Shown: in pieces, positions 1 to 64,000 of the stretch
How positions within the stretch are numbered: the first letter of the stretch is position 1
Layout of the letters: the number at the start of each line of letters is the position of its first letter
From: Eledone cirrhosa
Lineage: Eukaryota
Assembly (NCBI GenBank): GCA_964016885.1
Contig: OZ024749.1
Coordinates: 39,122,001 to 39,186,000 of the forward strand
Reading direction: 5' to 3'
DNA length: 64,000 nt
The notes under the pieces: model-generated
What the model was told of the DNA's origin: nothing
The model's input: only the letters and a program-made list of their open reading frames with translations
Databases searched by the model: none
Translations under genes and position numbers: made by a program

Positions 1-174
1 CAGGAAGTTGAGATTATGAGTAAATATTCATTTCTGGTGCCACACTAGTAGTTATTACATTAACCCTTTTGTTACCATATTTTTAATGAAAGAAAACCAA
101 TACCTAGAACTTTTGAACTCTTTTTAAAATAATCAAGTATCTTAATAGATTTTGTAATATAACTAAATTTCTCC

Positions 175-309
175 TGTGGAGAAAAATTCAGTTTTGCTCT
201 TGGAGAAGAGAAAGTCATCGAGACATGGGATCTTGGTGTAGCTACTATGAAGAAAGGTGAACTTGCTCGTTTGACATGCAAATCTGAATATGCTTATGGA
301 AAAAGAGGT
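175..309 (+). pseudogene. FKBP4: FKBP-type PPIase (FKBP4/FKBP5/FKBP59-like FK1 domain) fragment; truncated retrocopy or orphan exon
   Basis: Hand translation gives [45 protein letters not shown], matching the FKBP4/5 motif FSFxLGxxxVIxxWDxxxATMKxGExxxxTCKxEYAYG. Homology stops before the expected PPKIPPNATL. No convincing splice acceptor lies upstream. Confidence 0.75.
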
Positions 310-942
310 TGTTACCATAATGTTAATAAGTGTTGTTACCATAATGTTAATAAAAGACAATACCTAGTACTTTCAAATCCTTTTGAAAATAATTAAGAAT
401 CTGGATAAATGTAATAATTGTTTCTACTTTTGGTACAAGGCCAGCAAGTTAATTTTACTGAAATTCAAGAGAAAAAAGAATAGGTGCAGGTATGGATGTG
501 TGATTAAGAAGTTTACAAATAAAAAATAAATCTGGTTGGAACACTGAAGAACCTCACAAGGGAGATAATGAAGGAAGGTGATAGATGGAAGCAAACAGAA
601 GTAGTAGAAGACCTGTCCAACTCATACAGGCATGAACAAGTGAACATGATGATGATGATGATGATAATATATACAAGAAATAGTTTTATGTATGTTAGTT
701 GGAGAAATATGAGTTAAGACCAATATCTCTAGATGTTGACAGATATCTAAATATGTAGTTCCTTTTGTTAGTTCTTTTGTTAGAAACAGCAGACAATAAC
801 TGCCTTTCCTCCACCCCACACAGAGCGAGCAGACAATAACTATGTCCCTCACCCCCCACAGAGACATAATAACTTCCATTATCTTTAAGATAAATTGATT
901 GAACTTGATCAAACAAGTTGAGTCACTAACATCGGTGTGCTG

Positions 943-979
<37 letters not shown>

Positions 980-1020
980 CAGCAGCAGCAGTACAGGCAG
1001 TGGCAACAGCATTATTATTA

Positions 1021-1410
1021 TTGGATTGACTGTATCGGTAGAATGTTGGACACTCTGCTTCGTGGCATAGAATTACGGCCCTTTGTATTCTGAGTTCAAA
1101 TCCTGCCCGAGTTAGCTCTGCCTTTTATCCTTATGGGGTCGATAAAATAAAGTTTTAGTAATGCACAGGGGTCAATTTAATCGACTTTCCCTTTCCCCCA
1201 AAATGGTTGGCCTTGTGCCTGCGGTGGATTGGCAGTATCGGTAGAGGGTCGGACGTCATGCTTTGACGTATAGAGTTACGGCCCTTGCCATTCTGAGTTC
1301 AAATCCCGCCGAGGTTAACTTTGCCTTTCATCCTTAACGGGGGTCGATAAAATAAAGTACCAGTAATGCACTGGGTAATTGTTGGCCTCGTGCCAAAAAG
1401 TAGAAACAAT
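1021..1410 (+). mobile_element. Two tandem copies of the tRNA-derived SINE that dominates this window
   Basis: A-box-like TGGCAGTATCGG, B-box GAGTTCAAATCC, core GCCTTTCATCCTT..GGGGTCGATAAAATAAAGTACCAG, 3' GGCCTYGTGCC..AAGTAGAAACAATTATT. Confidence 0.9.
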
Positions 1411-1426
1411 TATTTTTATTATTATT

Positions 1427-1459
<33 letters not shown>

Positions 1460-1870
1460 AATGTTACTGCTACTACTATTACTACTAGTTGTAGTAGTAG
1501 TAGTAGTAGTACAACACCAACAATGCTAACATTAACCAAACCAACCAGTCAAGACATGTTAACAATATCCCTTTTATTGTTACTACTTGATATCTCATTA
1601 AATATTGGACTCAAATCTTCATCCTTCATTTATTTTTTTTTCTTCTTTCGTACTTAACTGCTTTACCCCTCCTCCCCCCCCTCACCTCACCAGCAGTACC
1701 AATCAATAGAATAATTATTCAATTCACTATACCTCACACCCCGCCCCAGAACTGAGACAAATTTAGAAATTGTATTGAAGTACTTTTAGCAATAGGGAAT
1801 GAGAAGAGAGAAGATTTCAAAAAAACATTCTTATGTACTAAATACACATATGGTAGTCTCATATACTGTG

Positions 1871-1946
<76 letters not shown>

Positions 1947-1950
<4 letters not shown>

Positions 1951-2140
1951 AACGAGTAGGACCCCGACGGCTGAGCTCAAGCCGTTTCGACGGCTAGTTC
2001 TGGACTCCAGAACTAGCCGTCGAAACAGCTTGAGCTCAGCCGTCGAGGTCCTACTCGTTCCTATTACCCACTCTACTACCCTAAGTATTGAGTACTTTGG
2101 TGCGTTATGGTACACCTGGTTCCTTACCACATTTGCTTCG

Positions 2141-2142
<2 letters not shown>
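1947..2142 (+). mobile_element. Palindromic PLE-type terminal insert, family A, in (TA)n
   Basis: Inverted repeat 1947-2063. The right arm holds the hammerhead 3' half (GAAAC 2022-2026 ... GTC 2042-2044), followed by a ~80-bp tail. Related copies at 8163, 21145, 47002 and 51843. Confidence 0.75.
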
Positions 2143-2224
<82 letters not shown>

Positions 2225-2225
<1 letters not shown>

Positions 2226-2657
2226 ACCAAAGATTAGTATGGTTCGTTGATTACTCAACGAATACAATATTACAATAGATTAGAAGCACTCAACAAAGGA
2301 TTTTCCTGGGGTTTTTAATATTATTCAAAATGTTAACAAATGAAAACTATTCTCATAATCAAAATATATATTTTATTATACATATTTCAAAGGTACTATG
2401 GTGTTTAAGTACGTTTTCATCAGACAAAATATAAGATTTGATATCTGACATACCACTACGGTTTTGATTATTCAATTCTAGTATTGGCAGATACTAGAAT
2501 TGAATAATCAAAACCGTAGTGGTATGTCAGATATCAAATCATATATTTTGTCTGATGAAAACGTACTTAAACACCATAGTACCTTTGAAATATGTATAAT
2601 AAGATATATATTTTGATTATGAGAATATTTTTCATTTGTTAACATTTTGAATAATAT
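2225..2657 (-). mobile_element. Palindromic PLE-type insert with a hammerhead in each arm
   Basis: Near-perfect inverted repeat 2318-2484/2491-2657. The unique tail is at 2225-2317. (TA)n lies on both sides. Confidence 0.75.
2541..2609 (+). ncRNA. Minimal type I hammerhead ribozyme (mirrored on the minus strand in the left arm)
   Basis: Stem I ATATTTTGT/ATAAGATAT; CTGATGA 2552-2558; stem II AAACGTACT/AGTACCTTT; GAAA 2587-2590; short near-palindromic stem III TATGTA; ATA cleavage triplet. Confidence 0.75.
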
Positions 2658-2666
2658 ATGTATACC

Positions 2667-2704
<38 letters not shown>

Positions 2705-2905
2705 CATTTTTTTATTATATATATATATATATAGTTACAGAAGAGTGTTGTTTATCTTAGTTGTTATGTTGTAACTCCCTGAGGATAGACAGGTCCTAGC
2801 AATCTAAAGCACTACTTGTCAGTAGTTTATTCCAGGTAGGTGATATTGAGTGAGTGGCCACCAGTATATCACAATGATTGCATAACTGCACCAATGATTG
2901 CGTAA

Positions 2906-2956
2906 GCATCTGACGAAGTCACATGTATAACCATGCAACAGAAATATATATAATGC
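2906..2956 (+). ncRNA. Minimal type I hammerhead ribozyme
   Basis: Stem I GCAT/ATGC; CTGACGA 2910-2916; imperfect stem II with CATG/CATG; GAAA-TATATA-TA. Confidence 0.65.
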
Positions 2957-3074
2957 AATAAACAATTATGGTGATTTAATCCCGTCTTAACTACCATCAG
3001 TAATGTACTGGGTAATTGCTGGCCTTGTGCCTAAAGTAGAAACAATTATTTGATATATATAAATACATATATAT

Positions 3075-3455
3075 GCAAAGTATAAATGAACTGAGAGAGA
3101 AATTGGGCATAAGAGGGATCAGATACAATATGTTACATACCGTTGGTATGGTCATGTAATACGTATTAAAGATGACAGTTGTATAAAAAGGTGCAGGGCA
3201 ATCAAAGTTGATGGAATCTATGGAGTAGAAAGACCCAGGAAGACACAGGATGAGGTGATAATAGCTGACCTTGTGCAATTACACCTCTCAAAGACAATGA
3301 CACGATATCTTTGGCATTATGCAGTAATACAGAAGATCTGCCTTCCCATGCGCACTGACTGAAACATACAACTAGTAGACACCTTTTAACCAATATACCT
3401 CCCTTCAATACACCTCCCATGCCCCGATGGACGTAAAAACGATGATAATGATGAC
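3075..3455 (+). mobile_element. Degenerate 3' fragment of an RTE-clade LINE
   Basis: Similar to 16410-17080 (INELREKLGIRGIR...RWYGHV...RPRKT) and ends in a GAT-rich tail. Confidence 0.8.
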
Positions 3456-3899
3456 TGGGAATGTCTGTGTTTCGTTCATTTTCTGTTGACTTCGCCCATA
3501 TTTTTTATTCGTTTTGTATGATTTTAGCCAAGCAGGACTCTTTTTTCCAAATTGATATGTTCCTCTATCCATTCTTTCTTTTCTCACTTTCTCTCACTCT
3601 CTCTCTCTTCTCATTGTGTCAGTTTATTTAGGACTCAACGTTCACACAAACAAACAAAATTGTTATTAATGTTTGTGTATTCTCTATCTCTTCCGCACCC
3701 CCCCCCCTCTCCCTCCTCTTCCTCCTTCTGCTTTTTCTTGGTTAATCAATATGTTGGACTTGTCTATATCTTTTCTTTCCAGTTGCAACATATTGGTTTG
3801 TAGTATATTTTATCTTATTTCTAAATAATCAAAAGGCTGATTATATTGTCTTATATATTTGTTACTCTCCCTTATACACTGGTGCCAGTTGTATTGAGC

Positions 3900-4128
3900 T
3901 TAACTCCTTAGTATTTAAACCGGTTATATCTGGTCAGAACTCTCTCACTTCTTTGTGTTGAAACTAACTGTAGTTGACCATACATACCTACATTAAGGTA
4001 TTGTTTTCAAAATAAATAAAATCAAAATCTCATAGATTCAATTTTATGTGAGATAATTATGTGAGATAAAGCCTCTACTGTGAAAATACAATAGTATATA
4101 TAGAGTATTGTAAATACTAAAGGGTTAA
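3900..4128. mobile_element. TTAA-bounded piggyBac-like MITE
   Basis: TIRs TTAACTCCTTAGTATTTA ... TAAATACTAAAGGGTTAA; no coding capacity. Confidence 0.7.
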
Positions 4129-4239
4129 AGCAACGAAATAAAATATCTCCAGAGATCGCCTGATGAGTTGAGACTATCTTCTGGGTTTCATTGTTTTTCT
4201 GTTGTCTTCGCCCATATTCTTAATTCATTATATGTTATA

Positions 4240-4340
4240 TGCCGAGGTTAACTTTGCCTTTCATCCTTACGGGGTCGATAAAATAAAGTACCAGTAACCT
4301 ACTGAGTAATTGCTGGCCTTGTGCCAAATGTAGAAACAAT

Positions 4341-4342
<2 letters not shown>
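4240..4342 (+). mobile_element. SINE 3' half
   Basis: Core and 3' end match the window's SINE consensus. Confidence 0.85.
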
Positions 4343-5179
<837 letters not shown>

Positions 5180-5216
5180 TACATATATACACATATATAC
5201 ATATATATATATATAC

Positions 5217-5271
<55 letters not shown>

Positions 5272-5322
5272 TACATATATATACATATACACATATATAT
5301 ATACATATATACATATATATAC

Positions 5323-5398
<76 letters not shown>

Positions 5399-5965
5399 AT
5401 GTATTTATGTAACGGGATTCTTTACAGTTTTTCTCAAGCCACCCAAGGCCGCAAAGAATGTGAATCTGACACAAATTCCCAGGTATTGTTCTTTGGTCCA
5501 CTTTTTCACTGGCCATTAACTGGTAGGAAGCAAGCCTCTCATGTCTGAGGCTCAACTTGTGAATGAACGCCCATATCTGATGTCTTACACATGCTGGCTA
5601 GCGTGATCACATTAAACTGTTCACTTCTCATAATAAATATTGTAGTTGCATCTGACTATTGTTTGTATTCTCTGCTGTTTTTGTTTTATTGTGATTCATT
5701 GTATTATATAGTATTGCTTTACACTCATTCCATTGTCTTTGTTTCTCTACTTCAGTCTTAGTGAGTTGTTGTTTTTTTCAGTCATTAGACTGTGGCCATG
5801 CTGTGACACCATCTTCAAGGGATTCAGTCATTCGTATCAATCATAGTTCATATCTTTATAAAGCCTGATACATATTTGATCGATCTCTATTTTTCAATCC
5901 ACAAAGTTATCTGATATAAATAAACAGTAAGTGTAATTGTAAACAAACACATATGTGCGTGTATG

Positions 5966-6578
<613 letters not shown>

Positions 6579-6580
6579 CA

Positions 6581-6806
6581 GGTTGTCCTGTTGTGGGCAG
6601 TGTCCAGTCAGCTGACCTTGTCTTGCTCATACAGGAACTGTTTATATATATATAACTGATTATATATGTATAACTGATTATATATATATATATAATCAGT
6701 TCCTGTATCAGCAAGACAAGGTCAGCTGACTGGACACTGCCCACAACAGGACAACCCGTCTAACCCATGCTAGCGTGGAAGAACGGGCGTAAAATGGTGA
6801 TGATGA

Positions 6807-6810
<4 letters not shown>
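6581..6810 (+). mobile_element. RTE-type 3' tail with an inverted duplicate of its 5' part
   Basis: Inverted repeat 6581-6756 around a TA-rich centre. The right arm continues into CCCATGCTAGCGTGGAA...(GAT)n. Confidence 0.7.
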
Positions 6811-6844
<34 letters not shown>

Positions 6845-6854
6845 TATATATATA

Positions 6855-7657
6855 CGTGTGTTATATAGTTATAGAGGTATTTATTTACGCTTTAATTTAT
6901 ATTTTTAATTATCGTGTCTATAGTCTGCCTTTCATAGGTTATAGATTCCATACACTGGTGGTTCTTTTCCCTGTTTTATTGATAGCGCACTGTATATCTC
7001 TCTCTGGTGTGTTACCTTTCAACATATTGTATTTTAAAGAGCTCAGGATTTCTTCTCCTTTGAGCACATTATTTACAGGGAATAGCGACGGCCTATGCCT
7101 CCGTGAATTTATCGTGATATTTCGCTCCTAATAACAGTCTTTCCTATCTCTGTTTGGTTGAGCACACTTCTCTGAGTGGCTTTGGGCTGCCCTTTCTAGC
7201 AGTTCGTCCCTCAGGGGCCACTGGTTCACTGGCCTTAAACACGCTGTGACTTCTCTCTCCCACGTGTAGCTGGACAGTCACTTTTAAAATTCTCTTAGTG
7301 TTGTCTGAAATGTATAGCCTTACACACGCTGATGAAGCGGGGCTAACCCATTTCTTTCAACAAATTACTGGTGAAACATCTTTGGATTAGTATCTTTGGA
7401 TTTGTACGTGTGTTATATAGTTATAGAGGTATTTATTTACACTTTAATTTATATTTTTAATTATCGTGTCTATAGTCTGCCTTTCATAGGTTATAGATTC
7501 CATACACTGGTAGTTCTTTTCCCTGTTTTATTGATAGCGCACTGTATATCTCTCTCTGGTGTGTTACCTTTTCAACATATTGTATTTTAAAGAGCTCAGG
7601 ATTTCTTCTCCTTTGAGCACATTATTTACAGGGAATAGCGAGGGCCTATGCCTCCGT
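6855..7657 (+). mobile_element. Non-coding element with a ~250-bp direct repeat (552-bp period) and internal hammerhead; retrozyme/pLTR-like
   Basis: 6855-7104 is nearly identical to 7407-7657. A hammerhead lies at 7322-7413. Confidence 0.75.
7322..7413 (+). ncRNA. Type I hammerhead ribozyme
   Basis: Perfect stem I ACACACG/CGTGTGT; CTGATGA 7329-7335; GAAAC 7373-7377; GTA 7404-7406. Stems II and III are imperfect, with a small duplication in III. Confidence 0.7.
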
Positions 7658-7913
7658 TAACAGGGAACGTCTTCACAAACTAAAGTATCGTCTTCCTGTT
7701 TTCCTTTGGATGCAACGTTTTTCGAAATATTTGCTTTGCGTTCACAGATTGATTTTTTTTAGTTTCAGAAAATCCCGTTAAAGGTGAAAGCAGCGATTCT
7801 TTGCTTAAACTTTAATTTGTTATTTTAATAAATATTTGCTCTAGGGTTCTTATATATTTGATATATATTTATCCTTATCGAGCCTTCATTTTAGTCTTCA
7901 CATTTATTATTAT

Positions 7914-7918
<5 letters not shown>
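7658..7918 (+). mobile_element. Terminal segment of PLE-type family B
   Basis: Homologous to the reverse complement of 53072-53320; ends in (TA)n. Confidence 0.7.
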
Positions 7919-7975
<57 letters not shown>

Positions 7976-8075
7976 CTTCCATATACTGTACCGTTTGTGT
8001 TATTTCTGTTTACCTTTTACATACATATATATACAAGATGTGTTTGTATATATATATATATACCCTCCCCAAATA

Positions 8076-8162
<87 letters not shown>

Positions 8163-8169
<7 letters not shown>

Positions 8170-8355
8170 AGAGTCAGGACCCAACAGCTGAGCTCTTGTC
8201 GTTTCAACAGCTAGTTCTCGTCTGGAAATGGCAAGAGCTCTGCCGTTGGGTCCTATCTCTTTTTAATATAGCCATACTCTATTACACCAGCTATCGAATA
8301 CTCTGTTGAGTAATGGTCTAACTTGTTTTATGGTCTAACTGGTTCTATTCTGATT
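8163..8355 (+). mobile_element. Diverged family A palindromic insert
   Basis: AAAGAGTCAGGACCCAACAGCTGAGCTC...GAGCTCTGCCGTTGGGTCCTATCTCTTTT plus tail; similar to 51843. Confidence 0.65.
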
Positions 8356-8695
8356 TATAGAGAGATATACGAAGATAAACTGTAATGAATATATATAGGT
8401 CGATATATAAAGATATGCAGTTGTTGTAAACAACCTGAGACTGTCCAAGGATTTCTCAGCTTTCTGCAAGTTAAGTCTAGTTTGTCACAAAAAAGTAAGT
8501 GTAGTTTGTATAATTTATTGTGCTTTCTTTTTATATATAATTTCTTTTCCAAATGACTAAGTGACCTGAATAGATTGTGGAATGCTGTGACATTTGTGCT
8601 TCATGTGTAATTACTTTATCACAGGTAATAGGTAACCTAAAAGCAACAACAAAACATCCATTCACTTTTGAAGCCAGAGTAAATCATATTCAACA

Positions 8696-9045
8696 ACTAG
8701 CCAGCCAGCCAGCAAGCCAGCCAACCAACCAGACAGCCAGCCTGCACACTAACCAGCCAGCCAACCTGTCAACAAGCCGACCAGCCAGCCAGCCTGCACA
8801 CCAACCAAGCAGCCAGCCAACCTGTCAACAAGCCGACCAGCCAGCAAGCCAGCCAGCCTGCACACTAACCAGCCAGCCAACCTGTCAACAAGCCGAGCAG
8901 CCAGCCAGCCAACCAGCCAGTCTGCACACCAACCAAGCAGCCAGCCAACCAGTTAACTAGCCAGCCAGCCCACGAGCTCACCAGCCAGCCAGTCAGCTTG
9001 CCAAACAGCCAGTCTACACACCAACCAGCCATACCAGCCAACCAG
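8696..9045. repeat. (CCAG)n-derived compound minisatellite
   Basis: CCAG/CCAA runs punctuated by recurring CCTGCACAC and CCTGTCAACAAGCCG blocks. Confidence 0.9.
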
Positions 9046-9206
9046 AACACAGTGTCTCATGTTAAATCTTCCTGAAAACTACATTAATGGTTCACGTGTT
9101 TGTGATAAGCTCAGTCACTTGCATGATAATTTCATGAGGAACCAGTTCCATTGTTTAAACAATTGGAATGCTTGTCATCAGAACCAATGGTGGTTCAACA
9201 CACACA

Positions 9207-9207
<1 letters not shown>

Positions 9208-9245
<38 letters not shown>

Positions 9246-10811
9246 GTTTAACGTCCGTGTTCCATGCTTGCATGGGTTTGGACGGGAGTTTTCCCACTTG
9301 AGGCAAGAGTGGTTGTCCTGTTCGCATAGGACTGTCTGGCGGGTTTTCTACAGCTGGATGCCCTTCCTAACACCAACCACATTTACAGTGTGGGACTGGG
9401 ACGTTTTTACCGTGTTGCCTACACGATCTCATTTGTTTCGGCCTGGATTTTGTGGCACCAACATAACTTTACATTGAAAGGGGCGGTGTGGATGGGGTGG
9501 GGTGGGTGGGACGGGGGTGTATTTTGTTAGAGATGCCTACTGACTGTAGTAGGTTTTACTTTGTATTTAGGTAACGCGGGTCTTCTCTATTACTGAGTAC
9601 CGCCAAAGCTCTCGGTCCAGTGACATTGTCTTGGAGAGGTGTAAGTGTGTGAGGTGGAAATTTATCAGCTCGTCCCAGGTTTTTCTGGGTCTGCCTACTC
9701 CGTGGCTACCATCTATCTTTATTGCCCTGCACTTTGTTATACAGCTGTCGTCTTTCATGCGCATCACGTGACCATACCAATGTAGCCTTCTCTCGAGTAA
9801 ACAACATCTGATCCCTCTTATTTCTAATTTTTTCCTTAGTTCGTTTATGCTTTGCCGTTCGCGTATATTACTATTACACATCCAGCGGAGCATGCAAGCT
9901 TCGTTCCTCTCTAGTCTGCGTATATCCTCTGCACACACTGCCCAAGTCTCACTGCCATGCAACATTGCTGTTCGTATGCAGGCATCATACAACCTGCCTT
10001 TCACTTTTAGGGAGAACCCTTTAGCGGCTAATAGTGGTATAAGCTCTCTGAACTTTTTCCATCCAGTTCTGACTCTAGCTACTGTACTTTCGGAGCACCC
10101 TCCCCCACTGCTGATTTTGTCACCCAGGTAACGGAAGCTGTCCACTATTTCTATAGAACCCTCTGCGCAGTTGAAAGAGCTAGTATTTTGTGGGCACTTG
10201 CTGCTACTTATTGCACCAGAGCACCGGCCACATGTAAAATCGGTGTTCTTAGTTAGCTTACCTGTGATCCCACTACATCTTTTATGCACCCATACTCTGC
10301 ATTTGGGACATAAAATGGAGTTTCTACCTACGCCTTTCCTATACACTGAGCATGGCCATTTCCCGGAAGGGACCGGCGCCTTATTTTCTTTCCTACAAAC
10401 TAGAATTTTAGTTTTAGCCATGTTAATTTTAAGGCCTTTTGATTCTAGGCCGTGCTTCCATGCTTGGAATTTCTTCTCTAGCTCGGCCATTGATTCAGCT
10501 ATGAGCGTTAGGTCATCTGCGTATAGGAGTTCCCATGGGCAGCCAGTCTTGAACTCCTCTGTTATAGCCTGAAGAGCAATAATGAATAGTAGGGGGCTAA
10601 GAACAGAGCCCTGATGGACACCAACTTTTACGCTAAACTCTTCACTATATTCGTTGTTAATTCTAACCTTGCTCACTGTTTCTTTATACATGGCTTGTAT
10701 AGCTCTCACAAGCCATTGGTCAACACCTAGTTTTCTAAGAGCCCACCAGATAATGGAACGGGGGACTCTGTCGAAGGCTTTCTCCAAGTCGACAAAGGCT
10801 AAGTATAGGGC
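9208..10811 (-). mobile_element. 5'-truncated RTE-clade LINE
   Basis: RT coding region plus ~330-bp 3' UTR ending in (GAT)n on the minus strand. The 5' break abuts (TA)n. Confidence 0.93.
9567..10811 (-). CDS. Partial RTE reverse transcriptase with a Cys/His (PHD-like) insertion; uninterrupted frame
   Basis: FVDLEKAFDRV, GVHQGSVLSPLLF, LLYADD, FRYLG, HGSETW and GRPRKTW motifs. Cys-rich insert WPCSV...CPKC..WVHKRC...CGRC. Confidence 0.9.
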   Translation of the reverse strand, partial: ALYLAFVDLEKAFDRVPRSIIWWALRKLGVDQWLVRAIQAMYKETVSKVRINNEYSEEFSVKVGVHQGSVLSPLLFIIALQAITEEFKTGCPWELLYADDLTLIAESMAELEKKFQAWKHGLESKGLKINMAKTKILVCRKENKAPVPSGKWPCSVYRKGVGRNSILCPKCRVWVHKRCSGITGKLTKNTDFTCGRCSGAISSSKCPQNTSSFNCAEGSIEIVDSFRYLGDKISSGGGCSESTVARVRTGWKKFRELIPLLAAKGFSLKVKGRLYDACIRTAMLHGSETWAVCAEDIRRLERNEACMLRWMCNSNIRERQSINELRKKLEIRGIRCCLLERRLHWYGHVMRMKDDSCITKCRAIKIDGSHGVGRPRKTWDELINFHLTHLHLSKTMSLDRELWRYSVIEKTRVT

Positions 10812-10846
<35 letters not shown>

Positions 10847-10848
<2 letters not shown>

Positions 10849-11108
10849 CATCATCATCATCATCGTTTCATGACTATCTTCCATGCTAGCATGGGTTAGA
10901 CGGGAGTTGTCCCACTTGAGGCAAGATTGGTTGGGTGACTGTGTCTCGCTCGTATAGGACTATCTGGCAGGTTTTCTATGGCTGGATGCCCTTCCTAACA
11001 CCAACCACATTTACAGTGTGGACTGGGAGCTTTTTACCATGTTACCTACATGACCACATTACAGCGTGCACTGTGTGTTTTTTTTTGTCGTGACACCTAC
11101 ACGACCTA

Positions 11109-11110
<2 letters not shown>
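10847..11110 (-). mobile_element. RTE 3' UTR-only copy
   Basis: Matches 9240-9425 (CCATGCTAGCATGGG, GCTGGATGCCCTTCCTAACACCAACC). Confidence 0.85.
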
Positions 11111-11160
<50 letters not shown>

Positions 11161-11164
11161 TATT

Positions 11165-11900
11165 TATCATAATTTAACATCTGCTTCCTACTAGGGTCTA
11201 TATAGATCAAGTCAGTACTGAAGCAGGGCTACTGACCTCCGGGACAGGCTGAGGGATCTGTATCCCACTTACATACAATCATATCGAGTGCAGAAGAGAA
11301 GTTGTCATGTCTTTTGACAAACTGAAGGGTCCTCCTAACCCTTTGATTGACAAGCTTTCTATAGCTGGATGCTCTTTCTAACACCAACCACTTTACAGTG
11401 TGTACTGGGTGCTTTTATTGTGTAGAGATCACCAGCACTAGGGAGGCTGTCATGTCCTTGATACAACTAAAGGGTCCTCCCAATGCTTTGTCTGGCAAAT
11501 ATTCTTTGGCTGGACGCCTTTCCAACCTCTTTACAGCATGTACTGGGTTCATTAATCAAGTAGATCACCAACACTAGAGAGGATGTTGTGGCTTTGACAA
11601 CAATAACAGGGTCTCTAAACCCTTTTAGGCAGGGTTTTTACAGCAGCATGCTCTTCCTGTTACCAACCAGCTTTACAAAGTGTACCAGGTGCATTTTCAT
11701 GGCACCATCACTAGAGTTTGTTGGTCATGGACTGACTGTAGAGCCCTTGCAACTCTGTGGAGGGGCGGGGCAATATAGGAGGGATATAGGTATGAATTTA
11801 TAGGTGTATGTGGGGATTTAGCAGGGCAATGAGTAAAGGGTAGGGATGAGTGATAAGTGTATGGGGTGAGGGGAGATGTAGTGGTGGGCTTGGGGTGGGG
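11165..11900 (-). mobile_element. Older RTE-type 3' UTR with internally repeated blocks
   Basis: Three degenerate GCTGGATGC..TTCC..ACCAACCACTTTACAG blocks. Confidence 0.6.
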
Positions 11901-12149
11901 GTGTTGGATATATATATATATATATATATATATCAAGGAGACAAGAGATGAACAAACAAGAGGATGCAATAACAGGATGTATATTAGTTTCACACTTGGA
12001 GGAAGAAGATTGAGTAACATAGTCAACGTATTGGGTTTTTAGCTATTCTAAACCTGATACAGCCAACAAATTTGTTGATTTAAAAAGGAATATGTTCAGT
12101 TTCTCAAAACATTATATTCACATATTCACATTGGTTTTAAAATATGAAA

Positions 12150-12773
12150 TAACTGCCATATATACTTGTGTATAAGTCACACACCTCGATTATATATATA
12201 TATTTACTGTATATATTCGTGTATAAGACACATACCTCCATTTAATATACATTTACTGCATATGTTCATGTATAAGCCACACATTTTCCATATATTTACT
12301 GTATGTACTTTTATGTACAATATTTACCATGTAACTTGTGTATAAGTCACACATCTCCATTTTAAAGTCGCATCTTTATTTAATATAAATTTACTGCATA
12401 TATTTTAAAGTCCATTTTAAAGTCGCATCTTTATTTAATATAAATTTACTGCATATATTTTAAAGTCCATTTTAAAGTCGCATCTTTATTTAATATAAAT
12501 TTACTGCATATATTTTAAAGTCCATTTTAAAGTCGCATCTTTATTTAATATAAATTTACTGCATATATTTTGTGTATATTGTTACATCTGTGTTTTATAT
12601 ACATTTACTGTACATACATGTGTATAAGTCACAGATGTTCATTTTCCATACAACATTTACAATGAACCATGTACTTTAAATTGAGGCTTTGCAGGCCCTT
12701 TAGATAAATTTCATGCTAGATCTTCATGCCTTTTCATAGAAAAACGTGCAGCTTAAACACGATTATATACAGT
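12150..12773. mobile_element. Tc1/mariner(pogo)-like MITE with an iterated left end, including a 55-bp tandem array (12356-12570)
   Basis: Repeated TACTGTATATA.TCGTGTATAAG-like motifs and one inverted partner CTTAAACACGATTATATACAGTA ending at 12773. Confidence 0.6.
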
Positions 12774-13180
12774 ATTCTACTTTCCTTTCACCTTTGGTGG
12801 TGGTGCTACCTCAGTAATCAAGAAGAAAGCCAGATTAATATAAAAGACTAACATTCCATTCTAGTTTAGCAAGCAACACCTTACATAAACATTAAAGTTG
12901 ATGATTACCTGTAAAAATGAATTATTCAAAACAAACAAATACGGTTTGTAAATAACTTATATTAATCTGGGTGGGGCGTATCAAAGTGTCGACTGAATTA
13001 AAATTTAGTTTGTGTCTTAACAAAGATACAAAGTCCATTCAAAGGTGAACGCAACAAGTTTGACAAATTTTGACATTGAACACTACACTGTTTGGCCAAG
13101 AGGGTAATTAAAGGTATGTTTTACTATATTAAGATGAATAAAGATAAGTTATATTACTTTATGGTAATTAAAGGTATATT

Positions 13181-13400
13181 ATATGAGGTATATCAGAAAA
13201 GAAACAGGAGTTGCAAAAAATGTTTCAAATCCAAACTACAAAATACAAGTTTTCCCTTTGAAATAATCCCCTTGTGTCTAATGCATTTTCTCACCCATCT
13301 CTGTCACATCTCCATGCACCTCTGGAATGATTCTCCCTGGATGCATTCTCTGCAGCTCCATCATCATAACCCTCATGATCACTTCCTAGCCATTGAATGC
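13181..13400 (-). mobile_element. Mariner 3' fragment
   Basis: Minus strand encodes FQRCMEM*QRWVRKCIRHKGDYFKG (mariner C-terminal RWxKCIxxxGDYF). The end resembles TAYGAGGT. Confidence 0.65.
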
Positions 13401-13927
13401 TAGACTTAATCTATCACCCAGGTTAAAACCACCTCCTGGTCCTTGAGTAGTAGACTTAATATGTCACATAGTTTAACACCACCTCATGGCTCTGGAGTAG
13501 TAGACTTAATATGTCACATAGTTTAACACCACCTCATGGCTCTTGAGTAGTAGACTTAATATGTCACATAGTTTAACACCACCTCATGGCTCTTGAGTAG
13601 TAGACTTAATATGTCACATAGTTTAACACCACCTCATGGCTCTTGAGTAGTAGACTTAATATATCACATAGTTTAACACCACCTCATGGCTCTTGAGTAG
13701 TAGACTTAATATGTCACATAATTTAACACCACCTCATGGCTATTGAGTAGTAGACTTAATATGTCACATAGTTTAACACCACCTCATGGCTATTGAGTAG
13801 TAGACTTAATATGTCACATAGTTTAACACCATCTCCTGGCTCTTGAGTAGTAGACTTAATATGTCACATAGTTTAACACCATCTCCTGGCTCTTGAGTAG
13901 TAGACTTAATATGTCACATAGTTTAAC
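13401..13927. repeat. 50-bp minisatellite, about 10.5 copies
   Basis: Unit TAGACTTAATATGTCACATAGTTTAACACCACCTCATGGCTCTTGAGTAG at 13451, 13501, 13551 and onward. Confidence 0.95.
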
Positions 13928-14988
13928 TCTACCACCTGACCCATGAGTACCTTTAGCAAAGTCCACATTGTTGCAAGTGTTTAAATTAGGTCTCTTGTCT
14001 TACCCTCCTTCTAAATCAGTGTAACAAGGCTGACCCTTTGAAATGCAGGTACAATTCATTTGATTGGCATTTACACAGTTTCTCTTTACCCAATTTCACT
14101 GACAAAGCTCAATGCTATGGTAAAGATACTTGTCGAAGATGCCATGCAGTGTGATCAAACCCAAACATCTAAACCTCTCAGCCATGCCTAACTATGCCCA
14201 CTTGTTTTACATAAAGACCCCTGTCTGAGTAAGGAGTTTTATGAAAGACCAACAGTTGACCATACATGCTAGTCTTCCTTCTCTACACCACCAATTTTGT
14301 CCAAGGGAAAAGCAAAGATCAATACAGCTGGATTATATACCAGGGACATTGCAACACATTCTTTTCAGCCAAATGGATTGGAGCAACATAAAACAAAGTC
14401 TGTTGCTCAAGAAGATAATCCACAGCTCAATTTAGAAATCAAACTCACAATCTTACAATCATGAGCCAACACCTTAACCACCAAGCCTATATATATAGTA
14501 ACAATAACTCTAGAAAATGTGTGAAAACATCCTAAAATAATATATGAAATACTCATTATCAGCCAGTCAATTATTTAGTATGCTCATTTAAATGAGGCAT
14601 AGTAAATAGTTTTGTCCTCAATGGAATGCTTTAAGCAACACACCTGAAAGGAATGTAAAAGCAAACACATTACAAGTAAGAGAGCCACTGTTGTAAATAT
14701 TCAGGTCAAAACTTAAATATTTCTTGTAACTGGCTGTCAATGAATAGAACCTCTTTCACTGAAAAGAACCAAGAACTGAACAACTTTTTTTTATTTTTTA
14801 TTCCTTTGAAGGGAATCTATGAAAAAGGAAAATATAAACATTAACAATTGAAGTTCATATAAACCTTAGAATAGCAACAGAAAAGGAGAAAATAATTATT
14901 TCATGGAAAATACATAGCTGTACATGTCATTAAATATATATATAATATAGCTATTTATATTATTATTATTATTATTATTATTAAATAA

Positions 14989-15180
14989 GGGCGGTGGATT
15001 GGCAGTATCGGTAGAGGGTCGGACGCCATGCTTTCCAGCATAGTTACGTCCATTTACGATCTGAGTTCAAATCCCGCCGAGGTTGACTTTGCCTTTCATC
15101 CTTACGGGGTCGATAAAATAAAGTACCAGTAATGCACTGGGTAATTGCTGGCCTTGTGCCTAAAGTAGAAACAATTATTA
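14989..15180 (+). mobile_element. Full-length tRNA-derived SINE
   Basis: Complete consensus with A/B boxes, lying between (ATT)n tracts. Confidence 0.92.
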
Positions 15181-15345
15181 TTATTATTATTTTATTTGTA
15201 GGGGTTGTTTACTTGGTATTAAGCTAACATCTGGTCATGCATAATAAAAATACACACACACACATGAATATATGCATACACACACACACATAAGAATATA
15301 TACACACACACACACACATATGTGTGTGTGCATATATATATATAT

Positions 15346-15550
15346 ATCATCATCATCATCATCGTTTAACGTCCATCTTCCACGCTAGCATGGGTTAGAT
15401 GGGAGTTGTGCTACTTGAGGCAAGGTTGGTCGGGTGACCGTGTCTCGCTCGTATAAGACTATCTGGCAGGCTTTCTATGGCTGGATGCCCTTCCTAACAC
15501 CAACCACATTTACAGTGTGGAACTGGGAACTTTTTACCGTGTTACCTACA
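15346..15550 (-). mobile_element. RTE 3' UTR-only copy
   Basis: Matches 10847-11050. Confidence 0.85.
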
Positions 15551-15659
15551 TATATATATATTGTTATACTTTGGGAGGGTCATGTTGGCAATAAAATTTC
15601 AAATTCAACAATGAATTATATATATATAAATGTGTGTGTGTGTGTGTGTGTGTGTGTAT

Positions 15660-15790
15660 GAATCAGGATGGATTCAGTTTGAAACTGGTTGGTACATTAC
15701 TCAACAGTACTCAATACTTGGGATAATAGAGTATGGTTATATTATAAAAAGTCGGGACCTGATGGCTGAGCGATTGCCGTTCACAACTGG
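15660..15790 (-). mobile_element. Family A-related terminal fragment
   Basis: The reverse complement resembles 8225-8355, with the ATACTCT...ATTGAGTACT tail. Confidence 0.6.
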
Positions 15791-15882
15791 TTTTAGGGGG
15801 CACATAGGAGAAAGACAATTGAAAAGAACAATCCCATCAACTCAGTCAATCTCTGGAAATCACTACGGCTTCGGTGCATATC

Positions 15883-15976
<94 letters not shown>

Positions 15977-16016
15977 TCCAGTGCAACCACGCAGTATTCC
16001 TCTCCCCTTGTTTTTC

Positions 16017-16074
<58 letters not shown>

Positions 16075-16076
<2 letters not shown>

Positions 16077-17085
16077 TAGCTCATTCCATTGTACAGATGA
16101 TTCTATAGAAATATTGGACACCTTCCGTTACCTGGGTGACAAAATCAGCAGTGGGGGAGGGTGCTCTGAAAGTACAGTAGCTAGAGTCAGAGCGGGATGG
16201 AAAAAGTTCAGAGAGCTTATACCACTATTGGCCGCTAAAGGGTTCTCCCTAAAAATGAAAGGCAGGCTGTATGATGCCTGCATACGAACAGCAATGTTAC
16301 ATGGCAGTGAGACCTGGGCATTGTGTGCAGAGGATATACGCAGACTAGAGAGGAACGAAGCTTGCATGCTCCGCTGGATGTGTAATAGTAATATACGTGA
16401 ACGGCAAAGCATAAACGAACTAAGGGAGAAATTAGGAATAAGAGGGATCAGATGTTGTTTACCCGAGAGAAGACTACGTTGGTACGGTCACGTGATGCGC
16501 ATGAAAGACGACAGCTGTATAAAAAAGTGCAGGGCGATAAAAATAGACGGTAGCCAGGGAGTAGGCAGACCCAGAAAAACCTGGGACGAGCTGATAAATT
16601 CCGACCTCACACACTTACACCTCTCCAAGACAATGTCACTGGACCGAGATCTTTGGCGCTACACAGTTATACAGAAGACCTGCCTTGCCTAAGTTCAAAG
16701 TGAAACCTACAGTCAGTAGGCACCTCTAACAAAATACACCCCGTCCCACTACCCCCACCCCATCCACACCACCCCCTTAAATGTGAAGTTATGTTGGTAC
16801 CACAACATCCAGTCCGAAACAAATGAGGTCGTGTAGGTGTCACGACAAAAAAAAACACACAGTCCACGCTGTAATGTGGTCGTGTAGGTAACACGGTAAA
16901 AACCTCCCAGTCCACACTGTAAACGTGGTTGGTATTAGGAAGGGCATCCAGCCGTAGAAAACCCGCCAGACAGTCCTATACGAGCAGGACAACCGCTCTT
17001 GCCTCAAGTGGGAAAACTCCCGTCCAAACCCATGCAAGCGTGGAAGATGGACGTTAAACGATGATGATGATGAATGATGATGATA
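16075..17085 (+). mobile_element. 5'-truncated RTE LINE (same family as 9208-10811); coding to 16692
   Basis: [14 protein letters not shown]...GRPRKTWDELI is near-identical to the minus-strand copy; (GAT)n tail. Confidence 0.93.
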
Positions 17086-17410
17086 TCATCATCATCATCC
17101 TTATCATCATATTATCATCAGCATTTAACATCCATCTTCCACGCTAGCATGGGCTGGACGGGTTTGTCCCACTTGAGGCAAGATTGTTTGGGTGACCGTG
17201 TTTCGCTCGTATAGATCTGTTTCTGCTAGGTTTTCTACAGCTGGATGCCCTTCCTAATGCCAACCACATTTACAGTGTGGACTGGGAGCCATTTTACCGT
17301 GTTTCCTACACGACCACTGTACAGTGTGGACTGGATGCTTTTTGTCATGTCACCTACACGACCACTTTACGGTGTGGATTGGATGTTCTGTGGTACCAAC
17401 ATAACTTTAC
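17086..17410 (-). mobile_element. RTE 3' UTR copy lying tail-to-tail with the preceding LINE
   Basis: (ATC)n followed by CCATCTTCCACGCTAGCATGGG and the shared UTR. Confidence 0.85.
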
Positions 17411-17423
17411 AGAAAACATTGGT

Positions 17424-17547
17424 GTCCATAAAATATCGTTCCCTGAGGATATACAAAATCTCAAGCAACTTAAACATAAGGGTCAGGTTCCTTATGTTTA
17501 AGTTACATGAGATTTTATATATCCCCAGGGAATGATATTTTATTGAC
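17424..17547. repeat. Inverted repeat with ~57-bp arms
   Basis: GTCCATAAAATATCGTTCCCTG...CTTAAACATAAGG / CCTTATGTTTAAG...CAGGGAATGATATTTTATTGAC. Confidence 0.85.
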
Positions 17548-17734
17548 TTGATATTGATATGTATACGATGTTCTATATATATGTCTTTTCTCTGAATAAG
17601 ATATCTTTTAAGATATCTTATCATTGAGATGTTATGTATATTCATGACAAATTTTAATTGTATATAATTGATATATATATATATAATTGATATATATATA
17701 TGTAACTGATATATATATATATATACACTAGTGT

Positions 17735-18320
17735 GTATGCAGTAATACAGAAAACCCACCTTCCCATGTGCAGGGGTTGAAACATACATCTAGTATACAC
17801 CACTTTCTCCTACCTTCCCCCTTACATACACCTCACACGTCCTAACACCCCACCTCTCACCCACGACCCTACTCCCCACGCCCCACCTGATAAATGCCCT
17901 ACCCTAAATCTACTTCTTCAACCCCCATGCATCTCCCCCACCCCACCGCCCAATCCACATTGTAAAGCAGTCATTTTGGTGCCACGACCAAAAGCACCCA
18001 GCCCACACTATAAAGTGGTCATGATGGTGACAGAACAAAAAGCACCCAGCCCACACTATAAAGTGGTCATGATGGTGACAGAACAAAAAGCACCCAGCCC
18101 ACACTATAAAGTGGTTGTTTTGTTGCCATGATAAAAAGCGCCTAGAACACACCGCAAATGTGGTTGGCATTAGGAAGGGCATCCGGCCATAGAAACCAAG
18201 CTGGAAACAGTTCTGTATAAGCAAGACATGGTTATCTGATCTAGCTTGTTTCACAATGGGACAACTTGTCTTACTCATGCTAGCATGAAAAAATGGATGT
18301 TAGATTGTGGTTGTCGTCTG
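17735..18320 (+). mobile_element. Older RTE 3' end with a short internal tandem (about 47 bp x3)
   Basis: GGTTGGCATTAGGAAGGGCATCC and CATGCTAGCATG motifs; repeated AAAAGCACCCAGCCCACACTATAAAGTGG. Confidence 0.7.
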
Positions 18321-18785
18321 TGTGTTCTTTTCATGATCTTTAGGATTTCCTGACATAGTCTATCAACTCATATGGATCATCCGTTGTCAGTGGTTTGCAG
18401 AATTCCCCTTCATAGAGGTAGAGCTGGAGTTTTTTGTTGTGGTCCTGTTCTGTCTTGTCGCTTCCATTGACAGGTATCAGATTTGCCAAGCCAGGAATAA
18501 TATATAATAATATTGTCTGTTGAAGGATTATAATCTGAAGGTTTTTACTATCTAGTGAAAAATAATAACCCAGCAACAAGGCTTGTAGACTGTAGCCACA
18601 TGACTGTTCACTGTAACTATACTAACACCGACCCTAATCCTATATCTAACTCTAACTCTAACACTAATTTTAATTCTATTTACTCTAACGCACTCATCTT
18701 TCTACATCTCTCCCTTCACATAAACGAACAATAAGACATAAAACGTATACAGTTTTTTAAACAAGTTTTATCTCATTTATTGTAT

Positions 18786-19062
18786 TTGGCAGAATTGGTA
18801 GATGGTCGGACATGCTTTCCATCATAGTGTTACGGCCCTTTACGCTCTGAGTTCAAATCCCGCCGAGGTTAGCTTTGCCTTTCATCCTTACGAGGTCGAT
18901 AAAATAAAGTACCAGTAATGTACTGGGGTAATTGCTGGCCTTGTGCCAAACGTAGAAACAATTATTATGGTAGTATCGGTAGAGGGTAGGACGCCATGTT
19001 TTGCAGCATAGTGTTATGGCCCTTTATGATCCTGCCGAGATAAACTTTGTCTTTCATCCTTA
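18786..19062 (+). mobile_element. SINE plus partial SINE in tandem
   Basis: Matches the SINE consensus. Confidence 0.85.
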
Positions 19063-19211
19063 TATTTTCATCTATCTATTTTGTGACCTCCTCAGTGACT
19101 AATTTGTTATTTCGTGTCCCTCCTTTGTTCTGTCCTACCCTATCTTGTTTTTGTAAGCTGTGTATTGTGTACTTGGGCTGCACGTGCATTATATCCTGAT
19201 GCGTGCATGCA

Positions 19212-19296
<85 letters not shown>

Positions 19297-19922
19297 ATTT
19301 ATTTATTTATATGTGTATTTACTGCCACTTGTTGGTTGCTTGTTCTATCTGTGTGTGTCTGGTTTGTTTTATAAATTTAGTTCTTGTGTGTCTCTGTATG
19401 TCTTTATCTTGTCCTTAGTTACAAGTTGTGATGTTGTTGCTATTCCAAATGTGTGTTGCTATTCCACTGTTTGTTGCTTATTGACCCTAAAAGCACAAAA
19501 GACAAAGTTGACTCCAGCAGGATTTCAACTCAGAGCGCAGAGAAAAAATACCACAAGGCACTTTGCCCTACACTCTAACGACTTTGTCTATTTGCTCCCT
19601 AATTATTCATACTGAAAAATATACTGCTTTTATATTAGCTATGAAAAAAAAACCCCATTAATTTAGCCACGTTGAGCAGTTTGGGAAAGGAGCTATTCAG
19701 CCCATGCTAGCATGAAAGAGTATATGTAAACATGATGGTGATGATGATGATGATGATGTATGTATATATATATATATATATACAATTATATACTTGTGTA
19801 TGATGGTAGCTATGGTGCTTCCATAGGCGGTATGCCAAAATTAGCACTCAATATTCAACAGAGTAGAGTGTGGATAGTATAAAAAAACGAAAAATCAGTG
19901 ATGCATCTGGACTCAATTTATT

Positions 19923-20011
19923 GCGTTACAATTGTTTCGCCGGCAAGTAGCTCGAGATATGGTCCCTGTATGGATCTGGCTGATTCTACGGCTGTAGGTT
20001 CCTTCAGACAC
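19923..20011 (-). ncRNA. Variant or degenerate minimal hammerhead in a PLE-type terminal fragment (about 19800-20030)
   Basis: Minus strand GTGT-CTGAAGG...GAAAC-AATT-GTA-ACGC. The core deviates from CUGANGA. Downstream tail CACTCT...ATTGAGTGC. Confidence 0.45.
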
Positions 20012-20102
20012 GAGTAGTTCGTTCGGAGCAAATTTTATCACTAGGGTGTTATCATTAAAAAAAAACACCTTCAAAAAACCTCTTCCACAATTATATATAT
20101 AT

Positions 20103-20760
20103 ATATATAAGAAAGTAAGTCCATAGAATCCTTTGATAAAATATATACACTATTTCTTCTCCCAAACAGCATAATTAACCACACAAAACATGAATTAAAC
20201 GAGGCTATAAGTTTACAATGTACCTATGAAGAAACAATAGATAAATAAATGATAGCTATTTTATCCTTCGATCAACAGCCACAGAAGATTTACCTAGTAT
20301 TTCTAATAGCCCGTAGAAATTGATTAGACATATAGCCAACCATACACAATTAGGTACAAAATCAAAGTTAGAAGAAAAAATGTACATAAACATACCAAAA
20401 TTTTGGTACATTTTTTCTTCTAACTTTGATTTTGTACCTAATTGTGTATGGTTGGCTATATGTCTAATCAATTTCTACGGGCTATTAGAAATACGAGGTA
20501 AATCTTCTGTGGCTGTTGATCGAAGGATAAAATAGCTATCATATATTTATCTACTGTTTCTTCATAGGTACATTGTAAACTTATAGCCTCGTTTAATTCA
20601 TTTTTTGTGTGGTTAATTATGCTGTTTGGGAGAAGAAATACTGTATATATTTTATCAAAGGATTCTATGAACTTACTTTCTTATATATTGCTCTGATTGT
20701 TGATTATTTAATTAATTAATTCGTCATTGAGCCACACCGTGAATGGTTGCCAAAAACACA
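20103..20760 (+). mobile_element. Longest palindromic insert (~280-bp arms) with tail, in (TA)n
   Basis: Arms 20103-20385/20406-20688, then TTGCTCT...ATTGAGCC tail. Confidence 0.75.
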
Positions 20761-20847
20761 TATATATATCTATGGCTCTGTCTAGTTTATGTATATGTAA
20801 ATCTATATATTTTATATATATATATACAATTATATATATATATATAT

Positions 20848-21098
20848 ACAGGGTGGGGACGATATTTGTTCGCAATTTTCCGTTGTCATTCTTGTCTTCA
20901 TAAAAACAGTGACTATATTTCCATTATTTATTTTCAGAATAATTGATTATGAATAATTTTGAACCACCAAATTTGTGGAAGAGACACGGAGTTCTTCTTG
21001 GAATCCGCGCCGGGAGGACAAATAAGGAAATTTCAGAGATTCTCAGCGTCAGCAGGAGAATGGTGGAAAAGGTCAGAAAGGAATTGAAAGATTCATGA
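20848..21098 (+). mobile_element. Tc1/mariner 5' end with transposase HTH N-terminus
   Basis: TA-CAGGGTG terminus. 20949-21098 encodes [49 protein letters not shown]. Confidence 0.7.
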
Positions 21099-21115
21099 TT
21101 CGAGAGAGAGAGAGA

Positions 21116-21144
<29 letters not shown>

Positions 21145-21146
<2 letters not shown>

Positions 21147-21322
21147 GAACGAGTAGGACCCCAACGGCTGAGCTGAAGCCGTTTCGACGGCTAATTAGCC
21201 GTCGAAACGGGTTGAGCTCAACCGTCGGGGTCCTACTCGTTCCTATTACCCACTCTACTACCCTAAGTATTGAGTACTTTGGTGCGTTATGGTCCATCTG
21301 GTTCCTTACCCCATTTCCTTCG

Positions 21323-21325
<3 letters not shown>
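21145..21325 (+). mobile_element. Family A palindromic insert
   Basis: Palindrome 21145-21244 plus a tail nearly identical to 2064-2142. Confidence 0.8.
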
Positions 21326-21385
<60 letters not shown>

Positions 21386-21477
21386 CAAACATATTTATAT
21401 ATATATATATAATATATATTCTGTTTTCTTCCTCTGGCGATGTTTTTCAATAGTTTTAGGTGTACTGCATCACTGCG

Positions 21478-21581
<104 letters not shown>

Positions 21582-21664
21582 ATATATATATATATATACA
21601 TACATACATACATACATATTTATATATATATATATATATAGAGATTTATATATAGAGAGAGAGA

Positions 21665-21717
21665 GAGATTCCTGATGATTTCTAAAGAATGAAACAGTTC
21701 TAGTCCTGTAGAATCTC
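21665..21717 (+). ncRNA. Type I hammerhead ribozyme at the start of a family C insert (21665-21800)
   Basis: GAGATTC-CTGATGA-TTTCTAAAGAAT-GAAAC-AGTTCTAGTCCT-GTA-GAATCTC: perfect 7-bp stem I, stem III CAG/CTG, GUA triplet. Confidence 0.8.
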
Positions 21718-22027
21718 ATCTATATTAAAACTTTTATACTCTGCAATGTATTGAGTACCTTACTTACTGTGGTTACCTCCGATTCAACCCGGAATAACGT
21801 AATATATATATATATATATATATCTGTGTGTGTGTGTGTGTGTGTAAAACGCAGTGATGCAGTGCACCTAAAACTATTGAATAACATCGCCAGAGGAAGT
21901 AAACAGAATATATGACCAGTCGACCTGAAACACGACTCCTCGTTAAAGCTGAGGAAAAACCAATAAACAAACGATTAGATGTTAATTTTGAGAATGAGAT
22001 AAACATGTTTAAGAAACCAAATATTAA

Positions 22028-22270
22028 CTGTTTCTAATTTAGGCACAAGGCCAGCAATTACTCAGTGCATTACTGGTACTTTATTTTATCGACCCCGTAA
22101 GGATGAAAGGCAAAGTTAACCTCGGCGGGATTTGAACTCAGACCGTAAAGGGCCATAACTCTTAATAATAATTGTTTCTACTTTAGGCACAAGGCCAGCA
22201 ATAACCCAGTGCATTACTGGTACTTTATTTTATCGACCCCGTAAAGATGAAAGGCAAAGTTAACCTCGGC
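22028..22270 (-). mobile_element. Two partial SINEs
   Basis: Reverse complement of the SINE consensus. Confidence 0.85.
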
Positions 22271-22356
22271 ATTAACAACTTTCAATATGAAAGGAATAAA
22301 ATCCCAGTGACTGTGAAGACGGAAGGGGGAGGAAATGTAATTAATATAGAAGGAAA

Positions 22357-22409
<53 letters not shown>

Positions 22410-22416
22410 ACACACA

Positions 22417-22513
<97 letters not shown>

Positions 22514-22750
22514 GAGGTTTGTTTTTGACAGATATGATTCATCCTCCTCCCCCTTAACCTCCTTCTCCTCCTCCTCCTCCTCCTCCTCCTCCTCCTCCTC
22601 CTCCTCCTCCTCAACCTCCTCCTCCTCTTCATCATCATCATCATCCTCATCACAACCACTGCCCACCACCACGGTTACCACCACCACCACCACCACTAAC
22701 ACCAACAACACCACCACCAGCCCCACCAATGCTGCCACCAAAACAGCCAC

Positions 22751-25700
22751 CACTACCATCTACACAGTGACACAACACACTACACAGTGACACTACCATC
22801 TACACAGTGACACTACCATCTACACAGTGACACAACACACTACACAGTGACACAACACACTACACAGTGACACAACACACTACACAGTGACACTACCATC
22901 TACACAATGACACTACCATCTACACAGTGACACAACACACTACACAGTGACACAACACACTACACAATGACACTACCATCTACACAGTGACACAACACAC
23001 TACACAGTGACACTACCATCTACACAGTGACACTACCATCTACACAGTGACACAACACACTACACAGTGACACAACACACTACACAATGACACTACCATC
23101 TACACAGTGACACTACCATCTACACAGTGACACAACACACTACACAGTGACACAACACACTACACAGTGACACTACCATCTACACAGTGACACAACACAC
23201 TACACAGTGACACTACCATCTACACAGTGACACAACACACTACACAGTGACACTACCATCTACACAGTGACACAACACACTACACAGTGACACAACACAC
23301 TACACAGTGACACAACACACTACACAGTGACACTACCATCTACACAGTGACACTACCATCTACACAGTGACACAACACACTACACAGTGACACTACCATC
23401 TACACAGTGACACAACACACTACACAGTGACACAACACACTACACAGTGACACTACCATCTACACAGTGACACTACCATCTACACAGTGACACAACACAC
23501 TACACAGTGACACAACACACTACACAGTGACACTACCATCTACACAGTGACACTACCATCTACACAGTGACACAACACACTACACAGTGACACTACCATC
23601 TACACAGTGACACAACACACTACACAGTGACACTACCATCTACACAGTGACACAACACACTACACAGTGACACTACCATCTACACAGTGACACAACACAC
23701 TACACAGTGACACAACACACTACACAGTGACACTACCATCTACACAGTGACACTACCATCTACACAGTGACACTACCATCTACACAGTGACACTACCATC
23801 TACACAGTGACACAACACACTACACAGTGACACAACACACTACACAGTGACACTACCATCTACACAGTGACACTACCATCTACACAGTGACACAACACAC
23901 TACACAGTGACACAACACACTACACAGTGACACTACCATCTACACAGTGACACTACCATCTACACAGTGACACAACACACTACACAGTGACACTACCATC
24001 TACACAGTGACACAACACACTACACAGTGACACTACCATCTACACAGTGACACAACACACTACACAGTGACACAACACACTACACAGTGACACTACCATC
24101 TACACAGTGACACAACACACTACACAGTGACACTACCATCTACACAGTGACACAACACACTACACAGTGACACTACCATCTACACAGTGACACAACACAC
24201 TACACAGTGACACAACACACTACACAGTGACACTACCATCTACACAGTGACACAACACACTACACAGTGACACAACACACTACACAGTGACACTACCATC
24301 TACACAGTGACACAACACACTACACAGTGACACAACACACTACACAGTGACACTACCATCTACACAGTGACACAACACACTACACAGTGACACTACCATC
24401 TACACAGTGACACTACCATCTACACAGTGACACAACACACTACACAGTGACACTACCATCTACACAGTGACACTACCATCTACACAATGACACAACACAC
24501 TACACAGTGACACTACCATCTACACAGTGACACAACACACTACACAGTGACACTACCATCTACACAGTGACACTACCATCTACACAGTGACACAACACAC
24601 TACACAGTGACACTACCATCTACACAGTGACACAACACACTACACAGTGACACTACCATCTACACAATGACACTACCATCTACACAGTGACACTACCATC
24701 TACACAGTGACACTACCATCTACACAGTGACACAACACACTACACAGTGACACTACCATCTACACAGTGACACTACCATCTACACAGTGACACAACACAC
24801 TACACAGTGACACTACCATCTACACAATGACACTACCATCTACACAGTGACACAACACACTACACAGTGACACTACCATCTACACAATGACACTACCATC
24901 TACACAGTGACACTACCATCTACACAGTGACACTACCATCTACACAGTGACACAACACACTACACAGTGACACTACCATCTACACAGTGACACTACCATC
25001 TACACAGTGACACTACCATCTACACAGTGACACAACACACTACACAGTGACACTACCATCTACACAATGACACAACACACTACACAGTGACACTACCATC
25101 TACACAGTGACACTACCATCTACACAATGACACTACCATCTACACAGTGACACAACACACTACACAGTGACACTACCATCTACACAGTGACACAACACAC
25201 TACACAGTGACACTACCATCTACACAGTGACACAACCATCTACACAGTGACACAACACACTACACAGTGACACTACCATCTACACAGTGACACAACACAC
25301 TACACAGTGACACTACCATCTACACAGTGACACTACCATCTACACAGTGACACAACACACTACACAGTGACACTACCATCTACACAGTGACACAACACAC
25401 TACACAGTGACACAACACACTACACAGTGACACTACCATCTACACAGTGACACTACCATCTACACAGTGTCACAACACACTACACAGTGACACTACCATC
25501 TACACAGTGACACAACACACTACACAGTGACACTACCATCTACACAGTGACACAACACACTACACAGTGACACTACCATCTACACAGTGACACTACCATC
25601 TACACAGTGTCACAACACACTACACAGTGACACAACCATCTACACAGTGACACAACACACTACACAGTGACACTACCATCTACACAGTGACACAACACAC

Positions 25701-28700
25701 TACACAGTGACACTACCATCTACACAGTGACACTACCATCTACACAGTGACACAACACACTACACAGTGACACTACCATCTACACAGTGACACAACACAC
25801 TACACAGTGACACTACCATCTACACAGTGACACTACCATCTACACAGTGACACTACCATCTACACAGTGACACTACCATCTACACAGTGACACAACCATC
25901 TACACAGTGACACAACACACTACACAGTGACACTACCATCTACACAGTGACACAACACACTACACAGTGACACTACCATCTACACAGTGACACTACCATC
26001 TACACAGTGACACAACACACTACACAGTGACACTACCATCTACACAGTGACACAACACACTACACAGTGACACTACCATCTACACAGTGACACAACCATC
26101 TACACAGTGACACAACACACTACACAGTGACACTACCATCTACACAGTGACACAACACACTACACAGTGACACTACCATCTACACAGTGACACTACCATC
26201 TACACAGTGACACAACACACTACACAGTGACACTACCATCTACACAGTGACACTACCATCTACACAATGACACAACACACTACACAGTGACACTACCATC
26301 TACACAGTGACACAACACACTACACAGTGACACTACCATCTACACAGTGACACTACCATCTACACAGTGACACAACACACTACACAGTGACACTACCATC
26401 TACACAGTGACACAACACACTACACAGTGACACTACCATCTACACAATGACACTACCATCTACACAGTGACACTACCATCTACACAGTGACACTACCATC
26501 TACACAGTGACACAACACACTACACAGTGACACTACCATCTACACAGTGACACTACCATCTACACAGTGACACAACACACTACACAGTGACACTACCATC
26601 TACACAATGACACTACCATCTACACAGTGACACAACACACTACACAGTGACACTACCATCTACACAATGACACTACCATCTACACAGTGACACTACCATC
26701 TACACAGTGACACTACCATCTACACAGTGACACAACACACTACACAGTGACACTACCATCTACACAGTGACACTACCATCTACACAGTGACACTACCATC
26801 TACACAGTGACACAACACACTACACAGTGACACTACCATCTACACAATGACACAACACACTACACAGTGACACTACCATCTACACAGTGACACTACCATC
26901 TACACAATGACACTACCATCTACACAGTGACACAACACACTACACAGTGACACTACCATCTACACAGTGACACAACACACTACACAGTGACACTACCATC
27001 TACACAGTGACACAACCATCTACACAGTGACACAACACACTACACAGTGACACTACCATCTACACAGTGACACAACACACTACACAGTGACACTACCATC
27101 TACACAGTGACACTACCATCTACACAGTGACACAACACACTACACAGTGACACTACCATCTACACAGTGACACAACACACTACACAGTGACACAACACAC
27201 TACACAGTGACACTACCATCTACACAGTGACACTACCATCTACACAGTGTCACAACACACTACACAGTGACACTACCATCTACACAGTGACACAACACAC
27301 TACACAGTGACACTACCATCTACACAGTGACACAACACACTACACAGTGACACTACCATCTACACAGTGACACTACCATCTACACAGTGTCACAACACAC
27401 TACACAGTGACACAACCATCTACACAGTGACACAACACACTACACAGTGACACTACCATCTACACAGTGACACAACACACTACACAGTGACACTACCATC
27501 TACACAGTGACACTACCATCTACACAGTGACACAACACACTACACAGTGACACTACCATCTACACAGTGACACAACACACTACACAGTGACACTACCATC
27601 TACACAGTGACACTACCATCTACACAGTGACACTACCATCTACACAGTGACACTACCATCTACACAGTGACACAACCATCTACACAGTGACACAACACAC
27701 TACACAGTGACACTACCATCTACACAGTGACACAACACACTACACAGTGACACTACCATCTACACAGTGACACTACCATCTACACAGTGACACAACACAC
27801 TACACAGTGACACTACCATCTACACAGTGACACAACACACTACACAGTGACACTACCATCTACACAGTGACACAACCATCTACACAGTGACACAACACAC
27901 TACACAGTGACACTACCATCTACACAGTGACACAACCATCTACACAGTGACACAACACACTACACAGTGACACTACCATCTACACAGTGACACAACACAC
28001 TACACAATGACACAACACACTACACAGTGACACTACCATCTACACAGTGACACAACACACTACACAGTGACACTACCATCTACACAATGACACTACCATC
28101 TACACAGTGACACTACCATCTACACAATGACACTACCATCTACACAGTGTCACAACACACTACACAGTGACACTACCATCTACACAGTGACACTACCATC
28201 TACACAGTGACACAACACACTACACAGTGACACTACCATCTACACAGTGACACAACACACTACACAGTGACACTACCATCTACACAGTGACACTACCATC
28301 TACACAGTGACACTACCATCTACACAGTGACACTACCATCTACACAGTGACACAACACACTACACAGTGACACTACCATCTACACAGTGACACTACCATC
28401 TACACAGTGACACAACACACTACACAGTGACACTACCATCTACACAGTGACACAACCATCTACACAGTGACACAACACACTACACAGTGACACTACCATC
28501 TACACAGTGACACTACCATCTACACAGTGACACAACACACTACACAGTGACACTACCATCTACACAGTGACACTACCATCTACACAGTGACACTACCATC
28601 TACACAGTGACACAACACACTACACAGTGACACTACCATCTACACAGTGACACTACCATCTACACAGTGACACAACCATCTACACAGTGACACAACACAC

Positions 28701-31700
28701 TACACAGTGACACTACCATCTACACAGTGACACAACACACTACACAGTGACACTACCATCTACACAGTGACACAACCATCTACACAGTGACACAACACAC
28801 TACACAGTGACACTACCATCTACACAATGACACAACACACTACACAGTGACACTACCATCTACACAGTGACACTACCATCTACACAATGACACTACCATC
28901 TACACAGTGTCACAACACACTACACAGTGTCACAACACACTACACAGTGACACTACCATCTACACAGTGACACAACCATCTACACAGTGACACAACACAC
29001 TACACAGTGACACTACCATCTACACAATGACACAACACACTACACAGTGACACTACCATCTACACAGTGACACAACACACTACACAATGACACAACACAC
29101 TACACAGTGACACTACCATCTACACAGTGACACTACCATCTACACAGTGACACTACCATCTACACAGTGACACTACCATCTACACAATGACACAACACAC
29201 TACACAGTGACACTACCATCTACACAGTGACACTACCATCTACACAATGACACTACCATCTACACAGTGACACAACACACTACACAGTGACACTACCATC
29301 TACACAGTGACACTACCATCTACACAGTGACACAACACACTACACAGTGTCACAACACACTACACAGTGACACAACACACTACACAGTGACACAACACAC
29401 TACACAGTGACACTACCATCTACACAGTGACACTACCATCTACACAGTGACACTACCATCTACACAGTGACACAACACACGACACAGTGACACTACCATC
29501 TACACAGTGACACAACACACTACACAGTGACACTACCATCTACACGGTGACACTACCATCTACACAGTGACACAACACACTACACAGTGTCACAACACAC
29601 TACACAGTGACACAACACACTACACAGTGACACAACACACTACACAGTGACACTACCATCTACACAGTGACACTACCATCTACACAGTGACACTACGATC
29701 TACACAATGACACAACACACTACACAGTGACACTACACACTACACAGTGACACTACCATCTACACAGTGACACAACACACTACACAGTGTCACAACACAC
29801 TACACAGTGACACAACACACTACACAGTGACACAACACACTACACAGTGACACTACCATCTACACAGTGACACTACCATCTACACAGTGACACTACCATC
29901 TACACAGTGACACTACCATCTACACAGTGACACAATACACTACACAGTGACACAACACACTACACAGTGACACTACCATCTACACAGTGACACTACCATC
30001 TACACAGTGACACTACCATCTACACAGTGACACTACCATCTACACAGTGACACAACACACTACACAGTGACACTACCATCTACACAGTGACACTACCATC
30101 TACACAGTGACACTACCATCTACACAGTGTCACAACACACTACACAGTGACACTACCATCTACACAGTGACACTACCATCTACACAGTGACACAACACAC
30201 TACACAGTGACACTACCATCTATACAGTGACACAACACACTACACAGTGACACTACCATCTACACAGTGACACAACACACTACACAGTGACACTACCATC
30301 TACACAGTGACACAACACACTACACAGTGACACTACCATCTACACAGTGACACAACACACTACACAGTGACACTACCATCTACACAGTGACACAACACAC
30401 TACACAGTGACACTACCATCTACACAGTGACACTACCATCTACACAGTGACACAACACACTACACAGTGTCACAACACACTACACAGTGACACAACACAC
30501 TACACAGTGACACTACCATCCACACAGTGACACTACCATCTACACAGTGACACAACACACTACACAGTGACACTACCATCTACACAGTGACACTACCATC
30601 TACACAGTGACACAACACACTACACAGTGACACTACCATCTACACAGTGACACTACCATCTACACAGTGACACTACCATCTACACAGTGACACAACACAC
30701 TACACAGTGTCACAACACACTACACAGTGACACAACACACTACACAGTGACACAACACACTACACAGTGACACTACCATCTACACAGTGACACTACCATC
30801 TACACAGTGACACTACCATCTACACAGTGACACTACCATCTACACAATGACACAACACACTACACAGTGACACTACACACTACACAGTGACACTACCATC
30901 TACACAGTGACACTACCATCTACACAGTGACACTACCATCTACACAGTGACACAACACACTACACAGTGACACTACACACTACACAGTGACACTACCATC
31001 TACACAATGACACTACCATCTACACAGTGACACAACACACTACACAGTGACACTACCATCTACACAGTGACACTACCATCTACACAGTGACACAACACAC
31101 TACACAGTGACACAACACACTACACAGTGACACAACACACTACACAGTGACACTACCATCTACACAGTGACACTACCATCTACACAGTGACACAACACAC
31201 TACACAGTGACACTACCATCTACACAATGACACTACCATCTACACAGTGACACTACCATCTACACAGTGACACAACACACTACACAGTGACACAACACAC
31301 TACACAGTGACACTACCATCTACACAGTGACACAACACACTACACAGTGACACTACCATCTACACAGTGACACTACCATCTACACAGTGACACTACCATC
31401 TACACAGTGACACAACACACTACACAGTGACACTACCATCTACACAGTGACACAACACACTACACAGTGACACAACACACTACACAGTGACACTACCATC
31501 TACACAGTGACACTACCATCTACACAGTGACACAACACACTACACAGTGACACTACCATCTACACAGTGACACTACCATCTACACAGTGACACTACCATC
31601 TACACAGTGACACTACCATCTACACAGTGACACTACCATCTACACAGTGACACAACACACTACACAGTGACACAACACACTACACAGTGACACTACCATC

Positions 31701-32787
31701 TACACAGTGACACTACCATCTACACAGTGACACTACCATCTACACAGTGACACAACACACTACACAGTGACACAACACACTACACAGTGACACTACCATC
31801 TACACAGTGACACAACACACTACACAGTGACACTACCATCTACACAGTGACACAACACACTACACAGTGACACTACCATCTACACAGTGACACAACACAC
31901 TACACAGTGACACAACACACTACACAGTGTCACAACACACTACACAGTGACACAACACACTACACAGTGTCACAACACACTACACAGTGACACTACATAC
32001 TACACAGTGACACTACCATCTACACAGTGACACAACACACTACACAGTGACACTACCATCTACACAGTGACACAACACACTACACAGTGTCACAACACAC
32101 TACACAGCGACACTACACACTACACAGCGACACTACACACTACACAGTGACACGACATACTACACACTACAGAGTGACACTACACACTACACAGTGACCC
32201 TACACACTACATAGTGACACTACACACTACACAGTGACACTACACACAGTGACACAACACAATACACAGTGAAACAACACACTACACAGTGACAATACAC
32301 ACTACACACTACTACACAGTGACACAACACACTACTCACTACAGAGTGACACTACACACTACACACTACACACTACACACTATACAGTGACACTACACAC
32401 TACTCAGTGACACTACACACTATTCAGTGACACTACACACTACACACTATACAGTGGCACTACACACTACACAGTGACACTACACACTATTCAGTGACAC
32501 TACACACTACACACTACACAGTGACACTACACACTACACAGTGACACTACACACTACACAATGACACTACACACTACACAGTGACACTACACACTACACA
32601 ATGACACTACACACTATTCAGTGACACATCACACTACACTGTGACACTACACACTACACAGTGACACTACACACTATTCAGTGACACTGCACACTGCACA
32701 CTACACAGTGAGACTACACACTACACAGTGACACTACACACTATTCAGTGACACATCACACTACACTCTACACATTACACAGTGACA
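22751..32787. repeat. 20-bp satellite, about 470 in-phase units to ~32160, with a degenerate right margin
   Basis: Units TACACAGTGA-CACAACACAC and TACACAGTGA-CACTACCATC are interspersed. Phase is unbroken from 22761 to 32160. Confidence 0.98.
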
Positions 32788-33233
32788 GAACTCATTGATG
32801 CAACACACTGATACAGGCTTTTATATGTTATTTCCCAGTAGCACCAAACACCTGGAAAAGTAAGTAATATATACCACTGTGACTAAATTACTATCTTTTC
32901 CTCAGTCACAGGATAGTAAACCCAGTGCTTTTGTAGGCCCCACTCTCCTATTAAGAAGTTAGTGTTTACCCCCTTGTCAACCCCGTCGAAGAACAGGCCA
33001 GCTCATAATCAAAGCATTCTACATGTAGCCATCATGTCTTTTAAATCGTATTTTGCTAGGACATCATCATCATCATCATCATCATTGTTTTTGCATGTTC
33101 ACCTTGGGTTAGATGAATGTTAACACGTGGCAGGACGGAGGTTCAATCACTGGACTGTAGAGGTTATGTCTATGCGGAACATAAACCAACATTACCGCTT
33201 GCACAAGCGATGTCAGATGCAAAGCGAAGACAA

Positions 33234-33300
<67 letters not shown>

Positions 33301-33371
33301 CCGCGCGCACACCTGTGTGTGAGGGTGTATATTTTCCCGTAATGATAAAAGGGAAGCCTAACTTCGGTGGG

Positions 33372-33470
33372 GGTTGACTTTGCCTTTCATCCTTACGGGG
33401 TCGATAAAATAAAGTACCAGTAATGCACTGGGTAATTGCTGGCCTTGTGCCTAAAGTAGAAACAATTATT
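33372..33470 (+). mobile_element. SINE 3' half
   Basis: Matches the SINE consensus. Confidence 0.85.
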
Positions 33471-33609
33471 TAAGAATATTTTAACAGAAAAATATGAAAA
33501 TTGTATATTAGCAGTCAATACAAGTGTGCAAAAGACAAACTAAGGGCAATAACTCCCCTCTTTTTAGTCAAGTTATAGCCCTTGATATCAGTGCTTGCAT
33601 TTTAATAGG

Positions 33610-34250
33610 TGTGTATTTTATTGTGGTACTAACATAAAAGTGATTCTCATGTTCTTGGCAGGACAACCGTTCGGAATGTGGACAACCTATACTATCCCTA
33701 TCTGTTGACCTAACGAAAAACTTATCTAGATACGATCTAGATGAACCTATGTGGCTAGTCCAGGTCCTCACTGGCGCATTCTGGAAATCTAGTCGATACC
33801 TGTCAGACAGTTGGAACTGGCTGATCAGGTTTTTGAGGCTTTTGCACCACCAACCCAGCTCCTATCAGCTACCCCCACACAATCCCAGCATGCATCTAAG
33901 ATCCGTTCAAGTCCTCCGCTAACTGTAAAGGGTGAGACGTTCCTAGAAAGATTTCTAGGCGTCTAAAAAAATCTGGCCGTCCGGCCCCGGTCGGTGCGTA
34001 GTCGGCCACCAGTCTAAAGGCATCACATTCGCCATTACTCACGTCTAGGTCCAGGAAGATCTCCATACCTCGAGATCCAGGCCTTTCCTAAACAGCACTG
34101 CCACCTCACCTCCCATTCCATAACGACTAAGAGATGCGAAGATCTCATAGTCGTCTAAAATGTGGGCTTGTGCGTGCGTGTCGGAAAACCTGATCTCGCT
34201 TCCTTCAGTGACCTCTTGGATCTCGCACCCGTCTAGTAGATTCACGTGGT
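33610..34250 (-). mobile_element. Degenerate L1/Tx1-like APE endonuclease fragment
   Basis: SEIR...GGEVAVLFRK and TWTSH..SRSYLD motifs in shifted frames. Confidence 0.6.
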
Positions 34251-34269
34251 CTGGTACTTTACTTTATCA

Positions 34270-34640
34270 ACCCCGTGAGGATGTACTTCTTCTTCGGCCG
34301 AGTTTACACTCGCAAAGATTCAGCACGCCTTCTCCAATATTCCCGGTCGAGCATCACATTTCTCAGTTCATCGATGTTATCAATATTAACATCTCTCAGC
34401 AGGGTATCAATGAACGAGACGGCCTGTCTTCCTACGCTTCTTCGTCCGACCGCCGGTTTCCAGAGCATAAGTTGTCATGCTATCTCTTCTGGATGACGGA
34501 TGCAGTGCCCAACCAGTTTCGGTCGTCTGCAGGCAACTTCTTTTTAGACTGGCGGTAGTGATCTGTAGAGTTCCTTATTTATCAGCTTCTGTTTCCAAGA
34601 AATGTTGAGAGCCATTCTCAACATCATCGTGTAACATCCG
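34270..34640 (-). mobile_element. RTE/RTE-X-like LINE 3' fragment
   Basis: Minus strand GCYTMMLRMALNISWKQK..NKELY...GHCIRHPEE...LWKP; related to 60500-60850. Confidence 0.7.
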
Positions 34641-35224
34641 TAAGGATGAAAAGCAAAGCTAACCTCGCCGATATTTGAACTTAGAACGCAAACGGCCGTA
34701 ACACTCTGCCATTAAGCATGTTGTCCGACATTCTACCGATTCTGCTAAACGACCGCCATATTTGAGATATAATAGTATTGGAATGAACGCGTGTTTGATG
34801 TAGAATTGTTATCAACACGTATTTGTATTCTAGCCATTTGAAATAACTATTTTCAAGCTCAGTAAAAATTTCTGAAAATGTATGCTCGTGTATCAGATAT
34901 GCTCACCACTCCTTCTCCCCACTTCAATAGCCTCTCGAATATTTCAACCTGCTGCCCACGTTGAACAATATCTGCTGAAGATATCTTTAGAATGACAGAA
35001 TAATACACTGAAATCGATTCAAGTGTTATTTGAATATCAAACGAGTTGTATAAACATACAGAAATTGGATAGAAAATAGGAGAGGTTATACAACACTTAT
35101 TACAATATGATTTAGGATGAAATTCAAAGGATTCATCATTTAAATTGTATCAAAGCAATTATCGGATATATAATTATAAGTCAATACAGTACAAATGCCA
35201 TGTCTATTATTATTGTTATTACTA

Positions 35225-35880
35225 GAGGGTGATGGAGTGGCAGTATCAGTAGAGCGTCAGACACCATGCTTTGCAGTATAGAGTTACGGCCCTTTACATT
35301 CTGGGTTCAAACCCCACCGAGGTTAACTTTACCTTTCATCTTTACGGGTTCGATGAAATAAAGTACCAGTCACGAACTGGGGGGATTTAATCGACTTTCC
35401 CCTCCCCACAAATAACTGGTCTTGTGCCTATACTAGAAATTGTTATTACTAGAGGGTGATGGAGAGGCAGTATCAGTATAGCGTCAGACACCATGCTTTG
35501 CAGTATGGAGTTACGGCCCTTTACGTTCTGGGTTCAAATCCCGCCGAGGTTAAATTTTGCCTTTCAACCTTCAGGGGTCGAAAAAATAAAGTACCAGTCA
35601 CGCACTAAGGTCGATTTAATCGATTTCCCCACCCTTCAAATTGCTGGCCTTGAGCCTATATAAGAAACCATTATTATTGTGGATTGACAATATCGATAGA
35701 ACGTCGGACACCATGCTGTGTAGCATAGAGTTACGGCCCTTTACGTTCTGCGTTCAGATCCCACCGAGATTAACTTTTCCTTTCATCCTTACAGGGGTCG
35801 ATAGAATAAAGTACCAGTAATCGACTTTCTCCCCCACCCCCCTTCAAATTGCTGGCCTTGTGCCTAAAGTAGAATCAATT
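35225..35880 (+). mobile_element. Three head-to-tail SINE copies (long variant)
   Basis: Copies start near 35225, 35452 and 35680; each has a B-box and core. Confidence 0.88.
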
Positions 35881-35884
35881 ATAA

Positions 35885-36415
35885 TTGTTATTACTAATAT
35901 TAGTCTTATTTTTATTGCGTTTCGTCACTGCACCACTGAGCACAGTTCTGTGAGTCTTGGATACGTGAAGTCTTCTTGTTGATGTTGATGTTGTTTCAAC
36001 TGTATTGAGAGTGCTCTTCGCAATACGTGCGCAGTGCCTACTATTGCTATATTCTGAATGCTGTATATGTTTGTAAGTCCTCAGTTTGGGGTTATATATC
36101 TCTCTGTGTTTTAGTATTTCTATCATTCCCAGAGCACTCAGTTTTCGTAATTCACATTCAGGTTATTTCTATCTCCAGATATCTCTATATTCGGATTATC
36201 TCTTCATTTCCTTGATAGATAATAAATTATCGTCTGTGGGGAGTGATACATCAATGAGAAGAGTTTTTTTTTCTCTGTGATCTTTAACTATAATATCTGT
36301 CTTTGATGTCCCTGTTTGTGTGTATTGGTATATTCCAGAGTATGGTTGCTTTGTCATTCTCTGGTAATTTGCTGGGATAGTCACAGTTGATAGAAGTTCT
36401 TTTCCTAACTCGTTT
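35885..36415 (-). mobile_element. 3' fragment of an RLE-type (R4/Dong-like) non-LTR element
   Basis: DIIVKDHREKKTLLIDVSLPTDDNL..KE endonuclease motif, frameshifted. Confidence 0.7.
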
Positions 36416-36424
36416 CGCTATATT

Positions 36425-38900
36425 CAGACTGGCAAGTTAACAATAACTGCTAAAACAATAACTGCTAAATCAATACCACCCAAGGAGGAAGTGCAAGAAT
36501 TCTGGGAAAAGATCTAGGCCGAAGAAAAAGTTAATAATATACATGCCCCATGGATAGACAGACAAATGAAAGATACAGCTCACCTTCAGGAACAAACAGG
36601 GGAAAATATAACAGTTGAACATTTGCGCTTAGCTCTAGAAAATCCAGCAAATGGAAATCCCCAGGGAAAGACAAAATACAAAATTTTGGATAAATGCCTT
36701 CACAGAGTCTCATGAGCTGTTAGCCCAACATTACAATGAAATGGTTAAGGAGCCAGAAAAGATACCATAATGGCTAGTTAACGGCATTACATTCCTACTT
36801 CCGAAGAATGATGAAACAAACAATCCCAAAAATTACAGACCGATAACTTGCTTGAGCACAATGTATAAAATTTTAATATCAGTCCTAACTGAATACACAT
36901 ATGACCACCTGATAACAAATGATCTATTTCTCAATGAGCAGAAAGGGTGTAAACGAGGCTCATATGGCTGTAAGAATCAGCTTTTGGTTAACAAAATGAT
37001 ACTGGAAGATTGTCATAATAGACACAAAAAAGCATTCGATAGTTTGCCACACAGTTGGATTGAAAAGTGTTTAGAGATTTTCAAAATATCTCCCGTTGTC
37101 AGGAGGTTCCTGTCATTCAGTATGAAGGCATGGAAAACGACACTCCTCTTCAATAGTGAAAAAAAAATCACTGGAAGCTGGAGAAGTTAATATTAATTGT
37201 GGAATTTTTCAGGGTGATTCTTTATCCCGCTTTTATTCTGCATCGCACTTATACCATTAAGTAAAATGCTCAATGAAACAAAACATGGATATAAAGTCTG
37301 ACAAAACCATTAATCACTTGTTCTACATGGATGACCTGAAACTATTTGCAAAAAATGACGAGCAATTGCAATGGCTATTATCCACTGTGAAGCAGTTCAG
37401 TGATGATATTAAAATGGAGTTTGGACTAGACAAATACGCCAAAGCCATGTTCACCAGAGGAAAGCTGCTGAGAAGTTCAGACATTAATCTTAATCGGGGG
37501 AATGTTATAAGAGAACTTGATCAAGGGGAAACTTACAAATATCTAGGTGTTTGTGAAGGAGACGGAATCAAGCACTCGACAGTGAGGTAAAGGATAAGGA
37601 AGGAATGTTACCGCAGAGTAAGAGAAATCTTAAGAACGGAATTGAATGCAAGGAATAGGATCGATGCCATAAACACGCTTGCCATACCAGTAGTAACCTA
37701 CAGTTACAATGTCATCAACTGATCAAGCTCAGAGATCCGTAGGCTCGATACAAAAATTAGAAAATTCTTAACCATGCACAGAATGCATCACCCTAAAGCA
37801 GATACAGATATAATATATCTCCCTAGGAAAGAAGGAGGACGTGGATTAATCCAGTTAGATATTGCTTTGAAACCTGCACCCATTGATTATCTACATATCT
37901 AAAGGTATCACATGATTGGATGATCAAACTCGTTTTGAAACATGAAAGCATCAAAAGATCAAATTCCATTACAAAAGATGCACAAAGATACAGTAATGGA
38001 CTACAAATTCCAGAAGTTCCATTTACTGCTGAAATGAAAAACACCGAAAAAGCAAAGCGGGTAAAAGTAACTGCAAATAAAGAACTGCTACAGAAACTGG
38101 CTAAGAAATGGCAAGAAAAGCCTTTGTATGGAAAATACCCAGAAAGAGCTAACAATCCTGATGTTGACAAAACTTTAACCCATCAGTGGTTGGCATCCTC
38201 TGGACTGAAATCGAAGACTGAAGGAGTGATTATATCAGCACAAGATCAGTGTCTGCCAACAAAAAATTATCAAGCCAACATAATAAAAAATGGATGCAAC
38301 CCATTATGCCGTGTATGTAAAAAAACAACCAGAGACCATTGATCATATGATTTCAATGTGCAGTCCTATAGCTCCAACCGAATACCTAAACAGGCATGAC
38401 AGAGCTGCACAATACATACATTGGATAATGTGCAAGCATTTTGATCTGCCCCATCAAAGGAATTGGTGGGAACATCAACCACCTCCCATACTTGAAAAAG
38501 ATCACATCTCAATCTTGTGGAACTTTAACATCCAAACAGACCTAAAATAGATGCAAATAGACCTGATATAATACTGAAGGACTTTAAAAAGAGGGTATGC
38601 CTGCTAATTGATATGTCCGTTCCAATAGACAAGAATGTATCTATAAAAAACATTTGAAAAACATTTGAAAAATTGAGCAAGTATAAAGACCTGGAGATAG
38701 AAATTGGAAAAATGTGGAAGTTGAGAACTAAAACAATACCAGTGGTTGTAGGCGCTTTTTGGAACGCTTCAAAAGGCAAGAACCCTCCGATACGTCCTGA
38801 ATATCTGAGGCTGCGGGTAGTGGCTTGATATTCATTTCAACAAACTTTCCAGTTAACCAACATCAATGACTGAGACTCAAAGAACAATAATAATAATAAT
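36425..38900 (+). mobile_element. 5'-truncated, disrupted R4/Dong-like non-LTR retrotransposon (RT, CCHC, restriction-like endonuclease)
   Basis: NYRPITCL, EQKGC, KKAFDS, GIFQGDSLS, HLFYMDDLK, CRVC..ETIDH..C...RHD, RPDI...IDMSVP and KYKDL motifs. Several stops and frameshifts; (AAT)n tail. Confidence 0.9.
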
Positions 38901-39088
38901 TGTTTCTACTTTAGGCACAAGACCAGCAATTACCCAGTACAATAATAATAATAATAATAATAAACAAGTGAAAATCAACAGGTGCGTGAATTTTTGATTA
39001 AATACATTATCTATTTCAACATTATCTATTTACATGAAAACTGTCGCAAAATAAATACAAAACCACACAGACACACACATACATACAT

Positions 39089-39189
<101 letters not shown>

Positions 39190-39819
39190 CTTGTCAACGT
39201 TACCCATAACAATTTTGAGAAGTAATTTGAAGAATATTTTTGAGGAAACTTTTTAAATCTTAGAAAAAAAATTTTTTAAAGAAAATGTTTGGTGAAATAT
39301 GATGGGGAAATGTCAGTAAAATAATAGAACATTTTGAGAAAACATTTTTTGGATTATGTTGAGAAGTATTTTCGAAAAGGAATTGAGAAAAACTTTTGCA
39401 GAAATTGAGAGAATTTCAGCAGAAATGTTTTCGAAAACGTCATGATGAAATTTTAAAGAAAACATTGAAGAAATTTTTGAAAACTTTTTAGGAAATTTTG
39501 AAGAAAATTTTGAAGAAAACTTTTTGGTGAAATTTTTGTAAAATGTTTAACAATAATATAAACACAAATTATTTAATAATTAGTTTTGAATAGTTACACA
39601 TCTTTACTTAAAACTATCTCTCATTCCATAAATAAAGTAATTTTTACATTGTTATTGTTAAAACATGTTTAAACAAGATTTTTCCACTCCACAGTTGCAT
39701 AGAAATTAAAATTGGTAATAAGATTGAAAATTAGAAATTAAAAGTTAAAATCTTGATTGAAGTTAATAAAAAAATATATAAATAGGAAGATGTGTAAATT
39801 GTAGTTAGCAATAATAATA

Positions 39820-40003
39820 ATTGTTTCTACTTTTGCCACAAGGCCAGCAATTACCCAGTACATTACTGGTACTTTATTTTATCGACCCCGTAAGGATGAA
39901 AGGCAAAGTTAACCTCGGCGGGATTTGAACTCAGAATGGCAAGGGCCGTAACTCTATGCATCAAAGCTTGGTGTCCGACCCTCTACCGATACTGCCTATC
40001 CAC
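39820..40003 (-). mobile_element. SINE
   Basis: Reverse complement of the consensus. Confidence 0.9.
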
Positions 40004-40119
40004 CAATAATGACATCTATAATAACGGCAATAATAATTTTAAAAAAAGAAAAGGAAACAAAAGAAAAAATGAGTTGGGAAATATAGAGAAAAAAAGAGAA
40101 AAAGAAAGAAAAAAGAACG

Positions 40120-40378
40120 GATAGGGGAGGCGATGGCAAAAGCTCTGGTCTCGCAGAAGAGAGCGTAGGGGGGGGGGGCTTTGAGCCTTGAGCAAGGGGG
40201 AAGAAGTGCTGCGCCCCGCGGACAAAACCGCAAAAGCATTCGCGCGGACTATGGCTAGTAACATCTGCTGCAACAGCCACCCAACCCGGCGGGGCTCCTT
40301 CCCCCCCCCCCCCGGACGGGCCGCCGACTTTCCGATCTTGCGGATGAGCTCGGCTGTACGGGGGTCCATCTGTACATA
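40120..40378 (-). mobile_element. CRE-clade-like non-LTR 3' fragment
   Basis: GC-rich island encoding EPRRVGWLLQQMLLAIVRANAFAVL, resembling the CRE C-terminal WLxQRxSxAIxRGNAxxVL. Confidence 0.6.
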
Positions 40379-40988
40379 AGTTGTAGCGCATATAGATATA
40401 GATGTGTGTTTGGTAGTTTGGGGAGAAAAATATAATTATTGAGGGAGGGGGGGGTGCATGCCCCTCGCCCCGTTCCACCGCCCCTGTATACACAAGACTA
40501 TATTTATATATTTATATATATATGCTGTGTAGGTTCCCGGGTGTACTTTTTAACTATAAATATACATATATATATATATGTGTGTGTGTACAGTTGCTTA
40601 TATATACAAATTTCCTCTCCCCATGACACTGATATTTTCTAAGGCTGATATAGCTTGGCACTTGTGTCATCTCAAAGGAACTCATAATTCCAATTAACTA
40701 GAAAGATACTTTAAATCCTGATGTAACAACTCGGCTATTCCCATAACCTCGGACTTTCTTCATCGAATAATTTGATATTCTGATATCACATAATTTTATC
40801 ACAATATTTTATCGCATCACTACAAACAACACATAGCTACAACGACTACAAAACCCTCATAATATCACGTGTAGAATGTTTATTTACATTTCCTCTATTT
40901 TTGATGACTGTAATAGCTATATATAAATACAGTATTGTTTATTTGCTGAAAAGCTAAAAAATTCTTTAAAAAATATCATTATTTATAT

Positions 40989-41173
40989 GCGTGGATTGGC
41001 AGTATCGGTAGAGGGTCGGACGCCATGTTTTCCAGCATAGTTACGTCCCTTTACGATCTGAGTTCAAATCCCGCCGAGGTTAACTTTGCCTTTCATCCTT
41101 ACGGGGTCGATGAAATAAAGTACCAGTAATGTACTGGGTAATTGCTGGCCTTGTGCCAAAAGTAGAAACAATT
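40989..41173 (+). mobile_element. SINE
   Basis: Full consensus. Confidence 0.9.
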
Positions 41174-41334
41174 ATTTATATTTCAAGAATGTTATGATTC
41201 AAAAAGTCGTTGAAATCTCCCCCGATTTCAACATTATTTTAAAAAGATCAAATGGAATTAATAATTCTGGTACATCTCTGGAGTTGTTTAGCAAAACAAG
41301 CAAAAACATCTTTGTTCATGGAAAACAAATATTA

Positions 41335-41638
41335 TTTTGCAGTGTTGTGCAGCACGCTGACTTTTGCAGTGTTGTGCAGCACACTAACTTTTGCAGTGTT
41401 GTGCAGCACACTAACTTTTGCAGTGTTGTGCAGCACACTGAATTTTGCAGTGTTGTGCAGCACGCTAACTTTTGCAGTGTTGTGCAGCACACTGACTTTT
41501 GCAGTGTTGTGCAGCACGCTAACTTTTGCAGTGTTGTGCAGCACGCTAACTTTTGCAGTGTTGTGCAGCACGCTAACTTTTGCAGTGTTGTGCAGCACAC
41601 TGAATTTTGGAGTGTTGTGCAGCATGCTGACTTTTGCA
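41335..41638. repeat. 27-bp minisatellite, about 11 copies
   Basis: TTTTGCAGTGTTGTGCAGCACRCTRAC. Confidence 0.95.
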
Positions 41639-42049
41639 CGCTATTCTTACACATAGCTTCGCACAAGTTCCCCCCCCCCTTTCTTTTTGTAATTTACTAA
41701 CGGGTCTCGAATAATCGTTACCCCCGACACGCTTATTAATTTTCTGATTTTTTTTCTTTCCAAACCCCCGCTCTTGTTATTCCAACTTCCCGCTTATTAA
41801 ATTTTGCTAATCTGTCTCCAGCGACAATTAATTTTCTTTATACAATAAAAAAACATTATACATGACAATAAAAGTACATTATTAGAAATAAAGTACCAGT
41901 ATTGCACTGGGTAATTGCTGGCCTTGTGCCTAAAGTAGAAACAATTATTAGAAATCCTGCAGGTTATAAAATAAATAGTAGGGTTGGAGTCTCAATATGT
42001 AAACTAAGCGACTAATTCTGTTTTTTTTGTTTTTTTTAATTTAATGGAG

Positions 42050-42285
42050 AATTAACAATTAAGTGGTTGAGCATTCCACAGACACGTGTGCTCTTAACGG
42101 AATTCTCAGGGAGGTCCAGTGTGACACAGTATGTGACGAGGTTGGCTCTATGAATTGCTAGTACAACTAATGTAACATAAAGTATCTTGCTCATCGACAC
42201 AACACATCACAGCACCGACTATCGATCGAACGCACTGCATTTCGGTGATGAACCGAACACCCTAACCACTAAACTACTCACCTTG
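42050..42285 (+). mobile_element. Second, older SINE-like family fragment
   Basis: AAGTGGTTGAGCATTCCACAGACACGTGT...GTGACACAGTATGTGAC; related to 50735-50830 and 14020-14060. Confidence 0.6.
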
Positions 42286-42514
42286 TCACTTCTAACCAAA
42301 TTTACTTTCGTGTTAATAGTTTATAATTAAATATCAAAGTAATAGAAAAACCACTGGTGAGCTGTGAACTCTGTAATATTTTGTAGAAACGGATCTGCAA
42401 TTTCCTGAGAGTGATTGTCAAGAGGTTAGAATATAAATATTTATATTATATTTCTACACCACATGTTTGTGTTGTGTTGTGAGAGAGATATATGTATGTG
42501 GAGAAATAATATCA

Positions 42515-43044
42515 ACAATAGTGATGGTGATGATGATGATGGTGATGGTGGTGGTGATGATGATGATGATGGTGATGATGGTGGTGATGATGATGATGAT
42601 GATGATGGTGATGGTGATGATGGTGATAATCGTGATGATGATGATGATGATGGTGATGATGGCGGTGATGATGATGATGATGATGATGGTGATGGTGATG
42701 GTGATGATGGTGATGATCGTGATGGTGATGATGATGGTGATGGTGATGATGGGGATGATCATGATGATGATGATGGTGATGGTGATGGTGATGGTGATGA
42801 TGATGATGATGATGACAACAACAACAACTTCAATAATAAAAAATAATAGTGATGGTGATGATGATGATGATGACGACAACAACAGCAACTTCAATAATAA
42901 TAATAAATAATAGTGATGGTGATGATGATGATGGTGATGGTGATGATGATGATGGTGATGATGATGATGGTGATGGTGATGATGATGATGATGATGATGA
43001 CGACGACGACAACAACAACAGCAACTTCAATAATAATAACAATA
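42515..43044. repeat. Compound (GAT/GGT)n-(AAC)n-(AAT)n microsatellite
   Basis: Seen directly; the junction ACAACAACTTCAATAATAA..TAGTGATGG is repeated. Confidence 0.95.
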
Positions 43045-43544
43045 ATTGTTTCTACTTTTGGCACAAGGCCAGCAAATTACCCCAGTGTATTACTGGTACT
43101 TTATTTTATCGACCCCCGTAAAGGATGAAAGGCAAAGTTAACCTCGGCGGGATTTGAACTCAGAATGGCAAGGGCCGTAACTCTACGCGTCAAAGCATGG
43201 CGTCCGACCCTCTACCGATACTGCCAATCCACCGCCTTAATAATGATAACAATAATAGTGATGATGATGATGATGATGACGACAACAACAACAACAACGA
43301 CAACGACGTCAACAATAATGGTTTCTTATATAGGCACAAGGCCAGCAATTTTTTTTTGGGGGGGGGAGGAGGGGAAAGTCGATTAAATCGACCCCAGTGC
43401 GTGACTGGTACTTCATTTTATCGACCCCCCGTAAAGGATGAAAGGCAAAGTTAACCTCGGCGGGATTTGAACTCAGACCGTAAAGGGCCGCAATTCTACG
43501 CTGCAAAGTATGGCGTCCGACCCTCTACCTATACTGCCAATCCA
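43045..43544 (-). mobile_element. Two SINEs (43045-43236, 43319-43544)
   Basis: Reverse complement of the consensus. Confidence 0.9.
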
Positions 43545-43902
43545 CAATAATAGTGATGATAATGATGACGACGACGATAACAACACCAACAACACCAACA
43601 ACACCAACAACAGCAACAACATTGACAACAACAACAGCAACATCATGTTCATGGTAATGAATCAAATTTGCATAAATCAGTTTGTAATTAATAGTAATTA
43701 ATATCCGGTTGAATTAGCCAAAGGTGACACAGAAAGTTTCAATCAATACTATCACCATCATCAGTCCTTCAATGTACTTCATGAAAGGTGAAGGACATTA
43801 AAACTGAACGTGAACGACTAATTAAATCTGATTGTATCGATATATTAAAATGTATAGGGAGACTATTAAACGAACCCTACCTCTTTATTTGCAAATGGTT
43901 GG

Positions 43903-44329
43903 CTTCTTCTTTTTCTTCTTCTTCTTCTTTTTTTTATTTCTTTTTTTTTCTTCTTCTTCTTTTTCTTTTTCTTCTTCTTTTTCTTTTTCTTTTTCTTCTT
44001 CTTTTTCTTTTCTTTTTCTTTTTCTTTTCTTTTTCTTTTTCTTTTTCTTTTTCTTTTCTTTTTCTTTTTCTTCTTTTTCTTCTTTTTCTTTTTCTTTTTC
44101 TTTTTCTTCTTCTTTTTCTTCTTTTTCTTTTTCTTCTTTTTCTTTTTCTTCTTTTTCTTTTTCTTCTTTTTCTTTTCTTTTTCTTTTTCTTTTTCTTTTT
44201 CCTTTCTTTTTCTTTTTCTTCTTTTTCTTCTTTTTCTTTTTCTTTTTCTTTTTCTTCTTCTTTTTCTTCTTTTTCTTCTTCTTTTTCTTCTTCTTCTTCT
44301 TCTTCTTCTTCTTCTTCTTCTTCTTCTTC
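43903..44329. repeat. Polypyrimidine (TTC/TTTTTC)n tract
   Basis: About 430 bp, almost purely C/T. Confidence 0.95.
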
Positions 44330-44949
44330 ATACGAGGCTGTATCTCACGGGAGGGAGGATTTTGGGGGGTGTTTTAATGAGATGGGGGCCCCAGTCTTAT
44401 CATGAAAAGTATCGTTAAATGAAGTATCAGGAACACAATGCGGCGCCCGGGCCAGGAATCGAACCTATGAGCTTATGATCGTAAGCCCCACAGCTTAACT
44501 ACCAAGCCTCGTGCCTTCACTTAATCCAGAAGGACTGGAATAAACTCCACTTCTTCATTTATTAAGGAATGGATATATATGTATGAGATATATATTATAA
44601 GTTGATATGTGTTTGTAACTAATTTTTTACATTTAATTATATATGATTTAGAAGTAGTTGTATAAAGTTTAGAAAGATCTAAGTCCTTTAAATTTCCACG
44701 GTAAAGTATATTTCTTTGAACAGATTTATTATATCTAGTTATAAATTTTTATAAATTAGATTAATGGAATTTTTCCTCCCATCACAGATAATCGTTAATT
44801 TTATAGTTAACTTAATCCTTCTTATAATTAATCATCATATTTGTATTGTATCATTATTAGATTTATGCTTCATGTTAGACCTTGTGGCCAATAAAGAAAC
44901 CATTATTAGATTTATGCTTATGCATTATTAGATTTATGCATTATTAGAT

Positions 44950-45128
44950 GGTGGTGGATTGGCAGTATCGGTAGAGGGTCAGACGCCATGCTTTCTAGGA
45001 TAGTTATGTCCCTTTATGATCTGAGTTCAAATCCCGCCGAGGTTAACTTTGCCTTTCATCCTTATGGGGTCGATAAAATAAAGTACCAGTAATGTACTGG
45101 GTAATTGCTGGCCTTGTGCCAAAAAGTA
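44950..45128 (+). mobile_element. SINE
   Basis: Full consensus. Confidence 0.9.
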
Positions 45129-45131
45129 ATT

Positions 45132-45330
45132 ATGAGCATATTGGTTAAAGATTTTCGTATTGGCTGATAAACTGGAGATTCTTATTGATACATTATTAAC
45201 AATAGATTTGATAATGGATTTAGAGTGGTTAGAAAGTTTATGTACATCACATAGATTTATATCAATAGTTATACGTAAACTATAGTTTTTAAAGTGTTTG
45301 TAGATGTTTCTTAATTCTTTCAAGTTCACA
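45132..45330 (-). mobile_element. Penelope-like RT C-terminal fragment
   Basis: FKNYSLRITIDIN...VHKLSNHSKSIIKSIVNNVSIRISSLSANTKIF resembles the PLE motifs LxITIxxN and SNHPxxIIKxI...RISxLSxxxxIF. Confidence 0.65.
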
Positions 45331-45466
45331 ATTACAATAGTTCTTAAGAATGAAAAGAGCTTTATCTCGAAAATAAACCAACGAGGTCAGTGACCTAGGC
45401 AGACGATTTAATTAAAAACAACCACCAAGTATTTAAATGTTTTATTTATTCTTATAAATATAAATA

Positions 45467-45660
45467 GGGCGGTGGATTGTTAGTATCGGTAGAGGGTCGG
45501 ACACTATGCTTTACAGCATCGAGTTACGGCCCTTTATGATCTAAGTTCAAATCCCGCCGAGGTTAACTTTGCCTTTTTCATCCTTACGGGGTCGATAAAA
45601 TAAAGTACCAGTAATACACTGGGATAACTGCTGGCCTTGTGCCAAAAGTAGAAACAATTA
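45467..45660 (+). mobile_element. SINE
   Basis: Full consensus. Confidence 0.9.
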
Positions 45661-45901
45661 ATAATTTAGTGTTAAAAAATGTATATATTACCACGAAAAA
45701 AGCCATTAAAAAATCGGAGAAGATATTTACGATTCCGCGAATATGCGGTGGTTTCCACGAACAATTATTAGTTAAATTGTAAGCAAAATTCCGCGAATAA
45801 CCGGAACCGTGAATGCTAGGGGTGCACTGTACACCACAGCAAAATAACTCGAATAAGTTTAAGAAATGACTATCTACTAATATGGAATATTTTACTCATT
45901 T

Positions 45902-45984
45902 ATAATTTGAAGAAAACAATTGATAATTTGAAGAAAACAATTGATAATTTGAAGAAAACAATTGATAATTTGAAGAAAACAATA
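45902..45984. repeat. 21-bp tandem repeat x4
   Basis: ATAATTTGAAGAAAACAATTG. Confidence 0.9.
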
Positions 45985-46395
45985 TTTTTCATACAGTTAA
46001 AGAATCGCCCCCCACTTCGTGTCGCTCTGGTGGTTTATTTATTGACATAGAAGGGACGGAAGGCAAAAAGTTCTCCTCGGATAGATTTGAACTCACGACG
46101 TAGAATGCCGGAGAAAATATCGTAAAATGTTCTACTCAGTATCTGAACGATTCTGTTAATTCGCTGCGTTTGTCAAAAGAATATACACAGGAAGAATACT
46201 GGTGATTATGTGTGGATACAATTTCTTGGAGGTTTATACAAATACTCCGTTAGAAGACTAAAATAAAATCTCGGAAAGTACTAAATATAAGATTCCTCTT
46301 CTTATTCGCTAGTTTCAGAATAATGCGCTTTATTTTATATCTTACTACAATATGGAATTAAGATTTATATACGTTTAAATCACGTTTATTTGTGA

Positions 46396-46468
<73 letters not shown>

Positions 46469-46596
46469 CATATGTGTGTGTATATATATATACATACACA
46501 CACACATATATATATACACATATATAGAGAGATATACATATATATATACATATACATATATATATATATATATATATATTCACATATATATATATA

Positions 46597-46719
<123 letters not shown>

Positions 46720-46960
46720 AATTTCTTATTTTTAAGAAATATCAAGAAAAAAGTTGAAAATGCACTTTGAGTTTTAAAGAAGATTTATTTTCTGTAACTT
46801 TACCGGTTTCACAATTTCATGATTTTTAAGCTATTTCGTATCTGTCTTCCTATGATGTTCGATAATTCTCTTATTTTATGAACGGAATATGGCCCAAATT
46901 ACTATCTGTTTAGGATATAATAGATAGTTGGAGATGGAGGACATACATACATATATACAT

Positions 46961-47001
<41 letters not shown>

Positions 47002-47005
<4 letters not shown>

Positions 47006-47095
47006 AACGAGTAGGACCCCAACGGCTGAGCTCAAGCCGTTTCGACGGCTAATTCTGGACTAAAAGCACCTAGTTCCTTACCACATTTCCTTCGT

Positions 47096-47098
<3 letters not shown>
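47002..47098 (+). mobile_element. Family A insert with internal deletion
   Basis: The left arm is joined almost directly to the tail end CACCTAGTTCCTTACCACATTTCCTTCGTT. Confidence 0.7.
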
Positions 47099-47127
<29 letters not shown>

Positions 47128-47139
47128 CATACATACATA

Positions 47140-47612
47140 CTGGTGGAACCTGAAAATAAAAACTGCCACCAAATTAAAGCACAACCGGCCTGATATTGTT
47201 GTTTGGGACCACACATTGAAAACGTGTTCTGTTGTGGAGATCAGCTGCCCACTTGATGTAAACGTTGTCAGAAAAATACAGGAGAAGGAGGACATCTACG
47301 GACCATTGATGAGGATTTTACAAATCCAGTATCCAAGATACACCTTTAGCTTCATACCCATCATTATTGGAGCTACGGGTTATATACCAACCTGCTGGGA
47401 CCAAAGTATGACTGAACTTGGATTTGCGGACAAAGAGCGCAGCTCCCTAATTCATAGTCTACAAATGGCTGCGATAGCTGGCACCTTCAAAATTTGCAAA
47501 ACATTCTTGCTATTCAAGGGATGACAATTTCTTTTCTTTTACAACCTTGACACCAGGAAGGTGGCCGGTCAAAAAAATATACTCGAAATTAAGAGAAAGA
47601 GATAACATACAT
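47140..47612 (+). mobile_element. 3' end of an RLE-type non-LTR element within (TACA)n
   Basis: WWNLKIKTATKLKHNRPDIVVWD...VVEISCP...EKEDIY...PIIIGATG in an open frame to 47524; ACAT repeats on both sides. Confidence 0.8.
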
Positions 47613-47615
47613 ACA

Positions 47616-47653
<38 letters not shown>

Positions 47654-47830
47654 TATATGAAAGACGTAAAATAAGAAAATTTTAAAAATTAAAAATTAAC
47701 TTACTTACTGTGAACATTTTAGTAAGTAAGTTAATTTTTAATTTTTAAAATTTTCTTATTTTACGTCTTTCATATAATTGTTCTGCATCCCCCTGCATAG
47801 AACCACCTAGGTACTTTGACATAACTTATA
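47654..47830 (+). mobile_element. Palindromic insert with tail
   Basis: Inverted repeat 47654-47776, then TTGTTCT...ATAGAACC. Confidence 0.65.
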
Positions 47831-47883
47831 TATTTGCTAGCATTAGTGTGCATCTGTACGCATATGTTGGTAGATGTACTAAT

Positions 47884-47925
<42 letters not shown>

Positions 47926-48383
47926 TACATATATATATGTACCCACCTGTTTATGGTGGGGCCGATAACACTGGCAAAACGAACATAAGACAGGAGAACG
48001 GTATAATAAAGTGATGATGTATTTAGTTTAATAATTGATATAGATGAAAAAGTATCTTATAGCTTGGAATATAAAACATATATGATACGTTTTGTTTAGC
48101 AGCAGAGGTGATGAGAGTTTTACAGTTTGACATCATTGGCATTATTGTTTCAGAAATGTTTTTTTCAGTGGTCTTGTGGGTTTTTTTATAATGTTCCTGC
48201 TTTGACGGTACATATTTGCTATATTTCAAAATGTCAACAGCAAGTTATATTTGAAGTATATGTTTTTTTCATTAGACAGTATATACAAACGTACACAGCC
48301 AAATATACATACGCAAAAACTCTCACATATACGCGCACACACATATGTGTGTATATATCAATGTATGTATGTATATATGTATG

Positions 48384-48438
<55 letters not shown>

Positions 48439-48444
48439 AATAAT

Positions 48445-48984
48445 AATAATAATAATAAAGTATGTTTTCCTACATGCAAAAAATGCATATAGGGACACAT
48501 GTATTATCCAACCGTATGCCAATGTGGTTCTATGGCAGGTTAATAAATTAACGACCAGAACATATATAATCAAGGTTTAGCAAATAGAGAAAAAGTTTTA
48601 AAATAAATTTTAAAAAGTTTACTGTACCTACTATACCCTTACCGCGCGGTTTCAAGCCTCAAAATAAATGGATAATCCATGCGGAAAATCCATTGAGAAG
48701 AAGACTTTCGTCAGAGGGTTCTTTTCACTCGGAGAATATAAAATTCCCGAGTTCAAATCACGAACTGGCGCCATACAGAACTGTTCCCGGATGAGAGTGT
48801 ATGATGAAGAAACAATTTTGTCTAGTGCCGTGTGTAAAGATAGAAGGCAAGGGCGGAAAGGTCAATGTACTGCCACTAGAAATAGCAGCAGTTAAAACGA
48901 CCAAAATGTTATCTCGACCAGGGGAGATTAATAATAATAAAGTATTTTTTCTACATGCAAAAAATGCATATTTGCTAAACCTTG

Positions 48985-48990
<6 letters not shown>
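48445..48990 (-). mobile_element. PLE-type insert with hammerhead, short inverted arm and duplicated terminus
   Basis: 48562-48583 is inverted at 48970-48991. The block AATAAAGTAT..TTCTACATGCAAAAAATGCATAT occurs at 48454 and 48935. Confidence 0.65.
48635..48719 (-). ncRNA. Type I hammerhead ribozyme
   Basis: Minus strand ACCCT-CTGACGA-AAGTC...GGCTT-GAAAC-CGCGCG-GTA-AGGGT. All three stems close, and stem III is palindromic. Confidence 0.85.
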
Positions 48991-49045
<55 letters not shown>

Positions 49046-49179
49046 GTGTGTGTTTGTACTTGTATATATAGTTGTATGAACATGGACATATGCATTTATG
49101 AATGATTCCGCATATACTTGCCTGTGTGTAAACATATGTATGTGTACGTGTTGTGCGTGTGTTATACACACACACACAT

Positions 49180-49761
49180 ATTGTCAAGAAGGCCGAGGGT
49201 GTCTTGGCATCACTCAGCAAGACCTTTGTTAGCCGCTCTCCAGCCATCTATTTAAAGCTGTATACAGTTATGGTACGACCACACTTGGAATTCGCATCAT
49301 CAGTCTGGAACCCCTATCTTCCCTTTGGCATGGATTCATTGAAGCTCCGACGTCTGGCAATGGGCTTGGTAAACACCCACAAAGTTATTAACCATCTCTC
49401 CAACAACAACCCTGAGCACCTTTTTGATCTCCATGTGTCTAACACAAGTGGACATGCCTACAAAATCAGAAAACAGCACAGCTCCCATGACTTTCGGAAA
49501 CATTTTTTCACGCTTCAGCGAAGCATGGAACAAACTGCCTGCGTCAGTTGTTAGCTGCCGAAACAGTGCATCCTTTAAAACCCTCATGCCTCCCGAAATT
49601 CGCCAAAACTACACCTGATGTACCCCTTCCATACACATGCACACATGTGTATATCATGACTCATGCACTGTTCATTTTCCTGACGTTTGTACATTACCCT
49701 ATGTACTATACATACACTCTTTGATGAGTTGTAGTACACCTGAGCACTGTACACAATATTT

Positions 49762-49765
<4 letters not shown>
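49180..49765 (+). mobile_element. CR1-clade LINE 3' fragment
   Basis: LYTVMVRPHLEFASSVWNPY, LKLRRL, GHAYKI and RKHFF motifs; (ATT)n tail. Confidence 0.85.
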
Positions 49766-49793
<28 letters not shown>

Positions 49794-49997
49794 TACATGT
49801 GTGTGTGTGTGTGGGGGGGGGGGGGGTGCGTGCGAGTGTATATATATATATAAACAAATTGGTCGTTTTGGAAGCCTCAACAATGCAGATGGGTAACAGA
49901 ATCCGGGTAACAGAATCCGGCGGTGAAGAGAGAGATGTAAGGGAATGTAGAATGAGATGTATAGTGTGTAGAGGAACGTAGGAAAGAGGGTAAAAAT

Positions 49998-50180
49998 AAT
50001 TGTTTCTACTGTTGGCACAAGGTCAGCAATTACCCAGTACATTACTGGTACTTTATTTTATCGACCCCGTAAGGATGAAAGGCAAAGTTAACCTTGGCGG
50101 GATTTGAACTCAGACCGTAAAGGGACATAACTATGCTGGAAAGCATGGCGTCCGACTCTCTACTGATACTGCCAATCCAC
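49998..50180 (-). mobile_element. SINE
   Basis: Reverse complement of the consensus. Confidence 0.9.
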
Positions 50181-50267
50181 TAAAAATAATGTTTTCTTTA
50201 TTTCTTTATTTATTTATTTTTTTTATTTATTATTTATACTAAAAATAATGACACGAGATAGAGTTAC

Positions 50268-50352
<85 letters not shown>

Positions 50353-50354
50353 TG

Positions 50355-50467
<113 letters not shown>

Positions 50468-50772
50468 TATATAAAAACATTATATAAACATATATCCTTC
50501 GTTTTCACGTCTCTTCTATAATTGTCATATTTACACCTATCTATTTATAGTCTATTAACTAAACACTGTGTTAGACATATCCAACGCCTCTGGCAGACTG
50601 GGAATAAGCACAATAGTTTTTTTTAGATATTTAGCTCAATACACCAGAGAAATGGATCTCCGTCTGCTTTGACGATGAGTCTTTCAGTTGTTTCGTTCAA
50701 TCAACGGAACGCGTTGGTTGTGAAATTAACATATAAGTGGCTGAGTATTCCAGTGATATGTGTAAATTTAAT

Positions 50773-51400
50773 ATAATTCTTAGAGGTTTACTGTAACACA
50801 ATATGACAAGACTGATCCTTCGAGATACAGGTAGAGTCCATTTTGTAAACATAATTCTTAGGGGGATTCACTGTGACACAGTATGACAAGGCTGACCCTT
50901 TGAGATACAGGTAGAGTCCATTTTGTAAACATAATTCTTAGGGGGATTCACTGTGACACAGTATGACAAGGCTGACCCTTTGAGATACAGGCAGAGTCTA
51001 TTTTGTAAACATAATTCTTAGGGGGATTCACTGTGACACAGTATGACAAGGCTGACCCTTTGAGATACAGGTAGAGTCCATTTTGTAAACATAATTCTTA
51101 GGGGGATTCACTGTGACACAGTATGACAAGGCTGACCCTTTGAGATACAGGCAAAGTCCATTTTGTAAACATAATTCTTAGGGGGATTCACTGTGACACA
51201 GTATGACAAGGCTGACCCTTTGAGATACAGGCAGAGTCTATTTTGTAAACATAATTCTTAGGGGGATTCACTGACACAGTATGACAAGGCTGACTCTTTG
51301 AGATACAGGCAGAGTCTATTTTGTAAACGTAACATAATTTTTAGGGGGATTCACTGTGACACAGTATGACAAGGCTAACCCTTTCAGTTACAGGCAGAGT
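50773..51400. repeat. 80-bp tandem array (about 8 copies) expanded inside a SINE-like element
   Basis: Units start at 50851, 50931, 51011, 51091, 51171 and 51251. The unit is homologous to single-copy 42098-42170. Confidence 0.9.
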
Positions 51401-51791
51401 TTATCTTGTGTTATAGCATTTCACAGACTCTTGTACCTTTAACGTAATTCTTGGGAAGATTCAACATGACCTTGTACAGTCCATCCGGCGGTCTTCCAAA
51501 AATGTTGATCATTATAATATTATTTCATAACTATAAATGATACCTAAGTAAGTATAGCTAAAATGTGACATTCCTTTCTTATCTTTCAGCAAAATGACCA
51601 TCTAATACCTCACCAGCTGGACTCCCACCCATTCTAGTGATCTAATTCTAACCCCCACCCCGAACATGACATATCATTTACATAGTAACTGACCAAACTA
51701 CATTGAAAGCTAAGCTAAGTACCAGTACTCCCGAGAAAACTTGAGAAAACAAGTTGAAACCGCAGAGCTCGCGACCGAGATTCTACATCGT

Positions 51792-51842
<51 letters not shown>

Positions 51843-51846
<4 letters not shown>

Positions 51847-52043
51847 AAAAGAGTCAGGACCCCGACAGCTGAGCTCCGGCCGTTTCGACAGCTAGATCCG
51901 AATGTTCGGATTTAGCTGTCGAAACGGCCGGAGCTCAGCCGTCGGGGTCCTGACTCTTTTCCTATTACCCACTCTACTACCCTAAGAATCGAGTACTCTG
52001 GTGCGTTATGGTCTACCTAGTTCCTTTCCACACTTTCTTTGTT
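51843..52043 (+). mobile_element. Family A palindromic insert
   Basis: Palindrome 51843-51964 with GAAAC-GGCCGGAGCTCAGCC-GTC in the right arm; tail; (TA)n flanks. Confidence 0.8.
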
Positions 52044-52157
52044 ATATATATATATATATTTAATATAGAAAAGGCTTCTACAGGACTAGAACTGTTTCAT
52101 TCGGGATCAGAGTTTTGTAGCTTACTTGAAGCATTGTTGAATAGGGAACACAAATTT

Positions 52158-52443
52158 AGATAATTTTGAAAACCATACTATGCATTAGAAAGAAAATTAA
52201 ATCGCCAAGATAACAAAAGAATCTTACCTTAGCAAATTTAATTATCCCAAATATTTAACTTAAATCTTGCTCTCCAAACAAGCAAGTCAACTCCGATCGA
52301 TTTTTAAAGTCTGTCATGGATAACGGGTTTTTAAACCCGAAAATATTTGGGATTGTTAAATTTGGTAAGGTAAGATTCTTTTGTTATCTTGGCAATATAA
52401 TTTTCTTTCTTATGTTTGGTTTTCAAAATTATTTAAACTTGTG
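52158..52443. repeat. Aged inverted repeat with ~110-bp arms
   Basis: GCCAAGATAACAAAAGAATCTTACCTTA / TAAGGTAAGATTCTTTTGTTATCTTGGC, with flanking matches. Confidence 0.8.
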
Positions 52444-53027
52444 TATATAAACATATACATAAATCAGGATGGATTCTGTTTCAAACTGGTCAGACCATTA
52501 CTCAACAGAGTACTCGATGCAGTCCTAGAGTTGTTTTATACTTTTAAAAAACGAACTTGTTAATGTGGTTTCAAAATTTAATATAGAAAAATAAGTCTAT
52601 CGCAATCAAATCCATGAAGCGACATGAAATCTTTTTATTAATCATTAGTGGCGAATAAAAAAAATCATTATTATTAATTTTTTTTTTTTTTTTTACCCAT
52701 CACATTCTAATTATATTACCAGTACAATTACTAAACTCACGATAGTTACAAAATATCTTTTTGTTCTTCTATGAAAATTGAGATTTATGCCTAAGTAAAT
52801 TAAATTTATAAAAATAAAAAATCAATATTTTTTATTTCCTTTCACTACAATTCTTCGGCTTTATACCTAAGTAAATGAAGCAACCACTTCAACATAAAGT
52901 GTGAAAATAATAGACGCATTAGAAAATAATGGAAGGATTAATTGAAGTAGATTAATAATTAAAAAATTGAGGAAAGAATTCGAATAGCCATTAACATCAT
53001 CGACTAAAGATAATGTATATACATGCT

Positions 53028-53071
<44 letters not shown>

Positions 53072-53077
<6 letters not shown>

Positions 53078-53423
53078 ATAATAATAAATTTGTAGACTAA
53101 AATCCAAAGAGGGCTCGATAAGGATAAATATATATCAAATATATAAGAACCGTAGAGCAAATATTTATTAAAATAACAGATTAAAGTTTAAGCAAAGAAT
53201 CGCTGCTTTCACCCTTAACGGGATCTTCTGAAACTAACAAAGTCAATCTGTAAACGCAGAAGTGGATATTTTAAAAAACGTTGGAACCGGAGGAAGACAG
53301 GAAGACGATACTTTGGTTCCACGAACCAAAGTATCGTTATACAGATTGACTTTGTTAGTTTCAGAAGATCCCGTTAAGAGTGAAAGCAGCGATTCTTTGC
53401 TTAAACTTTAATCTGTTATTTTA

Positions 53424-53430
<7 letters not shown>
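53072..53430 (-). mobile_element. Family B palindromic insert
   Basis: Arms about 53161-53252/53340-53430, central hairpin CGATACTTTGGTTC/GAACCAAAGTATCG, tail 53072-53160. Confidence 0.75.
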
Positions 53431-53473
<43 letters not shown>

Positions 53474-53481
<8 letters not shown>

Positions 53482-53826
53482 GTGAGGTTTTTTTTACAAA
53501 ATGAAAAATAACCGAGGTGTCCTACACGAGTGAAAGTATAAAGAAAAAAAGATGAAATCGAAAATGCAACTGGAGTCTTATTTTTTTTTTAAATATATAT
53601 ATTTATTTGGTTCCTTTACCGGTTTCGCAGTTCTTCTGCTTTTCAAAAGTAGAGTTGAGATGGAGGGTCTGTGGTTTTTCTCACGTGAGAAAAACCACAG
53701 ACCCTCCATCTCAATTCTACTTTTGAAAAGCAGAAGAACTGCGAAACCGGTAAAGGAACCAAATAAATATATATATTTAAAAAAAAAATAAGACTCCAGT
53801 TGCATTTTCGATTTCATCTTTTTTTC
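53474..53826 (-). mobile_element. Spacerless palindromic insert (~140-bp arms) with hammerhead 3' half
   Basis: Centre TTTTTCTCACGTGAGAAAAA; GAAAC-CG-GTA in the arms; tail 53474-53543. A related relic lies near 46740-46815. Confidence 0.75.
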
Positions 53827-53860
<34 letters not shown>

Positions 53861-54075
53861 CATATATATGCGCGTGTGAGAGAGAGAAAGATAGAGATAG
53901 AGAGAGGGGGCAGTGCATTATGTCTGATGTTGACGGACATGAGAATGAGTACTCAATGCCGAAGCAAGAGATTAACGCCCTTTACCATGGCTAAGTGGTG
54001 ACACTTTTTATTCTAAAGTTTCATCTGTGTAATCACAGATACATACTATCACACCCACACATAGACACACACACT

Positions 54076-54188
<113 letters not shown>

Positions 54189-54215
54189 ATATATACACAC
54201 ACACATATATATATA

Positions 54216-54371
54216 TGATTTCTAAAGAATGAAACAGTTCTAGTACTGTAGAATCTCATCTATATTAAAACTTGTATACTCTGCAATGTATTGAGTACCT
54301 TACTTACTGTGGTTACCTCTGATTCAACCCGGAATAACGTATATATATATATATATATATATAAATGTTGA

Positions 54372-54428
<57 letters not shown>

Positions 54429-54572
54429 TATATACGTTATTCCGGGTTGAATCGGAGGTAACCACAGTAAGTAAGGTACTCAATACATTGCAGAGTATAA
54501 AAGTTTTAATATGAAGTTTTAAAATGAATGAAACAGTTCTAGTCCTGTAGAATCTCATCTATATTAAAACTA
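54216..54572. mobile_element. Cluster of three family C pieces (+ 54216-54340, - 54435-54512, + 54525-54571)
   Basis: Near-identical to 21676-21800. The first two pieces are tail-to-tail across (TA)n. Confidence 0.8.
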
Positions 54573-54692
54573 TATATATATATATATAAATGTTGAGTAT
54601 GTGTTGGTTGTTTACCGACACCTCAGTATGCTGGTTAGGAGCACTCAACGGAGTGCGCAGGTTGGTTTGTTCACTCTGAAGTAATGTAAAAT

Positions 54693-54882
54693 AATTGTTT
54701 CTACGTTAGGCACAAGGCCAGCAATTATCCCACTGCATTACTGGTACTTTATTTTATCGACCCCCGTAAGGATGAAAGGCAAAGTTAACCTCGGCGGGAT
54801 TTGAACTCAGATCATAAAGGGAGGTAACTCTATGCTTCAAAGCATGGCGTCCGACCCTTACCGATACTGCCAATCCACCCCC
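54693..54882 (-). mobile_element. SINE
   Basis: Reverse complement of the consensus. Confidence 0.9.
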
Positions 54883-55092
54883 CTAATGTAAAATAATAAG
54901 TGTAATGTAAAATAATAAGTGTAAGTCAAACATGTTAAGGTTGGCTTCGTTTATTCCAGTTCGCTGCTATCATATGATTCCAGTTGCTTTGACGACTAAC
55001 AACACACCCAGGAGCTGGACATCTCGATGAATTAACATGGTAGAACACATTACAACATCATGTTTTCCTGTTTTTTCTGCCTTAATTCTTAC

Positions 55093-55143
55093 TGCCTGAT
55101 GAGGTCACAGCCAATAATGGCTGTCACGGAAATATGTATAGCA
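55093..55143 (+). ncRNA. Minimal type I hammerhead ribozyme
   Basis: TGC-CTGATGA (55096-55102); stem II GTCACAGCCA/TGGCTGTCAC; GAAA-TATGTA-TA-GCA. Stem I is short. Confidence 0.65.
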
Positions 55144-55479
55144 ACAGACTCCTCTTGATAATGGATGGTAAATCTGAAAATATTTGGGACCAATAAAATT
55201 GCTAAGGTAACCTTCTATCGTTCTCGCTCTTATCTTTTCTTTTATTGGGTCGTCAAGTATGAAATTTGTAAAAGTTTGTTTTTTTTCTACAAATTCTTAC
55301 AAATTTCATATTTGATGACCCAATATTTTCTCAAATTCTTATTACCAATGTCACCATCAAACCAATAATGTTCTTGCAAGAAACCAAACCCAGTTAATCA
55401 TATGTGTCAAAATATTCATCAAATGTCTTCTCTTGGTGCCTGAATGATTTTTTTTTTTTTGGTGGGGGTGGGGGTGGGG

Positions 55480-56510
55480 GGTCCTTTAGCCAAGACACCA
55501 AATTCTCTGATTATTGTACAGCCAGATAAGCCTCATTCTTAGAAAGCCCCATCTTTCGAACAAAATCATCCAGTTGTTCTTGACTTATTTTAGAGCATGA
55601 AAGAAGAAAATCAAAATCTTTGTCATTCATTTGGTCTTCCCATTCAATTTCGTCATGGAATCATCGTCTGATCGATTCAATTATTGTTTGCTTGAGGAAT
55701 TTCATCTTCATATAGCTGTAGCCATATGGCAGATGGCAAATTAGGATACTTGATATACTTTTCAGTTTTATTCAACATCGAACATTAGTAATGCGAAAGT
55801 AGTAAACAGCAGAATGGTTGCTTCGTTCTCGCCATGACATTGGAGTGGCAAATGGTATTTGCTTTAGCTTGCCACTGGACCACAAGCAAAGCCAATCGCT
55901 GCAACTTTTGCATAGAATACGTGGAGCAAAATATTTATCTTGGCCTCCGAGTTTCATTTTGAATTAATCCTTTTATCTTGTTTGTATGAGTGTCATGATG
56001 TTTTTCCTACAGTTCTTGAATGCATATACTCCACAGATGTAGATTAAATGATCTTGGTCATTGCGACATACACGTCTTGAAGCCATGCAAATTGAAGCAA
56101 ATTGAAGTGGAGAAATACAAATCAGCAGTCCACAGTGAACAGAACAATTACCAATTCAATACAACAACAATTCACAATACCACCCGAAACACGCATTTAA
56201 ATTAATGTATTCTAAACATACACATGATCTAATATGTGTTATATCTATTTTTACAGCTCTCTCTCATTAAAGATTGTTACAAATGGAACAGTCAAAACAA
56301 TTCTTAAAAGACAAATAAGATCACTTGACATATTGTTTACTATATTACGTTTCTGTAAATTTAGTATATATATGGAGTATGCTGTCGATCAAAATTTAGA
56401 TGTGATGGAACAAATCTGACTTCATATTCAGAAAGAGCACCCTAAAATTAGCTATCCCACCCCTAATTATCTCTTGCAAAAGCAACCTTTTTCATTTCCT
56501 CATGCAGAGT
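55480..56510 (-). mobile_element. Chapaev3-like (CMC) DNA transposon 5' relic
   Basis: From 56086: MASRRVCRNDQDHLIYICG...MKLGGQDKYFAPRILCKSC..WL..W..G...PF..PMSWRE.SNH. This is a Chapa-type zinc-finger pattern, recalled rather than searched. Confidence 0.6.
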
Positions 56511-56793
56511 AATTAATAAAATTTAAATGAGCTTATGGAAATAACTGAAGAGTGCCCATGGCTTGAATTTAGATAAATATATCATATGGTGATGTACTTA
56601 ATGACGCAGGTAGAAAACCTGAATTGATTAATATTCAACCTACTATATAATTTTGAAATAATACATAATGGCTTCGAATTTCAGCACATAGCCAGTAATT
56701 TTGGAAAGAGGGCAGATCAATTAAATCGACCCCAAATTTTGACTGATACTTTAGTTTATATATATGTGTACACACACACACACGCACACGCAC

Positions 56794-56899
<106 letters not shown>

Positions 56900-56969
56900 T
56901 ACACTCTGTCTAGCTCTACACCTCGATACTGACGTGAATCTAAACATCGAGGGCTCTGCGTTACACTCC

Positions 56970-57052
<83 letters not shown>

Positions 57053-57295
57053 GTATATATAGTATATATAGTATATATATAGTACATATAATATTATAAT
57101 ATATATATATATATATGTATATACATACATACATATATATAGAGGACGAAAAAAGAAAGAGAAATAGAAAATAGAGAAATATATAGAAGTTCTTCGGAAA
57201 AAAACCCCACCAAAATATGTCAATTGAATGTTAGCATGGCTGAAACGTCTATATTGTTGAATTACATTCGTAGCATTTGTCGTAATTTTGACTCA

Positions 57296-57586
57296 TAATA
57301 ACAGAGTGTATAACCCCCAGAAGTGGCGGTGGTTATACGCCTTCTTATTAGGCTATCTTCTGTAGAAAAAAAAAGAAAAATCATTCCACCGCCGTCTCCT
57401 AAACATGTCATTGTTGACACATATATCACTATTAACTTATAGCTTCAAAATTGAACAGAGAAAGACGGTTGGGCAAGTTGACGAAATCGGCTGGCACATT
57501 TATCGCGAAAATAAGACATGTGGGCTCGTTACTCGTGCATGCTGATGCTCCTTTTTTCGATTTGGGGGTTATACGCCCTGTTATTA
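57296..57586. repeat. Segment bounded by 24-bp inverted repeats (possible MITE)
   Basis: TAATAACAGAGTGTATAACCCCCA / TGGGGGTTATACGCCCTGTTATTA. Confidence 0.5.
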
Positions 57587-58303
57587 GACTATTTTCTATT
57601 GTAAAAAAAATACGACGAATCTTACTAATTCAATTCAATTTTCAAATCCTATCACAGAATTCTAAACACGTGATCGTTTATCAATACTCTTATAAGTGAT
57701 GTCGTCTAAATGCTGAATAATATTACAGAGCAGGAGATCAGAGCAGTTCTACGGTTACACAATGGATTAAATAAGTTCACAATATAACCTAATTAAAACA
57801 TTGTAGAACAATTTTTTATCTCGTCCAAGTCTACTACATGTTTTTATTTAAAATTTTCTTTCCGTTGATGTTGGCATTTCGAAATAAGAAAAATAAATCT
57901 GATGTTTGTTTCGTTATACATAATTTACACAAGATTAACATTCTACAGGTTCATATTTGAACTGTGATTCAAAGGTCACTTACATTTACACACGATAAAT
58001 ATTTATTCACTGTATTTAGCGATCATTTGATCGCTTAGACTATAATACAAATTGTATTTTATAGTTTTGGTATAAAGCTTTAGGTGAAATAAAATTACGT
58101 AACATCACATTCAGGGTAAAGAATACCAGGTAATCGAACACCATAATCCGACCACCCACCTTAAAGTTAAATGAATTCGATGCAGCCTCCCCACCCCTTC
58201 CTACTCAGAGCTTCTTAAATAATCTCAAAGTATATAAACTGTGTAAATGAGGTGATAAATCTCACGAAAAAAACTATGCATGTTTTGTTTTTTGTAATAA
58301 CTG

Positions 58304-58417
<114 letters not shown>

Positions 58418-59599
58418 ATTAGTTCTAAAACTGATAATTTAGTAACAGGTGTGCAGAAAATAATTTACCTTATAAGTGAAGACTGAATCATTGAATGTTG
58501 GCTTAGTAGCATACGATGATTAAAAATCTCATTGTCAGAATGGAACACTTCTACATCTTCTTGGTCAATGGAGATACGAATATCCTAGATAGATCACATT
58601 TTATATGAGAAATGCCAGATTTAAGAGTGACGAATACCAAAGTATGCTGCAAACCACGTCGAAACCCTTGTGGTTAATAAAGAAAGGATTATTCTCACCA
58701 ACGCGCCTTCCGGCATTTTAGCGTTGTTACCAAGAGATAAATGTTTATGTTTGTTTAGTGCAAATAGAGATATAATATTTTAAAAGAGATCAGAGTTAGT
58801 TAATACTAAATATTAGAAACCTAACAAATCTTTGAAATGATCAAATAGATGAAACATAAAGATGTTTGAAACAACTCTAATATATCATTCCAACATCAAT
58901 GTCATCGTTATGTTTAACCTGTACTGCCCTATGTGTATTACTGCAGCTCTCTAAAAGCACTATGTTATATTTTAATGCATAAGAATTTGTGACATTTTCT
59001 TAAATGCAATTTATACGTTTATAAAACGTAAATCCATTTATCTAAAAATATAGCGTTTCTGTGAACAGATATTCGAAGTAATTGGATATGTCAATAAATA
59101 TGTATGAAGGTTGTTGAAGATTTTATATTTATTTTTCTTGTGGGAATCTTTGAGTTACACGAATGAAATGTTAAATTGCTTCACAATATTTGAAATATCT
59201 AAAAAATATACGACATAGTAAAGCATATGATTATAAAGGAATTATTCAAATATGTAAAATATGTTTTATAAATTAGAATATTAAGTATTTGGGATTTTGT
59301 AGGAAAAATGGGACAATGGATGACACTGTTAGCTCTCAAGACACCTCTTAAAACTCACCGATGTGGTTACAATGAGGCGTGTAAAGGCCTCCACTAAAAA
59401 CAATTGATAGACTGACGTGAATAAGACAACCGCAATTTCAGTATGGTAAGATTCAATAGAAATAATAATACTGCGTTCAAGCCTTCGAAAGATTTATTGC
59501 AGGCGCCATCTAACGCCAAAAAATAGTGCGATGAACATGTGATCTGTCCCGGAAGGTGAGTGATATAAACATAAATGCTGCGTGCGCCGAAATGTTGCA

Positions 59600-60300
59600 G
59601 GCGTGTGTGGATCAGTGCGGTGCCGGGTGGCAAGAGGTTCCTCTTTTTTTATCAGGTTAAAGATGCCATCAAAACAAAGGAGGCTTACAAAGTTTGGCTT
59701 AGAAATAAGTCTTCCCTCTTGCACTCACGGTTCAAGGAGGCGCAAAAAGTCGCAGCAGAGACGATAACTGCGTTCAAGGTTCTCACATAGGAGGGCATTG
59801 GCGTTAAACTGACATCTGACTTCCCAGAGCATTCTGCATGAGTGGAGTTACGTTGAAGCAGGTTGACAAATTCAAGTAATTCGGGGCCGTTTTCACGAGT
59901 TAAGAATGTAGAAGGATCAATTAAGTGCAAAAATGTATGGAGCTGAGGCAGTAATGGATCAGTTTCAGTATTGGCAGGTGTAAAAGCCAAACTCGTAAAC
60001 TTGCCTATGGTCATTAATTTTGAGTACTGACTACGGCCAAGCGTTACTCCATTGGGTGCGTATCTCGAAGATCAGGTAGAGACGCTACTTCTCATAATCG
60101 AGAGATCACAGTTCCGATACTACGTACATGTGGTTGAATTGTTTAAAGAAAGAATCGTTGGACAGATTTTACGTGCAAAGCCAAGGGGCACGATACCCAA
60201 GAGGTATACCACGATCATAATGGTTGGATGATATGCCTTAGCTCGGTTGGTCTGGCTTGGGTGCCCAGCTGGATCATTTGGTGAGAGAATCGACTCGACT
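59600..60300 (+). mobile_element. Heavily deleted RTE (Rex3/Expander-like) relic
   Basis: QVKDAIKTKEAYKVWL, KQVDKFK*FGAVFTS and WLDD..LGWSGLG fragments. Confidence 0.55.
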
Positions 60301-60499
60301 ACTGGATTACTATTTTATTTACCCCGAAAGGATGAAAGGCAAAATTGACTTCGGTGGGAATTGAACTTAAAGTGCTGTGAGCCACAACAAATACCGGACG
60401 CCCTAACGACTATACCGATTCGCCACTTTAGCGCCAACAGTAAAAAGTGGAAACCGGTGTCATGTTTCTCGAATTTCACATCATTGAATAATGTCATAC

Positions 60500-60850
60500 T
60501 ATCTATCTATCTAGGGTGGGTAAAATTCCCGAGATCCATGGACGAGTTCTCTTCAGCGGTCTCTGTCCCTCATTATCGCTGCCATGTCCTGCGTCTCCAA
60601 GAGACCAGTGTCTGTCCTTAGGGCATCAACATATGTCAACCTCGGTCTCCCTCTTCCAGTGTGTCCATGCAGGGGCTCCCACAGGAGCACTGAGTGCAGT
60701 GTCAACTCTGGATGTCGGTGAGAATGTCCAGCTAACCTCAGTCTCCTCTGTGCTATTCTCGAGCTGACTTTTGGGAGGCTCCCGTACAGCTCTGAGTACT
60801 TCAATGTTCGAAGGCATCCTCAGCATTCTCGTGTAGCACCCATCCTCCAC
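60500..60850 (-). mobile_element. RTE/RTE-X-like LINE 3' end with (GATA)n tail
   Basis: DGCYTRMLRM...ELYGSLPKVS..IAQRRLRLAGH..RHPE...LWEP..G..GRGRP. Confidence 0.8.
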
Positions 60851-61025
60851 CCTATTCTGAAGTAGTTATTAAGACAAAGACTACCTTATATGACGATAGA
60901 TGGATACCTGATAAGGAATCTTATTCCATTACACCTATTCAGTTAATCTGTGAGATCATTTTAATTCAATTCAGTTTCCAAAGTCTTCCCTTGAAGTTAT
61001 TTATTTATTTATTTATTTTTTTTTT

Positions 61026-61088
<63 letters not shown>

Positions 61089-61746
61089 TTCCATTTTTTT
61101 CTTTCATTTATAAATTTTAAAAACAAAATAGCAATTGCTGAACTCTGCAGTTTGCAATACACGAAAACTTGGTTAGTTTCCGAAAATAATAGAATATCTG
61201 AATCTTTCAGCTGCAACTAATCGTTTCAATTTATAAGACTTCGATTCAATATCTTTACAAAAATAAATGAAATATTACGACGTCTTAGAGCCAATAGGTT
61301 TCTATTTAAGCATAAGATCATTATGAATGTAATAATAGGGTCGGGCTAGCTATTGCTTCTTCTTTATAAATATATATTTCTCTTTAAAAATATCATCATC
61401 GATGTTTTCTAAACAAACACTCGACACAGATACACACACATACATACATATACACACATACACACATACACACACATACACATACATACACATACATATA
61501 CACACATACACACATACACACACATACACATACATACACATACATGCACACAAACATACACGCACATACACACATATACACACACACCCATACACATACA
61601 TACACACAAACACACGCACATACACACACATACACACACATACACATACATACGCACAAACACACACATACACAAACAGACATTCTATTTTGCTTTATTT
61701 TTTTGTTTTGTTGTTTCGTTTCGTTGTTTTGTTGTTGTTGTTGCGG

Positions 61747-61788
<42 letters not shown>

Positions 61789-62324
61789 GTTTGTTGTTTT
61801 TTTTTCAATCATACAATACGTTTATCCGGAGAGAATTTTCAGATATGATTAAAGAAGTTAATTTTCAACTTCCTGTTTTATATGTTCATAATTATTTATA
61901 ATTTAAAGATGCTGCTATTGGTTTGGTGTCAATTATTGTTAGATTTGTATTCTCATATTTATTTATTGCCTATTTTTCCTTTTCTTTTTTAAGTTCATTT
62001 CATTTCGCTTTAATATCTTTTTTATTTCTTTGCAATCGTGGCTTATAGATGTCATGGGGTATCAAGTGCGGACTACAGCTATTTTTACACAACGTATTCT
62101 AAGGACAGAATTGACAAGGACAGAATGATCTGTGGCATTTATTCCGGCTCTCAATACTCAGTAAACTAAGTTCAAATCCCGCTGAGGTCAACTTCGCCAT
62201 TTTTCATTTCGAGGTCGATAAAAAATGTATACCAGTATTGAGAATCAATACTTCTAATCTCTCTATATCTATCTATCTATCTATCTATGTTGAAATTGTT
62301 TGTTTTTATATTTTTTACACGACT

Positions 62325-62809
62325 GTATGTAAAATCCCCGGCATGTCTTTGTATTGTCCCCTTTTCTTGTTGCGCCCTTGTGGCTAATAAAGAAATCTAT
62401 CTATCTATGAGGAAGAGAAATCGACTAATTTTTTAAATTGCATTTGTGATAACATTTTACACGTTTTTATTGTATGTAAACTTCCCCCTTTGTATTTGTC
62501 CCCTTCTTTTGTGCCCCTGTGGCTAATAAAGAAACATATCTATCTATGAGGAAGAGAGGAAGGGAGTACTCACTCTTGCTGCTCCTGGAGATGAGGGTTG
62601 TACATTTTTTCGGGGTGTGTACAACCCCTGTGTAACGCCTCCCCCCTATTGGGGATTTCAATTGTTATCTGTTATTTTATTAATAGTTTTATTTTCATAT
62701 ACCTGTATGTAAACTCCCCATTTGTATTTGTCCCCTTCTTTTGTGCCCTTGTGGCTAATAAAGAAATTTATCTATCTATCTATCTATCTCTTCCCCCTCT
62801 CTCTTTCTG

Positions 62810-62840
<31 letters not shown>

Positions 62841-62971
62841 TTCTCTCTCTCTCTCTCTCTTTCTCTTTATCTCTCTTTCTCTCTCCCTCTTTCACTCTCT
62901 CTTTCTACTCCCCTATCTCTCTCTCTTCCTCATCTCTCTTTCTCTCTATCTCCCACCCCTCTCTCTCTATC

Positions 62972-63034
<63 letters not shown>

Positions 63035-63175
63035 TTTGTTATATCTTATTTTATTTTTATATTTTGTTATTGCCTCCTCCTTATTGAGGACGCCTTTTTG
63101 TGTAAACTCCCCCCTTTGTACTTGTCCCACTTTTGATGCCCTAGTGGCAAATAAAAGAAACATATCTATCTATAT
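62325..63175 (+). mobile_element. Four short retroelement 3' ends, each ending AATAAA(A)GAAA-(ATCT)n
   Basis: TGTATGTAAACTCCCC..TTGTATTTGTCCCC...GCCCTTGTGGCTAATAAAGAAA near 62325, 62470, 62703 and 63098. Confidence 0.7.
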
Positions 63176-63643
63176 CTCTTCCCCCTTCTCTCTTTCTCTT
63201 TATCTCTCTCTCCCTTTCTCTTTACCTCTCTTTCTCTCTCCCTCTTTATCTCTCTCTCTCTTCCCTCTCTTTCTCTTTACCCCCCCCCCCCCTCTCTGAT
63301 TCACTTGATGAAATTGGCTGTATTCAGATTTGGAGAGGGATGGGTTCCACCACACCCCGGATGTCATGGCCGCGCCCCTACAACTCCACAAGCAGTTCAG
63401 AAGTGATTCCTTTACGTATATTTCATCAGTTGCTGTTCTTCTTTAACTTCCAATTACCTCTGATCAAGAAAACTTAACATCAAAGCTGAAAATTCTATAT
63501 AGTTTTCTATATCCAATGTATTCTCCTTTAAGAAATTTAAGGAAAATTTGGTTGCTATTCCTAGCACTTTCAACAACTCCGACATTCTGGGAGTTCGTAA
63601 ATCAAGTTCAAAATTCTAAATACTTCTTTGTAAATATAATTTT

Positions 63644-64000
63644 TTCTACTTCTGGCACAATTATCCCAGTGTATTACTGGTATTTTATTTTATCGACCTC
63701 GTAAGGATGAAAGGCAAAGTTAACCTCGGCGGGATTTGAACTCAGACCATAAAGGGCAGTAACTCTTTGCTGCAAAGCATAGCGTCCGACCCTCTACCGA
63801 TACTGCCAATCCACCGCCCTTCTTTGTAAATATAATTGTTTCTACTTTTTGGCACAAGGACAACAATTACCCAGTGTATTACTGGTACTTTATTTTATGG
63901 ACCCCGTAAGGATAAAAGGCAAAGTTAACCTCGGCGGGATTTGAACTCAGAATGGCGAGGGCCGTAACTCTATGAGTCAAAGCATGGCGTCCGACCCTCT
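63644..64000 (-). mobile_element. Two SINEs, the second running off the window
   Basis: Reverse complement of the consensus. Confidence 0.9.

What the first reader, a model, noticed from the sequence alone, without database searches (positions are those of the whole stretch)
6855..7657. Direct-repeat unit whose 5' end is exactly its own hammerhead cleavage site
Seen: the hammerhead at 7322-7413 should cut after GTA 7406, leaving CGTGTGTTATATAG... The insert's left end at 6855 starts with this same CGTGTGTTATATAG directly after (TA)n, giving a 552-nt monomer plus a ~250-nt repeat and no ORF. The preceding TA is ambiguous with the microsatellite. Known: retrozymes and PLE pLTRs are processed by hammerheads, and retrozyme monomers circularise. 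Inferred: the reverse-transcribed template was a ribozyme-cleaved RNA. This is a genomic footprint of in vivo cleavage and a candidate non-autonomous retrozyme.
Basis: partly seen in the sequence, partly recalled or inferred. Interest (0 to 1): 0.8.

Follow-up and report, generated by a model that had tools for sequence, protein, structure and literature searches.

The report
Retrozyme insertion ending at ribozyme cut
This is one decayed copy of an abundant non-coding repeat carrying a hammerhead ribozyme motif, likely pasted in by a Penelope-type jumping gene; its left edge sits at the predicted self-cutting site, which may be a scar of cut RNA but could equally be chance, since the other copy ends seen are scattered.

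Summary
Confirmed: a 552-nt unit (6855-7406) plus a 254-nt repeat of its start (to 7660, not 7657), no ORF, a type I hammerhead motif, and a left end at the predicted cut (2-nt TA ambiguity). Public reads show a multi-copy family, also in a second species. Other copies pair stems II and III better than this one, which has private damage (7337, a 14-nt duplication). TA target, partial tandem and inversions point to a non-autonomous Penelope-mobilised, retrozyme-like element. The 'footprint of cleavage' claim is not established. Chance is 0.3-1.8% per end, but about 3-18% over the 11 comparable ends in this window. 0 of 10 other hammerhead-family 5' ends in the window, 0 of 22 inversion breakpoints and 0 of 1 microsatellite-joined end of this family lie at the cut. 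The insertion also reads through an identical site internally. These samples exclude a dominant end there, not a minority class. I put the causal reading at about 40%. The scan has noted similar retrozyme families, and a similar cut-end claim, on other DNA of this genome (unchecked).

The parts
6809..6854 (.). (TA)n microsatellite, left target; last TA is shared with the insert
6855..7406 (+). One full non-coding unit, cut site to cut site (552 nt here, about 540 in other copies; 40% GC)
   Evidence: record 4 is 10 nt shorter across the ribozyme
6855..7107 (+). First copy of segment A; begins with the 3' strand of stem I
7108..7312 (+). Segment B, single in this locus; continuous with A in other copies
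   Evidence: X2 record 8 (7071-7254, 22 other letters)
7313..7425 (+). Type I hammerhead motif: distal stem I 7313-7318/7420-7425, stem I 7322-7328/7407-7413, CUGAUGA 7329-7335, stem II region 7336-7372 (damaged at 7337), GAAA 7373-7376, GUA 7404-7406, predicted cut 7406/7407
7378..7406 (+). 14-nt tandem duplication in stem III, not seen in the best-supported reads of other copies
7407..7660 (+). Second copy of segment A (partial tandem, pLTR-like); inferred side where reverse transcription started
   Evidence: one X4 contig ends at the equivalent of 7120 followed by ATATATAT
7661..7916 (+). 5'-truncated, apparently older copy of a second, very abundant TA-anchored repeat family; neighbour, not part of the unit
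   Evidence: 28 differing columns of 245 against the copy at 53075-53318
7917..7972 (.). (TA)n run at the 3' end of the second family's copy

Best explanation
This is a 1.46-unit copy of a multi-copy non-coding hammerhead repeat, likely inserted into a (TA)n run by a Penelope-like reverse transcriptase/endonuclease supplied from elsewhere, and whether its left end marks a self-cleaved RNA end is untested beyond this one junction. Shown: unit and repeat, ribozyme motif, TA target, a multi-copy family whose copies run A-B-ribozyme-A, scattered inversion junctions, private damage to this ribozyme. Inferred: the enzyme nicked the TA run beside an older repeat, started about 254-266 nt downstream of the cut site, copied leftward through one intact ribozyme junction (so the template was a circle, an uncleaved multimer, or a linear unit with a template jump), went one more full unit and stopped at 6853-6855, where a TA in the cDNA could anneal to the target. 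The copy then picked up about 1% mutations, including the ones that weaken stems II and III. For the stop I put about 60% on ordinary 5' truncation at a TA microhomology and about 40% on run-off from a ribozyme-made 5' end.
For: Partial tandem in a TA target matches PLE anatomy (PMC8557442, passages). Family: 439 contigs of X3 and 767 reads of X12 laid on 191 nt, only 10 of the 767 at 99% or more identity; 13 contigs from a second organism (X4). Other copies have C at 7337 (241 of 259 X11 reads, 189 of 199 X12 reads), which pairs with G7371, and a compact 6-7 bp stem III (loose ends before 7393: 197 X11 reads, 183 X12 reads, 15 X3 contigs). 11 opposite-strand joints among the 15 joints shown fit the inverted 5'-truncated partners of PLEs. 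Neighbouring hammerhead families in the window show fixed 3' ends next to TA runs (+91 in 3 copies, +19 to +22 in 2) and scattered 5' ends, like the two start sites of the Anolis PLE (PMC11167929). 9 of those 10 neighbouring arms, and this insertion itself, read through a cut site without stopping.
Against: No autonomous partner was identified: no PLE-like ORF stood out among window frames of 150 aa or more (by eye only) and no genome was held. The family's 3' end rests on one contig from another organism. Arrays with two or more complete ribozymes were not shown for this family. No target-site duplication can be read. The direction of the inversion joints is not given, 4 joints were hidden, and several breakpoints at 7545-7551 may be alignment limits. 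The hammerhead fold is a tiny share of the predicted ensemble for this copy (8e-10 to 1.4e-6; 4.4e-6 with the common letter at 7337), though the model ignores tertiary contacts and I ran no known-active control.
Confidence: 0.75

Rival explanations
1. The left end is a true run-off from a hammerhead-cleaved RNA. One linear unit would be primed internally, copied to its 5' end, jumped once to its own free 3' end, and copied again to the 5' end, where no free acceptor is left; or a multimeric transcript was cut at the upstream ribozyme only. Either gives exactly one unit plus an overhang, starting at the cut.
For: Left end within the 2-nt ambiguity of the cut; 1 of 323 distinguishable junction classes. 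The two A copies differ at only 5 of 254 columns while most family reads are under 95% alike, as expected from one molecule or one homogeneous array. The ribozyme damage is private to this copy, so the motif was likely intact at insertion. A 2-nt insertion exactly at the cut junction occurs in 55 of 417 X12 reads (12 starts) and 4 X3 contigs, which could be a joining scar. Precedent with another ribozyme: Drosophila R2 RNA is cut at the element's exact 5' junction (PMC3774820, abstract).
Against: 0 of 22 inversion breakpoints and 0 of 1 microsatellite-joined end of this family at the cut; 0 of 10 ends of other families in the window; none of the 6 best loose ends per run in X12 or X3 is a TA-type end at 7405-7407 (55 rows hidden, biased library). 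The cut site carries a 2-nt TA microhomology, as do 55 sites in the unit. For the Anolis PLE, ribozyme mutants did not affect insertion in vitro and no RNA-seq reads ended at the cut (PMC11167929). The 2-nt insertion lies in an alternating purine-pyrimidine tract and may be slippage or a subfamily variant.
Confidence: 0.4
2. The locus is a 5'-truncated partial tandem of the terminal (pLTR) region of an autonomous, ORF-bearing Penelope-like element, with no separate non-autonomous family.
For: PLE insertions are mostly 5'-truncated and form partial tandems with type I hammerheads (PMC8557442, PMC4209133). Retrozymes and pLTRs are related (10.64898/2026.07.22.740005). 591 loose-end rows were hidden, so a branch into an ORF could be missed.
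Against: Other copies run from A into B and from B through the ribozyme into A with no gap for an ORF (X2 record 8, X4 record 18, X1 record 4). No Pfam hit in 7 frames. None of the loose ends shown inside the unit looks like a different upstream region.
Confidence: 0.15
3. The 254-nt repeat arose by a local DNA-level tandem duplication or recombination after a shorter insertion, and the left end says nothing about an RNA template.
For: A 14-nt local duplication did occur in this copy; the region is rich in unstable repeats.
Against: A local duplication would not place A before B; the A-to-B join exists in other, diverged copies, so it is a family feature.
Confidence: 0.05

Closest known systems
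Metazoan non-LTR retrozymes (Cervera and de la Pena 2020, PMC7229834, passages and Discussion read; Li, Clavereau and Pollet 2026, 10.64898/2026.07.22.740005, parts 1 and 3 of 5 read)
   Same: Non-coding, GC under 50%, type I hammerhead with one motif per unit, head-to-tail organisation, proposed PLE mobilisation.
   Different: Unit of about 540-552 nt is above the 150-450 bp range given for the tandem repeats; this locus has one ribozyme, so it fails the two-ribozyme criterion for an active retrozyme; circular RNA and cleavage not shown.
pLTR and tail of EN+ Penelope-like elements (Cervera and de la Pena 2014, PMC4209133, parts 1-2 of 4; Craig et al. 2021, PMC8557442, passages; Frangieh et al. 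2024, PMC11167929, parts 1-2 of 4)
   Same: Partial tandem, TA/AT-rich target, variable 5' truncation, inverted partners, hammerhead upstream of the inferred start of reverse transcription.
   Different: No ORF; stem III in other copies is long rather than minimal; inferred start is about 254-266 nt from the cut against roughly 85-92 nt in the Anolis element (111-118 minus 26, my arithmetic).
R2 retrotransposon HDV-like ribozyme (Eickbush, Burke and Eickbush 2013, PMC3774820, abstract only)
   Same: A ribozyme cut can set the 5' junction of a retroelement, with second-strand priming by chance microhomology.
   Different: Different ribozyme and element class; shown over many junctions and by assay there, one junction here.

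Membership tests
Type I hammerhead ribozyme | Core CUGANGA, GAAA and NUH in order | tested here: met
   7329-7335, 7373-7376, GUA 7404-7406
Type I hammerhead ribozyme | Open stem I flanking the cut, with internal loop | tested here: met
   7 WC pairs plus distal helix in the unconstrained fold
Type I hammerhead ribozyme | Paired stem II | tested here: inconclusive
   Broken at the second pair in this copy; other copies have CC(A)...(U)GG. The closing pair is A-U or A.C, not the usual G-C. No full-length alignment, so covariation was not counted.
Type I hammerhead ribozyme | Stem III | tested here: met
   3 pairs then a duplicated loop here; 6-7 pairs read from loose ends of other copies
Type I hammerhead ribozyme | Match to a curated Rfam hammerhead model | tested here: not met
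   0 hits at gathering score in the window; 5 hits at E up to 10 in 6800-7950, none a hammerhead
Type I hammerhead ribozyme | Self-cleavage | not testable with these tools
   needs an assay
Non-LTR retrozyme | No protein; GC under 50% | tested here: met
   40% GC, 0 of 7 frames with Pfam hit
Non-LTR retrozyme | Multi-copy, head-to-tail unit with a type I hammerhead | tested here: met
   A-B and B-ribozyme-A joins in other copies; many diverged copies
Non-LTR retrozyme (active, Li et al. criterion) | [quoted passage not shown] | tested here: not met
   One complete motif at this locus; not testable for the family without the genome
Non-LTR retrozyme | Unit of 150-450 bp | tested here: not met
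   552 nt here, about 540 elsewhere; the same paper allows circles of 150 to over 1000 nt
Non-LTR retrozyme | Expressed as linear and circular monomer RNA | not testable with these tools
   no RNA run could be laid
Autonomous EN+ Penelope-like element | ORF with RT and GIY-YIG endonuclease | tested here: not met
   none at this locus
PLE-mobilised insertion | Partial tandem, microsatellite target, variable 5' ends, inverted partners | tested here: met
PLE-mobilised insertion | Two fixed 3' ends (tail) | tested here: inconclusive
   One end at +254 here and one contig at +266; clear only for neighbouring families

The most novel reading that the evidence does not exclude
Hammerhead-cleaved linear RNA, not only a circle, is a template for Penelope-type enzymes: a single cut-to-cut unit primed internally and copied with one jump across its own ends leaves an insertion of exactly one unit plus an overhang that starts at the cut. 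Such copies would be a genome-wide record of in vivo hammerhead cleavage in the germ line and would give PLE-associated hammerheads a role like the R2 ribozyme in setting the 5' end.
Probability: 0.3. Interest if true: 0.65.

Novelty: new member of a known kind. Interest (0 to 1): 0.33.

Why it matters
What hammerheads do in Penelope-like elements and animal retrozymes is open: the papers read here propose circles as templates, and the one in vitro study found cleavage unnecessary and saw no reads ending at the cut. An excess of genomic 5' ends at the cut would show that cleaved linear RNA is copied in vivo, and it can be counted from any assembly. One junction in a damaged copy does not settle it. 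As it stands the locus adds one more family, with a largish unit, to a known class.

Tried and rejected
Own genome: not held, so no genome-wide mapping of ends. Pattern scans for relatives: 0 in metagenome contigs, viral contigs and genome contigs. Earlier-findings look-up by sequence and near: nothing. Sequencing runs: no RNA holder listed; this says nothing about expression. Summed contig depth was rejected as a measure of copy number or of where ends pile up: it swings more than tenfold within segment A. The step in X12 depth at about 7409 (403 to 509 reads between bins) was considered as a pile of 5' ends and rejected: it falls after the cut, and the library's read ends sit at AATT sites (7106, 7288, 7363, 7446, 7459), so a restriction site made by one base change at 7408 in some copies is the simpler cause (inferred, not checked). 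The same digestion biases which copies are seen, and reads with long TA runs may be filtered, so the absence of a TA-type loose end is weak evidence. The 20 nt after 7657 first looked like repair filler; reads show they belong to the second family. The 91-codon stop-free frame starting at the cut has no ATG-led start and no Pfam hit; treated as chance. RNA-editing scars: the private changes I could list are mixed (A>G, C>G, T>G, G>A), no pattern. Pol III promoter: one loose box-A-like match, no box B; not pursued. Circular fold of the unit is more stable than 40 shuffles (z -3.2), the ribozyme region alone is not (z -0.9); neither was used as evidence of a circle.

Full report
Observation. The repeat is real: 6855-7107 and 7407-7660 differ at 5 of 254 columns, 552 nt apart. 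The match extends two bases into the (TA)n run at 6809-6854, so the left end is 6853-6855. A type I hammerhead motif lies on the plus strand, with stem I 7322-7328/7407-7413, a distal helix across an internal loop, CUGAUGA, GAAA and GUA, predicting a cut at 7406/7407. Motifs of this quality occur 4 times in the window and 0 times in each of 40 block shuffles. Rfam does not recognise it. Seven of the 12 stop-free frames of 45 aa or more were scanned and none matched Pfam.

The family. No genome was held and four pattern scans of prokaryote, viral and metagenome collections were empty. Public runs hold the sequence. Six runs were laid. They show many diverged copies: 439 contigs of X3 and 767 reads of X12 on 191 nt, only 10 of those reads at 99% or more. 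A second organism (X4) has it too. Other copies run from A into B (X2 record 8, 7071-7254) and from B through the ribozyme into A (X4 record 18; X1 record 4, 10 nt shorter), so the unit is a closed A-B circuit with no visible place for an ORF, although 591 loose-end rows were hidden. Earlier notes call the host a cephalopod; I did not test that.

This copy is damaged. At 7337 it has G where 241 of 259 X11 reads and 189 of 199 X12 reads have C, which pairs with 7371 in stem II. It has a 14-nt duplication in stem III, where the best-supported loose ends of other copies read as a compact 6-7 bp stem. The hammerhead fold is a tiny share of the predicted ensemble for this copy, with or without the common letter at 7337; that calculation omits tertiary contacts and had no active control. 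The private changes amount to roughly 1-2%, in line with the 2% between the two A copies, so the motif was likely intact when inserted. Conservation of the stems was read from variant tables, not from an alignment; covariation was not counted.

The right end. Other copies have T at 7105, so the repeat runs to 7660. What follows (7661-7916) is a 5'-truncated copy of another very abundant family ending on the TA run at 7917; it recurs as a two-armed insertion at 53075-53431. It differs from that copy at 28 of 245 columns, so it looks older. The junction has single-locus depth in X1 (about 13 of 241). One X4 contig ends at the equivalent of +266 and continues in AT repeats, near the +254 end here. 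Either the element was primed at the edge of a TA run beside the older copy, or a later deletion trimmed both.

Is the left end more than chance? The unit has 323 distinguishable junction classes, 55 of them with 2 or more bases of TA microhomology, the cut site being one. Per end the chance is 0.3-1.8%. The window has about 11 comparable ends, giving 3-18% for at least one hit (hand arithmetic, using this unit's numbers for all families). Controls in the window (offsets partly read by eye): a second hammerhead family has 5' ends at about -45, -35, +12, -23 and -23 from its cut, with 3' ends fixed at +91 or +19 to +22; two two-armed insertions start 70-113 nt upstream of their cuts; one more starts about 345 nt upstream (boundary assumed at a TA run). 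That is 0 of 10 at the cut, and 9 of 10 read through it. In this family, one search shows 15 of 19 joints, 11 of them opposite-strand; none of their 22 breakpoints is within 5 nt of the cut (nearest 7397 and 7425), and the one microsatellite-joined start shown is at 7045. Some of these breakpoints may be alignment limits, their direction is not given, and X1 and X2 are one sample. In one search none of the 6 best loose ends per run is a TA-type end at 7405-7407; at least 403 of about 509 X12 reads continue upstream through the ribozyme. That library is cut at AATT and biased, and TA-rich reads may be filtered. Together the data rule out the cut as the usual 5' end but not a class of a few percent.

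Mechanism. Partial tandem, TA target, variable 5' ends and inverted partners are the marks of Penelope-like elements (PMC8557442, 12 passages seen). The Anolis PLE protein nicks AT-rich DNA and starts copying at internal sites downstream of its hammerhead; ribozyme mutants still inserted and no RNA-seq reads ended at the cut (PMC11167929, parts 1-2 of 4). Circular templates have been proposed for PLEs and retrozymes (PMC4209133, parts 1-2 of 4; PMC7229834, passages and Discussion), and retrozymes have been tied to pLTRs (10.64898/2026.07.22.740005, parts 1 and 3 of 5; 1 of 9 dimers cleaved in vitro). I infer priming at the right end, copying through one ribozyme junction, and a stop one unit later. 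Reading through the junction needs a circle, an uncut multimer or a jump. On a circle the stop at the cut is chance. On a linear cut-to-cut unit with one jump, or a multimer cut only upstream, it is expected. Template jumping by non-LTR reverse transcriptases is in print (PMC8857657, search listing only); I saw no test of it for PLEs. A 2-nt insertion at the junction in 55 of 417 X12 reads and 4 X3 contigs could be a joining scar or slippage. I give the causal reading about 40%.

Known and new. It works like a metazoan non-LTR retrozyme moved by PLE enzymes. This locus is not an active retrozyme by the two-ribozyme criterion, its unit is above the usual size range, and it is not an autonomous PLE. 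A ribozyme cut setting a 5' junction is known for R2 (PMC3774820, abstract). In searches and the passages read (also PMC8490949 and PMC13282606, passages) I found no report of hammerhead cut sites as 5' boundaries of PLE or retrozyme copies; subscription papers and all supplements were not seen and may bear on this. Earlier notes of this scan describe several such families in the same genome, one with ends said to point to cut RNA units and one array said to start at its cut site; these are unchecked leads, not support.

Verdict. Real feature, known kind, headline claim open and leaning slightly against on the evidence in hand, with a cheap decisive test. Interest 0.33.

Noticed in passing
window 7661-7916 (+) and 53075-53431: Second, very abundant TA-anchored family with two-armed insertions whose outer ends differ by about 80 nt; it carries a hammerhead-like motif with a non-standard core (CAGAAGA ... 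GAAA ... CUU, about 7763-7810) that my canonical scan did not pick up.
   Followed up: partly
window 21665-21801, 52059-52102, 54215-54341, 54433-54571: Five short arms of one minimal-hammerhead family with two fixed 3' ends (+91 and +19 to +22 from the cut) next to TA runs and scattered 5' ends; a compact example of the PLE tail signature.
   Followed up: partly
window 2226-2657 and 4419-4719: Two head-to-head two-armed insertions, each arm with a hammerhead motif, between TA runs; the two loci share the sequence just before the core.
   Followed up: partly
window 48560-48985 (-): Another hammerhead motif (core at 48714, long stem II region) in a stretch bounded by a TA run.
   Followed up: no
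window 7406/7407, in runs X12 and X3: Two extra letters exactly at the predicted cut junction in 55 of 417 reads and 4 contigs.
   Followed up: no
window 9570-10847 (-): 426-codon stop-free frame that reads like a LINE reverse transcriptase by eye (not scanned); related pieces at 16073-17059 and nearby.
   Followed up: no
window 22751-32754: 10-kb satellite of a 20-nt unit with strong strand skew.
   Followed up: no
window 6571-6766, 52148-52444, 53551-53818: Further palindromic insertions, possibly two-armed copies of other families.
   Followed up: no
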